A DNA stretch of 55,195 nucleotides from a virus (taxonomy: Duplodnaviria; Caudoviricetes). A program made the translations under genes and the position numbers. Where the stretch lies: IMG/VR virus record IMGVR_UViG_3300037124_000033, positions 1-55,195 of that record, one strand, 5' to 3'. Under the pieces are notes generated by a model. The model searched no databases and was not told the DNA's origin. It was given only the letters and a program-made list of their open reading frames with translations. How positions within the stretch are numbered: the first letter of the stretch is position 1; every line of letters begins with the position of its first letter. Shown here piece by piece: positions 1-55,195 of the stretch.

Positions 1-131
1 ATTTATCGTAGAGACCAGCTATCACTGCGGTCGTAGCAATATCATTGTCAGCTGTTTGTATCGAATCGTTCACACACTCAAGTGCTGTAATACCTGCACG
101 TGTCCACTCCTCCTTAGCCGCGCAATTCATC
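1..131. repeat. Terminal direct repeat, copy 1 (circular overlap with 55065-55195)
   Basis: 1-131 equals 55065-55195 except position 5 (A) vs 55069 (G); 6-131 is an exact 126-bp match. Confidence 0.97.
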
Positions 132-748
132 TGTCGCGGACAGTATCGACAAGCGTCATAGCTCGGGCCATACTGGTTTGGCTCGGCAACCTGCCCAATC
201 AACTCTTCTTGTAGCCGGTCAAGGTCTTCGTTACGAAACTTGTGGATACGAACCTCACCGATCCGCACCCAGACCTCTGCGCCAAGTATGTAACCACGAT
301 CTGGCATGCCATGCTCAGCACGCAATAGATAGGCGTAGCTACGAATTTGATTCGGATGTTCCGATGGCGACCAACCGAACTTCCAATCGAGCACGGCGTG
401 GCCGGTCACACTGACGAGATCCGATGTGCCGCGTAGAGTGATTTCGTCTGATAGATCGGCAGCCATATGGCATTCGCAGTTTGGGGTTGGATACCACTTT
501 GCAAGCTCTTCCCACGCCTCGCTAGCTCGCCGAGCCATGCCATCCAACACATCTGGGTCGACGCTATATCTGTCGGCTACTTGTTCAATCGTTGGGCCAG
601 TGCCAGTAACAGATCTCGGCATACATGCGTGGCCAGCTGTACCTTCAACCGCCTCTGGGTTATTCGGCGAATATGGCGCATCAGTTGGAATGAGGCTTCC
701 GGCACATTGTAGCGCACGGTCGGTCGAGCTGCATCTTATGGTGATCAT
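1..748 (-). CDS. Cas4-like PD-(D/E)XK exonuclease (DUF2800-like), 5' part; continues across the junction to 54715
   Basis: My translation from ATG 748: MITIRCSSTDRALQCAGS...EAVEGTAGH...ACRYCPRQMNC. One N-terminal Cys plus CxxCxxxxxC fits a Cas4/AddB Fe-S staple. In frame with the 54715..55194 ORF; about 365 aa in total. Confidence 0.8.
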   Translation of the reverse strand, partial: MITIRCSSTDRALQCAGSLIPTDAPYSPNNPEAVEGTAGHACMPRSVTGTGPTIEQVADRYSVDPDVLDGMARRASEAWEELAKWYPTPNCECHMAADLSDEITLRGTSDLVSVTGHAVLDWKFGWSPSEHPNQIRSYAYLLRAEHGMPDRGYILGAEVWVRIGEVRIHKFRNEDLDRLQEELIGQVAEPNQYGPSYDACRYCPRQMNCAAKEEWTRAGITALECVNDSIQTADNDIATTAVIAGLYDK

Positions 749-750
749 AA

Positions 751-951
751 TCAGTCCTCTATGCCTTCCACCTTGGTGCTCGCATGAGTTAGGAGTTCCA
801 TATAATCAAGAATATCCGTATCACCGTTATCCAAGCTTTGCTGTTCTGCCGCAGCGCATTCGTGGATGGTCTTAGCACCATTATAGTATTTATCATACTT
901 GGATGGATCAACATCAATAGTCATTGTCACAACGAATCTAAGCTTTGGCAT
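751..951 (-). CDS. Hypothetical protein (66 aa)
   Basis: AAGGA RBS; packed between the TasA-like and Cas4-like genes. Confidence 0.7.
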   Translation of the reverse strand: MPKLRFVVTMTIDVDPSKYDKYYNGAKTIHECAAAEQQSLDNGDTDILDYMELLTHASTKVEGIED

Positions 952-1882
952 TGTTGCTTTCCTTGTTGTTTAATGCGTGCCATTCTTCCCAGAGATCGCG
1001 GATCAAAAGTTTTTCCGTATAGCGCTTTGCTCTGTTGTGCGCATGGGCCTTAGTCATCTTCTTATCGCGCTTAAGCTCGTACGCTTTCCTCGTATCATAT
1101 ATGCGTCGATACTCACCAGCGTCTTCGCCCTTACCTTGGGATTTGATTATGCAGTCCCCCAGTGTCCACACAGCAGACCGCCTGGTTGGAGAATAGCCCA
1201 TCTCGATGGCGAGCTCTCTGTCAAGCGTCTTGCACTGTCGTTTGCCCCTAATGACTGCAAGCCCTAGCCGCTTCCACACTTTGGCTGGATTGGCGTACAG
1301 AGACAAGTCACCAGTCTCACCGATGATGCATGCCAGATTTGTGCGCCCAAACCCCTTTACAGTATCTACCCATGAGCAGACAGGAAGCTTGGCAGCGAGC
1401 TTTGTCATGTCCGCACGAAGCACTTTTTCCGAACGCTCGATTGTATCACGAGCGTTGAACATTGGCTTGCACCAAAGGTAAGCCTTGGTGGCACTGCCGT
1501 GATGGTGTTCAAGTTCCTCATGGCCACCAAGGCTTACATCGGCAGCAGCAATATGTTGGGAATCACTCTCCTGGTGGCTGCCAATACCTTTGTGAATCTT
1601 GCAGATCTTCTTATAGAGATCGTCCGCGCGTTTCAATCCCTTCTTGTCGTTCTTCCCCTTGACGTCGACAAACCTCCGACAGACAGCCTTGATACGATTC
1701 GTCAGTGCTGTTTTTATGCGGACTAGATCATTCCGCTGCGCTTTTAGCTCGCGCAACGTTTCGCAGATAGGACCGAGTCCGCCGGCATAATTGGTTTGGG
1801 TATCATTGGCAAGGTGGCCAACGGACTCGGATTGAGCAGACATTCCTTCCATGGGCCTCACTGGTTTTTTGGTCTTGCTCAT
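938..1882 (-). CDS. TasA-like Nop-domain RNA-guided DNA-binding protein (related to the IS110/IS116 C-terminal domain; no nuclease domain)
   Basis: Coiled coil (LRELKAQRNDLVRIKTALTNRI), then VKGFGRTNLACIIGETGDLSLYANPAKVWKRLGL and HAHNRAKRYTEKLLIRDLW. No N-terminal DEDD RuvC, no HNH, no IS110 catalytic SG loop. GAGGA RBS; TIGR-like units flank and interrupt it. Confidence 0.85.
   Translation of the reverse strand: MSKTKKPVRPMEGMSAQSESVGHLANDTQTNYAGGLGPICETLRELKAQRNDLVRIKTALTNRIKAVCRRFVDVKGKNDKKGLKRADDLYKKICKIHKGIGSHQESDSQHIAAADVSLGGHEELEHHHGSATKAYLWCKPMFNARDTIERSEKVLRADMTKLAAKLPVCSWVDTVKGFGRTNLACIIGETGDLSLYANPAKVWKRLGLAVIRGKRQCKTLDRELAIEMGYSPTRRSAVWTLGDCIIKSQGKGEDAGEYRRIYDTRKAYELKRDKKMTKAHAHNRAKRYTEKLLIRDLWEEWHALNNKESNNAKA
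1478..1537 (-). ncRNA. TIGR-like stem-loop guide unit 5 (inside the TasA-like CDS)
   Basis: GTAAGCCTTGGTGG-CCA-TGAGGAACT-TGAACACCA-TCACGGCAG-TG-CCACCAAGGCTTAC; perfect 15-bp stem; 60 nt = 20 codons. Confidence 0.87.
1538..1585 (-). ncRNA. TIGR-like stem-loop guide unit 4 (inside the TasA-like CDS)
   Basis: ATTGGCAG-CCA-CCAGGAGAG-TGATTCCCA-ACATATTGC-TG-CTGCCGAT; 48 nt = 16 codons. Confidence 0.85.
1773..1830 (-). ncRNA. TIGR-like stem-loop guide unit 3 (inside the TasA-like CDS, N-terminus)
   Basis: CCGAGTCCGTTGG-CCA-CCTTGCCAA-TGATACCCA-AACCAATTA-TG-CCGGCGGACTCGG; 14-bp stem with 2 G-U pairs. Confidence 0.85.
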
Positions 1883-1905
1883 ATCTTTCCTCGCTCGTAG
1901 TGGTT

Positions 1906-1953
1906 CTGGCAGGCACGGTCAGTTTGGTTAACAGAGCCGGTATGGCCTGCCAG
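1906..1953 (-). ncRNA. TIGR-like stem-loop guide unit 2 (intergenic)
   Basis: CTGGCAGG-CCA-TACCGGCTC-TGTTAACCA-AACTGACCG-TG-CCTGCCAG; 9-bp stem. Confidence 0.88.
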
Positions 1954-1957
1954 GAAT

Positions 1958-2003
1958 ATTGGAGCACGCCACGAATGGGTAACATCACCTCTTTGGCTCC
2001 AAT
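1958..2003 (-). ncRNA. TIGR-like stem-loop guide unit 1 (intergenic)
   Basis: ATTGGAG-CCA-AAGAGGTGA-TGTTACCCA-TTCGTGGCG-TG-CTCCAAT; 8-bp closing stem. Confidence 0.88.
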
Positions 2004-2527
2004 TACTTCGATACTTCCCTCATGAACCGCTTCAGATCCGTTTCGGTAAAAACTTCGGAAACAGGTCTATCGTCTGGCATGCCATCTGCGATGGCTGCTA
2101 GCCATTGCCCACGCCTTGCTTTGCTCTTAGCAACACGATCGTATGACGCTGCGGTCGCAAGCACATCGCCCTTCATGGCCGACCCAAGTGGTAATCCATC
2201 CAATAAACGGAAGTCCATCAATGAAGCCGCCGCATGCCTTAGCCGTTTACCTCGCTGGTCTTGTTGGATTGGCTTCTTCTCTTTCTTCTCTTTCTTCTTG
2301 CCATGCTCTTTGATTTTGATTGGGACATAGTCATCGATGGCTTGCTGACAAGCTTGGCGAAGGAACGGATCAGTCAATAGCCGCCAGAGTAGCTTGTCTT
2401 TGCGAGCGGCATCCTCAAGGAATGAGACCGCAGTTTGGCTATCTCTTGTCTTCTCTATTGCTTCTGAAACGGAGCGTTTCAGGAAGACCATGTTTGAGTT
2501 TTCAGTTGTACCATCCCGCATTGCCAT
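2003..2527 (-). CDS. Hypothetical protein directly upstream of the guide units (candidate Tas-associated protein)
   Basis: 174-aa basic, helical-looking ORF whose stop codon overlaps the first base of unit 1; start uncertain. Confidence 0.7.
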   Translation of the reverse strand: MAMRDGTTENSNMVFLKRSVSEAIEKTRDSQTAVSFLEDAARKDKLLWRLLTDPFLRQACQQAIDDYVPIKIKEHGKKKEKKEKKPIQQDQRGKRLRHAAASLMDFRLLDGLPLGSAMKGDVLATAASYDRVAKSKARRGQWLAAIADGMPDDRPVSEVFTETDLKRFMREVSK

Positions 2528-2539
2528 CTCACGGTAAAG

Positions 2540-2590
2540 CTGCTTGACTGGTGGTCGCCACTATAGCACCCAAGACCACCAGTCAGGCAG
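2540..2590. other. 17-bp inverted repeat/hairpin in the leader of the leftward operon
   Basis: CTGCTTGACTGGTGGTC (2540-2556) pairs with GACCACCAGTCAGGCAG (2574-2590), one non-Watson-Crick pair. Confidence 0.7.
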
Positions 2591-2656
2591 ACTTACTGCC
2601 ATTTCAAAAAACATGTGCACCTAATTCATCCTGACTCCTTTCGTCTCAATTTCAGA

Positions 2657-2794
2657 CACTGTGGCCCACCAGACATCTAGTGTCAAGCACAAAATTCGAC
2701 AGACACCATCTATATATACGTTCGTGCTAGCATGTAGTAGCTCTTTGTCTTTTTTTATTGGTGCTTGACAAACGAATCTAAGTGTGTCTAAATA
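2657..2794. promoter_or_regulatory. Divergent sigma70-type promoter region
   Basis: Leftward TTGACA-17-CACAGT (about 2686->2658); rightward TTGACA at 2765-2770 with TAAATA near 2789; separates the leftward TasA/recombination genes from the rightward HTH-ParB-helicase genes. Confidence 0.6.
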
Positions 2795-2813
2795 TGCACC
2801 ACAGGAGGATGAG

Positions 2814-3023
2814 ATGAGTCTGAAAAAAATGGGCGAGGCAGTCAGAAGCACTCGGGAGATGAGAAAACTCTCTATCAGAGAGTTAGCAAGGCGCGCGGAC
2901 ACAAATCCAAATACGATTCTCAATCTTGAAAAGACTGGAGAAGTCACAGTCAAGACGCTGCTGAAAGTGGCAAAAGCGCTGAAGGCCAAGGCAAGCGATT
3001 TCCTATACGTAGGTGAGAGGTGA
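2814..3023 (+). CDS. XRE/Cro-family HTH regulator
   Basis: LSIRELARRADTNPNTILNLEKTG..TLLKVAKALK; GGAGG RBS before ATG 2814. Confidence 0.9.
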   Translation: MSLKKMGEAVRSTREMRKLSIRELARRADTNPNTILNLEKTGEVTVKTLLKVAKALKAKASDFLYVGER

Positions 3024-3026
3024 ACG

Positions 3027-3995
3027 ATGGAAAAACGCAAGACAATGATCGTCAATCCAAAGGATCTCATCCCACCGAAGGGACACGTAATCGATCGGGA
3101 CCTCGTAAACTCGATCGCCGAGTCGATTCCGAAATGTGGCCTACGTCAGCCGATTGTCGTAGTTGGGCGCCACATCAAGCATGGTGTCCATCGCTGGGCG
3201 GCAGTGTGCGAACTCGGGCTCAACCGCGTCGAAGTGATCGTTGACGAAAAGGTCGAGACTGGTGAGGAGCACGACGCTCAGGTGATCGTCGAAAATCTCT
3301 GTCGGCGCCACTACAAGGGGTCAGAGTTGGATGCCATGCGAAAAAAGCTTGTGGACCTGTGGGCGCCTCAGATCGCCCAGGAGATGCAAGATTCGAAAAA
3401 ATCCCCTGACGGGGGGGAATCAGAATTAGAACCCAAGAAGTCTCCTGGGAGGAAGAAGACTCCAAAAGGAGAAGCTATTCGTCAGGTCGCAAAGCAAACA
3501 GGCGCGACGGAAAAAGCAGTACAGAGGTCCGTCGAGAAAACGAAGGCAGCCGAAGCCGGCGTCACTCCCAAGCAGCCCGACGATCCACCACCACCCGATG
3601 AGCCCGAGGCAACCATCGACGACTACGACAATGAAATCCCCGAGAGCGAGGGTGATCGGTGGGGCAAAACCAAGGCGCTGTTTTACGATATCAATACCAT
3701 AATGCGAGGCGTACAACTCAAGCTCACTGAGATCGAAAAACTCAACGGCATCCCGAAGTCAGTCGCGGCCGATCTCCACAAGCGCGCACAGCAATTCGCT
3801 GAGCTAGCCTGGAACTATCGCCCAGTAGCTCTGTGCGAGTGGTGCAACGGCACGGGCAAGAATCCAGGCAACACCAATGATTGCCCCCATTGTGTAGGGG
3901 TTGGATTCATTGCCGAGGTGAATTACGATCCACAAAAGAAGCCCGCTACAGCTGAGAAGGAGCCATCTTTTACCGAAGACGATTTGGATTGGTGA
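3027..3995 (+). CDS. ParB-N-domain protein with HTH and C-terminal CxxCxGxG zinc finger
   Basis: SIAESIPKCGLRQPIVV..IKHGVHRWAA, ENLCRRH, AIRQVAKQTGATEKAVQRS, CEWCNGTG..CPHCVGVG. Confidence 0.8.
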   Translation: MEKRKTMIVNPKDLIPPKGHVIDRDLVNSIAESIPKCGLRQPIVVVGRHIKHGVHRWAAVCELGLNRVEVIVDEKVETGEEHDAQVIVENLCRRHYKGSELDAMRKKLVDLWAPQIAQEMQDSKKSPDGGESELEPKKSPGRKKTPKGEAIRQVAKQTGATEKAVQRSVEKTKAAEAGVTPKQPDDPPPPDEPEATIDDYDNEIPESEGDRWGKTKALFYDINTIMRGVQLKLTEIEKLNGIPKSVAADLHKRAQQFAELAWNYRPVALCEWCNGTGKNPGNTNDCPHCVGVGFIAEVNYDPQKKPATAEKEPSFTEDDLDW

Positions 3996-4003
3996 GGTAA
4001 AGG

Positions 4004-4627
4004 ATGCACTTCGTAGAGGAGCTCAAGAAAATCAACGCGTGTGAAGACGCGATCGAATGGTGCGAGACACAGCCGGATCTAGAAACGGCTTGGCGTGTCT
4101 GTACACGCGGCGACTGGATGCTTTGGCTGGCTGGTAAGCTATCTGGTCCTCCTGGAGACGGTCGGAAACAACTGGTGGCGTGCGCGATGGAAGTAGCAAT
4201 GCTTGCTCGGCAGTATGCGTCGCCAGATGTACAGACGGCCATGGACCGGTGCGAGAGAGCGGTGTCTTCGTGGGCGGATGGGAGATGCACGTTTGAGGAT
4301 GTACGACGTGCCACGGCCTACATTGCCTACTATGACAACGCCGCCAACACTGCTAATATTTATGCCTACTACGCTGGCGATGCGAGCTACGTACCCAGCG
4401 CCGCCTACTACGCTGTTCGCGCCGTCTACTATGCTATCCGTACCGCCGTCGACACCATCTCTTTTGCCAACATCGCCTTCTCCGCCAATGCCAGCGCCTA
4501 CTATGTCGCTGCCAGCGCCTACGCAGCCGCAGACCACGACTATGCCGCAAAAACAAAAACTCTATCGCTAGCCGCTGACATCGTGCGCTGGCACTATCAA
4601 ATCAGTCCTGAATTTCCAGTGAGTTAA
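4004..4627 (+). CDS. Phage protein with Ala/Tyr-rich low-complexity C-terminus
   Basis: N-terminal ACEDAIEW..AWRVCTRGDWMLWL followed by a degenerate GCC/TAC codon tract at 4316-4546. Confidence 0.8.
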   Translation: MHFVEELKKINACEDAIEWCETQPDLETAWRVCTRGDWMLWLAGKLSGPPGDGRKQLVACAMEVAMLARQYASPDVQTAMDRCERAVSSWADGRCTFEDVRRATAYIAYYDNAANTANIYAYYAGDASYVPSAAYYAVRAVYYAIRTAVDTISFANIAFSANASAYYVAASAYAAADHDYAAKTKTLSLAADIVRWHYQISPEFPVS

Positions 4628-4643
4628 GCCAAGGTCGGCAACC

Positions 4644-6353
4644 ATGACCTCGCAAATCAATCTCTTCAATACATCTGCTGGCAAGCCTGAGCAGCTACCA
4701 GAGCCTGAGATTTTCCAACCATCTCAACAACTACGCGACTATCAGATCGAGGCGATCGAGGCGGTCGAAAAGGAGCTGCAAGAGAATCGAGGAACGCTCG
4801 TTCTGATTCCCACCGGCGGAGGCAAAACCCAAGTGGCATGCGAACTCATCCGCAGGTCCTCGGGTAGGTGTCTGTTCGTAGCACACCGTGACGAGCTTAT
4901 TCAGCAAGCTGCCAACCGCATCGAGCAATTTACCGGCGAGTGGCCTGACATCGAGCAGGCACAAGCAAAGGCCGATGCTCGAGGTGGTAAGCATGTAGTC
5001 GCGTCTATCCAAACACTCAGTCGTAGCAGACGTTTGGATAGATGGGATCCAGGTGAGTTTTCCCTCATCGTCATAGACGAGGCACACAGATCTATTGCGA
5101 AGACGTATAAAAAGATAATCAACTACTTCGAAGGGAAGATAATCGGGCTGACTGCAACCCCAGACCGACTAGACAAGGAGTCACTCGGTCAGGTGATGGA
5201 TTCAGTCGCGTACCGGTACGAAATCAACGACGCGATTCGGGATGGCTGGCTGTGCAACATCACCATGAAGACTATCCGAGTCGAGTCAATGGATTTTTCG
5301 AAGATCCACACCGTTGCCGGGGACTTCAACCAGGGCGAGCTAGAGCAGCTCATGCAGCTCGAACAGAATCTGCATGCGGTAGCCAAGCCAACTGTCGAGT
5401 GTGCGGGTGACCGAAAGACGATCGTATTCACAACGTCGGTTGCCCACGCCGAGCGCTTGGCCGAAATCATCGATAGGTATGCCGGCAAGCAAGCATCTAT
5501 GGTCATCCATGGCGGAACCCCAAAAGAAAAACGCAGACAGTTGCTCAGAGAATTCGACAAGGGGAAGTGGCAGTATTTCGTAAACGTGCAGATCGCAACA
5601 GAAGGATTCGACCAGCCAGACGTTTCATGTATAGTCGTCGGTCGTCCCACAAAGAGTCGCTCACTTCATTGCCAGATGATTGGGCGGGGGACTCGAGGTG
5701 GCGAGCGTTGTAGGGTTGGAGAAAAGAAAGATTGTCTTGTCCTAGACTTCGTCGGCAACTCCGGCAAACACGAGCTCGTTTGCACTGCCGATATCCTCGG
5801 CGGCAACGTCTCCCCCGAAGAACTCGAAGAGGCCAAGAAGCTGATCGAGAAGTCCGACAAGCCGAAGACAATAGACGAAGCCGTTGAAGAAGCCAAGGCC
5901 AAGATCGCACACGATCTGAGTGAATCCGCAAAGCGTCGACGGGCCAGTATCGTTGGCGACGTCGAGTACGACGTGAAGGACTTCAACCCCTTCACCATGT
6001 TTCGCGTCAAGCGGGATTACCTCAGCGAGAGGTATGGGATTGCTCCAGCTACAGAAAAGCAAATGCGGGCAATCGCTAAATGGATGGGCAAGCACGGAAA
6101 GCATGCTCCGGTGAATCTGTCGAAGCATGAGGCATCGAAGCTCCTCGCCGAGTTTGCTGGTCGACGAGAAAAGGGCCTAGCTACGTATGGACAGGTGAAA
6201 TTCCTTGCGACGAAAAAGCTAGACGCGCGCGGCTGGACCTTTCACCAGGCGAGTCAAGTGATTACGTGGTGCTCCAGGAATGGATGGAGAAATCCTCCGC
6301 CAAGTGTGGTAGCATCAATCACCAGAGGTCGAGAGCCAGGAGAAGAGGGATGA
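4644..6353 (+). CDS. Superfamily II DEAH helicase (ResIII/Irc3-like)
   Basis: LRDYQ, PTGGGKT, DEAH, TATP, TEGFDQP, QMIGRGTR motifs. Confidence 0.95.
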   Translation: MTSQINLFNTSAGKPEQLPEPEIFQPSQQLRDYQIEAIEAVEKELQENRGTLVLIPTGGGKTQVACELIRRSSGRCLFVAHRDELIQQAANRIEQFTGEWPDIEQAQAKADARGGKHVVASIQTLSRSRRLDRWDPGEFSLIVIDEAHRSIAKTYKKIINYFEGKIIGLTATPDRLDKESLGQVMDSVAYRYEINDAIRDGWLCNITMKTIRVESMDFSKIHTVAGDFNQGELEQLMQLEQNLHAVAKPTVECAGDRKTIVFTTSVAHAERLAEIIDRYAGKQASMVIHGGTPKEKRRQLLREFDKGKWQYFVNVQIATEGFDQPDVSCIVVGRPTKSRSLHCQMIGRGTRGGERCRVGEKKDCLVLDFVGNSGKHELVCTADILGGNVSPEELEEAKKLIEKSDKPKTIDEAVEEAKAKIAHDLSESAKRRRASIVGDVEYDVKDFNPFTMFRVKRDYLSERYGIAPATEKQMRAIAKWMGKHGKHAPVNLSKHEASKLLAEFAGRREKGLATYGQVKFLATKKLDARGWTFHQASQVITWCSRNGWRNPPPSVVASITRGREPGEEG

Positions 6354-6520
6354 GAAAGAAACGTAGATGCTGTATCTGTGGATCACTTCTCCCGCCATCA
6401 GCCCTCGTGAAAGTGGAGAACGTTCCGAGATCTCCGTATCACTTACATGGGGAGTATGTCTGCCGAAGTGAGAAGAAATGTGACAAGCGGCGAGAAGAAA
6501 ACGAAAGTGAAGAAGGGTAA
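6350..6520 (+). CDS. Small Cys-rich hypothetical protein
   Basis: ATGA overlap with the helicase stop; CCICG..C..C. Confidence 0.55.
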   Translation: MRKKRRCCICGSLLPPSALVKVENVPRSPYHLHGEYVCRSEKKCDKRREENESEEG

Positions 6521-6990
6521 TGCTTCCGCCCCGTACCAGAATTGGTTTTACCGGATCGCGTTTTGTACTCCTCAAGGAAGACCGTCACCGTCAGCAAAAA
6601 CAACGACTGATAGTTGATTCTAGATTGGACGAGTTAGTAAGCAGTGACGTAGGTATGGCGGTTGCGATTACAGGGGCATGTGTCGGAATCGATCAGTACA
6701 TTGCGGAGTACTTGCTATGTAAGCATCCAGATGTCAGACAAATAATAGTCGTACCAGGTGATGCAAAATTAGTAAGTGGACTTTTTCTGGATCGAATGCA
6801 GCAACATTCGTCTATCGTAACCATCTTGCATATGCCACCAGGATCGTCCTACAGAGATCGCAATAAAAGAATAGTTTTCTTGTCTGATATGGTAGAAGCT
6901 TTCTGGGATGGGCGAAAACGATCTGGTACACTCATGACGATTAACATTGCCAGAAAGGCTGGCAAGCTACAGAAAGTGACGATGATCTGA
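6520..6990 (+). CDS. SLOG/DprA-like Rossmann-fold protein
   Basis: IGFTGSR, ITGACVGID, RNKRIV..SD.VEAFWDG..SGT.MTINIA. Confidence 0.75.
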   Translation: MLPPRTRIGFTGSRFVLLKEDRHRQQKQRLIVDSRLDELVSSDVGMAVAITGACVGIDQYIAEYLLCKHPDVRQIIVVPGDAKLVSGLFLDRMQQHSSIVTILHMPPGSSYRDRNKRIVFLSDMVEAFWDGRKRSGTLMTINIARKAGKLQKVTMI

Positions 6991-6991
6991 T

Positions 6992-7228
6992 ATGGACAAG
7001 TACAGAGCCACTCGACAGATGACCCCAGCCGACAAAGCTGTTGCGCATCTGCTTCACAGAATCGCAACTGATGCAGACGCACGGTGGGCGATCGGCGCAG
7101 GTACTCAAGCGTTCCATTTGCTCTGCGTCGCTTACGCAGATCTAGTCGGAGTGGATGCTCAGCTCGTCGAGGCTGATCTGACCAGGATCGTGGTCGAGAC
7201 CGAGAAGGCGAAGCGATGCCAATCCTAA
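6992..7228 (+). CDS. Hypothetical protein
   Basis: Tightly packed ORF in the operon. Confidence 0.6.
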   Translation: MDKYRATRQMTPADKAVAHLLHRIATDADARWAIGAGTQAFHLLCVAYADLVGVDAQLVEADLTRIVVETEKAKRCQS

Positions 7229-7521
7229 CACCGGCCGCGCTTGTGCAAATCGAAACCATGGAGGAGCCGTGCGTCTGTCGGTGCGGAGCACTATTCGATT
7301 TGTCAGATGGAAATCCATGCCACAATACATCAGCCCATCTTGGTGATTCGAACGTGTTCTGTCCAGTCTGCGCAAGCAATACTGAATACGGATGGCTCTG
7401 TAACGATTGCTACAAACGTGCACGAGCCGCTGAGCACAACAAATGCCCACGATGTGGGGCGTTCATTTCTCCTATGAAGCCAGTTGACTTTTGTAAACGA
7501 TGCAGAAACCTTGGACGGTGA
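7216..7521 (+). CDS. Multi-CxxC zinc-binding protein
   Basis: Several CxxC pairs; overlaps the upstream stop. Confidence 0.6.
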   Translation: MPILTPAALVQIETMEEPCVCRCGALFDLSDGNPCHNTSAHLGDSNVFCPVCASNTEYGWLCNDCYKRARAAEHNKCPRCGAFISPMKPVDFCKRCRNLGR

Positions 7522-7525
7522 AGTG

Positions 7526-7912
7526 ATGTTCTACTGCGAAGAGTGCCGCGTTAGAAACGAATGGCCACATGCTTTTGGCCAAAGTTATGGTATGTGCGAA
7601 ATGTGCGACAAGACGGCGCTATGCTGGGATAGGCCGTCTTCAAGCTTACCAAAGCCCAAGCCAAAACGTCGCATCAAACTCAACAAAGGCGGGTGGTATC
7701 TGGTGTTCATCACCGAACATTCCCTGATGGGTAGATCTAGACTGTTTAGAAATCTACCATATGCCACAGTTCTCGGTTCAACAGGAGGACAAAATTGTGT
7801 GGATCACTTCAGCGATCTTTGCTTTGACTACGTGGAAACTCCTAACGGATGCAGTATAGCTGGCGAGAGCCTACTGTCAGAAGGCGGAAAAGGGAGTGAG
7901 GTGGTGAAGTGA
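7526..7912 (+). CDS. Hypothetical protein with N-terminal zinc ribbon
   Basis: MFYCEEC...CEMC. Confidence 0.6.
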   Translation: MFYCEECRVRNEWPHAFGQSYGMCEMCDKTALCWDRPSSSLPKPKPKRRIKLNKGGWYLVFITEHSLMGRSRLFRNLPYATVLGSTGGQNCVDHFSDLCFDYVETPNGCSIAGESLLSEGGKGSEVVK

Positions 7913-8442
7913 CATCCACAAGTAAGGCGGTTGGCATATGCGACCACACATCCATTGCTCGTGGCACCTACTCAAGTGAATGGGGCACCCCACCTTGGGT
8001 GCTGGACATATCAAAGCTGCTTTACGGGACGGTACATGTGGACTTGGCAAGTAGCGCGGAGGCGAATTTATATCATGTAAAGGCGCGTTGTTATTGGTCA
8101 GCAGACAACCCTTGCCCTTCCAAGCCTGATGTACCTGCAGGCCATACGATATGGTGTAATCCTCCCGGCCCTTGTACGTTGGTGAAGGAGTTTTGGCAGG
8201 CATGGCAATACTGCATAGCCGGTGGGGCGAAAGGGTCTTTCCTGATCTTTAAGCAGGATCACTGGAGACAGCTTCCAGCTCCCACGATGGATGTCACCGC
8301 GCTCGTGCTCAGGCGCCGCCTACGGTTTGTAGGCGCCAAAGGAGGGGCCAACTTCCCAAGCACGCTAATCCTATCTGGTAACCAGCTTGACAAACCGTGG
8401 CTGTACGAATACGGCCACTTGCTGCTGTGGAAAGGGATGTGA
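7909..8442 (+). CDS. Phage DNA N6-adenine methyltransferase (Dam-like, NPPG variant)
   Basis: EWGTP, VDLASS, WCNPPG, RRRLRFV..ANFPS. Confidence 0.8.
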   Translation: MTSTSKAVGICDHTSIARGTYSSEWGTPPWVLDISKLLYGTVHVDLASSAEANLYHVKARCYWSADNPCPSKPDVPAGHTIWCNPPGPCTLVKEFWQAWQYCIAGGAKGSFLIFKQDHWRQLPAPTMDVTALVLRRRLRFVGAKGGANFPSTLILSGNQLDKPWLYEYGHLLLWKGM

Positions 8443-8491
8443 TGGGGAGACTGCCTCTAAGTACTGCTAGCCACTCATAGTAGCTTCTTGA

Positions 8492-9514
8492 ATGCATGAC
8501 TCCATCGTCATCCTCCGCTGTAGGCCAAAACTCAGAGCTACCAAGATCCACAAGTGGGACAGACACAAATGGCAGACCGAGTCCTATAACGCTGGCAAAT
8601 ACTTCGCGGCTTACACAAGACGCATCGACGACATTCCACAGCTGGGACGATTGATTCATCGCGCCAGCCACGACCCACGCGCCATGGCTATCAGAGGTGC
8701 TCTTAGAGGCAAGCCAACGCAGGGCAAGACCGTCCGCCGACAATACCTGCCAGAGGATTCCGACATCGTCGATGTTGATCGGCGTTGGTTGACCGTCGAT
8801 CTCGACTCGGCTCCAGCCCCTCGGTGGATTGATCACCAGACCTTGCACAACGCCGTACGGTGGGCTGTGCTTACCTATTTGCCAAATTGCTTTTTCGGCG
8901 TGAGCTGCTATTACCGGTGGTCAGCATCCGCTGGAGTCAAGCCGTGGAATGAGCTACGCCTACAGCTATGGTATTGGGTAGACAGACCAGCCTGTAACAA
9001 ATCCCTCAGAGAGTGGCTACAGGATATTCCCCACGTGGATGTTAGCCTGTTCAATCCAGTCCAACCACACTACGTCGCCACGCCAGTCTTCGTCGGCGCC
9101 CCCGACCCCATAGGCAATCACCGCGATGGCATGCTACGAGGTCCACCGCATGTCGTCCTACCAAACTGCGTCGTCGACCTCGCCACCCATCGAGCTCGCA
9201 CCAAAGAGGCATTCAGACCGAAACCAGCAGTCCAGGGTGATCACCACACCGCATTCGTCCGCGGCTGTATTCGCAAAGCCATTCAAAACATCCACGATGC
9301 TTCGGAAGGATACCGACACATGACAGTCTTCGCCTCGGCCGCGTGGCTCGGTAAGCTCGTAGCCGGCGGGTTGCTCGACGAGGCAACCGCTGTATTCGAA
9401 ATCCAAAAAGCCATGGAAGCGAAGATGCCACCTGCACGTCACAAAAAAGAGATGCTTACAATCCGCGACGGGCTCGAGCGAGGAAAAAAGACACCATGCG
9501 ATTTTTTCGCTTGA
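8492..9514 (+). CDS. Primase-polymerase-like replication protein with helical C-terminal domain
   Basis: VDLD motif, WSASAG, DVSLFNPVQPHY; C-terminal GYRH..FASAAWLGKLVAGG resembles a PriCT domain. Confidence 0.6.
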   Translation: MHDSIVILRCRPKLRATKIHKWDRHKWQTESYNAGKYFAAYTRRIDDIPQLGRLIHRASHDPRAMAIRGALRGKPTQGKTVRRQYLPEDSDIVDVDRRWLTVDLDSAPAPRWIDHQTLHNAVRWAVLTYLPNCFFGVSCYYRWSASAGVKPWNELRLQLWYWVDRPACNKSLREWLQDIPHVDVSLFNPVQPHYVATPVFVGAPDPIGNHRDGMLRGPPHVVLPNCVVDLATHRARTKEAFRPKPAVQGDHHTAFVRGCIRKAIQNIHDASEGYRHMTVFASAAWLGKLVAGGLLDEATAVFEIQKAMEAKMPPARHKKEMLTIRDGLERGKKTPCDFFA

Positions 9515-9704
9515 CGGAGATAGCAGGCTATGGCAGACTTCTTGAGCGTGGTACAAACAGTGTGAAGAGAAAATCAAAGAGAAACTCGCAGCCGAAAGCA
9601 GGAGTCACACATGGTTGAGTGATAGTCAAGATTACATACATGTTGATTAACGGAGCCGACGTAAGTCGGGAAAAGGGTCGGGGTAAAACCTGGCCCTTTT
9701 TTTT
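9511..9704 (+). ncRNA. Candidate small-RNA unit A (promoter to intrinsic terminator)
   Basis: TTGACG-17-CAGACT at 9511-9539; terminator AAAAGGGTCGGGGTAAAACCTGGCCC-T8 at 9671-9704. Confidence 0.55.
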
Positions 9705-9706
9705 GC

Positions 9707-9813
9707 TTGACGGGGACACTAGGCTATGGCAGACTCTCAGAAGATCTCTGAACGTCTTACAGGTAGCTAAAAACTACCGGGAAAGGGTCGGGATAAACCT
9801 GGCCCTTTTTTTT
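9707..9813 (+). ncRNA. Candidate small-RNA unit B (near-copies of the same promoter and terminator)
   Basis: TTGACG-17-CAGACT at 9707-9735; terminator AAAGGGTCGGGATAAACCTGGCCC-T8 at 9782-9813. Confidence 0.55.
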
Positions 9814-9826
9814 GAAAGGACCACAA

Positions 9827-10054
9827 ATGAACAAATCCATCGAGCACATCCTGCAATTCTTCAAGTACGACCATCTACCAAAAGATCTGCGGCAGGTCTC
9901 TGCACCTGTCTGTGAGCTGGCAAATCAAGTCGTTAAGCATCTGGTGATTGAAGAAGGCATCTCAAACCCGGAGATTACTGTCGGCCTCAGAAAGCTGCTC
10001 GAAGCCAAAGACAGCTTTGTCCGAGCTCGACTTTGCGACAAAGAAATTGGCTAG
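9827..10054 (+). CDS. Small helical-hairpin phage protein
   Basis: ILQFFKYDHLP..LRQVSAP..GLRKLLEAKDSFVRA, a motif I recognise from other phages; AAGGA RBS. Confidence 0.8.
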   Translation: MNKSIEHILQFFKYDHLPKDLRQVSAPVCELANQVVKHLVIEEGISNPEITVGLRKLLEAKDSFVRARLCDKEIG

Positions 10055-10064
10055 CACTTCTCCA

Positions 10065-10093
10065 TTGACACCTTCCCCACCGTCTTGTAGAAT
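10065..10093 (+). promoter_or_regulatory. Near-consensus sigma70 promoter
   Basis: TTGACA-17-TAGAAT. Confidence 0.8.
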
Positions 10094-10202
10094 GGCTGGG
10101 TGAGAGTCAACAACCAATCATATACGAGTTTCCGCATCCTGGGCCGGTAGTCCCCCCCGACTCTCACAGCCGGCCTGGGGTGCGGAATGTCTGGAGGCCG
10201 AA

Positions 10203-10418
10203 GTGGCTGATGTCAAATTCGAACCGATCAATTTCACAGGGCTGACCATCCAAAGTGACAAAGATTCAGTGATACTCTCACAAGAGCACCCAGACAACGG
10301 ACAGCTCACCATCATCTCTATACCAATGCAGCTCGCCTACCAAGTCGGCTTGGCTGTCGCAAACTGTCCCTACGACCTCGAAATGAAATGTGAGAAGAAA
10401 TCTCGAAAAGACGAGTAA
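10203..10418 (+). CDS. Hypothetical protein
   Basis: GGAGG RBS, GTG start. Confidence 0.65.
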   Translation: MADVKFEPINFTGLTIQSDKDSVILSQEHPDNGQLTIISIPMQLAYQVGLAVANCPYDLEMKCEKKSRKDE

Positions 10419-10544
10419 CTAAGCGAAAAATATAGGTATTTCACTCCCTAGTCTCCCTGTCGGAAAAAACCCCCGACAATCATGGAAGTACAGCACAAAC
10501 CTAGAAAACACTTTAAGAAAGGTGAGTAAACCAAGGTAAAGACA

Positions 10545-10703
10545 ATGGAAAAGCAACAGCTGCACTATGAGAATCTAGCTGGTATGCTCATCCGCAGGGA
10601 GGCAAAGCTAAGCTGGTGGTGTCCAGCATGCCATAGAAAAGGCGAGAGCCGCATCGTGTTGAAGAAGTGCCCTATTTGCAAAGGGAAAGGACGAGCGAAA
10701 TGA
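10545..10703 (+). CDS. Small zinc-finger protein (52 aa)
   Basis: CPAC..CPICKGKG; ATGA overlap with the next gene. Confidence 0.55.
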   Translation: MEKQQLHYENLAGMLIRREAKLSWWCPACHRKGESRIVLKKCPICKGKGRAK

Positions 10704-11062
10704 AGAGCATCTATATCGCAGGGCCATTCAGGGGAGAGACGCCATGGGACGTCGAGACCAATATCCGCAATGCGGAGACCTTTGGTCTGTATGTAGCCCA
10801 ACTCAACGCCATCCCACGAATCCCCCATACCATGTACCGATTCTTTGACGGCTCGCTGCCGGACGATTTTTGGTTGGAAGCAGCCATGAGTCTGTTGCGG
10901 ACTTGCGACGCAATCTTGCTGATTCCTGGGTGGGGTCGCTCAAGCGGCTCCAAGGCTGAAAAGGCTGAGGCCGAGAGATTGGGCAAGAAGGTGCTGTACA
11001 GTGTGGCTGAGGTCGAGGAGTGGCTCGATAGCATGGTGGAAGATAGCGAGGCGGTGTGGTAG
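10700..11062 (+). CDS. DUF4406/nucleoside 2-deoxyribosyltransferase-like protein
   Basis: IYIAGPF, CDAILLIPGWGRSSGSKAE. Confidence 0.85.
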   Translation: MKSIYIAGPFRGETPWDVETNIRNAETFGLYVAQLNAIPRIPHTMYRFFDGSLPDDFWLEAAMSLLRTCDAILLIPGWGRSSGSKAEKAEAERLGKKVLYSVAEVEEWLDSMVEDSEAVW

Positions 11063-11082
11063 GATCGAGAAAGGAGGCAGAC

Positions 11083-11247
11083 ATGATTCCCAAACAACAA
11101 CTCCCCCTCGACGACAACCGGTGTACGACGTGCCGCTTCGAGCACCTGGACTTAGACAAGGATTACCCCTGTAGCGAGTGCTACGAGGAAAGCGGGTGGG
11201 AGCCGAAGGTGAAGCCCAACGAAGAGACCAAGGAGGACGACCAATGA
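11083..11247 (+). CDS. Small Cys-rich protein
   Basis: AGGAGG RBS; CTTC..PCSEC..W. Confidence 0.6.
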   Translation: MIPKQQLPLDDNRCTTCRFEHLDLDKDYPCSECYEESGWEPKVKPNEETKEDDQ

Positions 11248-11576
11248 GAGTCAAGAAGCGCTGGCGGGGTTTGCATCACCATCGCTTAAAAGAGCTCGAC
11301 GATGAAGACCCGCGTGGCATCGCCTTGGCAGTGCAACTCTGGAATCAGCATGTGCCAGTTGGTGGGCAAGTGGACTATATGGTCTTTCGGCCCTATGGGC
11401 ATTCGTCGTATGAATCGTCAGTGACACGAAGCCAGGCATTTGTTCTTGCCGGCAAAGCAATGATTCGCATCAAAGGCATCATGGGTCCAATCAGCTTAGA
11501 TCGAGTCAAGCCTTTAGACTATGGTGCCTTGCAGGTGTTCGATAGAATCCGCCTTGAATTGTGGAGGAGAGCCTAA
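11244..11576 (+). CDS. Hypothetical protein
   Basis: AGGAGG RBS; ATGA coupling. Confidence 0.65.
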   Translation: MRVKKRWRGLHHHRLKELDDEDPRGIALAVQLWNQHVPVGGQVDYMVFRPYGHSSYESSVTRSQAFVLAGKAMIRIKGIMGPISLDRVKPLDYGALQVFDRIRLELWRRA

Positions 11577-11578
11577 CC

Positions 11579-11914
11579 ATGTCTAAGCACACACCGGGTG
11601 ATTGGAAGTACGAACCACGTGGTGCTCAAGTCTACGCTGACAACCCCTATGGCAAAGATCGTATGCTTGTAGCCGATATCCGAGGTTGGGGGCACCTGAC
11701 TGGCACAGGATGTGGGGCATGCAAGATGAGCCGAGAGGAGGCAGAAGCTATTCAAGACGCCAACGGCCGCCTGCTAGCTGCTGCACCCATGATGCTGGAG
11801 CTATTGCGGGAAGTTGTCGCTACTGAGATTGAGCTCACTCCGACAGTTCGCTTCAAGGAATGGTACGCACTCTGCGAGAAGATCGATGACCTGTTGAAGG
11901 AGGTGACAGCATGA
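11579..11914 (+). CDS. Phage protein of the HTPG.W...ANARLIAAAP type
   Basis: MSKHTPGDW...DANGRLLAAAPMMLELL. Confidence 0.8.
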   Translation: MSKHTPGDWKYEPRGAQVYADNPYGKDRMLVADIRGWGHLTGTGCGACKMSREEAEAIQDANGRLLAAAPMMLELLREVVATEIELTPTVRFKEWYALCEKIDDLLKEVTA

Positions 11915-12408
11915 AACTGAGACAAACAACCTTAGATAAGGTTCCCGTGGGAGGGACCTTCTATGGGAAGGGATCGAAAGATAGATACACAAAAACAGGT
12001 CGTGTCACAATACGGCCAGAAGAAGGTCCTGGCAAAGGGGATATGTGGATCATGAAAGAAGACTCTACGGTTCTGGTCGAAGCGCCCAAGACGTCTGCCA
12101 CCGCCGCCCCTGTCAAAGAGCGGAAGCCGTGGCATGTATGTTATTTGTGCGAGCATGGTCCGGATTACGGGGTCCTGGAGGCATGCGACAGTACTCAACA
12201 AGAGAGAGACAGATTCAAACGGGAGCTCAACGAGGCCAGGTTGATGGTGTTGCGGTTAGTCGTCTCAATGTCTCGGGATGGCTGGGAGGAAGGAGAGAGC
12301 GAAGGGGAAGTCCTCAGCGCGGCCAGTGATAAACTCGCAAATTGGGGACTAGATTTAACTAACGACCGGGCGAAGTGCGAAGAGTTGCTCGGGTTCAAGT
12401 TTTGGTGA
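11911..12408 (+). CDS. Hypothetical protein
   Basis: GGAGG RBS; ATGA coupling. Confidence 0.7.
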   Translation: MKLRQTTLDKVPVGGTFYGKGSKDRYTKTGRVTIRPEEGPGKGDMWIMKEDSTVLVEAPKTSATAAPVKERKPWHVCYLCEHGPDYGVLEACDSTQQERDRFKRELNEARLMVLRLVVSMSRDGWEEGESEGEVLSAASDKLANWGLDLTNDRAKCEELLGFKFW

Positions 12409-12600
12409 GGAGGCAGTGATGGGCGGAATACATTTTGGACTTGGCATCATGCTCGGTTGGTATGTCACAAAGTATGGTCTTGATAACGGCTGGTCGCTAT
12501 CTGAACGACTAATATGCGTTTCGGTAATGGTGGTTGGCTACTGCCAAATCGGCCACGGTCTAGCCTACGTGGCTGCGTACCTTTTGCTTTGAGGTGGATT

Positions 12601-12789
12601 ATGCTAACGCTCTTGTTTAATGCTTTAGCTTTCTTGTCAGGTCTTGTATTTGGGTGGGGTATGGTGATTCGAGGAATAGAGAAAGCCTGGTCCTTTCCTA
12701 AGATTGTCTTGACTACTTTGGTATTGGGTTTTGCGATGGTCTGTGTTGGTATCTTAGTACCACCTTTAGTGTATTATCTTTTTCTGTGA
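12601..12789 (+). CDS. Small two-TM membrane protein
   Basis: GAGG RBS; two hydrophobic segments. Confidence 0.55.
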   Translation: MLTLLFNALAFLSGLVFGWGMVIRGIEKAWSFPKIVLTTLVLGFAMVCVGILVPPLVYYLFL

Positions 12790-12802
12790 TTGGGTGTGAG
12801 CG

Positions 12803-13003
12803 ATGAGCAAGTTCGTTTACTGGGTTCTCTACGACGCCAATGTGGATGCATACTTCTCTGAATATGGTCCGATTGGGCCGCGGTGCACGAAGAGGCTGAC
12901 CGACGCGGCTCGGTTCGGCAGCAAAGAAGCAGCGATGATTAGTCCAGCCTACAGGTACTGTCATCCGTTGATGGATTTCGAGCCAAAGGAGATCAAGCGG
13001 TGA
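12803..13003 (+). CDS. Hypothetical protein
   Basis: First of a series of coupled small ORFs. Confidence 0.6.
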   Translation: MSKFVYWVLYDANVDAYFSEYGPIGPRCTKRLTDAARFGSKEAAMISPAYRYCHPLMDFEPKEIKR

Positions 13004-13191
13004 CTGAACGTGAAGCTAAAAGACTTGCATGTTTTTGGGTGCGCGAGATGTTATGTAGTGACCAGCCCACGCATTTTATCTATGGTGGTGATGAATCTGG
13101 CTTAACAAGACATCATGATGACATAAGACGACTTGAAAACGCATTCGAAGAACTCGAACTTGAAATGACAAGAAGGAGCGGCGAGCGGTGA
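13000..13191 (+). CDS. Hypothetical protein
   Basis: GTGA coupling, AGGAG RBS. Confidence 0.6.
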   Translation: MTEREAKRLACFWVREMLCSDQPTHFIYGGDESGLTRHHDDIRRLENAFEELELEMTRRSGER

Positions 13192-13406
13192 ACCGCTGGG
13201 TAGCAAATACGAGGTCATTCATGCGATGCGAGAAGTGCGGCCGAGTAGAGCATCAACTATTCCGCGATCGACCGAAGGGACAGCGAGCGAAGTTCGTCTG
13301 CTACAGGTGTCTTGGTGCTGAGGCTCCGAAGCCGAGTGATGAGTTGCTCGAGCTGTCGGAGATAATCGAATCAGCTCTGGCCATCCCGAAGGAGGAGCTG
13401 CAATGA
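13188..13406 (+). CDS. Zinc-ribbon protein
   Basis: CEKC..CYRC; GTGA coupling. Confidence 0.6.
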   Translation: MNRWVANTRSFMRCEKCGRVEHQLFRDRPKGQRAKFVCYRCLGAEAPKPSDELLELSEIIESALAIPKEELQ

Positions 13407-13624
13407 AACGCTGGGTAGTCTATGCTACAGGAACTATCACTCTGGTGACGGTTGTCGAAGCTGATTCGGAGCAAGAGGCTCGAGCGCTGGCACTCGAGAG
13501 GTCTCCGACTGGGCTTGCGCATCAGGCAGAGCTGGAAAGCGAGGACAGCGCTTGGGTGACGACTGGCGAGCTTGATTGTGATGTGCAGGAAGAGAACATT
13601 GTGTCGGTTGAGGAGATGGAGTGA
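13403..13624 (+). CDS. Small acidic protein
   Basis: GGAGG RBS; VEADSEQEARALA. Confidence 0.65.
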   Translation: MKRWVVYATGTITLVTVVEADSEQEARALALERSPTGLAHQAELESEDSAWVTTGELDCDVQEENIVSVEEME

Positions 13625-13923
13625 TGAAACGACGACAACATGCAGTGCTGCTCACCGTACGACGGTGGGCTAGTGCAACGGCTTTGGACGAATTCGCGTT
13701 GGGGGCTTGTCCACTATGTTACATTTCCGGTGGAGATTGTGATGGATGTCCCTATGTGGAGGTCTTCGAAGAGCAGTGCGAGACGGGGATTTTGAACTCC
13801 ATACCACCACCCAAGATAGTCCTTCGCCGCGCAATGACCCTAGCTCGGCAATTCACCGTGGGCGACCAAGCGCTCGCCATCGTCAGAGAGGAGTTTGGAG
13901 CGCGGAGAAGACCTCAAGGCTGA
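13621..13923 (+). CDS. Cys-rich hypothetical protein
   Basis: CPLC..CDGCPY..C. Confidence 0.6.
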   Translation: MMKRRQHAVLLTVRRWASATALDEFALGACPLCYISGGDCDGCPYVEVFEEQCETGILNSIPPPKIVLRRAMTLARQFTVGDQALAIVREEFGARRRPQG

Positions 13924-13945
13924 GCGAGCCAAAGGAGTGATCTGA

Positions 13946-14635
13946 GTGAAAAAGAGCTGGCCTAGGACCGAGGTCGACCTGGCCCGCGTGGTCGTCACCT
14001 ACCTCAGAGAGAATCAATGGGACGTGTACCAAGAGGTAGAAGTTTTTGGCTGGGTAGCTGACATTGTCGCTGTCAATGGCCGAATGGTATGGGTTATCGA
14101 AACGAAACGTAGCCTCACCTTTGAGGTCATCCAGCAAGCTGAGCGCTGGGGCAGGTATGCACACTACGTGTCGATTGCTGTGCCAGAGGTCCGCCTGTCC
14201 GCCGGACGCGAATTTGCCTTTCGTGTCTGCAAGAAATTCGATGTAGGGGCACTGTCCGTCACCAGCCCTCTGAAATATCCGCCCAGCGGACATGTCAAGG
14301 AGAACGTGGTCTCACGTCTCAACCGTAGAGCCTTGGCCGACAGAATCCGTGACCGGCTCACCGATGCTCATCGTACATACGCCGAAGCCGGCAATGCTGA
14401 TGGACGACGGTGGACTCAGTTCAAACAGACGTGCGAGAGCATCCGTAAAGCTGTTGAGCATCAGCCAGGGATCACGATGAAGGAGCTCATCGACGGTATC
14501 ACTACTCACTACGCATCGACAGCGTCGGCCAAGAGCTCCATTGCGTATTGGGTGAAGCATGGCAAGATTGATGGTGTGCGATGCGAGCTCGATGGACGAC
14601 GGCTGAGATTGTTTCCGGCTCGGCGTGAAAGATAG
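13946..14635 (+). CDS. PD-(D/E)XK-fold (MmcB-like) protein with possible C-terminal wHTH
   Basis: VYQEV..ADIVAV..VIETKRSL..QQA. Confidence 0.65.
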   Translation: MKKSWPRTEVDLARVVVTYLRENQWDVYQEVEVFGWVADIVAVNGRMVWVIETKRSLTFEVIQQAERWGRYAHYVSIAVPEVRLSAGREFAFRVCKKFDVGALSVTSPLKYPPSGHVKENVVSRLNRRALADRIRDRLTDAHRTYAEAGNADGRRWTQFKQTCESIRKAVEHQPGITMKELIDGITTHYASTASAKSSIAYWVKHGKIDGVRCELDGRRLRLFPARRER

Positions 14636-14637
14636 CG

Positions 14638-15030
14638 ATGGCACAAGACTACGTCAGGCGCCGAGCTCAGAAATCTTGGAGACGGAGGCGTGGTAGTATT
14701 GGGGGGTCTGCCAGCGCGGTTCGGCAGCTCAAGGATATGTCAGATGCTGAGATCAAGGCTCTCGAGTTAGAGCATGGCTGTAAGGTCAAACGCCCATCAG
14801 ATACCGCCGTTACGAAGTGCAAGAGCTGCTCAGCACCGATCGTGTGGACCCGCACTGAGAAGGGCAAAAGGCTGCCATGCGACCTTGAGCCGGCGGCCGA
14901 CGGGTTGTTTTTTCTGTTTCGCCGAGCCGCTTTCATTGAGGCAATCTACGTCAACAGCTCGCACCACTCGGCGGCTAAGGCTCGGACCCTGGGACAGAAG
15001 CGGTATCGACCGCATCGCTGTAAATCATAA
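14638..15030 (+). CDS. Zinc-finger phage protein
   Basis: CKSCSAPIVW..GKRLPCD...H.C. Confidence 0.7.
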   Translation: MAQDYVRRRAQKSWRRRRGSIGGSASAVRQLKDMSDAEIKALELEHGCKVKRPSDTAVTKCKSCSAPIVWTRTEKGKRLPCDLEPAADGLFFLFRRAAFIEAIYVNSSHHSAAKARTLGQKRYRPHRCKS

Positions 15031-15184
15031 TAATATCAGCTAGTTGACATTATTACAAATTTTGTCAGGATGTCAGACTGGATATACTTAATATATTTGA
15101 ATGGCTACTAAAACGTTTTAATGATATACTCAATACACGCCGCATCGCTTGTAACTATACGTAATCTCTACGTGAAAGAAAAGT

Positions 15185-15213
15185 TTGACTTTTTCTGTGA
15201 AAAATGGTAAAAT
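15185..15213 (+). promoter_or_regulatory. Sigma70-type promoter reading into a long non-coding region
   Basis: TTGACT-17-TAAAAT with TG extension. Confidence 0.7.
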
Positions 15214-15560
15214 CGAGCCAAGTTTTGAGAGATGCAACATGTTGATCTCTAAGGCTTTCTACCCCCCCTGCATCTGTGATATCCCTTTACCACTTGTCCT
15301 GTCCCAGAGACAAGAAGAGGATAGACACAGACCCTCAGTCTAAGACAAGGGAAATACGGCCGTTTTAGACACTCTGACATGGCTGGGTAGACAACGGGCC
15401 ACCTGTCGCCCATGTGCGACTCGTAGATGGTGGCGTAGACCCCCACCAATGACCCGTGTGGTCGGTCCATAGACTGACTCACGGGTAAGCGACTCACGTG
15501 GTGGTGCGTTTTGTTTTGCGAGAGGTGTGCCCTGAGCCCGTTGTTAGACTACACTAAATC

Positions 15561-15578
15561 TGTTAGACGCGTCTAACA
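15561..15578. repeat. Perfect 18-bp palindrome TGTTAGACGCGTCTAACA
   Basis: Read directly; extra half-site TGTTAGAC at 15542-15549. Confidence 0.85.
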
Positions 15579-15669
15579 ACCAGTCTTGTATTCCCGCCCC
15601 CATTGGGGGATTTTTCCGAATCTTGCATCTCCTGGGCGATCTGAGCAACACCTACATCCACCTACACGT

Positions 15670-15764
15670 AGAATAAAATCGACACTCTGCTGTAGATTTT
15701 TCTTGCACACCCGGGCCCAATCGACGATACTAGGATCATGACACAAACACAGGAGACGACGATG
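15670..15764 (+). promoter_or_regulatory. Promoter/leader repeat, copy 1
   Basis: AGAATAAAATC..GTAGATTTTTCTTGCAC-17-GATACT-AGGATC-ATGACACAAACACAGGAGAC; near-identical copy on the minus strand at 52455-52552. Confidence 0.85.
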
Positions 15765-16052
15765 ACACAAGCAGAGATCACCAAAGCTATCCTCAGCAGC
15801 CGCCATGCAGCCCGCATCAAGATCGAGAAGACCTTCCGTGCAATCAGCCCGGACTTGGCCGATTGCTGGCGCGAAGAGCAACCGTCAGAGCCGGTGGGCG
15901 TAATTCGTGCGGCAGTCGAGGCCGGCGAGGACTACGAGGCGGTGGCCTACAGCGCACTGGCCGACACCGCGCGTAGCTGGTGTGACGAGGTCGCGTCCGA
16001 ATGCGACGGCCCCACACAGACCAAAATTGCCGCTGCCAAGGCGGCGCTGTAG
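15738..16052 (+). CDS. Hypothetical protein
   Basis: Possible leaderless ATG 15738 in frame with SD-led ATG 15762. Confidence 0.7.
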   Translation: MTQTQETTMTQAEITKAILSSRHAARIKIEKTFRAISPDLADCWREEQPSEPVGVIRAAVEAGEDYEAVAYSALADTARSWCDEVASECDGPTQTKIAAAKAAL

Positions 16053-16053
16053 G

Positions 16054-16129
16054 GCAGTAGCCAGCCTGCCACGCCTTCCAGCCCGCCCGCGGGGCCGGAG
16101 GGCTAGGCAGCGCTACCGCTAACAAGGAG
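16054..16129 (+). repeat. Palindromic intergenic repeat, copy A
   Basis: GCAGTAGCCAGCCTGCCACGCCTTCC..CCGGAGGGCTAGGCAGCGCTACCGCT..AGGAG. Confidence 0.85.
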
Positions 16130-16135
16130 CAAGTT

Positions 16136-16330
16136 ATGAAGACCACGGCTATCCAAGACGTAGTGTTTGAGCATTGTTCCAATGAGCTCGAAGCCGAGCT
16201 CATCGTCATAGCCACCCACTGGGATCACGTCGAGTTGCTGGATGACGGGTCGGTCAGACTGGGCAGCGTGAGACGGTTACTTTCGGATGCGGATCTGGAG
16301 TACCTCGAGAACCTGCAGAATATCGACTAG
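16136..16330 (+). CDS. Hypothetical protein
   Basis: RBS supplied by repeat A. Confidence 0.7.
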   Translation: MKTTAIQDVVFEHCSNELEAELIVIATHWDHVELLDDGSVRLGSVRRLLSDADLEYLENLQNID

Positions 16331-16371
16331 TAGTAGAGCCAAGCAGCGATACTGCTAACAAGGAGACAACG

Positions 16372-16893
16372 ATGACACAAGCAGAAAAAATCGCAGAGCA
16401 GCTAGGCATGGACGGGCAAGTGTGGGCAACCAAAGATGGCCAGAGTCTCGACGATCTGTGCGAGGCGGCACGCGGAACGAAAAGCTACCAACGTGGCTGG
16501 GGTATCGACGGAAACTACACAGGGCATACAAGCAGCTACAAATACACGTTTTTTGATGGCTCGGTGATCACGTGCCACGGTGCAGCGTGGGATCTTGGCT
16601 ACGCTGACTGCTGGTGCTGGGCTGGTTACGGGCACGACGAGAGCTGTCGAGAGCTCGCCAATTATGAGTGCTCCGAGCGGCTAGCACGATGGGTGATCGA
16701 GCAGCGATGCTATCTGGATACAGCCCAGGGTGATAGCGATCGCAGCATTGCGGTCGGTCTGGGTAACGGCAGCATCCAGATCCCAGAGTGGATGGGCGTG
16801 CGTGAAGAGTGCGACGCCGCGTTGGTCTGGGATAAGGACGAGAGCGACGGCGATACGCATCTCGTGTGGCTCGGCGCCGACGACGAGCAGTAG
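16372..16893 (+). CDS. Hypothetical protein
   Basis: AAGGAG RBS inside an internally shortened repeat copy (16330-16365). Confidence 0.7.
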   Translation: MTQAEKIAEQLGMDGQVWATKDGQSLDDLCEAARGTKSYQRGWGIDGNYTGHTSSYKYTFFDGSVITCHGAAWDLGYADCWCWAGYGHDESCRELANYECSERLARWVIEQRCYLDTAQGDSDRSIAVGLGNGSIQIPEWMGVREECDAALVWDKDESDGDTHLVWLGADDEQ

Positions 16894-16962
16894 AGTCTGC
16901 CACGTCCTACCCACCTTCACCCACACCTGGAACAAAATCAACATCACACCCCGTATATTTAT

Positions 16963-16991
16963 TTGACACGCTAATCGATGTAGCGTAGACT
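16963..16991 (+). promoter_or_regulatory. Sigma70 promoter, probably for a leaderless mRNA
   Basis: TTGACA-17-TAGACT; ATG 16998 follows after 6 nt with no SD. Confidence 0.7.
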
Positions 16992-16997
16992 CTAAGT

Positions 16998-17408
16998 ATG
17001 AGGACGACGCAAGAGATGCAGCAAGCCTATCGACACGGCAAAGCCCATGCTGGCCAAGACATGATGGACATTGCTTACGGGCCTGATGGCGAGCGTTGGG
17101 ACCATTGGATGGACGACCCGGTGCTGCGGTTATTTTGGCATGCCGGCTACAATGATGAGCAGGCGCCCCGTTGGGTCGAGGCGGAGCGCTACGGGGATCT
17201 GCCCGAGTCGGGTGTGTCACGCAACTACGCGGACGACAAAGCCGAGAATGGCGTGTCGGTGGCGCGGTTGCTCGACGGGGGCGATGCCTACGATTGGATG
17301 AGAGGTTTTGGAGGGCAAGACCGCCCAGTGCGCAAAGTGGCTGGGTGGCTGCATTACGACAGAGGTAGCGATGGCGAACCGTTGTTGGTTGGCGCCATCC
17401 AACTTTAG
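16998..17408 (+). CDS. Hypothetical protein
   Basis: RYGDLPESGVSRNYADDKAENGVSV..GSDGEPLL. Confidence 0.75.
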   Translation: MRTTQEMQQAYRHGKAHAGQDMMDIAYGPDGERWDHWMDDPVLRLFWHAGYNDEQAPRWVEAERYGDLPESGVSRNYADDKAENGVSVARLLDGGDAYDWMRGFGGQDRPVRKVAGWLHYDRGSDGEPLLVGAIQL

Positions 17409-17418
17409 GAAGGCGAAG

Positions 17419-17655
17419 ATGACAGTCCATATCAAGGAGGATCCAAAAGCCGCCGGATGCGCCGTCAAGGCCAATTACTTGTGGGCATTGCAAGGGTCAT
17501 CCAACAACTCGATGATGCTCGATCCCCCCGGCCGCGGTTGGATGCCCGTGGGTACCTACGTCGACGGCACTACCGTGGTGGTCGTATGTAAACGCCGCTG
17601 GCGCCGTGCATCATTCGTCGATTTTCTGAAGCGGTCTTTCAGGAGGCAGTCGTGA
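17419..17655 (+). CDS. Hypothetical protein
   Basis: AGGAAGG RBS; coupled to the next gene. Confidence 0.5.
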   Translation: MTVHIKEDPKAAGCAVKANYLWALQGSSNNSMMLDPPGRGWMPVGTYVDGTTVVVVCKRRWRRASFVDFLKRSFRRQS

Positions 17656-17978
17656 CCAATCAAGACAAAACTTTGGTGGAGACTATCCAAGCCTATGCCG
17701 AGCAAAGCCACGCTTACAAAGTCTCGGAGACCTGCGACTCAGCCCTAGCTGGAGACCAGGATGCTCTCGATGAGTGCAAGCGGATCATGATGGAGGCGTG
17801 CTCGTACGGGGAACAGTTACGATGCGCAGCCTTTTTAGAAAGGCTCAAGATTAACGAAGTGGACGAGGAGGATCTAGAACTACACCCCGCGTGGTGGCTC
17901 AAAGAATTTGCGACCCGATATCCAGGCCTTGCCCCTCGGTCCGTCTATGATGCTGTGCTTGCCGAGTTGAAGCGATGA
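17652..17978 (+). CDS. Hypothetical protein
   Basis: AGGAGG RBS, GTGA coupling. Confidence 0.65.
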   Translation: MTNQDKTLVETIQAYAEQSHAYKVSETCDSALAGDQDALDECKRIMMEACSYGEQLRCAAFLERLKINEVDEEDLELHPAWWLKEFATRYPGLAPRSVYDAVLAELKR

Positions 17979-18051
17979 AAACGATCACTTTGACTTGCAC
18001 TCGCCGTGTGGTGAGGTAAACTGTATAGACAAACAAACAGGAGACAAGAAG

Positions 18052-18240
18052 ATGACAAACGTGAACACCCCCAAGAACACCAAGTCGGTCGGCAACGTCG
18101 AGGCAATTCGGTGTTATTTTGGTCCAGATCGCCCAGTCGTAGCGAACGAGCTCAAAGAGCTGTCGAGCGAGGAGCGTCACGAGTTGGCCAAGCTCGTTTG
18201 TGATGACATGGGCTGGACGCACTGCCCGCCGGAGGCGTGA
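18052..18240 (+). CDS. Hypothetical protein
   Basis: TTGCAC-16-TAAACT promoter and AGGAG RBS upstream. Confidence 0.65.
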   Translation: MTNVNTPKNTKSVGNVEAIRCYFGPDRPVVANELKELSSEERHELAKLVCDDMGWTHCPPEA

Positions 18241-18349
18241 GACCCAACGACCAATGAGGCAGACTGGCTTCGGCCGGTCTGTGAGAGTGCCCGCTTCTCT
18301 AGCTCTCCGGTAGTGCTCCTGCCGGAGAGCTCAATCAAAAACCATTTCA

Positions 18350-18868
18350 ATGGAGATGAAGATGGGACGAGAAGTCAGACGAGTACCAGCCGATTGGAAG
18401 CACCCACGGCGTTTGGATAGTCGATACAAGCCGCTACTCGAGTTGGACGAGCCATTCGAAGATCTAGAAAGAGAGTGGTGGCACAACCATTCATTGTGGC
18501 GATACGGCAAGCATCCATATCAACAGAAATACGACTCGGCCAAACAATGCGGATCGTATCGAGATTGGTATGGAGGCCCGCCACAGAGAGACGATTACAT
18601 GCCTTGGTGGACCGAGGAGGAGAAGACGCATTACCAGATGTATGAGACGTGCTCCGAAGGTACTCCGATTTCACCTGTGATGGCTACGCCGGAAGAGCTT
18701 GCTAGGTGGTTGGCAGATCATCACGCGTCAGCATTCGCCGACCAGACCGCAACATATGAGCAGTGGTTGGTGACAATCAAACGTGAGTGGGCACCGTCTG
18801 CTACAGTTAGTGGTGGTGTACTTGTCTCTGGAGTTGAGGTGCTGGCAGAAAGGGAAGGAGACAGTTGA
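18350..18868 (+). CDS. Conserved-looking phage protein
   Basis: MGREVRRVPADWKHP..YQMYETCSEGTPISPVMATPEELARWL. Confidence 0.8.
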   Translation: MEMKMGREVRRVPADWKHPRRLDSRYKPLLELDEPFEDLEREWWHNHSLWRYGKHPYQQKYDSAKQCGSYRDWYGGPPQRDDYMPWWTEEEKTHYQMYETCSEGTPISPVMATPEELARWLADHHASAFADQTATYEQWLVTIKREWAPSATVSGGVLVSGVEVLAEREGDS

Positions 18869-18869
18869 C

Positions 18870-19160
18870 ATGCGCAAGTTTAAGGTTGGCGACCGGGTCA
18901 GGTTCGGGGTCGACGATGAAGGTTGGCCCGTGTGGAGTATCAACAAGAGGTTCAAGAGTTTCATGGTCAGCCATACGGTGGGTCGTGTAATCAGCATCAG
19001 TGAGAATGTGGTGCTTGTCGAGTGGAGGATAGGAGCCCAAAAACGGGAATGGGGCTGGCCACAATACAAAAAGTATGATACCAACAGTCATGGTTATAGG
19101 TTTCCTGCCTATCCATATGGGCTTCCTGGTTACCTCGAGTTGATTGATGAGAAGGGATGA
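18870..19160 (+). CDS. FKVGD.V-type (SH3-like) protein
   Basis: RKFKVGDRVRF; similar to the C-terminus of 20106..20579. Confidence 0.7.
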   Translation: MRKFKVGDRVRFGVDDEGWPVWSINKRFKSFMVSHTVGRVISISENVVLVEWRIGAQKREWGWPQYKKYDTNSHGYRFPAYPYGLPGYLELIDEKG

Positions 19161-19163
19161 TCT

Positions 19164-19373
19164 ATGAAAAACAAACCATTCGAACCGACGCACGTCATGA
19201 CTATGACTCAGCCAGACTTGTCTGAGGTCTCGTTTGAAGTGATGATTCATGGTAGATGCGCTTATACTAGGGATGATTGGGAGAAAGGGAGAGAATCGAG
19301 CTGGCTGGATACGTATGAGGAATGGGCTCCTCGTGATACACGGGTATGGTCTGCTCGGATAAAAAAGATATGA
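19164..19373 (+). CDS. Hypothetical protein
   Basis: Packed ORF with RBS. Confidence 0.6.
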   Translation: MKNKPFEPTHVMTMTQPDLSEVSFEVMIHGRCAYTRDDWEKGRESSWLDTYEEWAPRDTRVWSARIKKI

Positions 19374-19380
19374 GCTCGAG

Positions 19381-19713
19381 ATGCGAATGTGGATGCTCGA
19401 TCCTAGAACGCTTTGCCGGCAGCATTTGATCGGCGAGCATTCAGAATTACACAAATACAGACACGTCTTTGTTAGGCGCTATTCAATAGCCGGCCGCCTA
19501 GGTCAAATCGAACCAGCCGCAATGAAACGGCGACACGACGAGCTCGCCACAGAGATGCTTCGCCGTGGGTACAGACACGAGTCACCATACTCGATGCCGA
19601 GTCTTTCGCATTTGTCTCCGGAGGACAGGTATGGTAGAGTCGATCTGAGAGAGTCAAGGAAGCTACTACACGAAAGATGCGCAGAGTGCGCGAAGAGGTG
19701 GAGACTTAAATGA
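19381..19713 (+). CDS. Pyrimidine-dimer DNA glycosylase (T4 endonuclease V/DenV-like)
   Basis: MRMWMLDPRTLCRQHLIGEHSELH..RHDELATEMLRRGYRH.SP. Confidence 0.85.
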   Translation: MRMWMLDPRTLCRQHLIGEHSELHKYRHVFVRRYSIAGRLGQIEPAAMKRRHDELATEMLRRGYRHESPYSMPSLSHLSPEDRYGRVDLRESRKLLHERCAECAKRWRLK

Positions 19714-20096
19714 GCAAACAATACCCTATCATCAAGGCCTCACAAATGCCTTCGCCACGTCTACAACTCAGATGGGAGAAACTCGACGTGGAGGAAGACG
19801 GTTACACTTGGTTCTGTCATTATGAACTCGTGATGACCATTGGACCATACGATATCCGCCATCATACAGCGGAAGACATGTTCTCTGGGCGTAGCGTTGA
19901 AAGAGCGATTCAGCTATTCGGCGGAACTAGAGTCGCGATTAGCGAAGGTCGTTTACCGATATCCACCGATCGAATCGATGCCCCAAGACGAGATGGGGCT
20001 CACATCAAATGGGATGCGGCTCAGCTGGGTTTGCGTGCCTTTGTAGTGTGCAATGAATTTGCGATGGAGATAGAGCCTGAATCGCAGAAAGCATAG
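19710..20096 (+). CDS. Hypothetical protein
   Basis: ATGA coupling. Confidence 0.65.
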   Translation: MSKQYPIIKASQMPSPRLQLRWEKLDVEEDGYTWFCHYELVMTIGPYDIRHHTAEDMFSGRSVERAIQLFGGTRVAISEGRLPISTDRIDAPRRDGAHIKWDAAQLGLRAFVVCNEFAMEIEPESQKA

Positions 20097-20105
20097 AGGT
20101 TTGAA

Positions 20106-20579
20106 ATGAGCAAGACTGACCGCAAAGAGTTTATCGCCGAGGCCATGATTGCATGGATGGGTGGATATGTGGCGAATCCAACACCCGAGGAAGATCCTAT
20201 TTCTATCAAGGACGCCGTCGGTTTAGCCCACCTTGTTGCGTCTGAACTTTGGGACAAGTTCTCCAAAGAAGAGCTATCTGGCAAGCAGGAGGAGGAAGCG
20301 CCGCGGTTGTTCAAGGTCGGCGATGAGGTGGAGTTTGAGTTGTTAGAAGATGGCATGCCGAGGTGGGATGGGGACAAAGATCGCCTTAAGGTTGGTCAGG
20401 ATCTTGGAAGGGTAGTGAGCGGGATTGTAGACAGCGTGCATGTTGAAGAACATTCGTTTGTTATTCATTCAAGTTCCATTATAGAATTTGGCACCTGGTC
20501 ATGTTATCAACCAACTCACCCTCGTGCTCGCTACGGCTCCCCCGGCTATCTACGTCTTGTGAAGCCAGTCGATGGCTGA
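20106..20579 (+). CDS. Two-domain hypothetical protein with FKVGD.V domain
   Basis: RLFKVGDEVEF..YGSPGYLRLV. Confidence 0.7.
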   Translation: MSKTDRKEFIAEAMIAWMGGYVANPTPEEDPISIKDAVGLAHLVASELWDKFSKEELSGKQEEEAPRLFKVGDEVEFELLEDGMPRWDGDKDRLKVGQDLGRVVSGIVDSVHVEEHSFVIHSSSIIEFGTWSCYQPTHPRARYGSPGYLRLVKPVDG

Positions 20580-20744
20580 TAGGTCCATAAAAGGGAGTAC
20601 AAACCCAGGGTCTCTAAGATTAATTCATCGTGACGACCAAGTCTACTTGATTTTTAAACGCAGTCATGGTGGAATGAAGGACGAGCTATTGTGCTCGGCG
20701 AAGAACAGAGCTTTCGCTGAGCGCTGTTGGAAAGGGCTGAGGCG

Positions 20745-20939
20745 ATGACACGCGGACCCAAACGCAAGGTGACCAGGGCGCGTACCAAGCGCGTACTCAG
20801 CTACCCTGGGAATCGTGTCAGTAGACGGTGGGATTTGATTCTCGAGTGCGGACATGCAGTAGAGCGCCCAGTGAAGAAAGGTGGCCAGCCCCCTGAATGG
20901 GTTTACTGTGGGGAGTGCGCGGTAGGGGGGAGAAAATGA
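20745..20939 (+). CDS. Small zinc-ribbon protein
   Basis: LECGH...CGEC. Confidence 0.6.
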   Translation: MTRGPKRKVTRARTKRVLSYPGNRVSRRWDLILECGHAVERPVKKGGQPPEWVYCGECAVGGRK

Positions 20940-21025
20940 ACCGTCCCGAGAAGTGCGCTGTTCGGCACACAGTGAAATGCTCAACCTGCAAAGGGAAGGG
21001 ATGGGTAAGGAGAAGGAGATCTTAG

Positions 21026-21265
21026 ATGGAGCTGACTGATAAAGTTAAGAGGGCGATTGCTGAGGAAGTTGAGCTTTTTGAGTATAGCAAAAGAATGAAT
21101 GGACCGTTGTGTGTTATCTCAACCACTTGCAGCGAATGCCCGTACACAAAAATTCTTGGCGAGAGATGTACAGCTATTTGGATGGATTTCCCCTGCGATA
21201 ATAACTACAAGCTTCTCGTCGCGTATACGCTTGCCGATGCGTGCGGAGTGAAGGTAGGGAAGTGA
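21026..21265 (+). CDS. Cys-rich hypothetical protein
   Basis: AGGAG RBS; PLC..CSECPY..C. Confidence 0.65.
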   Translation: MELTDKVKRAIAEEVELFEYSKRMNGPLCVISTTCSECPYTKILGERCTAIWMDFPCDNNYKLLVAYTLADACGVKVGK

Positions 21266-21266
21266 A

Positions 21267-21536
21267 ATGTACCGCTACGATGAGCAATTTCTGATAGTTC
21301 ATGCTATGGTACCTCTTCTGGAACATGAGCAGACCAAGAGTTCATTGGAGTGGGCCATGAAGTTTGTCCCTAGAGTTCGTTTCACTGAACACCAAGATAC
21401 ATTATCTTTGAGATTCGATATCTCTAAGATGACCATGAAGCATGCGTCTAATGTAAGGGAATTAATCGAACAACACATAGTTGGGTTCGTCCGCGGAGAA
21501 TTGTTTGCTGCGTGGCACAAAGGAATGTTTCGATGA
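21267..21536 (+). CDS. Hypothetical protein
   Basis: Packed ORF. Confidence 0.6.
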   Translation: MYRYDEQFLIVHAMVPLLEHEQTKSSLEWAMKFVPRVRFTEHQDTLSLRFDISKMTMKHASNVRELIEQHIVGFVRGELFAAWHKGMFR

Positions 21537-21973
21537 ACAAGAATCTTACTCTGTTCGAAGATGTTTTGCTTTGGTCCAAGGCTGTTGGCCAGTACATTCA
21601 GCAGAATGCCGGGGTGTTGTCGTATGGCGATGGGGTTAAAGAGCAAGATCTTGCTGCAGACATTGTCGATGAAGAATTCATCGAGCTTACTGAGGCGCTT
21701 GATTGTGGCGACATAGAAGAGATTGCTGATGCTATCGCCGATCTCGTTTGGGTGTGCCTCCGTATGGCTCAAGCTTTTGGTATTGACTTTGACGCCGCTT
21801 GGTGCGAAGTTTCCAGAACGAATTGGGCGAAGGTTGGCGGGCCGAAGCGGGAAGATGGGAAGCAACTGAAGCCGCCTGGATGGAAGCCGCCAGATATGAC
21901 GAAGGCGTTGAGCGCTGACTTGTACGAGCGGATTACCGAGGCGATGGGGTTGTTGATAAGTGAAAGACGTTAG
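21533..21973 (+). CDS. MazG-like/PRA-PH-fold NTP pyrophosphohydrolase
   Basis: EEFIEL..EIADAIADLVWV..EVSRTNWAK..REDGKQLKPPGWKPP. Confidence 0.85.
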   Translation: MNKNLTLFEDVLLWSKAVGQYIQQNAGVLSYGDGVKEQDLAADIVDEEFIELTEALDCGDIEEIADAIADLVWVCLRMAQAFGIDFDAAWCEVSRTNWAKVGGPKREDGKQLKPPGWKPPDMTKALSADLYERITEAMGLLISERR

Positions 21974-22229
21974 ACAACTAATTGCTGATTCAGCAACCGA
22001 GCAAGAGCGGTACTACTGGGGCTTTGTCGAATATCGAGGGGTAGAGTTTCCATGCGAGACATGCCATGGGCTTGGTACTCGTACGTACTCAGACACATCC
22101 ACGTGGCTGCACGGTGTTGGTGGACAGATGCTGACCAAAGGTGTATGTGACTCGTGCTGGGGGACGGGTGATAAATACAGGCATGGGCTAAACTTGAGAG
22201 AAGTGCTACGCAAAATCCGCGAGCTTTGA
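21960..22229 (+). CDS. CxxCxGxG zinc-finger protein
   Basis: CETCHGLG..CDSCWGTG. Confidence 0.7.
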   Translation: MKDVRQLIADSATEQERYYWGFVEYRGVEFPCETCHGLGTRTYSDTSTWLHGVGGQMLTKGVCDSCWGTGDKYRHGLNLREVLRKIREL

Positions 22230-22238
22230 GGTGAAGAG

Positions 22239-22667
22239 ATGAAAGACACGATGGAACTACCGGTCCGACTCACGAATGGTGAGAAGTTGCAATGCGGCAA
22301 TATGGCCGCTAAATTGGCTCATGAGTCCCACATACTCGATGAGAAGCGCAAGCTTCAGAATGCTGCCCTAAAGGCGCAGATCGACGCTTTGCAAGAGCGG
22401 ATGGCTGATCTATTCGACAAGCTACGTACCGGCGAGCAGGTTCGCGAGGTCGAGGTCGAACGAAAAAAAGACTTTGAGTCCGGCGCAGAGGTCATCATTC
22501 GGCTCGATACAGGCGAGGTGGTAAGCGAGCGTGCTCTTGACCCGGATGAGATGCAGCAAGATCTACCGTACGACGGACCGCCTGAGGATGCATCTGCAGA
22601 AGAAAAGCTTGTGTATTTGCAAGGGCGTGTGAAGAAGAAGCAGAAAGAGCTGAGGGAAAAGAAGTGA
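22239..22667 (+). CDS. Coiled-coil phage protein
   Basis: LPVRLT..IRLDTGEVVSERAL; GAGG RBS. Confidence 0.75.
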   Translation: MKDTMELPVRLTNGEKLQCGNMAAKLAHESHILDEKRKLQNAALKAQIDALQERMADLFDKLRTGEQVREVEVERKKDFESGAEVIIRLDTGEVVSERALDPDEMQQDLPYDGPPEDASAEEKLVYLQGRVKKKQKELREKK

Positions 22668-23002
22668 ATGTCTGTCTCGTTGGTGCCGGATATAATCGAC
22701 CACAAATGAACGCATTCGCGACCGACCTAGAAAGTCGCGATATCGCTTGTTACGTGTTGAATAGCTACGACCACATTGATCAATGCGAGTGTGTCTATAT
22801 CTACAATATAGATGGTTGCCTCGAATTCGATGTGGCCGCGTGCATCGGTTATGCTATCGCTAGGAAGAAGGTGATCTTTTCGTTCTTGTCTCTCCAGCAC
22901 CATGGTGAGCACGCATTTTCTTCACACGTTGATGTGTGTGATCCGGACGAGCTCACCAACCAGGTGATTCTTGATGCGTTTGTGAAGAACAGGATTGAGT
23001 AG
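22664..23002 (+). CDS. Divergent NDT/DUF4406-like protein
   Basis: HIDQCECVYIYNIDG..IGYAIARKKVIF; the expected catalytic Glu appears replaced. Confidence 0.5.
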   Translation: MNVCLVGAGYNRPQMNAFATDLESRDIACYVLNSYDHIDQCECVYIYNIDGCLEFDVAACIGYAIARKKVIFSFLSLQHHGEHAFSSHVDVCDPDELTNQVILDAFVKNRIE

Positions 23003-23119
23003 AATCACGTTTGACATGGCGGACTCTTTGTGGAATCATGAGTTGCCACCAGCCCTGGAGCTATGGCAGCGCGCACTGCGGTAGCATTTGAACCCCGGGG
23101 CTGGTGACATGAGGTAAGG

Positions 23120-23677
23120 ATGAAAGAAGCATTAGAACTTGTCGTCAAAGGCTCTGGCGCAGTCGTGGCCTATGCATGCCCGGAATGTGGGCGAGTATTC
23201 AACACAAAGAATCTCGCCGAGATATGCTGCGAGCCCGTTATCTGCGAATGCGGTCGAACATGCAGGAAGCCATGGACGGCATGCGACACTTGCCGAGAAA
23301 AAAAGAGGCAGGACAAGGAGCGCCAGGCGTTCGAATCCGCAGAGAAGATCCCATGGGAGAAGTATGACGGCCCGGTATACGACAACGGTGATTATTACTC
23401 AGACGTAGAAGAGCTCGCCGATTGTCTTGCATGCGCAGAGATTGAGTTGCCTGAATACGTTTGGGCATGCACAACGGTGCTATTGACTCTCAACGCCGAG
23501 GAGATTATCTCCAGAGAGCTCGAGAGTCAGGAGTTTTACGAAGACGCTTTCGAACATGTCGTTGCTATCTCCCAGCTACAAGAGGCAATAGACGAGTGGT
23601 CGGAAAAGCAATCTCTAGAATCGTGGAAGGTAGACAGAACCAGGGCTGTGCTCTTGGATGGGTTGCAAGATGATTAA
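23120..23677 (+). CDS. Zinc-finger phage protein with acidic C-terminus
   Basis: YACPECG..CECG..CDTC. Confidence 0.75.
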   Translation: MKEALELVVKGSGAVVAYACPECGRVFNTKNLAEICCEPVICECGRTCRKPWTACDTCREKKRQDKERQAFESAEKIPWEKYDGPVYDNGDYYSDVEELADCLACAEIELPEYVWACTTVLLTLNAEEIISRELESQEFYEDAFEHVVAISQLQEAIDEWSEKQSLESWKVDRTRAVLLDGLQDD

Positions 23678-23872
23678 GATGAGTAAATGGTTTTGGCGTT
23701 GGTGGTGGTTGACGATGGCCTGGTCGTTGATGCTTGGAGTTTTAGCGTTATTTAACGTGCAGCTGTCGAATCATATCGGTGGATTGGTGCTTGACATCGA
23801 CATGCCTATCAAGTGGATGGTGCCGCTTGTCGTGCCTCCGTCAGTTGTGTGCCTGTTCTGGTGGGTATGGTC

Positions 23873-24382
23873 ATGAGTGGACTATTCATCGGCATAGACC
23901 CAGGTCTAGATGGTGCTATCGCTGTGATCGGTGATGGTAGACCTGAAATATATGACATGCCCGTAGTAACAAAGCTCCGCCGCAGGAAGGGCAAGAAGGT
24001 GGAGGTTAGGCAAGTTGACGAAGAAGGGTTAACCTCACTCATGGAATCGTTTCCAAGTGTATGTCGTGTCACCATCGAAGATCTACTTCCAATGTCGAAG
24101 CGTGGCGCAATTGCGGCTTTCAGTCTGGGGCGTTCATTTGGTATCGTACTCGGGGTGGCTGCCGCTCTTGGATTTGCGTATCAGCTAGCGTCGCCGCAGA
24201 GATGGAAGCGTGAGTTCGGCTTGATTGGCAGAGACAAGAATACCTCTATTATGAGGGCAAAAGGATTGTCCCCGAGCGCCGCAAAGTACATGACGAAAGC
24301 CTCTCATCATGGCAGGGCTGACGCGCTGTTGTTGGCTGAATATGGAAGAAGGATAACCGATGACCCCGGAAGAGTTCGCTAG
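23873..24382 (+). CDS. RuvC-like Holliday junction resolvase
   Basis: IGIDPGLDGAIA, VTIE, PQRWK, GRADALLLA. Confidence 0.9.
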   Translation: MSGLFIGIDPGLDGAIAVIGDGRPEIYDMPVVTKLRRRKGKKVEVRQVDEEGLTSLMESFPSVCRVTIEDLLPMSKRGAIAAFSLGRSFGIVLGVAAALGFAYQLASPQRWKREFGLIGRDKNTSIMRAKGLSPSAAKYMTKASHHGRADALLLAEYGRRITDDPGRVR

Positions 24383-24602
24383 AAGCAGAGATTGGATACA
24401 CGATCGCGAGAGAGCACTTGCCAGGCGTGGTGAGCTGCTTGTCCTGATTCGAGACCAGCTCAGAGTTGCGTTTGCAGGTGTGCCACCGCCTTGCGCTGGT
24501 TGTGGATCTGTGAGGAAGTGGGAGCAGCTCTACCGCTGCTGGCATTGCGGCTTGTGGTTGTGCGTTAGGTGCGCCAGGAAGCATTTTGGAGCTCGCCCGT
24601 GA
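24360..24602 (+). CDS. Zinc-finger hypothetical protein
   Basis: CAGC..CWHC..CVRCARKHF. Confidence 0.6.
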   Translation: MTPEEFARSRDWIHDRERALARRGELLVLIRDQLRVAFAGVPPPCAGCGSVRKWEQLYRCWHCGLWLCVRCARKHFGARP

Positions 24603-24741
24603 CCAGGTCCAGCGCCTATCGCGAGTTCAGACAACGATATAATTTACCTCTTTACAACTACATCGAGCGTAGAGTACTATGGCACGGCTTTGTGAGCGAG
24701 ATGTGCAATTCTGGACGGATAACTTTCGAGACAATGAGTAG

Positions 24742-25482
24742 GTGGTTAGGAAAGTGAAGCTTCCATCAGACAAGCCGCTCAGTCGGGAGATGGAGCTCGA
24801 GCTGGCGAAGAGATACAAAGAGACAGGAGATAGGCTCGCTGCCCATAGGTTGATTCTGTCGAATACGGGGATGGTGCACAAAGTGGCGCATAGATTCAAG
24901 CGCTACAAGGTGCCGTTTGCCGATTTGGTGCAAGAAGGATACAAGGGGGTGATGCACGGTTTGAAGAAGTTTGACCCCGATAAAGGCTACAGACTGGCAA
25001 CCTACGTCTCGTGGTGGATCCGAGCGTATATGACAAAGTTTATTATCAACCAATGGTCCATCGTGAGATTTGGCACGACACAAGAGCAGAGGGTTTCGTT
25101 TTTCAAGTATCAACGAGGCGACCTCCCAAAAGACGATACTGAGATTAGATTGGCCATGGGGGATTTTCATTTAGATGCCCCATTGTCTGATTCGTCATTG
25201 TTGACCCATATGGATATGCTGAGGTGTGATTCGGCAGAGCCTGACGAGGAAGCGACACTCAATGAAACGCACTTGATATTGAGGTCCACGATCGCAGACA
25301 TGCTAGACTCGATGAGTAGGCACGAGAGGATGTTGATCAGATACAGATTTCTGACTCACAATCCATGGCCGCTAGATAAACTGGCAAAGAAACTAGGCAT
25401 CTCTCGTCAGCGTTTGCATCAAGTCGAAGTGCGGTTAAAGAAAAAACTCAGAGAGCGTCTTGTGCTGGAGGGGTTGGGGTGA
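24742..25482 (+). CDS. RpoH (sigma32)-like RNA polymerase sigma factor
   Basis: DLVQEG..KFDPDKGYRLATYVSWWIRA, RpoH-box-like WSIVRFGTTQEQRVSFF, region 4 LGISRQRLHQVE. Confidence 0.9.
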   Translation: MVRKVKLPSDKPLSREMELELAKRYKETGDRLAAHRLILSNTGMVHKVAHRFKRYKVPFADLVQEGYKGVMHGLKKFDPDKGYRLATYVSWWIRAYMTKFIINQWSIVRFGTTQEQRVSFFKYQRGDLPKDDTEIRLAMGDFHLDAPLSDSSLLTHMDMLRCDSAEPDEEATLNETHLILRSTIADMLDSMSRHERMLIRYRFLTHNPWPLDKLAKKLGISRQRLHQVEVRLKKKLRERLVLEGLG

Positions 25483-25694
25483 CCATTACTGAATTAGAAC
25501 ATGCTGGTGAAAGAAGAATACGACGCAAAACGTGGAACATAAACAGCTACGTTAGGCTGGAAATGATATGGGTCGTTGTTTTCGGGACGCTTGGACCAAA
25601 TGGCGAATATGGCAGGGTTAGAGTTCTTAGGTGTCAGCTACCGAAGGACGACCAGTGGGAACCATATCATGGTGTTGTTAATGAAGACTTTTGA
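25479..25694 (+). CDS. Hypothetical protein
   Basis: GTGA coupling. Confidence 0.5.
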   Translation: MTITELEHAGERRIRRKTWNINSYVRLEMIWVVVFGTLGPNGEYGRVRVLRCQLPKDDQWEPYHGVVNEDF

Positions 25695-25793
25695 GGTTAG
25701 ACATGCCAGAAGCACCAAAACCAAAAGGCTGGAAGCCGGCAAAACCGAACAAGCCACGTAAAACCATCGGTGTAGGATACACCAACAACAAGT

Positions 25794-26093
25794 ATGGAGA
25801 GAACTATGACCAAGTCTTCGGAAAAAAGCATAACCGAATACACGACTCGAAAGGTGAGTGAGATTGTGGCGCTGTACGCCACAATGATTAACGGTCAGCT
25901 AATCAATTCTGATCTCCCAGTTGAGGAGCAAATTGCTGGTGTACTATGTGCTGGCGACATTGTGAAGCAAGCTACATCGATGGTGCTGCTTGACTTGTGC
26001 CAACGTCATGGTGTATCTCCAGCCTGGACACTGAGCGATCAAGATATCAAGAGGTCGGCTGCTCAGTTTGCAGAGAGGATGGTGAGTAAATGA
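25794..26093 (+). CDS. Hypothetical protein
   Basis: Packed ORF. Confidence 0.6.
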   Translation: MERTMTKSSEKSITEYTTRKVSEIVALYATMINGQLINSDLPVEEQIAGVLCAGDIVKQATSMVLLDLCQRHGVSPAWTLSDQDIKRSAAQFAERMVSK

Positions 26094-26407
26094 TCGAATT
26101 ACATAGGACCGCTCCGAACGAGAGCAACGATCCGATCGAGATCGAAGTACACCATCACAAGTATATCCAAGAGGTTCACACACTGGAAGGTGTGTGCTCC
26201 ACGTGTGGAGAAGAGATCAAGACTACTGATCCACAAGCTGTGATGGTCTACGAACAGGGCCACCAAATCAATGGGTCTTGCGCTTGCGGACAGAAGTTTA
26301 CCGCCGCGGGCCGATCGAAGTTGGTCAAACCGAAAGACGTTGGTAGGGTAGTTGTTCCAGGAGTAGTGAATAACCGACATGCAAGACGTAGAATCAAGCC
26401 ATGTTGA
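26090..26407 (+). CDS. Hypothetical zinc-ribbon protein
   Basis: CSTC..CACG; ATGA coupling. Confidence 0.6.
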   Translation: MIELHRTAPNESNDPIEIEVHHHKYIQEVHTLEGVCSTCGEEIKTTDPQAVMVYEQGHQINGSCACGQKFTAAGRSKLVKPKDVGRVVVPGVVNNRHARRRIKPC

Positions 26408-26438
26408 CGTAGCAGTTTCATAGCCGTAAAATACAGGT

Positions 26439-27008
26439 ATGAGTTTCAACAACAAAAATCCCAAAGAGAAAGACAGCTCTCGGCTGAATGCGCGTCGAGA
26501 GAAGTTCTGCGAAGAGATCGTAAAGGGCAAAAGCGGGAAGGATGCCGCCATTGCGGCGGGGTACGCGCCTAGGAATGCTAACAAGTACGCATCTGATCTA
26601 CTACTAAACACAGCGGTTGCGGGCAGAATCAGAGACATGAAGGCGTGCTCGGCGGCAATTGCCGAAGTGGAAGGATCTGACATCGTTCGTGAGTGGGCGA
26701 GGCTTGGGTTCTCCAATATACTTGATGTTGCCGAAGTCGTCGATGGGAAGCTTGTCGTCAAGCCATCTAGCGAATGGCCGAAGGCTGCTGCGCGCGCCGT
26801 TATGGCGGTAACTCAATCCAACGGTAAAGTGCAAGTCAAGATGCATCCTAAGCAAGCAGCTCTCGATTCGATGGGTAGATATTTTGGTCTGTTGACCGAG
26901 CGCCGCAGGAACGAGCTCACTATTGCCGACGGCGAGCCGATGGGTGGGCGTGTTGTTGTTACCTTTGTTGGGGGTAACAACGGCGAGGGTGATGACGGTC
27001 AACATTGA
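26439..27008 (+). CDS. terS: Terminase small subunit
   Basis: EKFCEE..DAAIAAGYA..A...LL; position before TerL. Confidence 0.9.
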   Translation: MSFNNKNPKEKDSSRLNARREKFCEEIVKGKSGKDAAIAAGYAPRNANKYASDLLLNTAVAGRIRDMKACSAAIAEVEGSDIVREWARLGFSNILDVAEVVDGKLVVKPSSEWPKAAARAVMAVTQSNGKVQVKMHPKQAALDSMGRYFGLLTERRRNELTIADGEPMGGRVVVTFVGGNNGEGDDGQH

Positions 27009-28230
27009 GATACCTGAGAAACTCCAGTTTCTATTTGAGCCAAAACGATATAAGGTAGTTTACTCTGGGCGAGGCGCGGGCAAGTCATGGTCCTTTGCTC
27101 GTGTTCTCTTGATCAAGGCAATGGAGAAGCCTCTACGCGTTTTGTGCACGCGTGAGCTGCAGAAATCGATCCGCGAATCGGTACACAAGATATTGAGTAA
27201 ACAGATAAAAATGTTGGGGTTGGGCAATTTCTTTGAGATCCAGAGGACAGTTATCACTGGTAGAAATGGATCTGAATTCATATTCGATGGGTTGAGCGGG
27301 AACATTAACGCGATTCAGTCATATGAGGGTATAAACGTATGCTGGGTAGAAGAAGCACAATCTATCAGCGAATTGAGTTGGGAAATATTGATACCAACGA
27401 TTCGAGAGGAAGGTTCTGAAATATGGGTTAGCTTCAACCCAAATCAAAAAGACGACCCAACTTATAAGATGTTTGTGGCTAATCCCCCGCCTAAGGATGA
27501 AGCTACTGTAGCAAGAATTAGCTGGAGGGATAACAAATGGTTCCCAGAAGCACTCCGTCGCCATCGTAAATACCTATTCAGCGTGGACCCAGAAACTGCT
27601 GCGCATGTGTATGAAGGCGAGACTATACAACGCTCAGCCGCACAGGTCTACAAAGACAAGTGGGTCGTTGAAGCATTCACTCCAGGAGAGGACTGGGCTG
27701 GCCCATACCAGGGGGCCGACTGGGGGGCAGTCCATCCGACTACACTGATTAGATCCTGGGTATACGATGACACCCTATGGATTGAGTATGAAGTGTACTG
27801 TCTTGGTATAGACCTCGACAGTCTTCCGGACAAATTTGACAAAATCCCAAAGGCTCGGCAATACACTACTAGGGCAGATAGTGCGCGTCCCGAAACCATC
27901 AGATACATGAACAACCACGGGTACCCGTTAATTATAGCTGCTCAAAAGTGGCCTGGGTCAGTGGAGGATGGGATAGCGCACATCAGGAGCTACAAGCGGA
28001 TCGTAGTCCACCCAAGGTGCGAACACACTATTGATGAACTTAGGCTGTACTCGTACAAAGTTGTTCAGAAGACAGGCGATGTGTTGCCAGACATTGTCAA
28101 GCTTCACGACGACTGCTTGGACGCTGTTCGTTATGCGTTAGCTCCACTCATCAAAAGCCAAGAGTTTGCGATCGATCCATACATGATGCAACCTGAGCAG
28201 GACAACGAGTGGGAGTCTCATTACTCTTGA
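26992..28230 (+). CDS. terL: Terminase large subunit (PBSX family)
   Basis: SGRGAGKS Walker A, RELQKSIRES, WVEEA, SFNP, ADSARPE, DDCLDAVRY. Confidence 0.96.
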   Translation: MTVNIEIPEKLQFLFEPKRYKVVYSGRGAGKSWSFARVLLIKAMEKPLRVLCTRELQKSIRESVHKILSKQIKMLGLGNFFEIQRTVITGRNGSEFIFDGLSGNINAIQSYEGINVCWVEEAQSISELSWEILIPTIREEGSEIWVSFNPNQKDDPTYKMFVANPPPKDEATVARISWRDNKWFPEALRRHRKYLFSVDPETAAHVYEGETIQRSAAQVYKDKWVVEAFTPGEDWAGPYQGADWGAVHPTTLIRSWVYDDTLWIEYEVYCLGIDLDSLPDKFDKIPKARQYTTRADSARPETIRYMNNHGYPLIIAAQKWPGSVEDGIAHIRSYKRIVVHPRCEHTIDELRLYSYKVVQKTGDVLPDIVKLHDDCLDAVRYALAPLIKSQEFAIDPYMMQPEQDNEWESHYS

Positions 28231-28272
28231 CGAAATAGAGCTCTTCGGTGTAGTCTTATGCTGTACGTACCA

Positions 28273-28369
28273 TGATGGGTCGTCTAAGTGGTAAGGCACG
28301 CTGGTGATAGCGCACGGTTGGACGTGTTAGCGATACCACGAAATGCAGGTTCGAATCCTGCCCCATCAT
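28273..28369 (+). tRNA. tRNA-like RNA with an atypical extended anticodon arm (identity undetermined)
   Basis: Acceptor TGATGGG/CCCATCA; D arm GTCT-AAGTGGTA-AGGC; T arm GCAGG-TTCGAAT-CCTGC; 29 nt replace the 7-nt anticodon loop; upstream TTGACG-18-TAGTCT. Confidence 0.75.
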
Positions 28370-28387
28370 GAAACAAGGAGGCGCAAC

Positions 28388-28576
28388 ATGGATCCTAAAC
28401 CAACGTTCGTCCAATTCGGAGACGGACTACATGGGCACAAGTTAGTATTGACAACGAAACCATTTGCTGATGGTGAGATCAAGCGTTTGATAGACCGAGT
28501 AAAGGAAGATAATGAGAGATTAGCTTCAGCATGGGAGGCATTCTGGCGCTGTTACGAATACCATCGTAATAGCTGA
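28388..28576 (+). CDS. Hypothetical protein
   Basis: AAGGAGG RBS directly after the tRNA-like element. Confidence 0.65.
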   Translation: MDPKPTFVQFGDGLHGHKLVLTTKPFADGEIKRLIDRVKEDNERLASAWEAFWRCYEYHRNS

Positions 28577-28623
28577 AGTCCCTCCCCGGGGTTTCCCCGC
28601 CGCCCCCCATGGCTATCCTATAG

Positions 28624-29508
28624 TTGATGGCCACAACGAAGAGATCTCACGAGCTACTGATAGCTAGGAAAGCCCTCCCGTTCGAGACTGCTATTCAGCG
28701 GTGGATGCTTCGCCGCGCTCGTGATGAGGCAGACAGACAAATCAAAAGCCTTGTCCAGCGCAAAGGCGAGTGGGCGATAGCCAAGTCTCTATGGCAGCCT
28801 GTCCGCAAAGCAGCCCCAATCGACAAAGAACTTCGCGACATCATCTTGAGATTTGGGGCGGCGAGAGCTATGGACGCCAGCGTGACCGCCACCAACATCC
28901 GTGGGCTCAACCGGATCATCGATCCGCAGCGTCTCAGGAACGAGCTCACATCAAAGGAATTTCGACTCAAGGTGTTTACGGCTCTTGGCGAAGATAAATG
29001 GACTGCCGAGCGAGTTCGCGACATATCAGAGTCCACCAAGCGCATGGTTAGGCACCATATCATGCGGTTGCTTCGCGACGCGGCTAGAGAAACTCCGCAG
29101 CCAAGCATGGGGGAGATGGCGAGGAGAATCCGCAGGGCGTATCATGGCGAAGATATAGAGGGTAGAATTTACGCTTGGAGTCCAGAGCGAGCTCAGTTGA
29201 TTGCCAGGACCGAGCTAAATATGGCTGAGAATACTGGAGCTTTTCGTGGCTATGAGCTTATAGATAGGATGTCCAAAGGCACAAAATGGAAACCTATGAA
29301 GCGATGGTTGTCGCATAACGATGCCACTAGAGCTGGTGATCGAAGACACGACAAATTGAATAGGGTCACAATCGATATGGATAAATTTTTCATAACTCCA
29401 CTGGGAAACAAAATGCTCCATCCAGGTGATATGGAACACGCCCCAATCAAAGAACTCGCGAACTGTGGATGCGCTATCCGAGTTGTCATGGTTAAGAGGA
29501 GTCAGTGA
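28624..29508 (+). CDS. Minor head protein (Mu gpF/SPP1 gp7-like)
   Basis: RAQLIARTE, KRWLS, RHDKLN, HPGD..ANCGC. Confidence 0.85.
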   Translation: MMATTKRSHELLIARKALPFETAIQRWMLRRARDEADRQIKSLVQRKGEWAIAKSLWQPVRKAAPIDKELRDIILRFGAARAMDASVTATNIRGLNRIIDPQRLRNELTSKEFRLKVFTALGEDKWTAERVRDISESTKRMVRHHIMRLLRDAARETPQPSMGEMARRIRRAYHGEDIEGRIYAWSPERAQLIARTELNMAENTGAFRGYELIDRMSKGTKWKPMKRWLSHNDATRAGDRRHDKLNRVTIDMDKFFITPLGNKMLHPGDMEHAPIKELANCGCAIRVVMVKRSQ

Positions 29509-31130
29509 TGAGTGTCAATGATGACATGCTTGATGTTGAGACTCTTGAGGATCTAGGTAGTCAGGGCTTTCAACGCTATGGCCGTATAGTCGATGATGAG
29601 TTCGATCCTAATCTGCAAGGATCGAAAGCCATGCGGATGTGGCGGGAGATGGGCGACAATGATCCACTTATCGGCGGCGCACTCAGAGGCATGAAACTAC
29701 TCATCAGGCAAGCACCATGGGTGCCAAAACCAGCTGATGTTAAGAAAGCTGTTGAGGCCGGATATGGCACAAAAGAGAGCTGCGAAAGAGAGGCTAATTC
29801 CTGGAAGGATAGACTCGAAGAATCCATGTATGACATGGAAGTTTCTTGGAGGCAAATCGTCGATGAGCTTATGTCGGCCTTTCAGTACGGGTTCTGTCTC
29901 ATGTGGATCAAATATAAAATCCGCAGAGGAGACAATCAGTCAAAGTATTTCAACAGTCAGTTTGACGATGGATTGTGGGGATGGAGATCTTGGGAGATCC
30001 GCAGACAAGATACCATCGAGGGGTGGATCTATGACGAGACAGACGAGACACTTGTCGCCGCTGAGCAGCTAGCTCCGCCAAACTACAAGCTAGCTAAACT
30101 TCCGATGCACAGGTTGATCCATCTTAGATTTGAAACGTCTGGCGGAAACCCCATGGGAAGGAGTGGTTTGAGGAACAGCTACAGACCGTACTTTTTTGGC
30201 AACAAGAAGGAAGAGATCGAGGGTGTTGGTATATACCGGGATCTTGTTGGATACCCGGTTATGGAAGTTCCTCAGCGTATCATGAGTAAGGCCGCAAACG
30301 CCGACGAGAAAGCCACAAGGACATATCTATTCGATGTAGTTAGAAAGATAAAGCGAGACCAACTAGAAGGAGCTCTAATACCATCGGAAGACAACCCTGA
30401 TGGAACCAAGACAGGATTCAAATTCCGACTGATGAGCTCTGGTGGATCTAGGGCAATCGATATAGATAAAAGCATTGTCAGAAACAGAATAGACAAGTTG
30501 ATTCCGCTACTGTGGGAATTTGCGTTGCTGGGTAATCTAGAGACTGGCAGTAGAGCAGTTGCGTCAGACAAGACAACGATGACTGCGATAGCCTTAGGCG
30601 CATTGATGGACATGATAGTGGAAACTGTAAACAATAGCGCCGTGGCAAGATGGTGCCGACTAAACAATGTTCCAAGAATGCTTTGGCCTGAACTTTCACA
30701 CGGTGATATCGAGAAAGAAAATATCCTCGAGTGGATCAACAGTGTTGCTGCTGCGGCTAATGGCGGCTTGATTGTAGCTACTGACAAGGATGAAGAGGAA
30801 GCTAGAGAAAGGCTTGGTCTTAGTCAACGCGCGCCAGAGGACACTGTTTTGCCTCAGCCACAAAATGGACAAGATATGTTTGGTGGTAGCTACTCGCTAC
30901 AGCCAGTCGAACAAATTGATGATGAAGACGATATTGAAGATAATGATGAAAGTGAAGAGGAAGTATCAGAAATGATGACTGTAGAGGAGGCCGAGAAGAA
31001 ATGGGGAGTCCCTCGAAAGAAGATTATGAGAGCAATCCGGACAGGGAAGTTTCCTGGTGGAAAAATGGGAAACACGTATCTGATACCGCGAGAGGAAGCA
31101 AAACTATTCTTCAGTCAGACAAACACGTAG
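29505..31130 (+). CDS. Portal protein (Mu gp29/DUF935-like) with C-terminal excisionase-like HTH
   Basis: YGFCLMWI, GNPMGRSGLRNSY, GSRAVA; tail MMTVEEAEKKWGVPRKKIMRAIRTGKFPGGKMGNTYLIP. Confidence 0.85.
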   Translation: MMSVNDDMLDVETLEDLGSQGFQRYGRIVDDEFDPNLQGSKAMRMWREMGDNDPLIGGALRGMKLLIRQAPWVPKPADVKKAVEAGYGTKESCEREANSWKDRLEESMYDMEVSWRQIVDELMSAFQYGFCLMWIKYKIRRGDNQSKYFNSQFDDGLWGWRSWEIRRQDTIEGWIYDETDETLVAAEQLAPPNYKLAKLPMHRLIHLRFETSGGNPMGRSGLRNSYRPYFFGNKKEEIEGVGIYRDLVGYPVMEVPQRIMSKAANADEKATRTYLFDVVRKIKRDQLEGALIPSEDNPDGTKTGFKFRLMSSGGSRAIDIDKSIVRNRIDKLIPLLWEFALLGNLETGSRAVASDKTTMTAIALGALMDMIVETVNNSAVARWCRLNNVPRMLWPELSHGDIEKENILEWINSVAAAANGGLIVATDKDEEEARERLGLSQRAPEDTVLPQPQNGQDMFGGSYSLQPVEQIDDEDDIEDNDESEEEVSEMMTVEEAEKKWGVPRKKIMRAIRTGKFPGGKMGNTYLIPREEAKLFFSQTNT

Positions 31131-31237
31131 ACCTAAGTCCAAGATGTTCTCAGTGTAAAAAGCAGCTTGCCCTAATTTTGTCCAGGCCTTGGTGCATCGT
31201 CTGCCCAAGGTGTAAGTCGCAGAATATCTCAGTGTAG
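31001..31237 (+). CDS. Mu Com-like zinc-ribbon protein overlapping the portal 3' end
   Basis: RCSQCKKQLA..IVCPRCKSQN; GGAGG 10 nt before ATG 31001; start uncertain. Confidence 0.55.
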   Translation: MGSPSKEDYESNPDREVSWWKNGKHVSDTARGSKTILQSDKHVDLSPRCSQCKKQLALILSRPWCIVCPRCKSQNISV

Positions 31238-31323
31238 TTGACAGGTAGATTAGCCTGCTTACAATATTGATATCTGAGTGGCCTCCCCCGCACGTGCCCT
31301 GAAGCGGTAGAAGAGGCCAGATA
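31238..31323 (+). promoter_or_regulatory. Promoter plus SD-occluding leader hairpin for the capsid genes
   Basis: TTGACA-16-TACAAT; TGGCCTC (31279-85) pairs with GAGGCCA (31313-19); TATC/GATA closes next to GTG 31324. Confidence 0.6.
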
Positions 31324-32706
31324 GTGCCAGTTGAATGGGACAAATGCATGGCCAAAGATTGGCCTGGCGTCACTAACAAAGAAGCTTTTTGTGCTTGGTT
31401 GACTCATAAACAAACCGGCAAATGGCCCGCAGAGAAAAGCTCATTTTCCCTAAGTCTTCCCGTAGCCAAGTACGATGAGTCTACTGGGAAGGTGACTGGT
31501 TGGGCCGCATTAGCCCGACATGGCGGCCAACCAATCATCGACCATCATGGCGAGCTAATTCTGATTGAGGAGCTTGAGAAAGCTGCTCACAATCTGGTGT
31601 TAGATGGCGGTGCTGGCAAAGCCGGCGAGATGCACGATCGCCGAGTTGGCGATATCGTCGAGTCGATGATCATTACCAAAGAGAGAATGCAAGCTCTTGG
31701 GTATGAGCCTGCCGGGGATCACACAGAGGGCTGGGCAGTGACTATGCAGCTCAAGGACGAGACCGCAAAAGCTAGAGTCAAGTCTGGTGAGCTGCAAGAG
31801 ATGTCCATTTACGGCGCTGCTCAGAAAATCCCTGTTGGTGAGAGGAACGGTCAGATTGTCAAGGCTCTGTTTGATCTGGGCGTTGATGAAATTTCTGTTG
31901 TTGATAAAGGCGCTAGCGGTAACGACAAAGTGTCTCCGAAAATCGTTATCGCGAAAAGAAGAGAGAAGGACGATGACGAGCGCAGTATAGCTGCAAAACT
32001 CGTTGAGCAATTCAAAAAATTTCTTGGCCAGAGCGATGGGGCCGAGACTGGAAAGGCTGAAAACATGCTTACCTTGGATGAAGTGCTTGCCAACATTCCA
32101 GAGGAATACAGGGCTGTTGTTTTGGCAGCTATCGAAGCTGCGAAGAAAGAAGTTTCTACTCCTCAACCACCGGCCGTTCCAGCTCAACCTGTTTCTATGC
32201 AGGCAGATGGCGAGGGTGAGGACGAGAAGAAGAAGGAAGAGGAGCTAATGAAGTCTCTTCCTGAAGAAGTGCGTAAGCGTCTTCAGACGACATCTGAAGA
32301 AGTTGCCAAGCTCAAGAAGGATTTGGCCGACAAGGTCGAGCGTGAAGAAGTAGCGAAGTTTCGATCGAAGGCTGCCGAGCTCAACTATCTTGCCGGGCAA
32401 TCGACTGAAGAGATCGCCAAGACACTTCGTGCCGCTAATAAGGCTTTGACCGAGAAAGAGTATGCGGCGATCGAGAAGCTTCTGAAGAACGCCAATGAAG
32501 TCGTGAAGGGAAGCGACCTATTCAAAGACGCAGGGGCCGCTGGGAACGATACTGATATGAGCGATCCTGAAGCAAAGATTCTGGCAATCGCTAAGAAGCT
32601 TCAAGAGGCGGATCCAAGCTTGTCTGAGTCTCAAGCCGTAAGCAAGGCAATTCAACAGAACCGGGACCTATACGACAAAAGAAACAAGGAATTCTACAAC
32701 AGGTAA
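31324..32706 (+). CDS. Prohead protease (XkdF-like) fused to scaffold
   Basis: IDHHGE..LEKAA..GEMH..VES..GELQEMSIYG, EISVVDKGA; coiled-coil C-terminus. Confidence 0.85.
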   Translation: MPVEWDKCMAKDWPGVTNKEAFCAWLTHKQTGKWPAEKSSFSLSLPVAKYDESTGKVTGWAALARHGGQPIIDHHGELILIEELEKAAHNLVLDGGAGKAGEMHDRRVGDIVESMIITKERMQALGYEPAGDHTEGWAVTMQLKDETAKARVKSGELQEMSIYGAAQKIPVGERNGQIVKALFDLGVDEISVVDKGASGNDKVSPKIVIAKRREKDDDERSIAAKLVEQFKKFLGQSDGAETGKAENMLTLDEVLANIPEEYRAVVLAAIEAAKKEVSTPQPPAVPAQPVSMQADGEGEDEKKKEEELMKSLPEEVRKRLQTTSEEVAKLKKDLADKVEREEVAKFRSKAAELNYLAGQSTEEIAKTLRAANKALTEKEYAAIEKLLKNANEVVKGSDLFKDAGAAGNDTDMSDPEAKILAIAKKLQEADPSLSESQAVSKAIQQNRDLYDKRNKEFYNR

Positions 32707-32733
32707 TTTCTGTTGAAGGAAAGGTGAAAGACG

Positions 32734-34395
32734 ATGGCGACCGTTCCAGCATTTGAACAGGATGTCAAGATAATCCCTGGTTATCTGTCCGGTGAAGATC
32801 TTTCGTCATACCAGTATTGTGCTGTCAAATTGTCGAGTGGCGCTGTTGTCAAGTGCGACACTCTTGGCGAGACGCCGTTTGGTATTCTGCAAAACGCTCC
32901 AGATGCGGCTGACAAGGCTACCTCTCCAGGTTATGCAGGAATCAGCAGAGTCAAACTTGGCGGCACTGTTTCGCAGCTCAATCGTCTGGTCACTGGTGCA
33001 TCAGCTACGCTGGTAGCTAGGACTGACCCCGACGAAGTTGCCGTCGCCATTGCGTTGTCCGATGGAGTGACTGGCGATATCATCCCGGCGATTCTTGTGC
33101 TCGGAACAGACAGCACCGCAATTGCAGAGAGGGCTCTAGCGAGTGGCTACCTATGGGTCGGCAACGCTAGCGGTGAAGCTGCGGCGGTCGCCATGAGTGG
33201 CGACGCCACGATCACAAACGCTGGTGTTATCACCGTAGCCGATGTGACTGTTGGTAGCGATGCGGCTGGAGATATCCTCTACAAGAGTTCTCCAACCGCT
33301 CTCGCACGCCTCGCCAAAGGAACGGCTGCTCAGCTACTTGCAATGAACGGTGGGGCAACGGCTCCGGAGTGGATTGACCAATCTGCCGTTACTCCAGGCT
33401 CACCCACCAACGTGTCGACGACCAGCGCCGGAGATGCGGCTGGCGACCTGTTGTATCGGGATGCGGCCGATACCATCGAACGGCTAGCCAAAGGAACCGC
33501 CAACGATCTGCTCCAACAGGGCGGATCCGATGCTCCGCAGTGGGCTACGATCTCCGGGGATGCCACCATTGCTGATGGTGGAGCGGTAACGGTTACCGAC
33601 GTCACGGTTGGTTCAGATGCCGCTGGAGACCTTCTGTACAAGTCGAGCGCTACCGCGCTAGCCAGGCTTGCCAAGGGGACCACTGCCGATCTTCTCCAGC
33701 AAAGTTCCGGCGATGCTCCGCAATGGGCAACGATGTCAGGCGATGCGACGATTGCTGACGGGGGCGCCATCACTGTCACGGATGTCACCGTGGGTTCGGA
33801 CGCCACCGGTGACATCCTTTACAAGAGTTCCGCAACAGCTCTTGCGAGACTCGGCGAGGGCACCGCAAACGACATCCTGCAGCAAGGCGGTTCCAACGCG
33901 CCTCAGTGGGCGACTGTCTCGGGTGATGCGACTATCGCCGATGGTGGGGCACTCACTCTCAGCAAGAATCTTATCAGGACGACTACTGTCGAGATTGCTG
34001 CTGCGGCCGTCAAGACGCTGAACGCAACACCGGTTGTCCTCGTAGACTTCTCGGCTTTGGTTTCCTCGGGGGAAGCCGCATCGGGTGATGCCATAATCTT
34101 TCATGGGGCCATTCTGAACATCTACGGTGGGGCTGCGAGCTACGACAACAACGAGAACACCACGATCGTCTATCAAACCGCCGGCGGTGGAGCTACGGTG
34201 TCATTGACTCTTGCCAACTTTTTCAATGGGGGGGCAGACGGAGCGCTCACCACATTGAAGCCGATCGCAACGGATGTCGCGCCAGATACCGATGAGGATT
34301 TGGTGATCAAGTCCAGTGCATCTCCGTACAGTGCGCAGGGCGACCGCAATCTGTACGTTCAAGTGTTTTACAGCATCTTCACACCGCATGCGTAA
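32734..34395 (+). CDS. Capsid decoration protein extended into a head fibre
   Basis: N-terminal cement-like domain (GILQNAP..VKLGGTV..AIALSDG.GDIIPA) followed by 61-aa repeats. Confidence 0.75.
   Translation: MATVPAFEQDVKIIPGYLSGEDLSSYQYCAVKLSSGAVVKCDTLGETPFGILQNAPDAADKATSPGYAGISRVKLGGTVSQLNRLVTGASATLVARTDPDEVAVAIALSDGVTGDIIPAILVLGTDSTAIAERALASGYLWVGNASGEAAAVAMSGDATITNAGVITVADVTVGSDAAGDILYKSSPTALARLAKGTAAQLLAMNGGATAPEWIDQSAVTPGSPTNVSTTSAGDAAGDLLYRDAADTIERLAKGTANDLLQQGGSDAPQWATISGDATIADGGAVTVTDVTVGSDAAGDLLYKSSATALARLAKGTTADLLQQSSGDAPQWATMSGDATIADGGAITVTDVTVGSDATGDILYKSSATALARLGEGTANDILQQGGSNAPQWATVSGDATIADGGALTLSKNLIRTTTVEIAAAAVKTLNATPVVLVDFSALVSSGEAASGDAIIFHGAILNIYGGAASYDNNENTTIVYQTAGGGATVSLTLANFFNGGADGALTTLKPIATDVAPDTDEDLVIKSSASPYSAQGDRNLYVQVFYSIFTPHA
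33193..33960 (+). repeat. Tandem 183-nt (61-aa) intragenic repeats
   Basis: SGDATIADGGA.TVTDVTVGSDA.GD.LYKSSATALARL..GT..D.LQQ...APQWAT; unit starts at 33550, 33733, 33916. Confidence 0.9.
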
Positions 34396-34444
34396 AGTGT
34401 GGGTTGGAGAAGGAACGGCATAGGCCGACGAAGGAGCTAAGACA

Positions 34445-35407
34445 ATGCCAGGACCTCTTGGATCTAGCGTAAGAATCGACAGGCTGCTGACCAACATTGC
34501 AATTGGGGCGGTTCAGGAGGACAGCCAGTTTGTCTCGTCCAAAGCGGCGCCTGTACTTTCTGTCACGAAGTCTAGTGATCCATATCCGATTTGGAGCTCT
34601 GCTGATTTTCTGAGAATGCAGACTCGGCCGACGTCCCCAGAGAGTTCGTCTCCTGAGGCTACGTTCACGATGTCCACTACCAATTACAATTGTGTCAAGT
34701 GGCCATTGAAGAAGATCATCCTCGACGAAGACAGGGAAGATTCTGACGTCAATCTTGAAGAGGCCACAACGAAGTTTTTGACGCAGCAGATCTTGATTCG
34801 TCGAGATTATCAGCTGGCAACCCTGTTGTTCAATTCAAGCAATTGGACGTATTATACAGGAGCTGCTAGCAGTGCTGACTTTGTGCACTTCTCTGATGAC
34901 TCTTCAACCCCGTTTAAAACGGTGAGGACCTACAAGAGGGTAGTTCAAACGGCTTGTGGTGGCTTCCCGCCTAACACCATCGTTGTAGGCCCTGAGGTCA
35001 ATGATTACCTCGCGGAGCATCCTGACGCCGAAGACAAGATCAAGCATACCCAGGTTGGGGTTGTTCAAAACGACCTGCTCGCAAAAGCGTTTGGCGTTAA
35101 AAACTACCTCGTGATGGATGCGGTTTACAACACTGCCGCCGAGGGGCAGACGGCCACGATGGCGAACATCGGTGGAGATTACATGTGGATCGGGTATGTT
35201 GCACCAAACCCGAGCAAGTACAACCCAAGTGCGGTCTACACATTCTCGCAGAAGAAGTTTGACAATGCCGGTGTTGGAGCTCCAATCATCGAAAGATGGC
35301 GCAACAACGATCCGGACGGCGAATGGTTTAGGGCGACTTCGAAGTTTGATATGAAGCAAACTTCAAGTGCTGCTGGCGTTCTTCTCGTCAACGCTGCTAC
35401 TGGCTAA
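34445..35407 (+). CDS. Major capsid protein
   Basis: IDRLLTNIAIG, PNTIVVG, LLAKAFGV, G.LLVNA; position in the head module. Confidence 0.9.
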   Translation: MPGPLGSSVRIDRLLTNIAIGAVQEDSQFVSSKAAPVLSVTKSSDPYPIWSSADFLRMQTRPTSPESSSPEATFTMSTTNYNCVKWPLKKIILDEDREDSDVNLEEATTKFLTQQILIRRDYQLATLLFNSSNWTYYTGAASSADFVHFSDDSSTPFKTVRTYKRVVQTACGGFPPNTIVVGPEVNDYLAEHPDAEDKIKHTQVGVVQNDLLAKAFGVKNYLVMDAVYNTAAEGQTATMANIGGDYMWIGYVAPNPSKYNPSAVYTFSQKKFDNAGVGAPIIERWRNNDPDGEWFRATSKFDMKQTSSAAGVLLVNAATG

Positions 35408-35435
35408 ACCGTCGCAGGGCAAAGGATGGCGCGCT

Positions 35436-36074
35436 ATGCCCTACATAGTCCTCAGACACATCGAGTACAAGGGCCAACAGCTTGAGCCGGGCGAAGTCCT
35501 GCCGGATATTCGCCCCAAGCGCTCTTTGGTCACCACACACAAAATCGAATGGAGACCAGATGGAGACGAGCCCGAAGTAGAACCGATTGCCAGGTCTGGT
35601 GATCGTTCCATTCCGTATCGTATCCCAGCCAAGAGGAAGGAAAAGAAAAAGCCCTCCCCGGTGAACGTCGTTCCCAAACCTAGACCTCCGCCAATCGATA
35701 GTCTAGACGACTTGCTGAAAAATGGGGTACCGCTGCGTGAGGCGCAATTTCATATTGCTAGGCAGAGGGTAATTGCCAAACTCGTTGTCGAGATGAGGGA
35801 ACCAGCATCAGAAATCGAAGTACTAGTGTCCGGTATGCCGATGAGTGAAGTGTACGATCTTATCGAAAAGGCTGAGCCGGTTCATGCAAAACCTGAGAAG
35901 ATCCAGGGTGGCAAGATCGACAGAGACGAAGTAGAGGTAGAGGTGGTTATTGCTAAGCCGGAACAGTTACCAAAGGCACCTGCCAGGGATATAGCTTTGG
36001 TGGTTAAGCCTGAGCCATCTGTAAAAGAGCATATCAAAATCATCCAAAAAAGAAGAAAAGCCAAGAAAAAATGA
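35436..36074 (+). CDS. Hypothetical virion-associated protein
   Basis: Follows the major capsid gene; YIVLRHIEYKGQQLEPGEVL. Confidence 0.65.
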   Translation: MPYIVLRHIEYKGQQLEPGEVLPDIRPKRSLVTTHKIEWRPDGDEPEVEPIARSGDRSIPYRIPAKRKEKKKPSPVNVVPKPRPPPIDSLDDLLKNGVPLREAQFHIARQRVIAKLVVEMREPASEIEVLVSGMPMSEVYDLIEKAEPVHAKPEKIQGGKIDRDEVEVEVVIAKPEQLPKAPARDIALVVKPEPSVKEHIKIIQKRRKAKKK

Positions 36075-36478
36075 CGTTCACCTGGGACATATCTAGTCTC
36101 AGCACTTCCGCATTGCAGAGGGTTAGGCTCACCATCGGAGACACAATAGAAGCCGATGCACTTCTGACCGATGAAGAGATCGAGTACAGATTGAGCGAAT
36201 ACGATGATAACGTGTTGGTGACCTCGATCAAGTGTGTCAGGGACATCCTGGCAAAGCTCACCAGAAAGACCGATAGAAGCAATGTCGGCATGAGCAACAC
36301 CAGATCACAGTTGACTGTACACTATAGGGATCTACTCAAAGACCTCATGGAGGAGGCCGGCGGATTGTGTGAGGTTGATGTTGGCGGACTCAGTGACGAC
36401 GAAGAGGAGACCATTAATAGCGACGATGATTATCGACAGATAGAGATCACAATGGGTTGGGGAAAGAATAATGGCTGA
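36071..36478 (+). CDS. Head-tail adaptor
   Basis: RVRLTIGDT..LLTDEEI. Confidence 0.8.
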   Translation: MTFTWDISSLSTSALQRVRLTIGDTIEADALLTDEEIEYRLSEYDDNVLVTSIKCVRDILAKLTRKTDRSNVGMSNTRSQLTVHYRDLLKDLMEEAGGLCEVDVGGLSDDEEETINSDDDYRQIEITMGWGKNNG

Positions 36479-37100
36479 GTCACTTGTGAAAGAGATCAAA
36501 GGCGATCTCGACAAGTACATGCAAGATCTGTCATGGTACGTTGACAAAGAGCACGTAGTTGCAGTAATGCAGGCTGCGCTACATGCTGAAGGTGAATTGA
36601 AGGAAGCTATTTCTGAATTATTCACAAAAGGCAAGGGGCAGCTTCGTAGAAATCCGAAAGCTACGCTTCTAAGCGATAAGGGTAAAATCAAAAGTGCAGG
36701 TGCTTTTCTAGACCTTATCTATGCTTACATTCAAGATGAAGGCGGAACGATAGTACCGAAGAGCGGAAGAAAGTTAGCAATTCCTATCAGCAAGAAAGCT
36801 CAAAAGCTTTGGCCTCGTGAATGGCCTAGATTTCAATTGACGTTCATACCAAGAAAAGGAAGACCGCCTCTCCTCGTAGAGGAGAAGGGTACATGGAAAA
36901 AACTCGGCAGAAGTGGAGCAAAGGAATTTGTTGTCAAAAGGATGGAGATACATTATGTGTTGAAGTCTTCTGTTACGATAAAAGGAAAAGGATATGTGGA
37001 ACGAGCGCGAGAAGCAGCCGAGGAGCAAATCAGAGAAATAGTTGGGAAACATGTTGCTGAAGCTATCAAAAAAGCTCCCAGAAATAAAGAGGTAGCTTGA
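36471..37100 (+). CDS. Neck/tail-completion protein
   Basis: YAYIQDEGGTIVPK..LAIP..LKSSVTIK..YVE. Confidence 0.7.
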   Translation: MAESLVKEIKGDLDKYMQDLSWYVDKEHVVAVMQAALHAEGELKEAISELFTKGKGQLRRNPKATLLSDKGKIKSAGAFLDLIYAYIQDEGGTIVPKSGRKLAIPISKKAQKLWPREWPRFQLTFIPRKGRPPLLVEEKGTWKKLGRSGAKEFVVKRMEIHYVLKSSVTIKGKGYVERAREAAEEQIREIVGKHVAEAIKKAPRNKEVA

Positions 37101-37576
37101 TGGCTACTCCTCACAAAACAACAATCATCGCAGCTATCAAGACGGCTCTTGAGGGGATTACTGTCGCCAATGGGTACAAGTCAGATGTAGAGACGGTTGA
37201 GAAACTCATCAAGGATTGGCAGTCAGTGTCCCCATCGCTTCGTCCATGGATAGGGTTTCGACCCGGCAAGGAAAGATTCCAAGCTGATGCCCCGTACCAT
37301 CTATGGGTGACATTGCCAATTGAAATTGGGTCACATCTGATAGCTGATACAGAAGATCTTGTCGATACCGCCATCGTCAATTTGGAAGACGACATCATCA
37401 ACGCAATGTATGAGGATCCAACACTTGGCGATACGAGTGTCGACGTTAAGTTGATTGAGGGAGAGAGTGATATAGGAGACCCGGATCGTCTAGAAGGCGG
37501 CGCCATAGATGGGTACAGCGGTACATTTGTTATGAGATGGGAAGTGACCTATGAGCGGACAACATCAAGTACTTAG
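37097..37576 (+). CDS. Tail terminator-like protein
   Basis: IIAAIKTALEGITVANGY..DPTLG; position. Confidence 0.75.
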   Translation: MMATPHKTTIIAAIKTALEGITVANGYKSDVETVEKLIKDWQSVSPSLRPWIGFRPGKERFQADAPYHLWVTLPIEIGSHLIADTEDLVDTAIVNLEDDIINAMYEDPTLGDTSVDVKLIEGESDIGDPDRLEGGAIDGYSGTFVMRWEVTYERTTSST

Positions 37577-37761
37577 TGGTCTTGCGGCTCAGTACATTGG
37601 GCCAGCAAAGACTAGACAGATAGACGCAACGTGGCTTGAGCCTGGAGAGTTCGTGATGGGTCCTCCGGGGTTTGTCAAATCGCTTCTTGAATTGGGTGAC
37701 TTCAAACCTGTAGACGTGTCGATCGATATACAAGCGATTGCAGACACGGAGGAGAACGACA

Positions 37762-39147
37762 ATGGGAATTGCTAGCGGACAGGCGCACGTCTTAGGTCGT
37801 AATCAGAAGTTTTACGTTGCCACGGAGAGCACCGCAGGAACTTTCCAAAGACCTGCTGGAACCGATGCCGTGAAGACTCAACAGTCTTCCATGAAACACG
37901 AGATTGTCGACGAGCCGATCGATGACAACCATGACTACCGCTATCATGTCGAGACCATCCAAGACAAGGAGAAAAACGCTTGGTCATGGGATGGCTATTT
38001 GATTCCGTCAGGCACTGGGGCAACTGAGCCAGACATTGGAGCGCTGCTTACTGCGGCTCTTGGGACAGACAACAGCGGGGCGAGTTCAAAGTGGGAGTAT
38101 TCAGTCAGTAGTGCTCAGGCTTGGCCTACCTTGTCCCTGACAAGGCACTTCAATCAAATCTGGCAAGAGTGCATGTGGGGAGCGTTTGTTGACAAGATCT
38201 CCTTCAAACTTGCCGGCGGCACACAACCCATGGTACACGCAGAGGGGCGCGCGTTCGGGTGGGCATTCACAGGGCAGAGCACTTTGCAGCAAGCTGTTAG
38301 CGCTGGGGACGATATTCTCCCTGCGGCTGCCGATTACTACCAGTATGGTGTCAACAGCGTGATTATGGTGGACGCAGATGATGGTCAGAACGATCTCGGA
38401 TACAAGGTCTCTATCGACCATGCGACCGGGTCGATTACTGCTTTCGCCAACGCAGGTGGCGGGCAAATTACCGTGACCAGCGCGGCCCACGGTTTGACCA
38501 ATGGTGAATACGTGATCATCTCTGGCACTACAAACTACAACGGATATTTTGTAGTTGCCAACGTGTCAACCAACACCTTCGAAATTACAGACACGTGGGT
38601 ATCAGACGATGGGACTGGCACTTGGCATTCAGCTCTTACTGTGGTGAACGCAGACGATGATTCAGCGGCTAGCATCACTGAGTCACAAAGCGATGTCATA
38701 TACCCATTTGTCCCAACCCCTACGTATGTAGGCTCTCCAATCTCTGGGGTCCTCGGGTCTGTACAAGCAGACAGTGCTAGCATCCTACCTGTCCAGTCGG
38801 TTGAAATCACGCTCGAGAACAACCACGATGCGTTCGAAGACGAGATCATCTCACAGCGCATATCTGATTTCGTGCCTGGTATGGCCAAGGTCACAGTCGT
38901 TCTAGCGTTTCGTATACGTCAGGATCAAACATACTTGCTGGCAAATCCTAAGTCATTCGCAAATGTGGACTTGGCATTTCGGGCTGGTCCTGATACAAGT
39001 GGCCGTAAGTTCGAGTTTGATGTTGACTATGGCCGGGCGGTGTTCCCAGATGTCTCCATTCCCAAGGATGGAGTTGGGACCGCAACGCTTACCTATAGCG
39101 GCTATGGCAGTGGGGCCAATGGTCCGTTGATTATAACTCATCAGTAA
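37762..39147 (+). CDS. Major tail tube protein with an inserted beta domain
   Basis: ATESTAGT..IGALLTAALG..EITLENN; GGAGG RBS; insert at 38428-38628. Confidence 0.8.
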   Translation: MGIASGQAHVLGRNQKFYVATESTAGTFQRPAGTDAVKTQQSSMKHEIVDEPIDDNHDYRYHVETIQDKEKNAWSWDGYLIPSGTGATEPDIGALLTAALGTDNSGASSKWEYSVSSAQAWPTLSLTRHFNQIWQECMWGAFVDKISFKLAGGTQPMVHAEGRAFGWAFTGQSTLQQAVSAGDDILPAAADYYQYGVNSVIMVDADDGQNDLGYKVSIDHATGSITAFANAGGGQITVTSAAHGLTNGEYVIISGTTNYNGYFVVANVSTNTFEITDTWVSDDGTGTWHSALTVVNADDDSAASITESQSDVIYPFVPTPTYVGSPISGVLGSVQADSASILPVQSVEITLENNHDAFEDEIISQRISDFVPGMAKVTVVLAFRIRQDQTYLLANPKSFANVDLAFRAGPDTSGRKFEFDVDYGRAVFPDVSIPKDGVGTATLTYSGYGSGANGPLIITHQ

Positions 39148-39158
39148 GGAGCAAGAAA

Positions 39159-39632
39159 ATGGCGCGCCACAGAGGAAAGATCGAAGAGTGGGAGCTGTAC
39201 GTTCCCAAGGTCGACGATGAGCGGTATCTGTTCATCGAGAATCCTGAAGAAGCGATCACAATGGAGCTTAAACTCATGAGCAAGCGTGAGCGTGAGCGCT
39301 TCGGCATGCTTGCTATGATGGCTGATAAGGGTCCTATAGAACGGGCCAAGCTAGGCAGAGAGTTTAAAAAAGTCTTTGACGAGCATGTTCGTAACATCCA
39401 GAACCTAACCATTAACGATGGTGACCCTATCACCACTGGAGCCGATTTGTATGAGTCTGATGAAGAGGACATCAAGACTGACGTCACTCAAGCTCTAATG
39501 CAGATCGGCCACTTGGAGGATGGCCTAGCAAAAAAATTGAGCTCGCCATCCGCTACTTCGTTCTCGCGCCAGACGAGGAACGCGGATGGCGGTGCTCAAG
39601 ATGCGACCCAACGATCGAGCCAGGACAGCTAG
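39159..39632 (+). CDS. Tail assembly chaperone (gpG-like)
   Basis: Lies between tail tube and tape measure; A7 slippery run at 39530-39536. Confidence 0.8.
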   Translation: MARHRGKIEEWELYVPKVDDERYLFIENPEEAITMELKLMSKRERERFGMLAMMADKGPIERAKLGREFKKVFDEHVRNIQNLTINDGDPITTGADLYESDEEDIKTDVTQALMQIGHLEDGLAKKLSSPSATSFSRQTRNADGGAQDATQRSSQDS

Positions 39633-39961
39633 GGGATCAGGATGATGAAGACCCAGAGCTATGGTTGGATGATGATGAGAAAAGGAGATCACGAAACTGC
39701 TGTGGAGAGTTTGGGACGATGTTTGGAGTTGCTTGGGATGACAGGGTCGATATGTGCCCCAGGTCGTACCTGACTGAGGAAGTTGACCGGATGATTGGAT
39801 GGTACAATGACTGGAAGCGATTTGGAGCGTTGCCTTTCGATGGTGACGTGCTTGACCAGCCGTTGTACGTCTACGAAGCTTTGAACGTCTGTGTTGCAGC
39901 ATGCGAAAAGGCCGAGGCAGAATTGATGGGACGTAGACGCTTGGAGATGGATCGTGGCTGA
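39530..39961 (+). CDS. gpT-like extension reached by -1 frameshift
   Basis: The -1 frame is open from A AAA AAA through 39961 (KIELAIRYF..CPRSY..LPFDGDVLDQP). Confidence 0.75.
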   Translation, partial: KKIELAIRYFVLAPDEERGWRCSRCDPTIEPGQLGDQDDEDPELWLDDDEKRRSRNCCGEFGTMFGVAWDDRVDMCPRSYLTEEVDRMIGWYNDWKRFGALPFDGDVLDQPLYVYEALNVCVAACEKAEAELMGRRRLEMDRG

Positions 39962-41543
39962 GCAGAGAGTAGGAATACTTGTTGAGATATCGGACAAGGC
40001 TACAAGCGTCTTGAAAGGGATAGGTTCAATTGGTAAATCATCCCTTGGTGTTGTAAGAGAAGCTGGGCAGAAAGCAGGTTTAGCATTTAAAGCGTTTGGC
40101 ATGGCGACTACATTCCTTAATCAGGGTATGGAAATAGCTAGCAAAGGAATGGAGATTTTCAGATCCATGGTCCTTGAGAATATTACAGCAATGATAGAGT
40201 ATCGTGGGGAAAACGATTCGGTCACCAAGAAGTTCAGACTGCTTGCTGAGGAAGCGCAGTATACACGGGCGGTATTTGTCGATCTCCTGACACCTGCAAT
40301 ACTTGGACTTCAGGAGTCTTTTAGCAAAGTTGGCTCGTCAGTTATAGATTACATAAATACTAACAGGCAGATGATAGCCACAAGGATTATCGAATTCCTC
40401 CAAACCGCAGCTAACGTATTAGTTGATGGGGTAGGCGAAGGTCTCGTTTGGGTTTCTCGTGCCGTGTCTGGATTGATCGAAGCGTGGAATCTTCTCGGCT
40501 CGGTGGTCAACAGCACCATCGGATCAATGGTGGGCGACGTCGCATCATTGCTGGATGGTCTAGCATCAGTCAGTGAATGGGCTGGGCGGGATGAACTAGC
40601 TGAGTCTTTGCGGGGGGCATCTGGAACGGTTAGAGATTTATCGAAAGCCTTTCACGATGGGGCTAATGAAAATATTGCTGCTATAGAAAGACAAGTGGCA
40701 AAACAATCATCTCTTGAAAACTCGATACGTGGAGTTCAAACAACTGTTCGTGATTTCGTAAATAATGAAGCTGTACCAGCTATGCTGCGGTTTGCTGAGA
40801 GCTGGGATGGAGTGACGAAAAGATCAAGATTAGCTGAGCAAGCTATGATGACCGCACTACAGAGGGTTGAACGCCAAGCCAATTTACAAATGACCATTGA
40901 TAACGGGTTGACTGAACTCCGCATATCGAATTTGACCCGTGTCAACGAAATCCAAATGAAGCAGTACAACAGTCAGAAAGAGGGGGCTCAGGCTGTTGCT
41001 GGAGCTATAGGACAGATCGGCAACGCATGGACAAATGTGGCGACCGCTGCCATAGCTTCGTCAGCAAATGTCGGGAAGGCTGTCGTCAGTGCGTTGATAG
41101 ATTCGGTAGTCATCTCAATCAACGCGGTGGCAGCTATGGCGGCAGCTCGGGCATTTGCTGCGCATCAAGACTTTCCCATCGTTGGTGTCGCCATAGGACT
41201 CGCCGCCGCCGCCGCTGCCGCGGCGATCGCCAAAGGTTTTCTTGCCGATGTTCCAGCAAAAGCTGCTAGAGGGTATAGGACTCCTGCAGGTGGTTCTACA
41301 GAAGATGTATACCCAGTGCTCATGAGAGGGAACGAGGTGGCTCTAGATCCTACTCAGACGAAGCTACTTGATAGGCTTGTATCATCTATGGAGAGCGGTC
41401 GAGGGTCTGTGGGTGGTAGCGTTGTTGTAAACTATTCAGAGCAGACATTGGTCCCAACAAACACAGCCGACACAAAACGCAAGGCTAGAGATCTCGACAG
41501 ATTGATACAGAAGTCTAGACCGAAGTTTGCATTTCAAGGATGA
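39954..41543 (+). CDS. Tape measure protein
   Basis: Ala/Gly-rich helical protein after the chaperones; C-terminal DVYPVLMRGNEV. Confidence 0.85.
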   Translation: MAEQRVGILVEISDKATSVLKGIGSIGKSSLGVVREAGQKAGLAFKAFGMATTFLNQGMEIASKGMEIFRSMVLENITAMIEYRGENDSVTKKFRLLAEEAQYTRAVFVDLLTPAILGLQESFSKVGSSVIDYINTNRQMIATRIIEFLQTAANVLVDGVGEGLVWVSRAVSGLIEAWNLLGSVVNSTIGSMVGDVASLLDGLASVSEWAGRDELAESLRGASGTVRDLSKAFHDGANENIAAIERQVAKQSSLENSIRGVQTTVRDFVNNEAVPAMLRFAESWDGVTKRSRLAEQAMMTALQRVERQANLQMTIDNGLTELRISNLTRVNEIQMKQYNSQKEGAQAVAGAIGQIGNAWTNVATAAIASSANVGKAVVSALIDSVVISINAVAAMAAARAFAAHQDFPIVGVAIGLAAAAAAAAIAKGFLADVPAKAARGYRTPAGGSTEDVYPVLMRGNEVALDPTQTKLLDRLVSSMESGRGSVGGSVVVNYSEQTLVPTNTADTKRKARDLDRLIQKSRPKFAFQG

Positions 41544-41546
41544 CAG

Positions 41547-42461
41547 ATGGCTTACGGCTATGCAAACGTTAGCGCGACTGAGCTTGCCAACCTAGCTCTT
41601 GATAAACCTCTGTTCGGCGCGAACATGATACCAGTAGAGCCAACGTTGGAAAAATGGGGAAGGACTGGCACGACTGGCGATACAGACTATACAGATTCTG
41701 ATTACCCAATTCATCGTCTTTACGATGGTGAGGGTGACTTAATTTCGCAACCCAACTCTTCCTTCAATGCGTATTATGTAATATTTGATTTTGGCATTAC
41801 GGTGGACGTAGACTTTTGCGCCATAGCACCAGGGCATAATCTTGGAACAGCCAACATAACAGGTCTTGCCCTAGAATTCGATCAGAATCAGAACGGCAAT
41901 TTCTCTGCGGTAGACTCCTGCGATCTTGCCGCATCGCTACCGCTATTAGATGATAGTAGAATTATGCAACTCGATTTAGATCCTGGTGGCGCAGTTGGTA
42001 CGCCTCAGCGGTTTTCTGATGTTCGATACTGCAGGCTAAAGATGACCCATGGGTCAACATTTCTTCCGCAGTTGACTGAGGTGATTATTGGGGCCAGACT
42101 CCAAATGCCACGATGGACTGGGTACGGATTCAACCCAGATAATCTGACCGATCTTGTCGATGTAGGCGGGCCTACTAAGGGTGGCGTAATTGATCAAGTC
42201 ATCATGGCCCAAAATCAGTTCGTGTTGGACGCCGAATGGACTCTAAAGCAGTCGGAGGTTGGTGACGTACGAACGTGGTGGAAAAACTCTCGAGGTTCGT
42301 TTGTTTGGTGCTGGCAACCATCAAGTGCGCCAGATTCATGGAACTTGATGAGCAGAGAGGGATCCAATTTAGTATTGCCAAGGGAAGGATTTCAAAAGGC
42401 TAGATTTTCGATCAAAGCTGTCGAGCAAGGACCAGAGGGTGCCTATTTAGAGAACGAATAG
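41547..42461 (+). CDS. Distal tail/baseplate protein with discoidin-like domain
   Basis: RLYDG..VIFDFG..GHNL..RYCRL; position after the tape measure gene. Confidence 0.65.
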   Translation: MAYGYANVSATELANLALDKPLFGANMIPVEPTLEKWGRTGTTGDTDYTDSDYPIHRLYDGEGDLISQPNSSFNAYYVIFDFGITVDVDFCAIAPGHNLGTANITGLALEFDQNQNGNFSAVDSCDLAASLPLLDDSRIMQLDLDPGGAVGTPQRFSDVRYCRLKMTHGSTFLPQLTEVIIGARLQMPRWTGYGFNPDNLTDLVDVGGPTKGGVIDQVIMAQNQFVLDAEWTLKQSEVGDVRTWWKNSRGSFVWCWQPSSAPDSWNLMSREGSNLVLPREGFQKARFSIKAVEQGPEGAYLENE

Positions 42462-44600
42462 ATGGCTATATCAGTCACAGATACTTGGAGACGTGGAGTT
42501 CAGAGACGGAATCAGAGATTACGTTATCTGGCTATCATCGACGACGGGACGACACAGTGGAAGTCACTCAGCGGATCATGTGATCAGTTTTCATATCAGA
42601 CAGGTCTTGCCGAGGCGCCATCACCCGTAGCTGCAGAAGTTGATCCAATCACAAGGGAGGTAAGTATTGGTGAGTTGGTGGCTCAGTTTAGAGACAAATA
42701 TCTAAGACCGATAGTTGTTAATAACAGATTAAAAGGGCAACTTCTCACGGTCAAAATTGGTTCAGCAGATATACCTGAGAATGATTTTTGTTTCTATGCA
42801 TCTGGGGTAATTAATAAGATTGTTGGTGATGGTAGCGGTAATGTGATAAGTGTGTCATGCCTAGATGCGTTTTCAATTTTGAACGACGCAAAGATAACTG
42901 GATCGTGGGTTGACAAGCATTTGATAGAAGTATTGTACTATGGTGATGGAACAGGGATACTCGAGAAGGCTGGCGTTCCAACAGCTTTGATAAACACATC
43001 CACATTCGACCCTGGAAATTACACCTCGTCGATAAGCCATTGGAACACGTTCCGCATGTCGAGGCGAGAGAGTAACGCAAATCCATTATGGATAAGCGAA
43101 CCAACATCGGCATGGGAGTTAGTAGCAGAAGTATTGTTTTTATTGAGTGGAACGATCGTTATCGACGAGGAGGGCAAGCTATCTTTTACAAGATTCGATT
43201 CAACCGCAACTCCAGTTTGCACATGGAGAGAACGCGATATAAAAGAATTCGATCATCTTGAGGACAAGACACAGATTATCAACAGAGTGATAATAGAATT
43301 CTTTGGTGACTCTAGGAGAGATGGTAGAGTCGAGTGGGAACACAACGACACTGACAGCCAATCTGACCATGCATTCAAAGGAGGTAGCGATAGGATATAT
43401 GAAAAGAAGTATTCCACCCAATGGGTAAATGCTTGGGGGGTAGTTGGTGGTGCAGGGGGTATTTCGGATTCTGACACCTCAATGTCTTTAATGTCGCACT
43501 TCACGGCGTGTTTCACGGGGATGCGTGGGGCGCTAGCTGGACCACAACCAACAGATAATACAATATCAGTAACAAGACCAGCTTATGTGATGATCAGAGA
43601 CAGCGTTGGTAACTTTGAAGTTGTCAAAATTACATCAGCTACTACCTCTGGTGTTGGATCGTACAAATACTTCTATGACGAAAACAGCACAAAACAAGGT
43701 CCATATAGCAATGTGATGACCGTCAACACGATGGTTAGGGGGCAGTTTGGCACTACACCTGCTGCGTGGGGACAGTTTGCGCCAGCCATCGACATCACGC
43801 AACCAATAGCAGTAGCGGAGAATATCATCAAAAGATGGTCATATGGAGTCGATATCGTAGAGATATCGACGTCAATGGCTGAGTTCGATAAACAGCTAGC
43901 CGACTTAGTTTACTTGAACTATAAGTATTTTGTTGCATACGACGTTGATGGTTTAGATGGGACCCAAGCATTCGAGATTGTCAAGAAAGAGCCAAGGCCT
44001 GAGGAAAATAAAATTGTTTGGTGGTTAGCATATGCTGGAGAGATAACACCGACAAGTAGCTACAATCAACGTCAACCATCAGGATGGACAACGTTTGATC
44101 GAGTTATGTATTCTCTTATCAAAGGTCATGTAGTGTTGCCTACAGTCGCTAGTGGGCTTGAGTTTTCGATAGACTCTGGGTTTGATGGTGATATATCAGC
44201 TGGGAATCTGATTATATTTAATCACAGTACATATATTCCTGGGGAGAGTTTTACATTCACAGCAAGCAAAGATACTTATGTCACATACAACATGCTTGCT
44301 GGTGACTGGAATATGTATGAAGTAACAAACGATGCCGCGGTACCAACTAAGGCTGAGCTCGAGATCTGGATTGCCAAGGTTGTCACAGACGGATCTGGTA
44401 TCACCGGAAGTACCGATCTCAGAAATCAGAAGAAGCTGGCCGACAACATCGTCCAAGCCGGAAATGTAGACACAGGTGGGATAAGCGCCTCCACTCAGCT
44501 AGAAGCGAATATCGTGGCTCCTGCGCAAATGGCTAGGGAAGCATCCCCAGCCCGAAGATTAAATCCTAACCCCGCTTTTCGATTCCGTTCAAGGGGATAG
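42462..44600 (+). CDS. Tail tip/hub protein
   Basis: 712 aa; IVIDEEGKLSF, IINRVII hub-like motifs. Confidence 0.7.
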   Translation: MAISVTDTWRRGVQRRNQRLRYLAIIDDGTTQWKSLSGSCDQFSYQTGLAEAPSPVAAEVDPITREVSIGELVAQFRDKYLRPIVVNNRLKGQLLTVKIGSADIPENDFCFYASGVINKIVGDGSGNVISVSCLDAFSILNDAKITGSWVDKHLIEVLYYGDGTGILEKAGVPTALINTSTFDPGNYTSSISHWNTFRMSRRESNANPLWISEPTSAWELVAEVLFLLSGTIVIDEEGKLSFTRFDSTATPVCTWRERDIKEFDHLEDKTQIINRVIIEFFGDSRRDGRVEWEHNDTDSQSDHAFKGGSDRIYEKKYSTQWVNAWGVVGGAGGISDSDTSMSLMSHFTACFTGMRGALAGPQPTDNTISVTRPAYVMIRDSVGNFEVVKITSATTSGVGSYKYFYDENSTKQGPYSNVMTVNTMVRGQFGTTPAAWGQFAPAIDITQPIAVAENIIKRWSYGVDIVEISTSMAEFDKQLADLVYLNYKYFVAYDVDGLDGTQAFEIVKKEPRPEENKIVWWLAYAGEITPTSSYNQRQPSGWTTFDRVMYSLIKGHVVLPTVASGLEFSIDSGFDGDISAGNLIIFNHSTYIPGESFTFTASKDTYVTYNMLAGDWNMYEVTNDAAVPTKAELEIWIAKVVTDGSGITGSTDLRNQKKLADNIVQAGNVDTGGISASTQLEANIVAPAQMAREASPARRLNPNPAFRFRSRG

Positions 44601-44643
44601 TGTGCTATGCTACACCTAGACAAACAAACTGAGGTGAAATGCT

Positions 44644-45795
44644 ATGGCGCGACTATTCTTCGTATTGGTATTTTGTAGTAGTTGTGGTGACGAGATGAGT
44701 ACGTATCCACCAGACGGATGGGAAGCAGCTGGAACTGATGTTACTTGGGCATCCGATTTTGATATACAAAATGGTATCGGTACTATTACAGCGATTGGTA
44801 ATAACGGCAGCTTTATCGATGTCACCACATCGGAGGACCATGGTCTTGAGATCGGTCAGTGGGTGAGGATATCTGGTACCACAGATTACAACGGTGAGTA
44901 TACCATAGCAAACGTAGGGGCATCCGATGAGTTTTCAGTGACTCACCCCACATATACTAGTAGCCAAACTGGAACATATCACGCTAATACTATCGGTCCT
45001 GATTGCATTAAATTCGAGAATACCACTCCTACCGGTAACCCATATATATACGTTTCCCCTCCTGTCTCTGTGAAAGAAGGTAACTTATTTGATGTCGAAG
45101 CTACTTTACAAGCAACTAGTATCGCTGGCGGTAATACCGTATCGGTAGGTGTGGCTTGGTACGATGGTGATGGTGATTGGTTATCAACTACATATATACA
45201 TAATGCGGTTTTACCGTCTGCGGGGGCGTGGCATCGTATTGCTGGTGTTGTAACGGTTCCTGAAAATGCTAGAGGTGCAGTTCTACTTATTGCAAAAGCA
45301 AATACATCATTCTTTGTATTTGTCGATGATGCCGACGGCGAAGAAATGCCAATCGCATTTTTTGCCTATAGAAATGCTTCTGGTCAAAATGTCTTAAACG
45401 CTACTCAAACGTTGATCCAATTTGAAGCAGAATTATACGATTATGGTGATGACTACGATGAGTCAAGTTCATACTTCTTTACTGCTCCAGTTGCTGGAGT
45501 GTATTTATTTTCAGCTATGGTAAAGCTGTATAGATCTTCTGGTGGATTTGTTGGCGGGGGGTCTCAAGGAGCATTGTATATATACAAAAACACTGCTACG
45601 TATACCATGCTTGATGAGAGGTATCTGCGTACGGGTGACGACTGGCAAATGTTTCAAGGAACCTGCCAAATACCGTTAGTCGCTGGTGATCAAGTTGGTG
45701 TTACAATATATCATAATGACACCGTTACTCTGCAGATACAAGGTGTTACATCTTCTCTGCACAGGACGACTTTTCAAGGACTTCGCATTCATTGA
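44644..45795 (+). CDS. Receptor-binding/tail protein with CBM-like region and C-terminal C1q-like domain (start may be 44695)
   Basis: FFAYR..LIQFEAELYDYG..FTAPVAGVYLFSA..LVAGDQV..TFQG. Confidence 0.75.
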   Translation: MARLFFVLVFCSSCGDEMSTYPPDGWEAAGTDVTWASDFDIQNGIGTITAIGNNGSFIDVTTSEDHGLEIGQWVRISGTTDYNGEYTIANVGASDEFSVTHPTYTSSQTGTYHANTIGPDCIKFENTTPTGNPYIYVSPPVSVKEGNLFDVEATLQATSIAGGNTVSVGVAWYDGDGDWLSTTYIHNAVLPSAGAWHRIAGVVTVPENARGAVLLIAKANTSFFVFVDDADGEEMPIAFFAYRNASGQNVLNATQTLIQFEAELYDYGDDYDESSSYFFTAPVAGVYLFSAMVKLYRSSGGFVGGGSQGALYIYKNTATYTMLDERYLRTGDDWQMFQGTCQIPLVAGDQVGVTIYHNDTVTLQIQGVTSSLHRTTFQGLRIH

Positions 45796-45803
45796 GGGAA
45801 ATC

Positions 45804-46214
45804 ATGACAGTGACCAAAAGAACGCATTCAGGAATCAGCACCAACTTCGACGCCCTTGAGGCAGCGAGGACCATCGAGCTCACCGAGTCTGACGGGATGG
45901 ATAAAGCAACATCGGTTGGATTCTACTATGGTATCACTCTTGGAAGTGGGAATCCTGCTACCATCACAGTGATTATCTACAAGTCGGCAGATGGCGGTAC
46001 CACATATGGTAGAGTGCCTGCCCACACGTACTCAGGCGGCGGGGCGTACGCGCAAAGCGAGTATTCAATCACCGAAGACATTACTGGTGATGATGATCTT
46101 TGGATAGATGTCGATATGAGAAACGCTAACGCGGTGAAAGTCGTCATCTCATCTGATACAAATGATGCAGATGACACTGTTGTCGGCAAGGCTTGCTCTG
46201 ACTACAATAAGTGA
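45804..46214 (+). CDS. Beta-rich virion protein
   Basis: GAGG RBS; SADGGTTY Asp-box-like motif. Confidence 0.6.
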   Translation: MTVTKRTHSGISTNFDALEAARTIELTESDGMDKATSVGFYYGITLGSGNPATITVIIYKSADGGTTYGRVPAHTYSGGGAYAQSEYSITEDITGDDDLWIDVDMRNANAVKVVISSDTNDADDTVVGKACSDYNK

Positions 46215-46224
46215 GGGATAAATC

Positions 46225-47280
46225 ATGGTCAATCTAGCCTTATTGCTTGCTATCACTTTGCCTTCACAACCAAATCCGCCTGGTGGCGGGTACGGCATTT
46301 TTACTCCATCCGGCCCACATAATCTAGCTGGAGAATGTCTGTATTTCCACCAGGAGAGTGACTCGGATACATACCTGTGTCGCACTGGCGCCGACGAAGT
46401 CACATTGACAATCGGTGGGGCTGCGGAGATCGTCTGCGACGCTAGCTATTGCACTTTCTCATCCGGCCCCATGATCGGCAGTTCTATCCCATTTGCTGAT
46501 GCAGCTGGTACTTTGACACTGCAAAACGTTGACGCTCTAGATGCCACCACACTCGCTACTGTCATCGCAGCTATTAGCAGCAATGGTTCCGAGTACGATG
46601 ATGACGTGGCAGTGTGCTGGGGCGACGACGATGATTTTTGTATCGAGCACGATACGGATGGTTCACCAGATGGCCTGCGGCTCACTCAGGCGGACTGTGA
46701 TGGATCGCCGTGCGATCCGTTGAAGTTCTATAAGGACGGTGGGAATCCGTACGTATCTTTCGCTGGTACAGCAGCATTACTTATCCCATCCGGCACAGTA
46801 TCGATACCAGCAATTGTATTTGCAGCTGATAACGACGGTACAGGTACAGGTATCTATAGGTCTGGTGCGGACAATGTTGGAATAGTTGCAAATAATTCTC
46901 TCCGGTTTAATGTGGCGTACTCTATAGTCAAGTCATACACCCGGACTATCATTGATGGGCAAATAGTAATATCAGCAGATAAAGATACTATTAATGATAC
47001 AGGGAATGGTGATCCAGGGGCACACACCTTGACCCCAACTAAATCGTATGTCGAATTGACATGTAATGATGGGGATGGGTGCAACATAACAATTGGTGAG
47101 TCTGGTGTATATGAGGGGGAGATGGTAAGTATTACGAATGTCGGAACAAATGTATGTAATTTCTCTGACTCACCAGGGGTTAGCGAGTTGTCCGGAGCAT
47201 TTGCAATGGGGCAATACGATGTATTAATGTTAGTTTATGATGGTACAACGTGGATTGAGGCTTCCAGGAGTGATAACTAA
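46225..47280 (+). CDS. Tail fibre-like protein
   Basis: GTVSIPAIVF..DGTGTGIYRSGADNVGIV; C-terminal LVYDGTTWIE. Confidence 0.7.
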   Translation: MVNLALLLAITLPSQPNPPGGGYGIFTPSGPHNLAGECLYFHQESDSDTYLCRTGADEVTLTIGGAAEIVCDASYCTFSSGPMIGSSIPFADAAGTLTLQNVDALDATTLATVIAAISSNGSEYDDDVAVCWGDDDDFCIEHDTDGSPDGLRLTQADCDGSPCDPLKFYKDGGNPYVSFAGTAALLIPSGTVSIPAIVFAADNDGTGTGIYRSGADNVGIVANNSLRFNVAYSIVKSYTRTIIDGQIVISADKDTINDTGNGDPGAHTLTPTKSYVELTCNDGDGCNITIGESGVYEGEMVSITNVGTNVCNFSDSPGVSELSGAFAMGQYDVLMLVYDGTTWIEASRSDN

Positions 47281-48296
47281 TGTGTTTTCTAATACTTATC
47301 GCACTGTCTTCCCCAGAAGTCTGGTCTGATTTTCAACAAAATGATTACACCCTAGTTTATGATAAAGCTGTATTTTCTGGCATTACCGATCACGTTTCTA
47401 GATTGTGTTATAACGATAACACAATCTTCGGATATAATACTAACAAACCGTCGTGGTGTTTTCAGATCGAAAGCGAATACTATGACAGCAATAGTGAATT
47501 GACATCGAGTGAGATGATATTCTCGTGGGATGACAACGATTCAACTTATGTCAGGCCATTACAGCTTAACTGCATGTGGGAGACTGATCTATGCTCGCTT
47601 CGTACAGAGGGGCAATTAGAACTGCGCAGGACAGATGGATTAGAAGGATGGCGCATGGACGAGGATTTACGTCTTCGTGCTGTAAATGGTTTTCTATCCA
47701 ATTGGGTCAATAATGATGCGTGGATCTTTCAAAAAGACGCTTATGGAGTAGAACGCTCGTTGATTAGACGACGAAATAGAAATGTGGTTATTGGTGAAAA
47801 TGGCGATCAAGCCAGTATTCTCGGAAGATTGGCTGTTGGTTTTTTCCAAGATGCCAGTGCCATGCTCCATGTACAAATGTCAGAAACTGTCGATGCTATG
47901 TATATTCCATTTAGGCTGCAACCAACAATCACAACGGGTTATGATGTCTATGGTTGGTGGCAGTATCTTACAGTCAACACCGTGGATGATTCTTACATAT
48001 CCAGTCTCAAAAGCATATGGGTAGATCCACCGACCGTGAATCTTGGGGACAATTCGACAGTTGGTCACACAACAACTCTGTATGTTGGAGGCGCATCAGA
48101 TATTGGCACCATAGACAACTATGCTTTGCATGTTGGGGGAGCTACTTCGCTATCAAAAATAGACGGTGCCTTGGTTGTGGGGATTCTACGCTTACTCAGC
48201 AAACAAGAATGCATTTACTTCAACGAAGATTATTGTTTTGTCGTAGAGGATGGTTCTGGTATTCAGTATGAAATACCTGCTTACGAATTACCCTAA
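47280..48296 (+). CDS. Tail fibre-like/beta-rich protein
   Basis: TAATG coupling; GRLAVG..ASAMLHV, NYALHVGG. Confidence 0.6.
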   Translation: MCFLILIALSSPEVWSDFQQNDYTLVYDKAVFSGITDHVSRLCYNDNTIFGYNTNKPSWCFQIESEYYDSNSELTSSEMIFSWDDNDSTYVRPLQLNCMWETDLCSLRTEGQLELRRTDGLEGWRMDEDLRLRAVNGFLSNWVNNDAWIFQKDAYGVERSLIRRRNRNVVIGENGDQASILGRLAVGFFQDASAMLHVQMSETVDAMYIPFRLQPTITTGYDVYGWWQYLTVNTVDDSYISSLKSIWVDPPTVNLGDNSTVGHTTTLYVGGASDIGTIDNYALHVGGATSLSKIDGALVVGILRLLSKQECIYFNEDYCFVVEDGSGIQYEIPAYELP

Positions 48297-48305
48297 GGAG
48301 CAGCA

Positions 48306-48575
48306 ATGGCAGCACAATCAAGGGGTGTCAAATGGTGGGGGGCTGTTATTGGGATTGTAGTTGGTCTCCTCACCATTGCGGTACTCAGCCTGACGTTGTG
48401 TAGCCAGATGAATCTTGCGTCTCCGGTTAGCGCGGCAACAAAGGATGAGCTGACCGAGGTTGAAAAGAAATTAGACGAGACAGACGATCGAGTTGACACA
48501 CTTGAGATGACGCTTTCAAGAATAGACGGAAAGCTTGATACAGTTCTTCGGCTATTGCAGGACAAAACTAAATGA
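48306..48575 (+). CDS. One-TM coiled-coil lysis-associated protein (holin/XhlA-like)
   Basis: N-terminal TM then LSRIDGKLD; precedes the endolysin. Confidence 0.6.
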   Translation: MAAQSRGVKWWGAVIGIVVGLLTIAVLSLTLCSQMNLASPVSAATKDELTEVEKKLDETDDRVDTLEMTLSRIDGKLDTVLRLLQDKTK

Positions 48576-49180
48576 GATTGATCCATGATCCAGGACATGG
48601 CGGGCACAACCGAGGGCTTCAATACGCTGGATTCGTCGAACGGAGTTGGGTGATTGATTTCGGCCACCTACTCATGGACAGACTCTCCAGCCTGTGCGAA
48701 TACCAGTGCATGGCTAGGACATCTGACGATTACATTCGCTACACTGTACGAGCTCGTAGAGCTGTTGAGTGGAAGGCCGATCTAGCTTTTCTGCATCATG
48801 TCAACGGATTGTTCTACGGGCAAGACCACCACAGGGCTGGGCAAGGCAATCCTCACGGCAGCGGGACGATCTGTTTTGTCGTGCCTGAGGATGAGCTCTC
48901 CCATTGCGTAGCTGAAGCTTTGATCAAAGGTCTGCCGAAAGAACTGTGGAGACAGAAAGACTATCTGATTACAGCTAGTCCGAATGACTGGACGAAGAAT
49001 GCCTACGGGCATCTTAGCCACTACACTAGCAGAGGGATTCCAGCGGTTCTGATCGAGTGGGGATTCGCTACAAACGATGCTGATCGTAGAGCATTGCAAA
49101 ACGACAAGGTTCGTGATGGAATGGCTAAGGCTGCGGCCGAGGCTGTTTTGAGGTTTAAGGAGTTGACATGCAAAAGCTAA
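48572..49180 (+). CDS. Endolysin, N-acetylmuramoyl-L-alanine amidase (Amidase_3)
   Basis: DPGHGG, E, HHVN, PAVLIEWGFATNDAD. Confidence 0.9.
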   Translation: MRLIHDPGHGGHNRGLQYAGFVERSWVIDFGHLLMDRLSSLCEYQCMARTSDDYIRYTVRARRAVEWKADLAFLHHVNGLFYGQDHHRAGQGNPHGSGTICFVVPEDELSHCVAEALIKGLPKELWRQKDYLITASPNDWTKNAYGHLSHYTSRGIPAVLIEWGFATNDADRRALQNDKVRDGMAKAAAEAVLRFKELTCKS

Positions 49181-49425
49181 TGACTTTTTTGGCATCCATA
49201 CTAGACACGGTAGCCGTCCCTGGCCGGCGCAAGTTGGCCATCCTCGCCCCGGCCATGGCCGTCGCTGAGGCCGCGTGTGTTGTGGCGCTGTTCAGCGGGC
49301 ACATGACTGCTGAGCAATTCCATGCCTGCACGCTGGATATCTTGCAATGGGGTGGGGGTATCTTTGTAGTCGGGAACATCATCGAGCACGGCACCAAGGC
49401 CGCTACGCCTGCGGACAAGCCGTGA
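49168..49425 (+). CDS. Putative holin
   Basis: GRRK followed by two hydrophobic segments, IFVVGNIIEH. Confidence 0.7.
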   Translation: MQKLMTFLASILDTVAVPGRRKLAILAPAMAVAEAACVVALFSGHMTAEQFHACTLDILQWGGGIFVVGNIIEHGTKAATPADKP

Positions 49426-49715
49426 TCAAGGCACTCAAATGGATAGCGGGCCTGCTCGGGCTCCTGCTCGGCGGCGCTGGCACTGCGCTTTGGCTGAGGC
49501 GCAAGCCTGCAGCTTCAGCAGCGGACGCGAAAAGGGCAGCCGCCGACGCCTCCAGGAGAGCCGAAAAGGCCAGGCACGACGCCCAGGACCTGGCGAGCTT
49601 AGAGACGCGCCAGGACCGCACAGAGACGAAGGAGCAGCAAGATGCTGACGATGTTGACCTTGGCGGCATGCTTGATCGCCTCGACGCCGGTGCCAGAGCT
49701 CGCCCCAAGAGATGA
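49422..49715 (+). CDS. Putative i-spanin-like protein
   Basis: N-terminal TM plus charged Ala-rich helix; GTGA coupling. Confidence 0.55.
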   Translation: MIKALKWIAGLLGLLLGGAGTALWLRRKPAASAADAKRAAADASRRAEKARHDAQDLASLETRQDRTETKEQQDADDVDLGGMLDRLDAGARARPKR

Positions 49716-50112
49716 TGTTTGGGAGGCGCCCTCCCTGCCGGAATGGCCAGAGGGATTGTCGGGATGGCGCCGTACACCGGGACAGGCCAAATGCTTCGCC
49801 GGCGAGCTCGAGCTGGGCAGAGGCATCTGGCTGTCTCATCCCTACAATGTCGCGCTGACAGAGAGACTCAAAGCCTGCGAGGGTCTACCGGGTCTGATGC
49901 AACGGCAGCTCGAGCGCATCCAAAGGGAGGTCATGCCTGACTTTGTCAACGCAGCAGTGAAAGAAGCCCTGGCCTGGGACAGGGCGCAAAGAATCGCCGA
50001 GCAGGAGAGCGCGGGTTTTCTGTCAGGTCTTGCGCTGACAGTCGCGATCGTGGTTGGTGTGCTGGGGTTCGCAGCTGGGACGCTGATCGGTGGGTACGTG
50101 CTCGCCCATTGA
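49651..50112 (+). CDS. Putative spanin-like envelope protein
   Basis: Signal-like LTLAAC, Pro-rich segment, C-terminal TM; overlaps the previous gene. Confidence 0.5.
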   Translation: MLTLAACLIASTPVPELAPRDDVWEAPSLPEWPEGLSGWRRTPGQAKCFAGELELGRGIWLSHPYNVALTERLKACEGLPGLMQRQLERIQREVMPDFVNAAVKEALAWDRAQRIAEQESAGFLSGLALTVAIVVGVLGFAAGTLIGGYVLAH

Positions 50113-50276
50113 GTCACGTTCCTCTAAGTAGACACACTTCTTCTCACTTATCCACGGGCAATACCCGCGAAATCTGCGCATCCTCTGCGCGATGCCTATA
50201 CCAGCCATCACGCCGACAACAAATACCGCGGCGTACGAATAGCATATCCAGACCCAAGTGCAGAGTTCGTCACCTG

Positions 50277-50591
50277 TCATTTTTCTCCCAATTCCTCTTT
50301 GAGACGCTCAAACTGCTGTCGTTTCTCTTCGATCTGTTGGTTGTGCTCAGCCAATCGTTGCGCGGTAGTAAATTCATCTACCGTTTCCATGACGTCTTTA
50401 CTGAGAATCAAGATCTTGGCCTCAGTCAACCGACACTCATCTTCATTGATTCCGTAATCCTCAAGCAGTTGGACTACTTCGCGATCACGGTCCTCTACCG
50501 TCCCGCCATGTAATTCGACGAGCTTTTCTCCGCACCCAATTGTGTAATCACATCCTCCGCCGCTTTGTTTCATCCAAAAGTAGTGCTTCAT
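50277..50591 (-). CDS. Hypothetical protein
   Basis: AAGGAG RBS; GGGCDYTIGCG. Confidence 0.7.
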   Translation of the reverse strand: MKHYFWMKQSGGGCDYTIGCGEKLVELHGGTVEDRDREVVQLLEDYGINEDECRLTEAKILILSKDVMETVDEFTTAQRLAEHNQQIEEKRQQFERLKEELGEK

Positions 50592-50607
50592 GGTTGTCTC
50601 CTTGTTG

Positions 50608-51060
50608 TTATGACCTACCGGCCTTTTCTTGCTTGTGGATCTCGATAGCCCTCTCACGTGTCACAGGCCTTTCGGCTATGCATCGATCTCTGGCTTTCTT
50701 CCATCGGTCATACTCGTTAGCATCAACAAAGATGATGTTGAGATTTCCGAAGTGCAATGATCCACAATCACTGCCATCTCTATCGTCTGCAAAATCCCAA
50801 ATCATTGACACAAAAAAATCATCATCGAAGTCTGCAATAACGACTAGATCAACATCGCTGTCTTTCTTCGGTGTGCCATACGCACGACTACCAGTAACAA
50901 ATGGTAGTCGATACTTGGCCTCCTCTAGCTCTTTTTCTAACTCTGCGATCCTGTGTCTCGCCCTTGCAATGGGGGTATCTGGCTCACAACCAGGGCATTT
51001 TTCGTCGTGACAAGTGGGCAAGTGAGCAGAGAACGTTGGCCTATGAAGTAATGCCGACAT
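50608..51060 (-). CDS. Minimal nucleotidyltransferase-fold protein
   Basis: FVTGSRAYGTPKKDSDVDLVV (GS..DxD). Confidence 0.75.
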   Translation of the reverse strand: MSALLHRPTFSAHLPTCHDEKCPGCEPDTPIARARHRIAELEKELEEAKYRLPFVTGSRAYGTPKKDSDVDLVVIADFDDDFFVSMIWDFADDRDGSDCGSLHFGNLNIIFVDANEYDRWKKARDRCIAERPVTRERAIEIHKQEKAGRS

Positions 51061-51070
51061 TGATCACCTC

Positions 51071-51196
51071 TCAACCAGAACACATTCCGAGAACGAGCAG
51101 GAAGATTAATATGCAGGCGATAAGCAGTACTGCGAACGCAACGTCGACGTTCACCTCATTGCGGATAAAATACTCAATCCGACTCCTCAATGTCAT
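51071..51196 (-). CDS. Small membrane protein
   Basis: Single hydrophobic helix. Confidence 0.45.
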   Translation of the reverse strand: MTLRSRIEYFIRNEVNVDVAFAVLLIACILIFLLVLGMCSG

Positions 51197-51197
51197 C

Positions 51198-51440
51198 TCA
51201 AACCCCTTTCCGCCAAGTGTGCACATTGCACTTCTGATTGCGTTCGCACGCACCAGGCGGCTCACACGCGACAGAACATGAAAGCAATTCTACCACGCAG
51301 TCGTAGGCGTTTTCAACCGCATCTACATCGTCTACGCCTTCTCGCCGGCAGAGATCACCGATTTGCCCGTCACGACACGCGTCACGGGCGATTTCGATGA
51401 GGCATTTTATCGCCAGCTGTCTGGCTAGATATATGTCCAT
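51198..51440 (-). CDS. Hypothetical protein
   Basis: AAGGAG RBS. Confidence 0.55.
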   Translation of the reverse strand: MDIYLARQLAIKCLIEIARDACRDGQIGDLCRREGVDDVDAVENAYDCVVELLSCSVACEPPGACERNQKCNVHTWRKGV

Positions 51441-51750
51441 GCATCTCTCCTTCTGTATTTTTTGTAGTACCATCCTTCTTGAATCGTTCCTCGAGTTTTT
51501 TCATCCTCCGCCGTACGGCATCCATCTCGCGCCTCAATGGAGTCATGCTCTCGATCTTTTGCTCGGCGTTGCTGAGGCGGTGTCGCGTTTGGCATAGCAG
51601 AGTTTCGATCTTGTCAAGCCTCCCCGTAATTACGTCAGTCGACCCACGTGCTGGAGCACGTAGATGATCTCCGCACGACAGACACACGTAGAGATCATTC
51701 GATATGACCATGTCGTTGCCGCATTTAAGGCACGATATTACACCGCTCAT
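51382..51750 (-). CDS. Zinc ribbon plus coiled-coil protein
   Basis: CLKCG..YVCLSCG. Confidence 0.6.
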   Translation of the reverse strand: MSGVISCLKCGNDMVISNDLYVCLSCGDHLRAPARGSTDVITGRLDKIETLLCQTRHRLSNAEQKIESMTPLRREMDAVRRRMKKLEERFKKDGTTKNTEGEMHGHISSQTAGDKMPHRNRP

Positions 51751-51938
51751 AGTTCAGCAACCTTTTTGCCTTGTAGCCTCATTGCTATTACCGCAGCCAC
51801 GTGCAGGATGTCACGAGGGTTTAGCGTGACATTCCGCTTGCCATTTTCGGTCAGCCCGTACTGCAGAGTGTTGTCGGTTGTCAGGGCGTCGATGACGAGC
51901 TGTTTGACTTCTTGTGGCGTTAATTCGTCCTGCGGCAT
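51747..51938 (-). CDS. Hypothetical protein
   Basis: RBS from repeat B. Confidence 0.65.
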   Translation of the reverse strand: MPQDELTPQEVKQLVIDALTTDNTLQYGLTENGKRNVTLNPRDILHVAAVIAMRLQGKKVAEL

Positions 51939-51944
51939 CGTCGT

Positions 51945-52016
51945 CTCCTTTTGGCAGTAACGCTGCCTAGCCCTCCGGCCCCGCAGGGCTGGAGGGCGCG
52001 GCAGGCTGGCTACTGC
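51945..52016 (-). repeat. Palindromic intergenic repeat, copy B
   Basis: GCAGTAGCCAGCCTGCCGCGCCCTCC..CCGGAGGGCTAGGCAGCGTTACTGCC..AGGAG. Confidence 0.85.
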
Positions 52017-52219
52017 TAGTCGACTCCTGACCCGCTGTTTAACTCATCGAGATGATCGGCTATTTGCCGTAACTCGCTTGCAGAAAGGCTTTTAGAATTG
52101 CCCTGGTAATACCACCCATCTAGGCGGTGGACTACCTGGCCTATGTCTTCTTTGCTAATTACTTCTTTTTCAACGTCGAAAATTTGCGTATTGGTGGTTA
52201 CTGTAAAAGTGATTTTCAT
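52016..52219 (-). CDS. Hypothetical protein
   Basis: Bounded by repeats C and B; ELRQIADHLDELN. Confidence 0.7.
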   Translation of the reverse strand: MKITFTVTTNTQIFDVEKEVISKEDIGQVVHRLDGWYYQGNSKSLSASELRQIADHLDELNSGSGVD

Positions 52220-52227
52220 TACCGTCT

Positions 52228-52293
52228 CTCCTCTCAGCGGTAGCGCTGCCTAGCCCTCCGGCCGGAGCGGGAGGGCGTGGCAGGCTCTACTGC
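52228..52293 (-). repeat. Palindromic intergenic repeat, copy C
   Basis: GCAGTAGAGCCTGCCACGCCCTCC..CCGGAGGGCTAGGCAGCGCTACCGCT..AGGAG. Confidence 0.85.
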
Positions 52294-52484
52294 CCAGTGT
52301 ACTGTCGGAGCAGTCTGGTGTATTCGATCCGAGCCGTTTTGTTGTTAAGCATTGGATTCGTAAACTGCTCACCGTTCACGTACACGTAGCGCCTTCCAGC
52401 TTTTTCCACCAGCTCAACCGTGAACCCTTTTCCGCTTCCTGCCGCTATAGTCTCCATCGTCTTTGTCTCCTGTGTTTGCGTCAT
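52287..52484 (-). CDS. Hypothetical protein
   Basis: Same MTQTQET leader as 15738..16052. Confidence 0.7.
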   Translation of the reverse strand: MTQTQETKTMETIAAGSGKGFTVELVEKAGRRYVYVNGEQFTNPMLNNKTARIEYTRLLRQYTGQ

Positions 52485-52552
52485 GATCCTAGTGTCGTCG
52501 ATTAGGCCGAAGCGTGCAAGAAAAATCTACGGGGTGATGCTGATTTTATTCT
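52455..52552 (-). promoter_or_regulatory. Promoter/leader repeat, copy 2
   Basis: TTGCAC(52519)-17-GACACT-AGGATC-ATGACGCAAACACAGGAGAC. Confidence 0.85.
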
Positions 52553-52574
52553 GTTGGTACTACTTTGTCCTACA

Positions 52575-53807
52575 CTACTGAATCTCCCCGTCGCAGATCA
52601 CGATTGAGCAGCCTTTGCCATCATCACTCACTCTCTCTAGCCAGATTTGCGCGTCATACTCATCAGCCATTTCGGCCATGATTCTGAGCCCGTCTTTGTC
52701 AAGTCTCGAACCATCACGCACGCGCAAGACATTGAGCTTGGGGTTCATAGCCAGGCCAATCGCTGTCGACGCCCGCAGTCGCTGGCCTTGGCTAGCTTGC
52801 TCGAATGGGACACCCTCAAAAGTCACTCCGTCATCTGTGGCGGCAAGACCTTTGATGGGGTAATTGGCATTCGCTGTCGCATTGGCCTTTACCTCATCGA
52901 CCTGTCTGATATAGTTCGTTAGTCGGTCTGCTTCGTCAGTCTGCTCTTTGAGCTCTGCCTCGAGTTTGCGCCGCTCCTTCATCGACCGCACTGCGGCGTT
53001 AGTCTCCTCAGCGGATGCGATTTGCGCACGGACCTCTTCGAGGTCTTCATCGACGAGCGTCTTCACTTCTGCGGCTAGACGCTTCCCCTCGTCGGATGTG
53101 ACTTTAAATTCCTCGCGTAGATTAGCGAGTTTTTCCTCTGTGCGCTTGATTTCCTCGAGTAGCCCCTTGGCAGTTGAACGGAGTCCGTCGAGAGTTAGTC
53201 GCTGCGCGGCGTTTGTGGTGTTGATTTCTCGCCGGCGATCAATCTCCTTGGTGAGCTCGGCTACCGATATTTCTTCGTCAGGTACCTTCGTTCGTGGTGG
53301 CAGCTTCGAGATCGCCCCTTGCAGACGTTTGATCTCTCGCCCGACCACAGTACGTTTATCGTACGCCTCTTTCCGCTTCTCGTCCTCCGAGGTGAAATCG
53401 AGCCCGACGAGCTTACGCAGAGTCTCAGCTTGCTCCTTTGGAGGCATGCGCTCGAACTCAAGTGGATCGAAGCTGATTGGCGACGTGATCTCGTTGAACA
53501 GCTGTTGCGGTGAAGTGATCCGTGAACCATCTTTCGCGTCGACTTTTAGATATTCACCTTTCTCTGTGATTGTAAGCCTGGCGACAAACTCATCTGTCTC
53601 CATGACGATATTAGATTTTTCATCACCATGACGAATCGGGTCGCGTGGTATGCGCTTCTTACCGCCGAGAATAGCATCGATCGCGTTGAGTACGCTTGTC
53701 TTCCCGGCCGAATTTTTCCCTCCAATGACGACCAGAGATCCATCGGGCTCGATCTCGGCCGTTTTGATTTTCATAAATGATTTGATGTCGAGTTTCGTGA
53801 TCTTCAT
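52575..53807 (-). CDS. SMC/Rad50-like (AAA_23) ATPase
   Basis: GGKNSAGKTS, long coiled coil, ASQGQ signature, VRDGSRLD. Confidence 0.88.
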   Translation of the reverse strand: MKITKLDIKSFMKIKTAEIEPDGSLVVIGGKNSAGKTSVLNAIDAILGGKKRIPRDPIRHGDEKSNIVMETDEFVARLTITEKGEYLKVDAKDGSRITSPQQLFNEITSPISFDPLEFERMPPKEQAETLRKLVGLDFTSEDEKRKEAYDKRTVVGREIKRLQGAISKLPPRTKVPDEEISVAELTKEIDRRREINTTNAAQRLTLDGLRSTAKGLLEEIKRTEEKLANLREEFKVTSDEGKRLAAEVKTLVDEDLEEVRAQIASAEETNAAVRSMKERRKLEAELKEQTDEADRLTNYIRQVDEVKANATANANYPIKGLAATDDGVTFEGVPFEQASQGQRLRASTAIGLAMNPKLNVLRVRDGSRLDKDGLRIMAEMADEYDAQIWLERVSDDGKGCSIVICDGEIQ

Positions 53808-54706
53808 TACCAAGTTACCTCGTCTTCATCGATTGGCGGTGGTGGTTCATCATCGGCCGGTTTTGGTTGCTCTACTTTCGGTGAAGGCTTCTTCTGGCGA
53901 CCTACTTTCTTAACGCCTTCTTTCGGCTCGTCGTTATTCTCCGCAGTAGGGGGAGCCATCTGAGCGAACTGCTCATCGACAGACGTTGTGCCTTCCATGA
54001 TTGCTGTGCGGATCCCTTGCAGGATCCCTAAGTCGTTCAGATCGATCGACTCCACACCTTCCTTGTTGAGAAACGCAAGTAGCTGCTCTTTGGTCACACC
54101 GGCTTTGCCGAACCACTCAACAGCTCTTGCACGTCTATCGACGAGGGTTCGTTCTGTGCCGATAGCGACAGCACGAGCCTTCTCGTAGACTGATTTCGTG
54201 AAGGCGTTTGGAACAACCTTGAAAACCGCATTGCGGAAAGCGATCGCCGAAGCCGCATTGCCGGTTACTACGCGCATATCCTCGCTATAGCGCACGCCGT
54301 GTCGGTCCGTAATCCTCCGACGGACCTCCATCCTCACCAGGACATTGCGTTCCACATCCCAAGCTGTCCCTTGGGAGGTGACGAATTCGTTGTCTTCGTC
54401 TACGACTCTAGCCTCGCAACGCAGGTTGCCCCAGCAGCTAGCAACAATTTCGGCGAGTCGCGTGCTCGGTCCTTCGATGTTCTTGCCGCCACGCTTCAGG
54501 ACGTAGAAGCATGCGGCTGCCGTTTCTTGATCAATAGTGGCCATTGATTCAGCATTACGGATGAATATAGCCAGATCTCGAGGATACTTCTTTGCGGTGA
54601 CTACCTGCATATCCACCTCGCCCTTTGTGATTTGCGCGAGGGCAGTAGTCGGCTCGTCCCCGATTAGAATTTCCGGCTCTGCGTCGATGTTTCGTGAATC
54701 TGACAT
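53807..54706 (-). CDS. RecT/ERF-like single-strand annealing protein
   Basis: AKKYPRD..IEGPSTRLAE..WGNL..AIAFRNAV; lies between the exonuclease and the ATPase; AGGAG RBS. Confidence 0.7.
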   Translation of the reverse strand: MSDSRNIDAEPEILIGDEPTTALAQITKGEVDMQVVTAKKYPRDLAIFIRNAESMATIDQETAAACFYVLKRGGKNIEGPSTRLAEIVASCWGNLRCEARVVDEDNEFVTSQGTAWDVERNVLVRMEVRRRITDRHGVRYSEDMRVVTGNAASAIAFRNAVFKVVPNAFTKSVYEKARAVAIGTERTLVDRRARAVEWFGKAGVTKEQLLAFLNKEGVESIDLNDLGILQGIRTAIMEGTTSVDEQFAQMAPPTAENNDEPKEGVKKVGRQKKPSPKVEQPKPADDEPPPPIDEDEVTW

Positions 54707-54714
54707 GGCGTCTC

Positions 54715-55064
54715 CTATGACCTGCTGACTTTGATCCTCGGTTTGATGACTTTCTCTACTGCCCCAACTTCGCACAAGCGAGCCATGGCTGTGCGCATGT
54801 AGGCTGCCGCTTTGCCTCTCGGAGCTCGTCCTTTCAAGACTTCTTGCAATCCTGACTTGGTAATCTTGAGAGCAATATTAACCTCATCCGCAGTGAGTTT
54901 CAACTCTTCTCTGAAAAGCCGTATCGCCTTGGACGGTTTGATATAGTCCTGCTCTTGCGGTTCGATTGTGATTGTTCGTCCGTCTGATGTCACTAGTGGG
55001 CCTTCTGCCAGCAGTGATTTAAGAACGTCGTCATAGTGCCGCAAAGCTCTAGCCACCATCCTAG
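54715..55064 (-). CDS. Cas4-like exonuclease, 3' part
   Basis: In-frame continuation of the 748->1 ORF through the terminal overlap (748-130 is divisible by 3). Confidence 0.8.
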
Positions 55065-55195
55065 ATTTGTCGTAGAGACCAGCTATCACTGCGGTCGTAG
55101 CAATATCATTGTCAGCTGTTTGTATCGAATCGTTCACACACTCAAGTGCTGTAATACCTGCACGTGTCCACTCCTCCTTAGCCGCGCAATTCATC
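55065..55195. repeat. Terminal direct repeat, copy 2
   Basis: Matches 1-131; a minus-strand reading frame runs through it. Confidence 0.97.

Follow-up and report, generated by a model that had tools for sequence, protein, structure and literature searches.

The 55,195-nt viral record IMGVR_UViG_3300037124_000033, analyzed here in full as the window, carries a locus that is best explained as a whole, with a probability of roughly 80%, as a phage-borne stem-loop TIGR-Tas system of the nuclease-less TasA type. TIGR-Tas systems, a recently described class, are compact and RNA-guided, and they bind or cut DNA without requiring a motif next to the target. Our analysis confirms that three in-frame guide units inside the effector gene, tasA, are real at this locus and supports their assignment as guides (tigRNAs) belonging to the same system as the effector. 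For this family, such an arrangement has already been described in a preprint that reports intragenic, frame-preserving tigRNAs (Xu et al., bioRxiv 10.64898/2026.09.09.750476, September 2026), so the value of the present analysis is confirmatory, with the addition of three details.

Read along the minus strand, the locus consists of a 174-aa partner gene (2003..2527), two intergenic tigRNA units, and tasA (938..1882) with its three in-frame units. All five hairpins are on the minus strand within 1478-2003, and each has a variable stem of 8 to 15 bp around a loop of exactly 30 nt. While the stem sequences differ, the loop is invariably CCA-N9-UG-N4-CCA-N9-UG, and the context shared at the stem junctions is C-CA-N9-TG-N4-CCA-N9-TG-C. 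A tigRNA is defined by two 8-12-nt spacers, each between a box C and a box D, and CCA as box C, UG as box D, and dual 9-nt spacers have been described (Faure et al. 2025, PMC12045711). A 9-nt loop mode has been reported for stem-loop arrays (Xu et al., bioRxiv 10.64898/2026.09.09.750476), and the units of this locus match both this mode and the box and spacer layout of Faure et al. The 14-position pattern finds five matches vs 0.05 expected, a circular figure given that the pattern was derived from these same five units.

The first intergenic unit (unit 1, 1958..2003) has an 8-bp stem, a fold z-score of -1.8, and the spacers AAGAGGTGA and TTCGTGGCG; it begins on the final base of the stop codon of the 174-aa gene. 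Unit 2 (1906..1953) has a 9-bp stem (z -4.2), and its spacer B contains a TGA that bounds the tas frame on the upstream side. Unit 3 (1773..1830; z -5.9) occupies codons 18-37 of tasA with a 14-bp stem that includes two G-U pairs. Unit 4 (1538..1585) occupies codons 100-115 with a 9-bp stem that includes one G-U pair, and unit 5 (1478..1537; z -4.9) occupies codons 116-135 with a perfect 15-bp stem. Minimum free energy folds retain the outer stem in all five. As originally predicted, units 4 (48 nt) and 5 (60 nt) abut and fill exactly 108 nt of the minus-strand ORF at 938..1882, namely codons 100-135, IGSHQESDSQHIAAADVSLGGHEELEHHHGSATKAY. A CUU directly follows the 3′ foot of unit 5, and none is found at the feet of units 1 to 4; in other stem-loop tigRNAs, CUU at the stem base is a frequent, not universal, processing-boundary motif. 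An Rfam scan of positions 1-6000 (E ≤ 1) returned only a chance mir-21 match on a separate hairpin at 2529-2601 and no snoRNA, and Tandem Repeats Finder reported only a 9-nt coding repeat at 2274-2298.

The 314-aa tasA product was classified as a Tas protein lacking a nuclease domain by profile search, NCBIfam, and AlphaFold2 with Foldseek. When a profile of 87 homologues was compared with the PDB, the sole meaningful matches were TIGR-TasR (9mty, E 1e-23) and TasH (6e-7); the single TasA sequence also retrieved 9mty at 1e-8. The best NCBIfam match was TIGR_Tas_endo (NF052498, E 6.5e-27), which covers aa 141-301 only and, at 94.9 bits, lies below its cut-off of 100. The AlphaFold2 model (pLDDT 88, pTM 0.80) contains long helices at 36-72, 80-98, and 122-163, followed by a helical C-terminal domain, and all of its top 10 Foldseek matches are TasR (first, 1.3e-5) or TasH (next). 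IS621 (rank 12), Prp31, and Nop5 appear at lower ranks. Pfam, PHROGs, and NCBIfam detected no nuclease family (HNH or RuvC) in TasA, and only 35 low-confidence residues precede the coiled coil. Taken together, sequence and model place the protein as a Tas protein with a predicted disordered N-terminal tail (aa 1-35), a predicted coiled-coil dimerization arm (helices at ~36-98 and 122-163), and a predicted Nop-type RNA-binding C-terminal domain (~164-313). On its boxes and fold, a box C/D snoRNP of the Nop5/Nop56/58 kind was rejected: the boxes here are CCA/UG and not the kink-turn type RUGAUGA/CUGA, and the Nop5 fold match is weak (probability 0.30-0.44).

The same searches bear on whether the hairpins could act as DNA, serving an IS110-like transposase as recombination sites, for example, in cruciform or single-stranded form. 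PHROG 4285 and PHROG 2199 label TasA "transposase", the only Pfam match is a weak one to Transposase_20 (E 0.016), and IS621 is among the lower-ranked fold matches. However, the NCBIfam transpos_IS110 score of 35.9 bits is far below the cut-off of 140, and neither Pfam nor the model shows a DEDD/RuvC domain, for which the 35 disordered residues before the coiled coil are all that is present. We rejected an IS110-family RNA-guided transposase with a bridge RNA on these same grounds. The units also form an array in which the 9-nt segments between boxes vary, just as they do in tigRNAs, and their non-Watson-Crick positions favor G-T on the gene strand (see below), making a DNA-level role for the hairpins very improbable.

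Having assigned the units as tigRNAs, we analyzed their relation to the reading frame. In units 3, 4, and 5, the loop starts at a codon boundary (phase 0), so the boxes are read as xxC-CAx...xxT-GAx...xxC-CAx...xxT-GCx, the encoded peptides follow [GS]H-x3-[DE]-x-[QH]-x3-A, and UGA is never in frame. The single codon phase, the common peptide pattern, and the unread TGA had all been foreseen in the original prediction. That prediction also placed unit 3 in an N-terminal extension behind a good ribosome-binding site and ATG, and a Shine-Dalgarno-like GAGGAAAG, read from the sequence at 1892-1885, indeed precedes the ATG at 1882 by 2 nt. Translation of unit 3 hinges on which start codon is used. 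The candidate ATGs at 1882, 1852, and 1843 are all upstream of unit 3, as is the start of the record's own gene call, which lies 10 codons later and gives 304 aa; beyond these, the sole start-like codon is a TTG, and only two codons separate it from an invariant residue.

Across related loci, 127 of 194 distinct units lie within the tas stop-to-stop frame and 67 lie outside it. The in-frame units divide among the three codon phases as 78, 3, and 46, meaning that two of the three phases are used. In 13 of 16 loci, the open tas frame continues for hundreds of bases before the conserved core, and L019, L036, L042, and L045 have long putative N-terminal extensions that bear arrays. The codon-phase restriction of embedded units is possibly a new detail, as it did not appear in the parts of Xu et al. 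drawn on here. A further proposed feature, TGT in place of TGA in the intergenic units, is present in both of them here (2003-1958 and 1953-1906). It does not extend to a general rule, since 68 of 127 in-frame units and 27 of 67 others have A at position 14.

These counts also bear on the idea that the [GS]H..[DE].[QH]...A peptides were selected as protein repeats, for instance as His-rich linkers, with the palindromes being incidental. We find this hardly credible. While distant homologues repeat the pattern in their N-terminal tails, the same nucleotide unit is non-coding in units 1 and 2 and lies outside the tas frame in 67 of the 194 distinct units. Moreover, the second codon phase (46 of 127) gives a different peptide, and the conserved residues are exactly those dictated by the boxes.

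Evidence for the hairpins as RNA comes from their homologs. We built a covariance model from the five units of the window and searched 80 related viral loci at E ≤ 1, which yielded 249 further matches, 248 of which are on the gene strand. A strict box and stem scanner found 216 units on the gene strand vs 0 on the other. Because both tools were built from this window's units, they see only units with a 30-nt loop. Across 129 distinct model matches, 97.8% of stem cells are paired and 336 double-sided stem changes are present vs 41-70 in slid controls, with an alignment that was fitted to the model. Isolated non-Watson-Crick positions inside stems, read on the gene strand, were G-T/T-G in 50 cases vs A-C/C-A in 16 (p 3e-5). 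This internal-position test replaced an earlier comparison of G-U and A-C at stem positions 6-9, which was uninformative (27 vs 23) because many stems end there. Named phages contributed just three distant relatives: Gordonia phage Morrissey, Rhizobium phage RHph_X2_25, and Microcystis phage Mvi-JY20.

The most direct comparison is with L006, a syntenic relative whose flanking tas coding sequence is 76% identical and which contains all three intragenic units. The stems of units 3-5 are 75% identical between the two loci, compared with 40% (27/68) at fourfold-degenerate sites, and double compensatory changes occur in every unit. For instance, the unit 5 ortholog carries two such double changes, and the unit 3 ortholog likewise shows paired stem changes. 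Spacers are identical at 19 of 54 positions. A special mechanism of spacer exchange between orthologous units was considered and is unnecessary, as spacer identity is about that of fourfold sites; the same holds for the group of L010, L015, L016, and L020. The outcome named as refuting the original prediction, amino acids conserved where pairing is not, is the reverse of what the homologs show: pairing is conserved and amino acids are not. The variable unit numbers at the same two sites, the conserved boxes, and the compensatory stem changes anticipated for homologs were all observed.

The alignments also address the possibility that the intragenic hairpins are decayed or hitch-hiking array copies without a guide function, kept as harmless linker peptides. 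Such a reading would account for the unconstrained spacers and peptides, whose 19/54 identity to L006 is near the fourfold-site value, and for the dispensability of single units, given that the homologue P0003 lacks units 3 and 4 (protein alignment only). Decay is difficult to reconcile with the intact state of all 10 fixed box positions in each of units 3, 4, and 5, with stems conserved well above fourfold sites, with the double compensatory changes that every one of these units shows, and with pairing that outlasts the amino acids. We therefore regard decayed copies as improbable and favor embedded units that are probably made into working guides.

The positions of the embedded units in the protein are consistent with tolerance of inserted sequence. 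Unit 3 falls within the disordered N-terminal tail, where pLDDT is ~50 over aa 1-30, and units 4 and 5 encode a low-confidence tip between the coiled-coil arms, with pLDDT values of 56, 49, and 67 over aa 101-130. The claim that units occupy permissive sites thus holds at both places. Their proposed location between the two coiled-coil helices holds for the tip, but the 3′ arm of unit 5 (~aa 122-135) is already predicted as part of the second helix. L028, L036, L040, and L053 have units at the tip site as well, although their proteins share <45% identity with TasA here. The closest homologues, P0002 and P0003, were compared at the protein level only, as a metagenome scan for their DNA found no relative. 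The recurrence of insertions at the coiled-coil tip and just before the first helix did not appear in the parts of Xu et al. drawn on here and is possibly a second new detail.

A third possible addition, again not encountered in the parts of Xu et al. drawn on here, is the conserved 174-aa upstream partner. This ORF, present in the ORF list as the first gene of an apparent operon, has homologues in 55 of 80 related loci, where they immediately precede the array and tas in the same orientation. Pfam identified no relative, and searches with 21 members of the family gave scattered single matches only. For the 174-aa protein, a sequence profile found nothing in the PDB, Foldseek returned no PDB match below E 1.9, and the ESM Atlas gave no usable match.

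We also searched for DNA targets of the guides. For the five spacer pairs, allowing both A/B arrangements and gaps of 0-3 nt, no 18-mer target was present in the window at ≤2 mismatches, the best candidates having 3-4; the record is ~65% complete. When all 194 units were compared with 543,780 bases, no target was found at ≤1 mismatch, and the 12 found at 2 mismatches are estimated to be near chance. The natural target may be in the host or another element.

Each loop consists of two blocks joined by a 4-nt linker, and in each block a 9-nt spacer (A in the first, B in the second) lies between a box C (CCA) and a box D (UG). By analogy with characterized systems, we propose that one unit would be bound by a TasA dimer joined via the coiled coil. 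Spacers A and B would pair with opposite strands of an 18-bp DNA target, and TasA may then block transcription or another DNA transaction without cutting. The protein would tolerate any peptide at the N-terminal tail and the coiled-coil tip. Selection at the RNA level would maintain the stems and boxes, leaving the spacers, and hence the encoded peptide, free to drift.

How the embedded guides would be released is less certain. We consider it quite possible, if somewhat short of probable, that they are excised from the tas mRNA, with guides maturing at the expense of message. Small-RNA sequencing of BlTasA detected processed tigRNAs embedded in coding sequence, and a coupling of guide maturation to Tas translation has already been proposed (Xu et al., bioRxiv 10.64898/2026.09.09.750476). 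A lesser but sizable possibility is that the embedded units are real guides that derive from promoters inside tas or from remnants of mRNA decay protected by TasA, with no dedicated negative feedback. Processing of the tas transcript and internal promoters are so far indistinguishable (Xu et al., bioRxiv 10.64898/2026.09.09.750476), which leaves room for this alternative. The operon is also tightly packed, with the stop codon of the 174-aa gene overlapping unit 1 and orf66 overlapping the tas stop, so ordinary mRNA turnover would supply substrate. Internal promoters are not favored by our sigma-70 scan of 700-3100 on both strands, which found 0 sites vs 2.3 expected in shuffles; this is weak evidence, as the scan covers a consensus only, which the host may not share. 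In addition, no full-length message can survive the excision of a unit, which argues against the lack of feedback.

Extending excision from the tas message to the whole clade, the array may lie largely in the tas frame, with the tas message as the main pre-tigRNA if the extensions are translated and the 174-aa protein as a maturation or loading factor. We regard this extension as speculative and rather unlikely. If it is true and the extensions are translated, each guide released would cost one message, creating a built-in balance of guide to protein. The locus bears on the maturation of stem-loop tigRNAs and on the balance of guide and protein. With guides inside the gene itself, tasA lends itself to tests of the coupling of tigRNA maturation to translation, and this locus is a clean, small example, with two intergenic and three intragenic units in one operon and a syntenic relative, L006, that differs in its spacers.

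In-frame palindromes have a precedent in Rickettsia palindromic elements, short palindromes that sit in frame inside protein genes at permissive sites. Those are selfish repeats without a known link to the function of the host gene, whereas the units here are the cognate guides of the protein they interrupt. IS621 (PDB 8WT6) resembles TasA in its related Nop-like RNA-binding domain and coiled coil and in guide loops that pair with both DNA strands. The DEDD/RuvC catalytic domain and the single two-loop bridge RNA in the end of the element, both features of IS110, are absent here.

By sequence and fold, the closest solved structure is that of the Thermoproteota TaTasR (PDB 9MTY, Faure et al. 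2025), which shares the CCA/UG boxes, 9-nt spacers A and B, and a 9-nt-class loop repeat. Unlike TasA here, TasR has an N-terminal RuvC nuclease, conserved edge repeats rather than variable stems, and 36-nt processed guides. The TasA array from a Peromyscus leucopus gut metagenome is more similar, as it has no nuclease and its tandem hairpins have variable palindromic stems (PMC12045711). Its units are processed singly in E. coli (PMC12045711), and a structure has been reported for the system (bioRxiv 10.64898/2026.08.11.744272). It differs in having three intergenic sub-arrays with 13 units in total, and in-gene embedding goes unmentioned in the parts of that article drawn on here (PMC12045711).

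The nearest counterpart is Bifidobacterium longum BlTasA and the TIGRFinder survey reported with it (bioRxiv 10.64898/2026.09.09.750476), which describe the same nuclease-less TasA and the same box C/D dual-spacer hairpins. There, too, units occur upstream of tas and embedded in it, with the frame kept and with poorly ordered protein regions as the sites. Processed RNAs have been sequenced for BlTasA, while the system here is described from its sequence, in which a CUU at the stem foot is seen in unit 5 only. The embedded units of BlTasA encode a wedge loop, whereas those of the phage tasA encode the coiled-coil tip and the N-terminal tail.

Using a hairpin scan (stems of at least 8 bp, loops of 26-34 nt) together with a motif search, we located five hairpin units on the minus strand: U1 (2003-1958, 8-bp stem), U2 (1953-1906, 9 bp), U3 (1830-1773, 14 bp with two G-U pairs), U4 (1585-1538, 9 bp with one G-U pair), and U5 (1537-1478, a perfect 15 bp). 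All five share one design, with a loop of exactly 30 nt and a stem that varies in sequence among units and is closed by G-C then C-G. The loops have in common CA at positions 1-2, TG at 12-13, CCA at 18-20, and T at 30. Read together with its closing pair, the unit is C-CA-N9-TG-N4-CCA-N9-TG-C, a short motif occurring twice around two variable 9-mers. All outer stems were retained in MFE folds, with z-scores of -1.8 to -5.9 for the units and -4.1 for the 108-nt U4+U5 block. In the published definition, a tigRNA has two spacers of 8-12 nt, with CCA (box C) ahead of each and UG (box D) behind it, and a second type of TIGR array carries variable palindromic stems instead of edge repeats (Faure et al., 2025, PMC12045711). 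U1-U5 agree position by position with the stem-loop tigRNAs as described in the text of that paper.

For the 314-aa protein encoded beside these units, Pfam returned only a weak Transposase_20 match, and the PHROGs label was 'transposase'. When a profile of 87 homologues was searched against the PDB, it matched the TIGR-TasR cryo-EM structure 9mty (E = 1e-23) and TasH (E = 6e-7), with no other notable match. The top NCBIfam match was 'TIGR-Tas system RNA-guided endonuclease' (E = 6.5e-27; 94.9 bits, just below the cut-off of 100). We rejected an IS110 identity, for which the NCBIfam score was far below the cut-off. The AlphaFold2 model (pLDDT 88, pTM 0.80) shows a disordered N-terminus (aa 1-35), helices at 36-72, 80-98, and 122-163, a low-confidence stretch at aa 99-121, and a helical C-terminal domain; its fold matches ranked TasR and TasH first, then IS621, Prp31, and Nop5. 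Because it lacks a nuclease domain, we assigned the protein as TasA.

The locus is a stem-loop TIGR-TasA locus in which three of the five guides are embedded in frame. Together, U4 and U5 fill codons 100-135 of the 314-aa ORF exactly. U3 occupies codons 18-37 in its N-terminal part, downstream of all three candidate tas ATGs (the record's own gene call takes the second, giving 304 aa). The loops of U3, U4, and U5 all begin at a codon boundary, the boxes dictate the peptide pattern [GS]H-x3-[DE]-x-[QH]-x3-A, and the loop UGA, made of box D and linker, is split between codons. Apart from the candidate starts and the gene call, these points had been made in the original prediction, and guide units within tasA are a real feature, correctly observed. 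It had also contrasted this TGA with the TGT at the same place in the intergenic U1 and U2; the contrast holds in the window but not across loci, where 68 of 127 in-frame units and 27 of 67 others have A at position 14.

We found 246 homologues of TasA at E ≤ 1e-3 (181-526 aa) and took 80 viral loci for comparison. A covariance model of U1-U5 gave 254 matches at E ≤ 1 in 543,780 bases, five being the window's own, and 248 of the remaining 249 were on the gene strand. A strict scanner run independently of the model, which allowed no more than one mismatch in the boxes and required 6 bp or more of stem, gave 216 gene-strand units versus 0 on the opposite strand, with at least one unit in 55 of the 80 loci. 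Across 129 distinct model matches, in an alignment itself fitted to the model, 97.8% of stem cells were paired and double-sided stem changes numbered 336, versus 41-70 with the partner slid. At isolated non-Watson-Crick positions inside gene-strand stems, we counted 50 G-T/T-G versus 16 A-C/C-A (p = 3e-5); a cruder version of this count was uninformative (27 versus 23). The excess of G-T over A-C points to stems that act as sense-strand RNA (or as a single strand).

In a protein alignment, aa 100-135 is an insertion relative to most homologues, with two units in this region of P0002, one in P0003, and none in P0005-P0009, and the N-termini of distant members carry recurrent GH...H...A tails. 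The related locus L006 is syntenic: it shares the partner gene, has five units upstream, encodes a TasA of 339 aa, and carries orthologues of U3, U4, and U5. Between the window and L006, the flanking tas CDS is 76% identical (581/767) and the stems 75% (57/76). Double compensatory changes were found in U3 (U-A to C-G), in U4 (A-U to G-C), and in U5 (both kinds). Identity was 19/54 in the spacers and 27/68 at fourfold-degenerate sites where the gene has no units; codon positions 1, 2, and 3 of that portion are 85, 90, and 53% identical. Since spacer identity is near the fourfold-site level, the spacers and the encoded peptide drift at about the neutral rate, with stems and boxes constrained; a reading as spacer replacement was dropped on the same grounds. 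L010, L015, L016, and L020 show this pattern of stem versus spacer again, at a unit immediately preceding the first helix (stems 17-22/24, spacers 2-8/18, and the following 150 nt 107-116/150 identical). The coiled-coil tip also holds units in four loci with proteins <45% identical to the window TasA: L028, L036 (where the scanner counted two and the model three), L040, and L053. As had been anticipated for homologues, same-site insertions vary in number, boxes are kept, and stem changes are compensatory; conserved amino acids with lost pairing, named beforehand as counter-evidence, is the opposite of this pattern. The N-terminal tail of L006 (3052-3123), and likewise of P0002, is lengthened in frame by a further 72 nt, in which a 6-bp stem (TTCTGG/CCAGAA) accompanies a single CCA-N9-TG half that can be recognised; this may be a decayed unit or one with a long loop, missed by the model.

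Codon phase was counted for 194 distinct units from the 80 loci and the window. The stop-to-stop frame containing tas holds 127 of them, 78 in phase 0, 3 in phase 1, and 46 in phase 2, an exclusion that is in part circular, as no stop can occur in an open frame. All three phase-1 units have TGT, hence an in-frame UGA in none. The 67 out-of-frame units would be stop-free in 51 cases in phase 0, 48 in phase 2, and 25 in phase 1. Within the aligned tas body, 19 units are in phase 0 and five in phase 2, the latter at the codons where it begins or ends. Of the 16 loci in which the protein match starts at the conserved core, 13 have the tas frame as the longest open frame upstream (p = 1e-4), often by several hundred bases, which fits the 'extended disordered N-terminal regions' reported for TasA (Xu et al., bioRxiv 10.64898/2026.09.09.750476). 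The main text of that preprint, where 'codon' refers to start and stop codons only, holds no codon-phase statistics that we found; its supplements may hold more. In L019 (1963-3708), L042 (31-2007), L036 (2398-3822), and L045 (1057-2706), the whole upstream array of 6-11 units lies in the tas frame, stop-free for 600-1,400 nt from right after the partner gene. These frames may be either very long translated N-terminal extensions of guide units or stop-free for another reason.

The minus strand from 938 to 2527 reads as a single tightly packed operon, with a 174-aa ORF (2527-2003), U1 and U2 in a 120-nt gap, and tasA (1882-938, GAGGAAAG ahead of its start). On the same strand follow a 66-aa ORF (751-951), which overlaps the tasA end by 14 nt and weakly matches phrog_1673 (unknown function), and a PD-(D/E)XK nuclease gene. 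The 66-aa ORF is seemingly absent from L006, where the nuclease gene directly follows tasA. Just upstream of the 174-aa ORF start lies a separate strong minus-strand hairpin (2534-2596; 23-nt arms, 87% complementary, 17-nt loop), which has no CCA/UG boxes, is not a tigRNA unit, and had a chance mir-21 hit as its sole Rfam match; its role may be that of a 5'-UTR structure or operator. A scan around the operon (700-3100) found no promoter of the sigma-70 consensus, which may not be the host's. Divergent on the plus strand are an XRE-type HTH gene (2784-3023) and a ParB-like gene (3027-3995) with a C-terminal CxxCxGxG zinc-finger motif, both with homologues in L006. A 207-aa plus-strand ORF (4004-4627), for which no PHROG match was found, has a strikingly Ala/Tyr-rich C-terminal half with repeated AYY/YYA motifs.

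By an HMM of 21 members (E ≤ 1e-3), 55 of 80 loci encode a homologue of the 174-aa protein immediately ahead of the array and tas, in the same orientation (for example, L006 2150-2680 and L016 2400-2927); single-sequence tblastn found it in 23 of 80. Searches of Pfam, PDB sequences, folds, and the ESM Atlas turned up no relative, and the model (pLDDT 81) is all-helical, in two parts with a disordered linker between them. It may be an accessory protein in this clade of TasA. The text of Faure et al. (PMC12045711) describes TasA as without 'clear associations with other proteins' except that some dual-repeat loci have a ParB-like gene, and we found no partner of the 174-aa type in the portions of the TIGR literature searched. 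In those dual-repeat loci the ParB-like gene shares the tasA operon, whereas in the window it is on the opposite strand.

Extrapolating from published work, a TasA dimer would bind one unit via box C/D pairs, spacer A would pair with one strand of an 18-bp target and spacer B with the other, and the nuclease-less complex would repress transcription or block some other DNA transaction. For TasA, repression and gel-shift results have been reported (Xu et al., sections 12-13). No spacer targets of the units were found in the window or in 544 kb of related loci; with 9+9-nt spacers, a database-wide search would be swamped by chance matches. Because excising U3-U5 from a full-length message necessarily destroys it, negative autoregulation, in which guide maturation would cost tas message, is plausible. 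According to the text of Xu et al., processing of the tas transcript and internal promoters are not yet distinguishable.

The central idea of the original prediction is already published for this family, since Xu et al. (bioRxiv, 11 Sept 2026) report intragenic tigRNAs. The CUU boundary motif of the tigRNAs in their text is not obvious in the window units. The 9-nt loop repeat of U1-U5 (UG+4+CCA) is the commonest loop length in their stem-loop arrays (Extended Data legend 2e). The embedded units of the window TasA lie at the coiled-coil tip and in the N-terminal tail, sites that differ from those described in the text of that preprint.

Follow-up and report, generated by a model that had tools for sequence, protein, structure and literature searches.

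A predicted six-unit stem-loop TIGR array at the tasA gene of a wetland tailed phage

The window analyzed in this work is the whole stretch of 55195 bases, a virus record found in wetland metagenome runs, with no RNA run listed among them, that represents a near-complete tailed-phage contig of ~55 kb. Script extraction places a minus-strand hairpin array at 1475-2003 of this window, adjoining and inside a tasA gene (938-1882, minus strand), whose product combines a coiled coil with a Nop domain and is without a nuclease domain. Directly upstream of the first unit, U1, lies a 174-aa ORF of the minus strand with no Pfam family (2003-2527), which may be co-transcribed with the array. The divergent intergenic region at 2528-2783, between the array operon and the gene for an HTH regulator, contains inverted repeats at 2534-2596 and at 2681-2693 with 2758-2770. 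This region is likely to comprise the promoter and operator; a consensus scan found no promoter. The neighbors on the other (plus) strand encode an HTH protein of the Cro/CI type (2784-3023) and, at 3027-3995, a ParB-N-like protein that ends in a zinc ribbon. Genes similar to parB adjoin some tasA genes according to section 44 of Faure 2025.

The units of the array share one layout: stem, CCA, 9-nt spacer A, TG, 4-nt loop, CCA, 9-nt spacer B, TG, stem. Five spacer pairs had been listed in the original prediction and all five lie in the window where it placed them; the list is right as far as it goes but comprises five of six guides, as U6 had been overlooked. The boxes of U1-U5 are complete on the minus strand (CCA 10/10, TG 10/10), and with U6 included the pattern CCA-N9-TG-N4-CCA-N9-TG is found in 6/6 units on the tas strand. 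The arms of U1-U5 are palindromic over 7 to 14 or more pairs, with a stem sequence that differs in each unit, and in the predicted folds all five units form hairpins that retain the outer stem (z from -1.7 to -5.2 versus shuffles).

Two units, U1 and U2, are located upstream of tasA, U6 overlies its start, and U3, U4 and U5 fall within the reading frame and are translated. U1 (1958-2003, core 1965-1996) has a 7-bp stem, the spacers AAGAGGTGA and TTCGTGGCG, and a predicted fold of -15.1 kcal/mol (z -2.1). U2 (1904-1955, core 1914-1945; spacers TACCGGCTC and AACTGACCG; z -4.9) has a stem of 8 contiguous pairs, or 9/10 counting one mismatch. The probable sixth unit, U6 (1831-1882, core 1841-1872; spacers AAAAACCAG and TGGAAGGAA), has a stem with one bulge and covers the first codons of tasA together with its candidate start codons. 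U3 (1773-1830, core 1786-1817; spacers CCTTGCCAA and AACCAATTA; z -5.2), which was also picked up by an inverted-repeat search, has a 13-bp stem and corresponds to the N-terminal low-confidence part of the protein model. U4 (1536-1587, core 1546-1577; spacers CCAGGAGAG and ACATATTGC) has a stem of 10 bp, G-U pairs included, and is positioned over the loop that links the coiled coil to the Nop domain. U5 (1475-1540, core 1492-1523; spacers TGAGGAACT and TCACGGCAG; z -4.4) has a stem of 14 or more pairs, which is an inverted repeat of 15 nt with 100% complementarity. All six units share the minus-strand orientation. The hairpins of U4 (z -1.7) and U6 (z -1.6) fold only weakly better than their shuffles.

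No further strict unit with at least 5 stem pairs was found on either strand of the whole window. When no stem was required, a scan for the core yielded seven minus-strand matches, five of them being U1-U5 and one U6, and none on the plus strand; the core match at 1896-1927 was rejected as a unit, being an out-of-register overlap without a stem. Judged by its sequence, the array is a stem-loop TIGR array.

Read from the first ATG, the tasA ORF encodes 314 aa, while the protein call of the collection is 304 aa long and begins with the ATG at 1852. The only Pfam match of the protein is a weak one to Transposase_20 (E 0.016), and its PHROGs label is 'transposase'; the Pfam search revealed no HNH or RuvC family in the 304-314 aa protein and no match to a DEDD family. 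As no nuclease domain is present, the protein is classified as a TasA. The reading of the hairpins as TIGR-Tas guides, on which the original prediction was built, is supported by three lines of evidence. First, a profile of 27 homologs matched the solved TIGR-TasR (9mty) with an E-value of 6e-22 and TasH with 2e-5. Second, an AlphaFold model (mean pLDDT 87.7), which shows a helical coiled coil and a Nop domain preceded by a disordered N-terminal stretch, retrieved TasR first in a Foldseek search of the PDB, TasH next, and then the IS621 and ISCro4 recombinases. Third, the boxes agree with the published motifs, box C being CCA and box D being UG (Faure 2025, section 8). The low-confidence residues of the model, 1-25 and 93-111 in the numbering of the 304-aa form, are encoded by U6/U3 and by U4 with the start of U5, respectively, and pLDDT falls below 50 at residues 96-100 and 105-111 of that form, in the U4 region. 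This coincidence agrees with section 5 of the Xu 2026 preprint, in which intragenic stem-loop tigRNAs fall in disordered protein segments.

The same arrangement recurs in relatives of the protein. Among 57 bacterial loci that encode such relatives (best identity 42%, mostly Alphaproteobacteria), strict core matches numbered 221 on the tas strand versus 3 on the opposite strand. At least 5 contiguous stem pairs flank 169 of the 221 tas-strand cores, as compared with 6% when arms were paired at random, and none of the three opposite-strand cores. One or more units occur in 38 of the 57 loci, often forming long arrays outside the gene, whereas letter-shuffled versions of the loci gave 0.05 units per 57 loci. 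Taken together, the strand bias and the stem pairing across the family settle both the orientation of the units and their link with this clade of proteins. The relative G001 (63198 bases) encodes a Tas protein 71% identical to the one studied here and carries units at the same places, including a counterpart of U6 at 32767-32798 with conserved position, boxes and arms; its early region is syntenic with that of the window phage at 68-87% nucleotide identity.

The expected form of a target follows from the published geometry of TIGR-Tas systems. According to Faure 2025 (sections 6-8), spacers A and B pair with opposite strands of an 18-bp DNA site; section 7 of that work describes 8-nt 3' overhangs and a tolerance of TaTasR for gaps of 1-2 bp. 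Of the two possible half orders, A + revcomp(B) is the sole one that leaves overhangs of the 3' type. In the Guan 2026 preprint (section 5), box C is found at the junction where the DNA unwinds; the spacer ends next to box C would therefore mark the outer limits of the site, and the same order results. The rule A + revcomp(B), derived here from these published data, thus supports the one assumed in the original prediction, and the five 18-mers written there by this rule match those of the script extraction. The DNA sites bound by published stem-loop TasA RNPs are determined by the two spacers together (Xu 2026 preprint, section 12; Guan 2026 preprint, section 5), and TasA represses transcription in reporters (Xu 2026 preprint, section 12).

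Sites of this form were sought in two sequence collections. The IMG/VR scan used the pattern A + N{0,30} + revcomp(B) for U1-U5, in which the same half-sites at gaps 3-30 provide the controls, so that the control spacings come from the same scan. It returned 171 matches in 110 dereplicated families. None of these families had a gap of 0, two had a gap of 1 and two a gap of 2, as compared with an average of 3.8 families per class for gaps 3-30; contiguous exact matches of U1-U5 in IMG/VR thus numbered zero, and the reverse half order, scanned for U1 and U2, likewise gave none at gap 0. For U1 in the JGI metagenomes, the numbers of families among the matches listed were 3, 12, 12, 4, 25, 8, 2, 14, 10 and 3 for gaps 0 to 9, respectively. 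Gaps 1, 4 and 7 are inflated by codon phase in this set of listed matches, and the three families at gap 0 equal the level of the in-phase gaps 3, 6 and 9 (4, 2 and 3 families). This influence of codon phase came to light through the variable-gap design and would escape naive shuffled controls. None of the 348 retrieved loci was matched by more than one of the guides U1-U5. The original prediction had proposed a comparison of the composite 18-mers with shuffled pairings, taking a lack of enrichment as weakening the idea rather than disproving it; no enrichment over shuffled pairings or control spacings appeared in the tests run, and the idea is weakened to that extent.

The search for a host gave a similar outcome. 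There is no nucleotide match between the phage and cultured phages, in which the protein matches of Tas and of the helicase are distant. The U1 composite has no match with up to 2 mismatches in five genomes that carry the best Tas relatives, and none with up to 1 mismatch in 201 genomes of the G007 family. None of these searches gave a host, and the matches that were hoped for at the outset, which could have named the host or a rival element, were not obtained. The lack of a convincing target match agrees with Faure 2025 and Xu 2026, where natural targets are described as hard to identify.

One record stands out among the matches with a gap. G212, a record of 19074 bases with integrase, excisionase, RecT, portal and terminase genes, belongs with G213 to a family of temperate phages. 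Both halves of U1 occur in it exactly, 2 bp apart (1692-1711), in the portal gene, and U6 is matched without a gap and with 1 mismatch at 11000-11017, a position 58 bases inside a gene for a DNA methyltransferase; a U2-like site and a second U1-like site (3 mismatches and a gap of 1 each) are also present. In controls on the same record, 30 shuffled pairs gave no match at up to 3 mismatches, and three-mismatch matches per six guides averaged 0.27 for random pairs and 0.36 for foreign guides. At up to 1 mismatch, neither the 169 foreign guides nor the 1500 random pairs matched G212 (0/1669 control pairs). Across the 44 loci with an exact match at a gap of 2 or less (303 kb in total), 0.022 matches of the other five guides were expected at up to 1 mismatch and one was seen.

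These matches would fit an array aimed at the unrelated temperate phages G212 and G213, with U1 directed to the portal gene and U6 to the 5' part of the DNA methyltransferase gene, as a form of interference between phages. The 2-bp gap of the U1 site is of a size accepted by TaTasR and may be accepted by TasA. The finding is post hoc and came after many looks: U6 was matched among loci already fetched, following its discovery, while the collection scans covered U1-U5. Several further observations weigh against it. A mismatch at spacer position 5 affects the second U1-like site, and this position lies in the seed on our reading of the cleavage rule of Faure 2025; the six guides of G001 have nothing better than 3 mismatches on G212; the U1 spacer is variable among co-occurring strains; and no genes are common to G212 and the window phage. 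We therefore treat the G212 match as a weak lead, suggestive but post hoc, and consider the corresponding reading of the array unlikely. If it were true, it would constitute a natural case of a nuclease-less TIGR-TasA by which one phage silences another, strain-to-strain swaps of single 9-nt spacers would be the record of an ongoing arms race, and the field would have a natural target to test.

Comparison between strains shows how the spacers change. Between the window and G001, identity is 26/72 (36%) in the spacers, 39/40 (97%) in the boxes, 6/16 in the loops, 61/86 in the stems and 232/307 (76%) in the rest (Fisher p 8e-10); U2, which could not be aligned clearly, was omitted from this count. 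This variability is guide-like. Finer detail comes from contigs of other wetland runs, 93-97% alike: among the 40 of 199 differences listed, U1 has four spacer changes, spacer B of U4 is wholly different with the next 13 bases identical, and a more distant variant skips, in frame, 108 bases holding U4 and U5 (1494-1601). The pair L213 and L214 is a counter-example, in which the spacers (114/144) are not more diverged than the rest (1173/1522), albeit in a gappy alignment.

Near-random divergence of spacers would also be expected of weakly constrained sequence, and it forms part of the case for hairpins that act chiefly in cis within the tasA message, for instance through binding of TasA to its own mRNA at U6, with most 'spacers' drifting without DNA targets. 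The candidate start codons of tasA lie under U6, U3-U5 are translated in frame, and no search found a target. Since U6 covers the tasA start, binding or processing by TasA at this place could limit translation of the protein itself, a coupling that is raised in general terms in the Xu 2026 preprint. Against a predominantly cis-acting role, fixed 9-nt spacers with intact boxes are kept in the unit-bearing related loci, often in the long arrays outside the gene; the boxes and the length of the spacers are preserved even though the spacer sequences differ; and the published stem-loop TasA RNPs bind DNA through both spacers. This reading is accordingly rated as very unlikely.

The phage itself and its relatives were searched for targets as well. 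No site with up to 2 mismatches exists in the 55-kb phage for U1-U6 in any of the four arrangements (A + revcomp(B), revcomp(B) + A, A + B, B + A) at gaps 0-30, so that the earlier statement of no full self-target holds in an exhaustive search. Three-mismatch sites number 6-7 per orientation versus 5.8 in shuffled pairs, the counts at 3, 4 and 5 mismatches being equal to those of shuffled pairs, and no phage site combines one perfect half with at least 5/9 in the partner half. Isolated half-sites are of equally little weight. The two copies of CCAGGAGAG reported earlier at 27682 and 49552 were recovered, although a further copy at 46350 had been overlooked; the reverse complement of TGAGGAACT occurs at 30266 and TCACGGCAG at 48853. 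These five matches for ten 9-mers, with ~4.2 expected in the window, are at chance level. U4 has a partial site, which matches 14/18 at 3377-3394 and at 15618-15635, the two copies of a 47-nt inverted duplicate, with a mismatch at position 5 of spacer B.

The guides of G001 have no targets in G001 either, and cross-targeting between the window and G001 was rejected in both directions, as the best matches have 3 mismatches and stand at control level. The 169 guides of the relatives gave one two-mismatch match to the window and G001 combined (shuffled pairs gave five) and 12 two-mismatch matches to their 57 loci (19 in controls). Finally, when six guides from four isolates were compared with five genomes each at up to 2 mismatches, one match with 1 mismatch fell in the guide's own genome, within a gene for a large secreted protein, and another match with 1 mismatch fell in a foreign genome, in what is a small sample of six guides and five genomes. 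Both of these matches are background.

A lifecycle switch, in which the guides would regulate genes of the phage itself by way of imperfect sites, would suit the repressor activity of TasA in reporters, the adjoining HTH regulator and ParB-like genes, and the presence of the U4 site in both copies of the inverted duplicate, but in view of self-site counts no different from shuffled pairs, the lack of any site with one perfect half and a partner of at least 5/9, the like result for G001 and the position-5 mismatch of U4, it is the most improbable of the readings weighed here.

With no sites in the phage or in its sequenced relative, the guides most likely target foreign DNA. We consider it highly probable that the locus is a six-unit stem-loop TIGR array of a wetland tailed phage serving a nuclease-less TasA, whose guides would bind 18-bp A + revcomp(B) sites and block transcription there; the function of the guides is inferred by analogy with the published TasA systems. 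In the proposed mechanism, transcription would start in the divergent region 2528-2783 and run through the ORF at 2003-2527, the array and tasA. A host RNase would then release hairpin tigRNAs from this minus-strand transcript, and a TasA dimer would grip each of them by its CCA/UG boxes. Of the two DNA strands, one would pair with spacer A and the other, over the adjoining 9 bp, with spacer B, possibly across a gap of 1-2 bp, and occupation of the site would block transcription with no cutting. The guides would be aimed at the host chromosome or at competing mobile elements whose sequences are missing from the searched collections or present there only in non-identical form.

Natural targets and spacer acquisition are open questions for TIGR-Tas in the discussions of Faure 2025 and Xu 2026. 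The present locus is a compact test case in this respect: six guides on a near-complete phage contig, half of them translated within the effector. Moreover, single spacers differ almost wholly from one close strain to another, with boxes and stems unchanged, an observation that bears on the renewal of guides.

Several known classes of elements share parts of this organization. A CRISPR array was ruled out, since no identical direct repeats of 25-36 nt occur in positions 1-5000. The IS110-family recombinases with a bridge RNA (IS621, 8wt6) have a distantly related RNA-binding domain, as reflected in the Transposase_20 match, the PHROGs label and a fold rank below the Tas proteins; however, TasA is without their DEDD catalytic domain, and the locus has several tandem guide units in place of a two-loop bridge RNA. 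An IS110 transposase was ruled out by the missing DEDD match and by an N-terminus composed of a disordered stretch and then a coiled coil. Archaeal and eukaryotic box C/D sRNAs with Nop5 are similar in having two guide segments between C- and D-type boxes and a Nop-domain dimer. In these RNAs, box C (RUGAUGA) and box D (CUGA) form a K-turn, whereas the boxes found here are CCA and UG. No L7Ae or fibrillarin partner is evident at the locus, no Rfam match reached the threshold (best E-values 0.27 and 0.53), and the characterized Tas systems target DNA; the box C/D assignment was ruled out on the grounds of the boxes and the Rfam result.

The TIGR-TasR and TasH systems (TaTasR, 9mty; SpTasH, 9w04, and others) are closer, with a homologous Nop domain, CCA/UG boxes, the logic of tandem spacers and a split 18-bp target. 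In contrast to them, the present locus is without RuvC or HNH domains and without conserved edge or loop repeats, its guide is a hairpin of ~50-70 nt as compared with their 36-nt RNA, and the outcome expected here is binding rather than cleavage. The closest likeness is to the stem-loop TIGR-TasA systems, namely PlTasA from Peromyscus gut (Faure 2025, section 9; Guan 2026 preprint) and BlTasA and MbTasA (Xu 2026 preprint). As described in these sources, they share with the present locus a nuclease-less protein of coiled coil and Nop domain, variable palindromic stems instead of edge repeats (a repeat search of positions 1-5000 found no tandem or direct repeat family at the locus), units that lie upstream of the tas frame as well as within it, in disordered segments, and carriage by phages. 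The locus differs from these named systems in having only six units, a uniform 4-nt loop and one unit over the tasA start, with the caveat that they are likened here by description and that the locus itself is known from its sequence. It is thus a tidy example of an already known kind of system.

The guide units (tigRNA units) of the window differ between related strains both in single spacers and in whole units. Spacer B of unit U4 (window 1546-1556) is wholly different in strains that are 93-97% alike, found in two wetland metagenome runs (X2 and X3), while the 13 bases adjoining it (box, loop and box) are identical. This change looks like the replacement of a single spacer rather than gradual drift. 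Larger changes were found in a variant of about 84% likeness (run X1, record 2), which lacks window positions 1494-1601, a segment of 108 bases or 36 codons that holds U4 and U5. Its absence implies in-frame gain or loss of intragenic units among relatives, and homologous Tas proteins vary in length at the same loop as the U4/U5 segment (alignment A1).

Both spacers of U3 differ from those of its homolog in G001, the 63-kb relative of the window phage (locus L003), with identities of 2/9 and 2/9. The stem of the G001 homolog carries a compensatory double change, from T-A to C-G, and its first box is TCA, not CCA. For U6 (window 1841-1882), the candidate start codons of tasA, the nuclease-less TIGR-Tas protein gene, sit within the unit itself. 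In the ATG at 1852, the A closes the second CCA box and the TG opens spacer B; in a second candidate ATG, the final base of spacer B precedes box D. The arrangement of start codons within the U6 counterpart of G001 is identical.

Several repeats and one unit-like match were annotated elsewhere in the window. The ParB-like gene contains a 47-nt stretch (3366-3412, plus strand) with an inverted, near-identical copy ~12 kb away (15600-15650, minus strand). This inverted duplicate has a short G/C hairpin at its end and may act as a parS-like or regulatory site. The match between it and U4, at 14/18 positions, is taken as chance. Two inverted repeats (2534-2596 and 2681-2770) occupy the divergent intergenic region, of which the 2681-2770 pair contains outward-facing TTGACA-like hexamers and is probably where operators of the adjacent HTH regulator lie. 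Within the small-terminase region, a loose unit-like match (26714-26745, plus strand) has a 4-nt loop, 8/9 stem pairs and CAA and CGA boxes; it is probably a chance match, given that the array has different boxes.

Among the matches listed for the metagenome loci from the U1 half-site scan (L234-L353), half-site pair counts show a three-base periodicity by gap, with peaks at gaps 1, 4 and 7. This is a coding-frame effect, and controls for split-site searches therefore need same-phase gaps. G212, the unrelated temperate phage with candidate U1 and U6 sites, has a tRNA-Leu-like stretch (4607-4715 of locus L439) adjoining its integrase. This stretch probably serves as the attachment site of G212 and might point to that phage's host. 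For the window phage, no integrase was seen among the scanned ORFs; it encodes a sigma-70-type factor (24742-25482), small and large terminase subunits, a portal, an XkdF-type protease and an amidase.

Among Tas homologs, the variable N-terminal extensions of many proteins contain recurrent Gly-His or Ser-His dipeptides (alignment A1). These look like the translated footprint of stem plus CCA, and they suggest that ORF-embedded units are common in this Tas clade. Two bacterial loci encoding Tas relatives (L213 and L214), from genomes of different species, have five guide units in common, three identical and two with one to three base differences, so that guide sets can also stay conserved across hosts.
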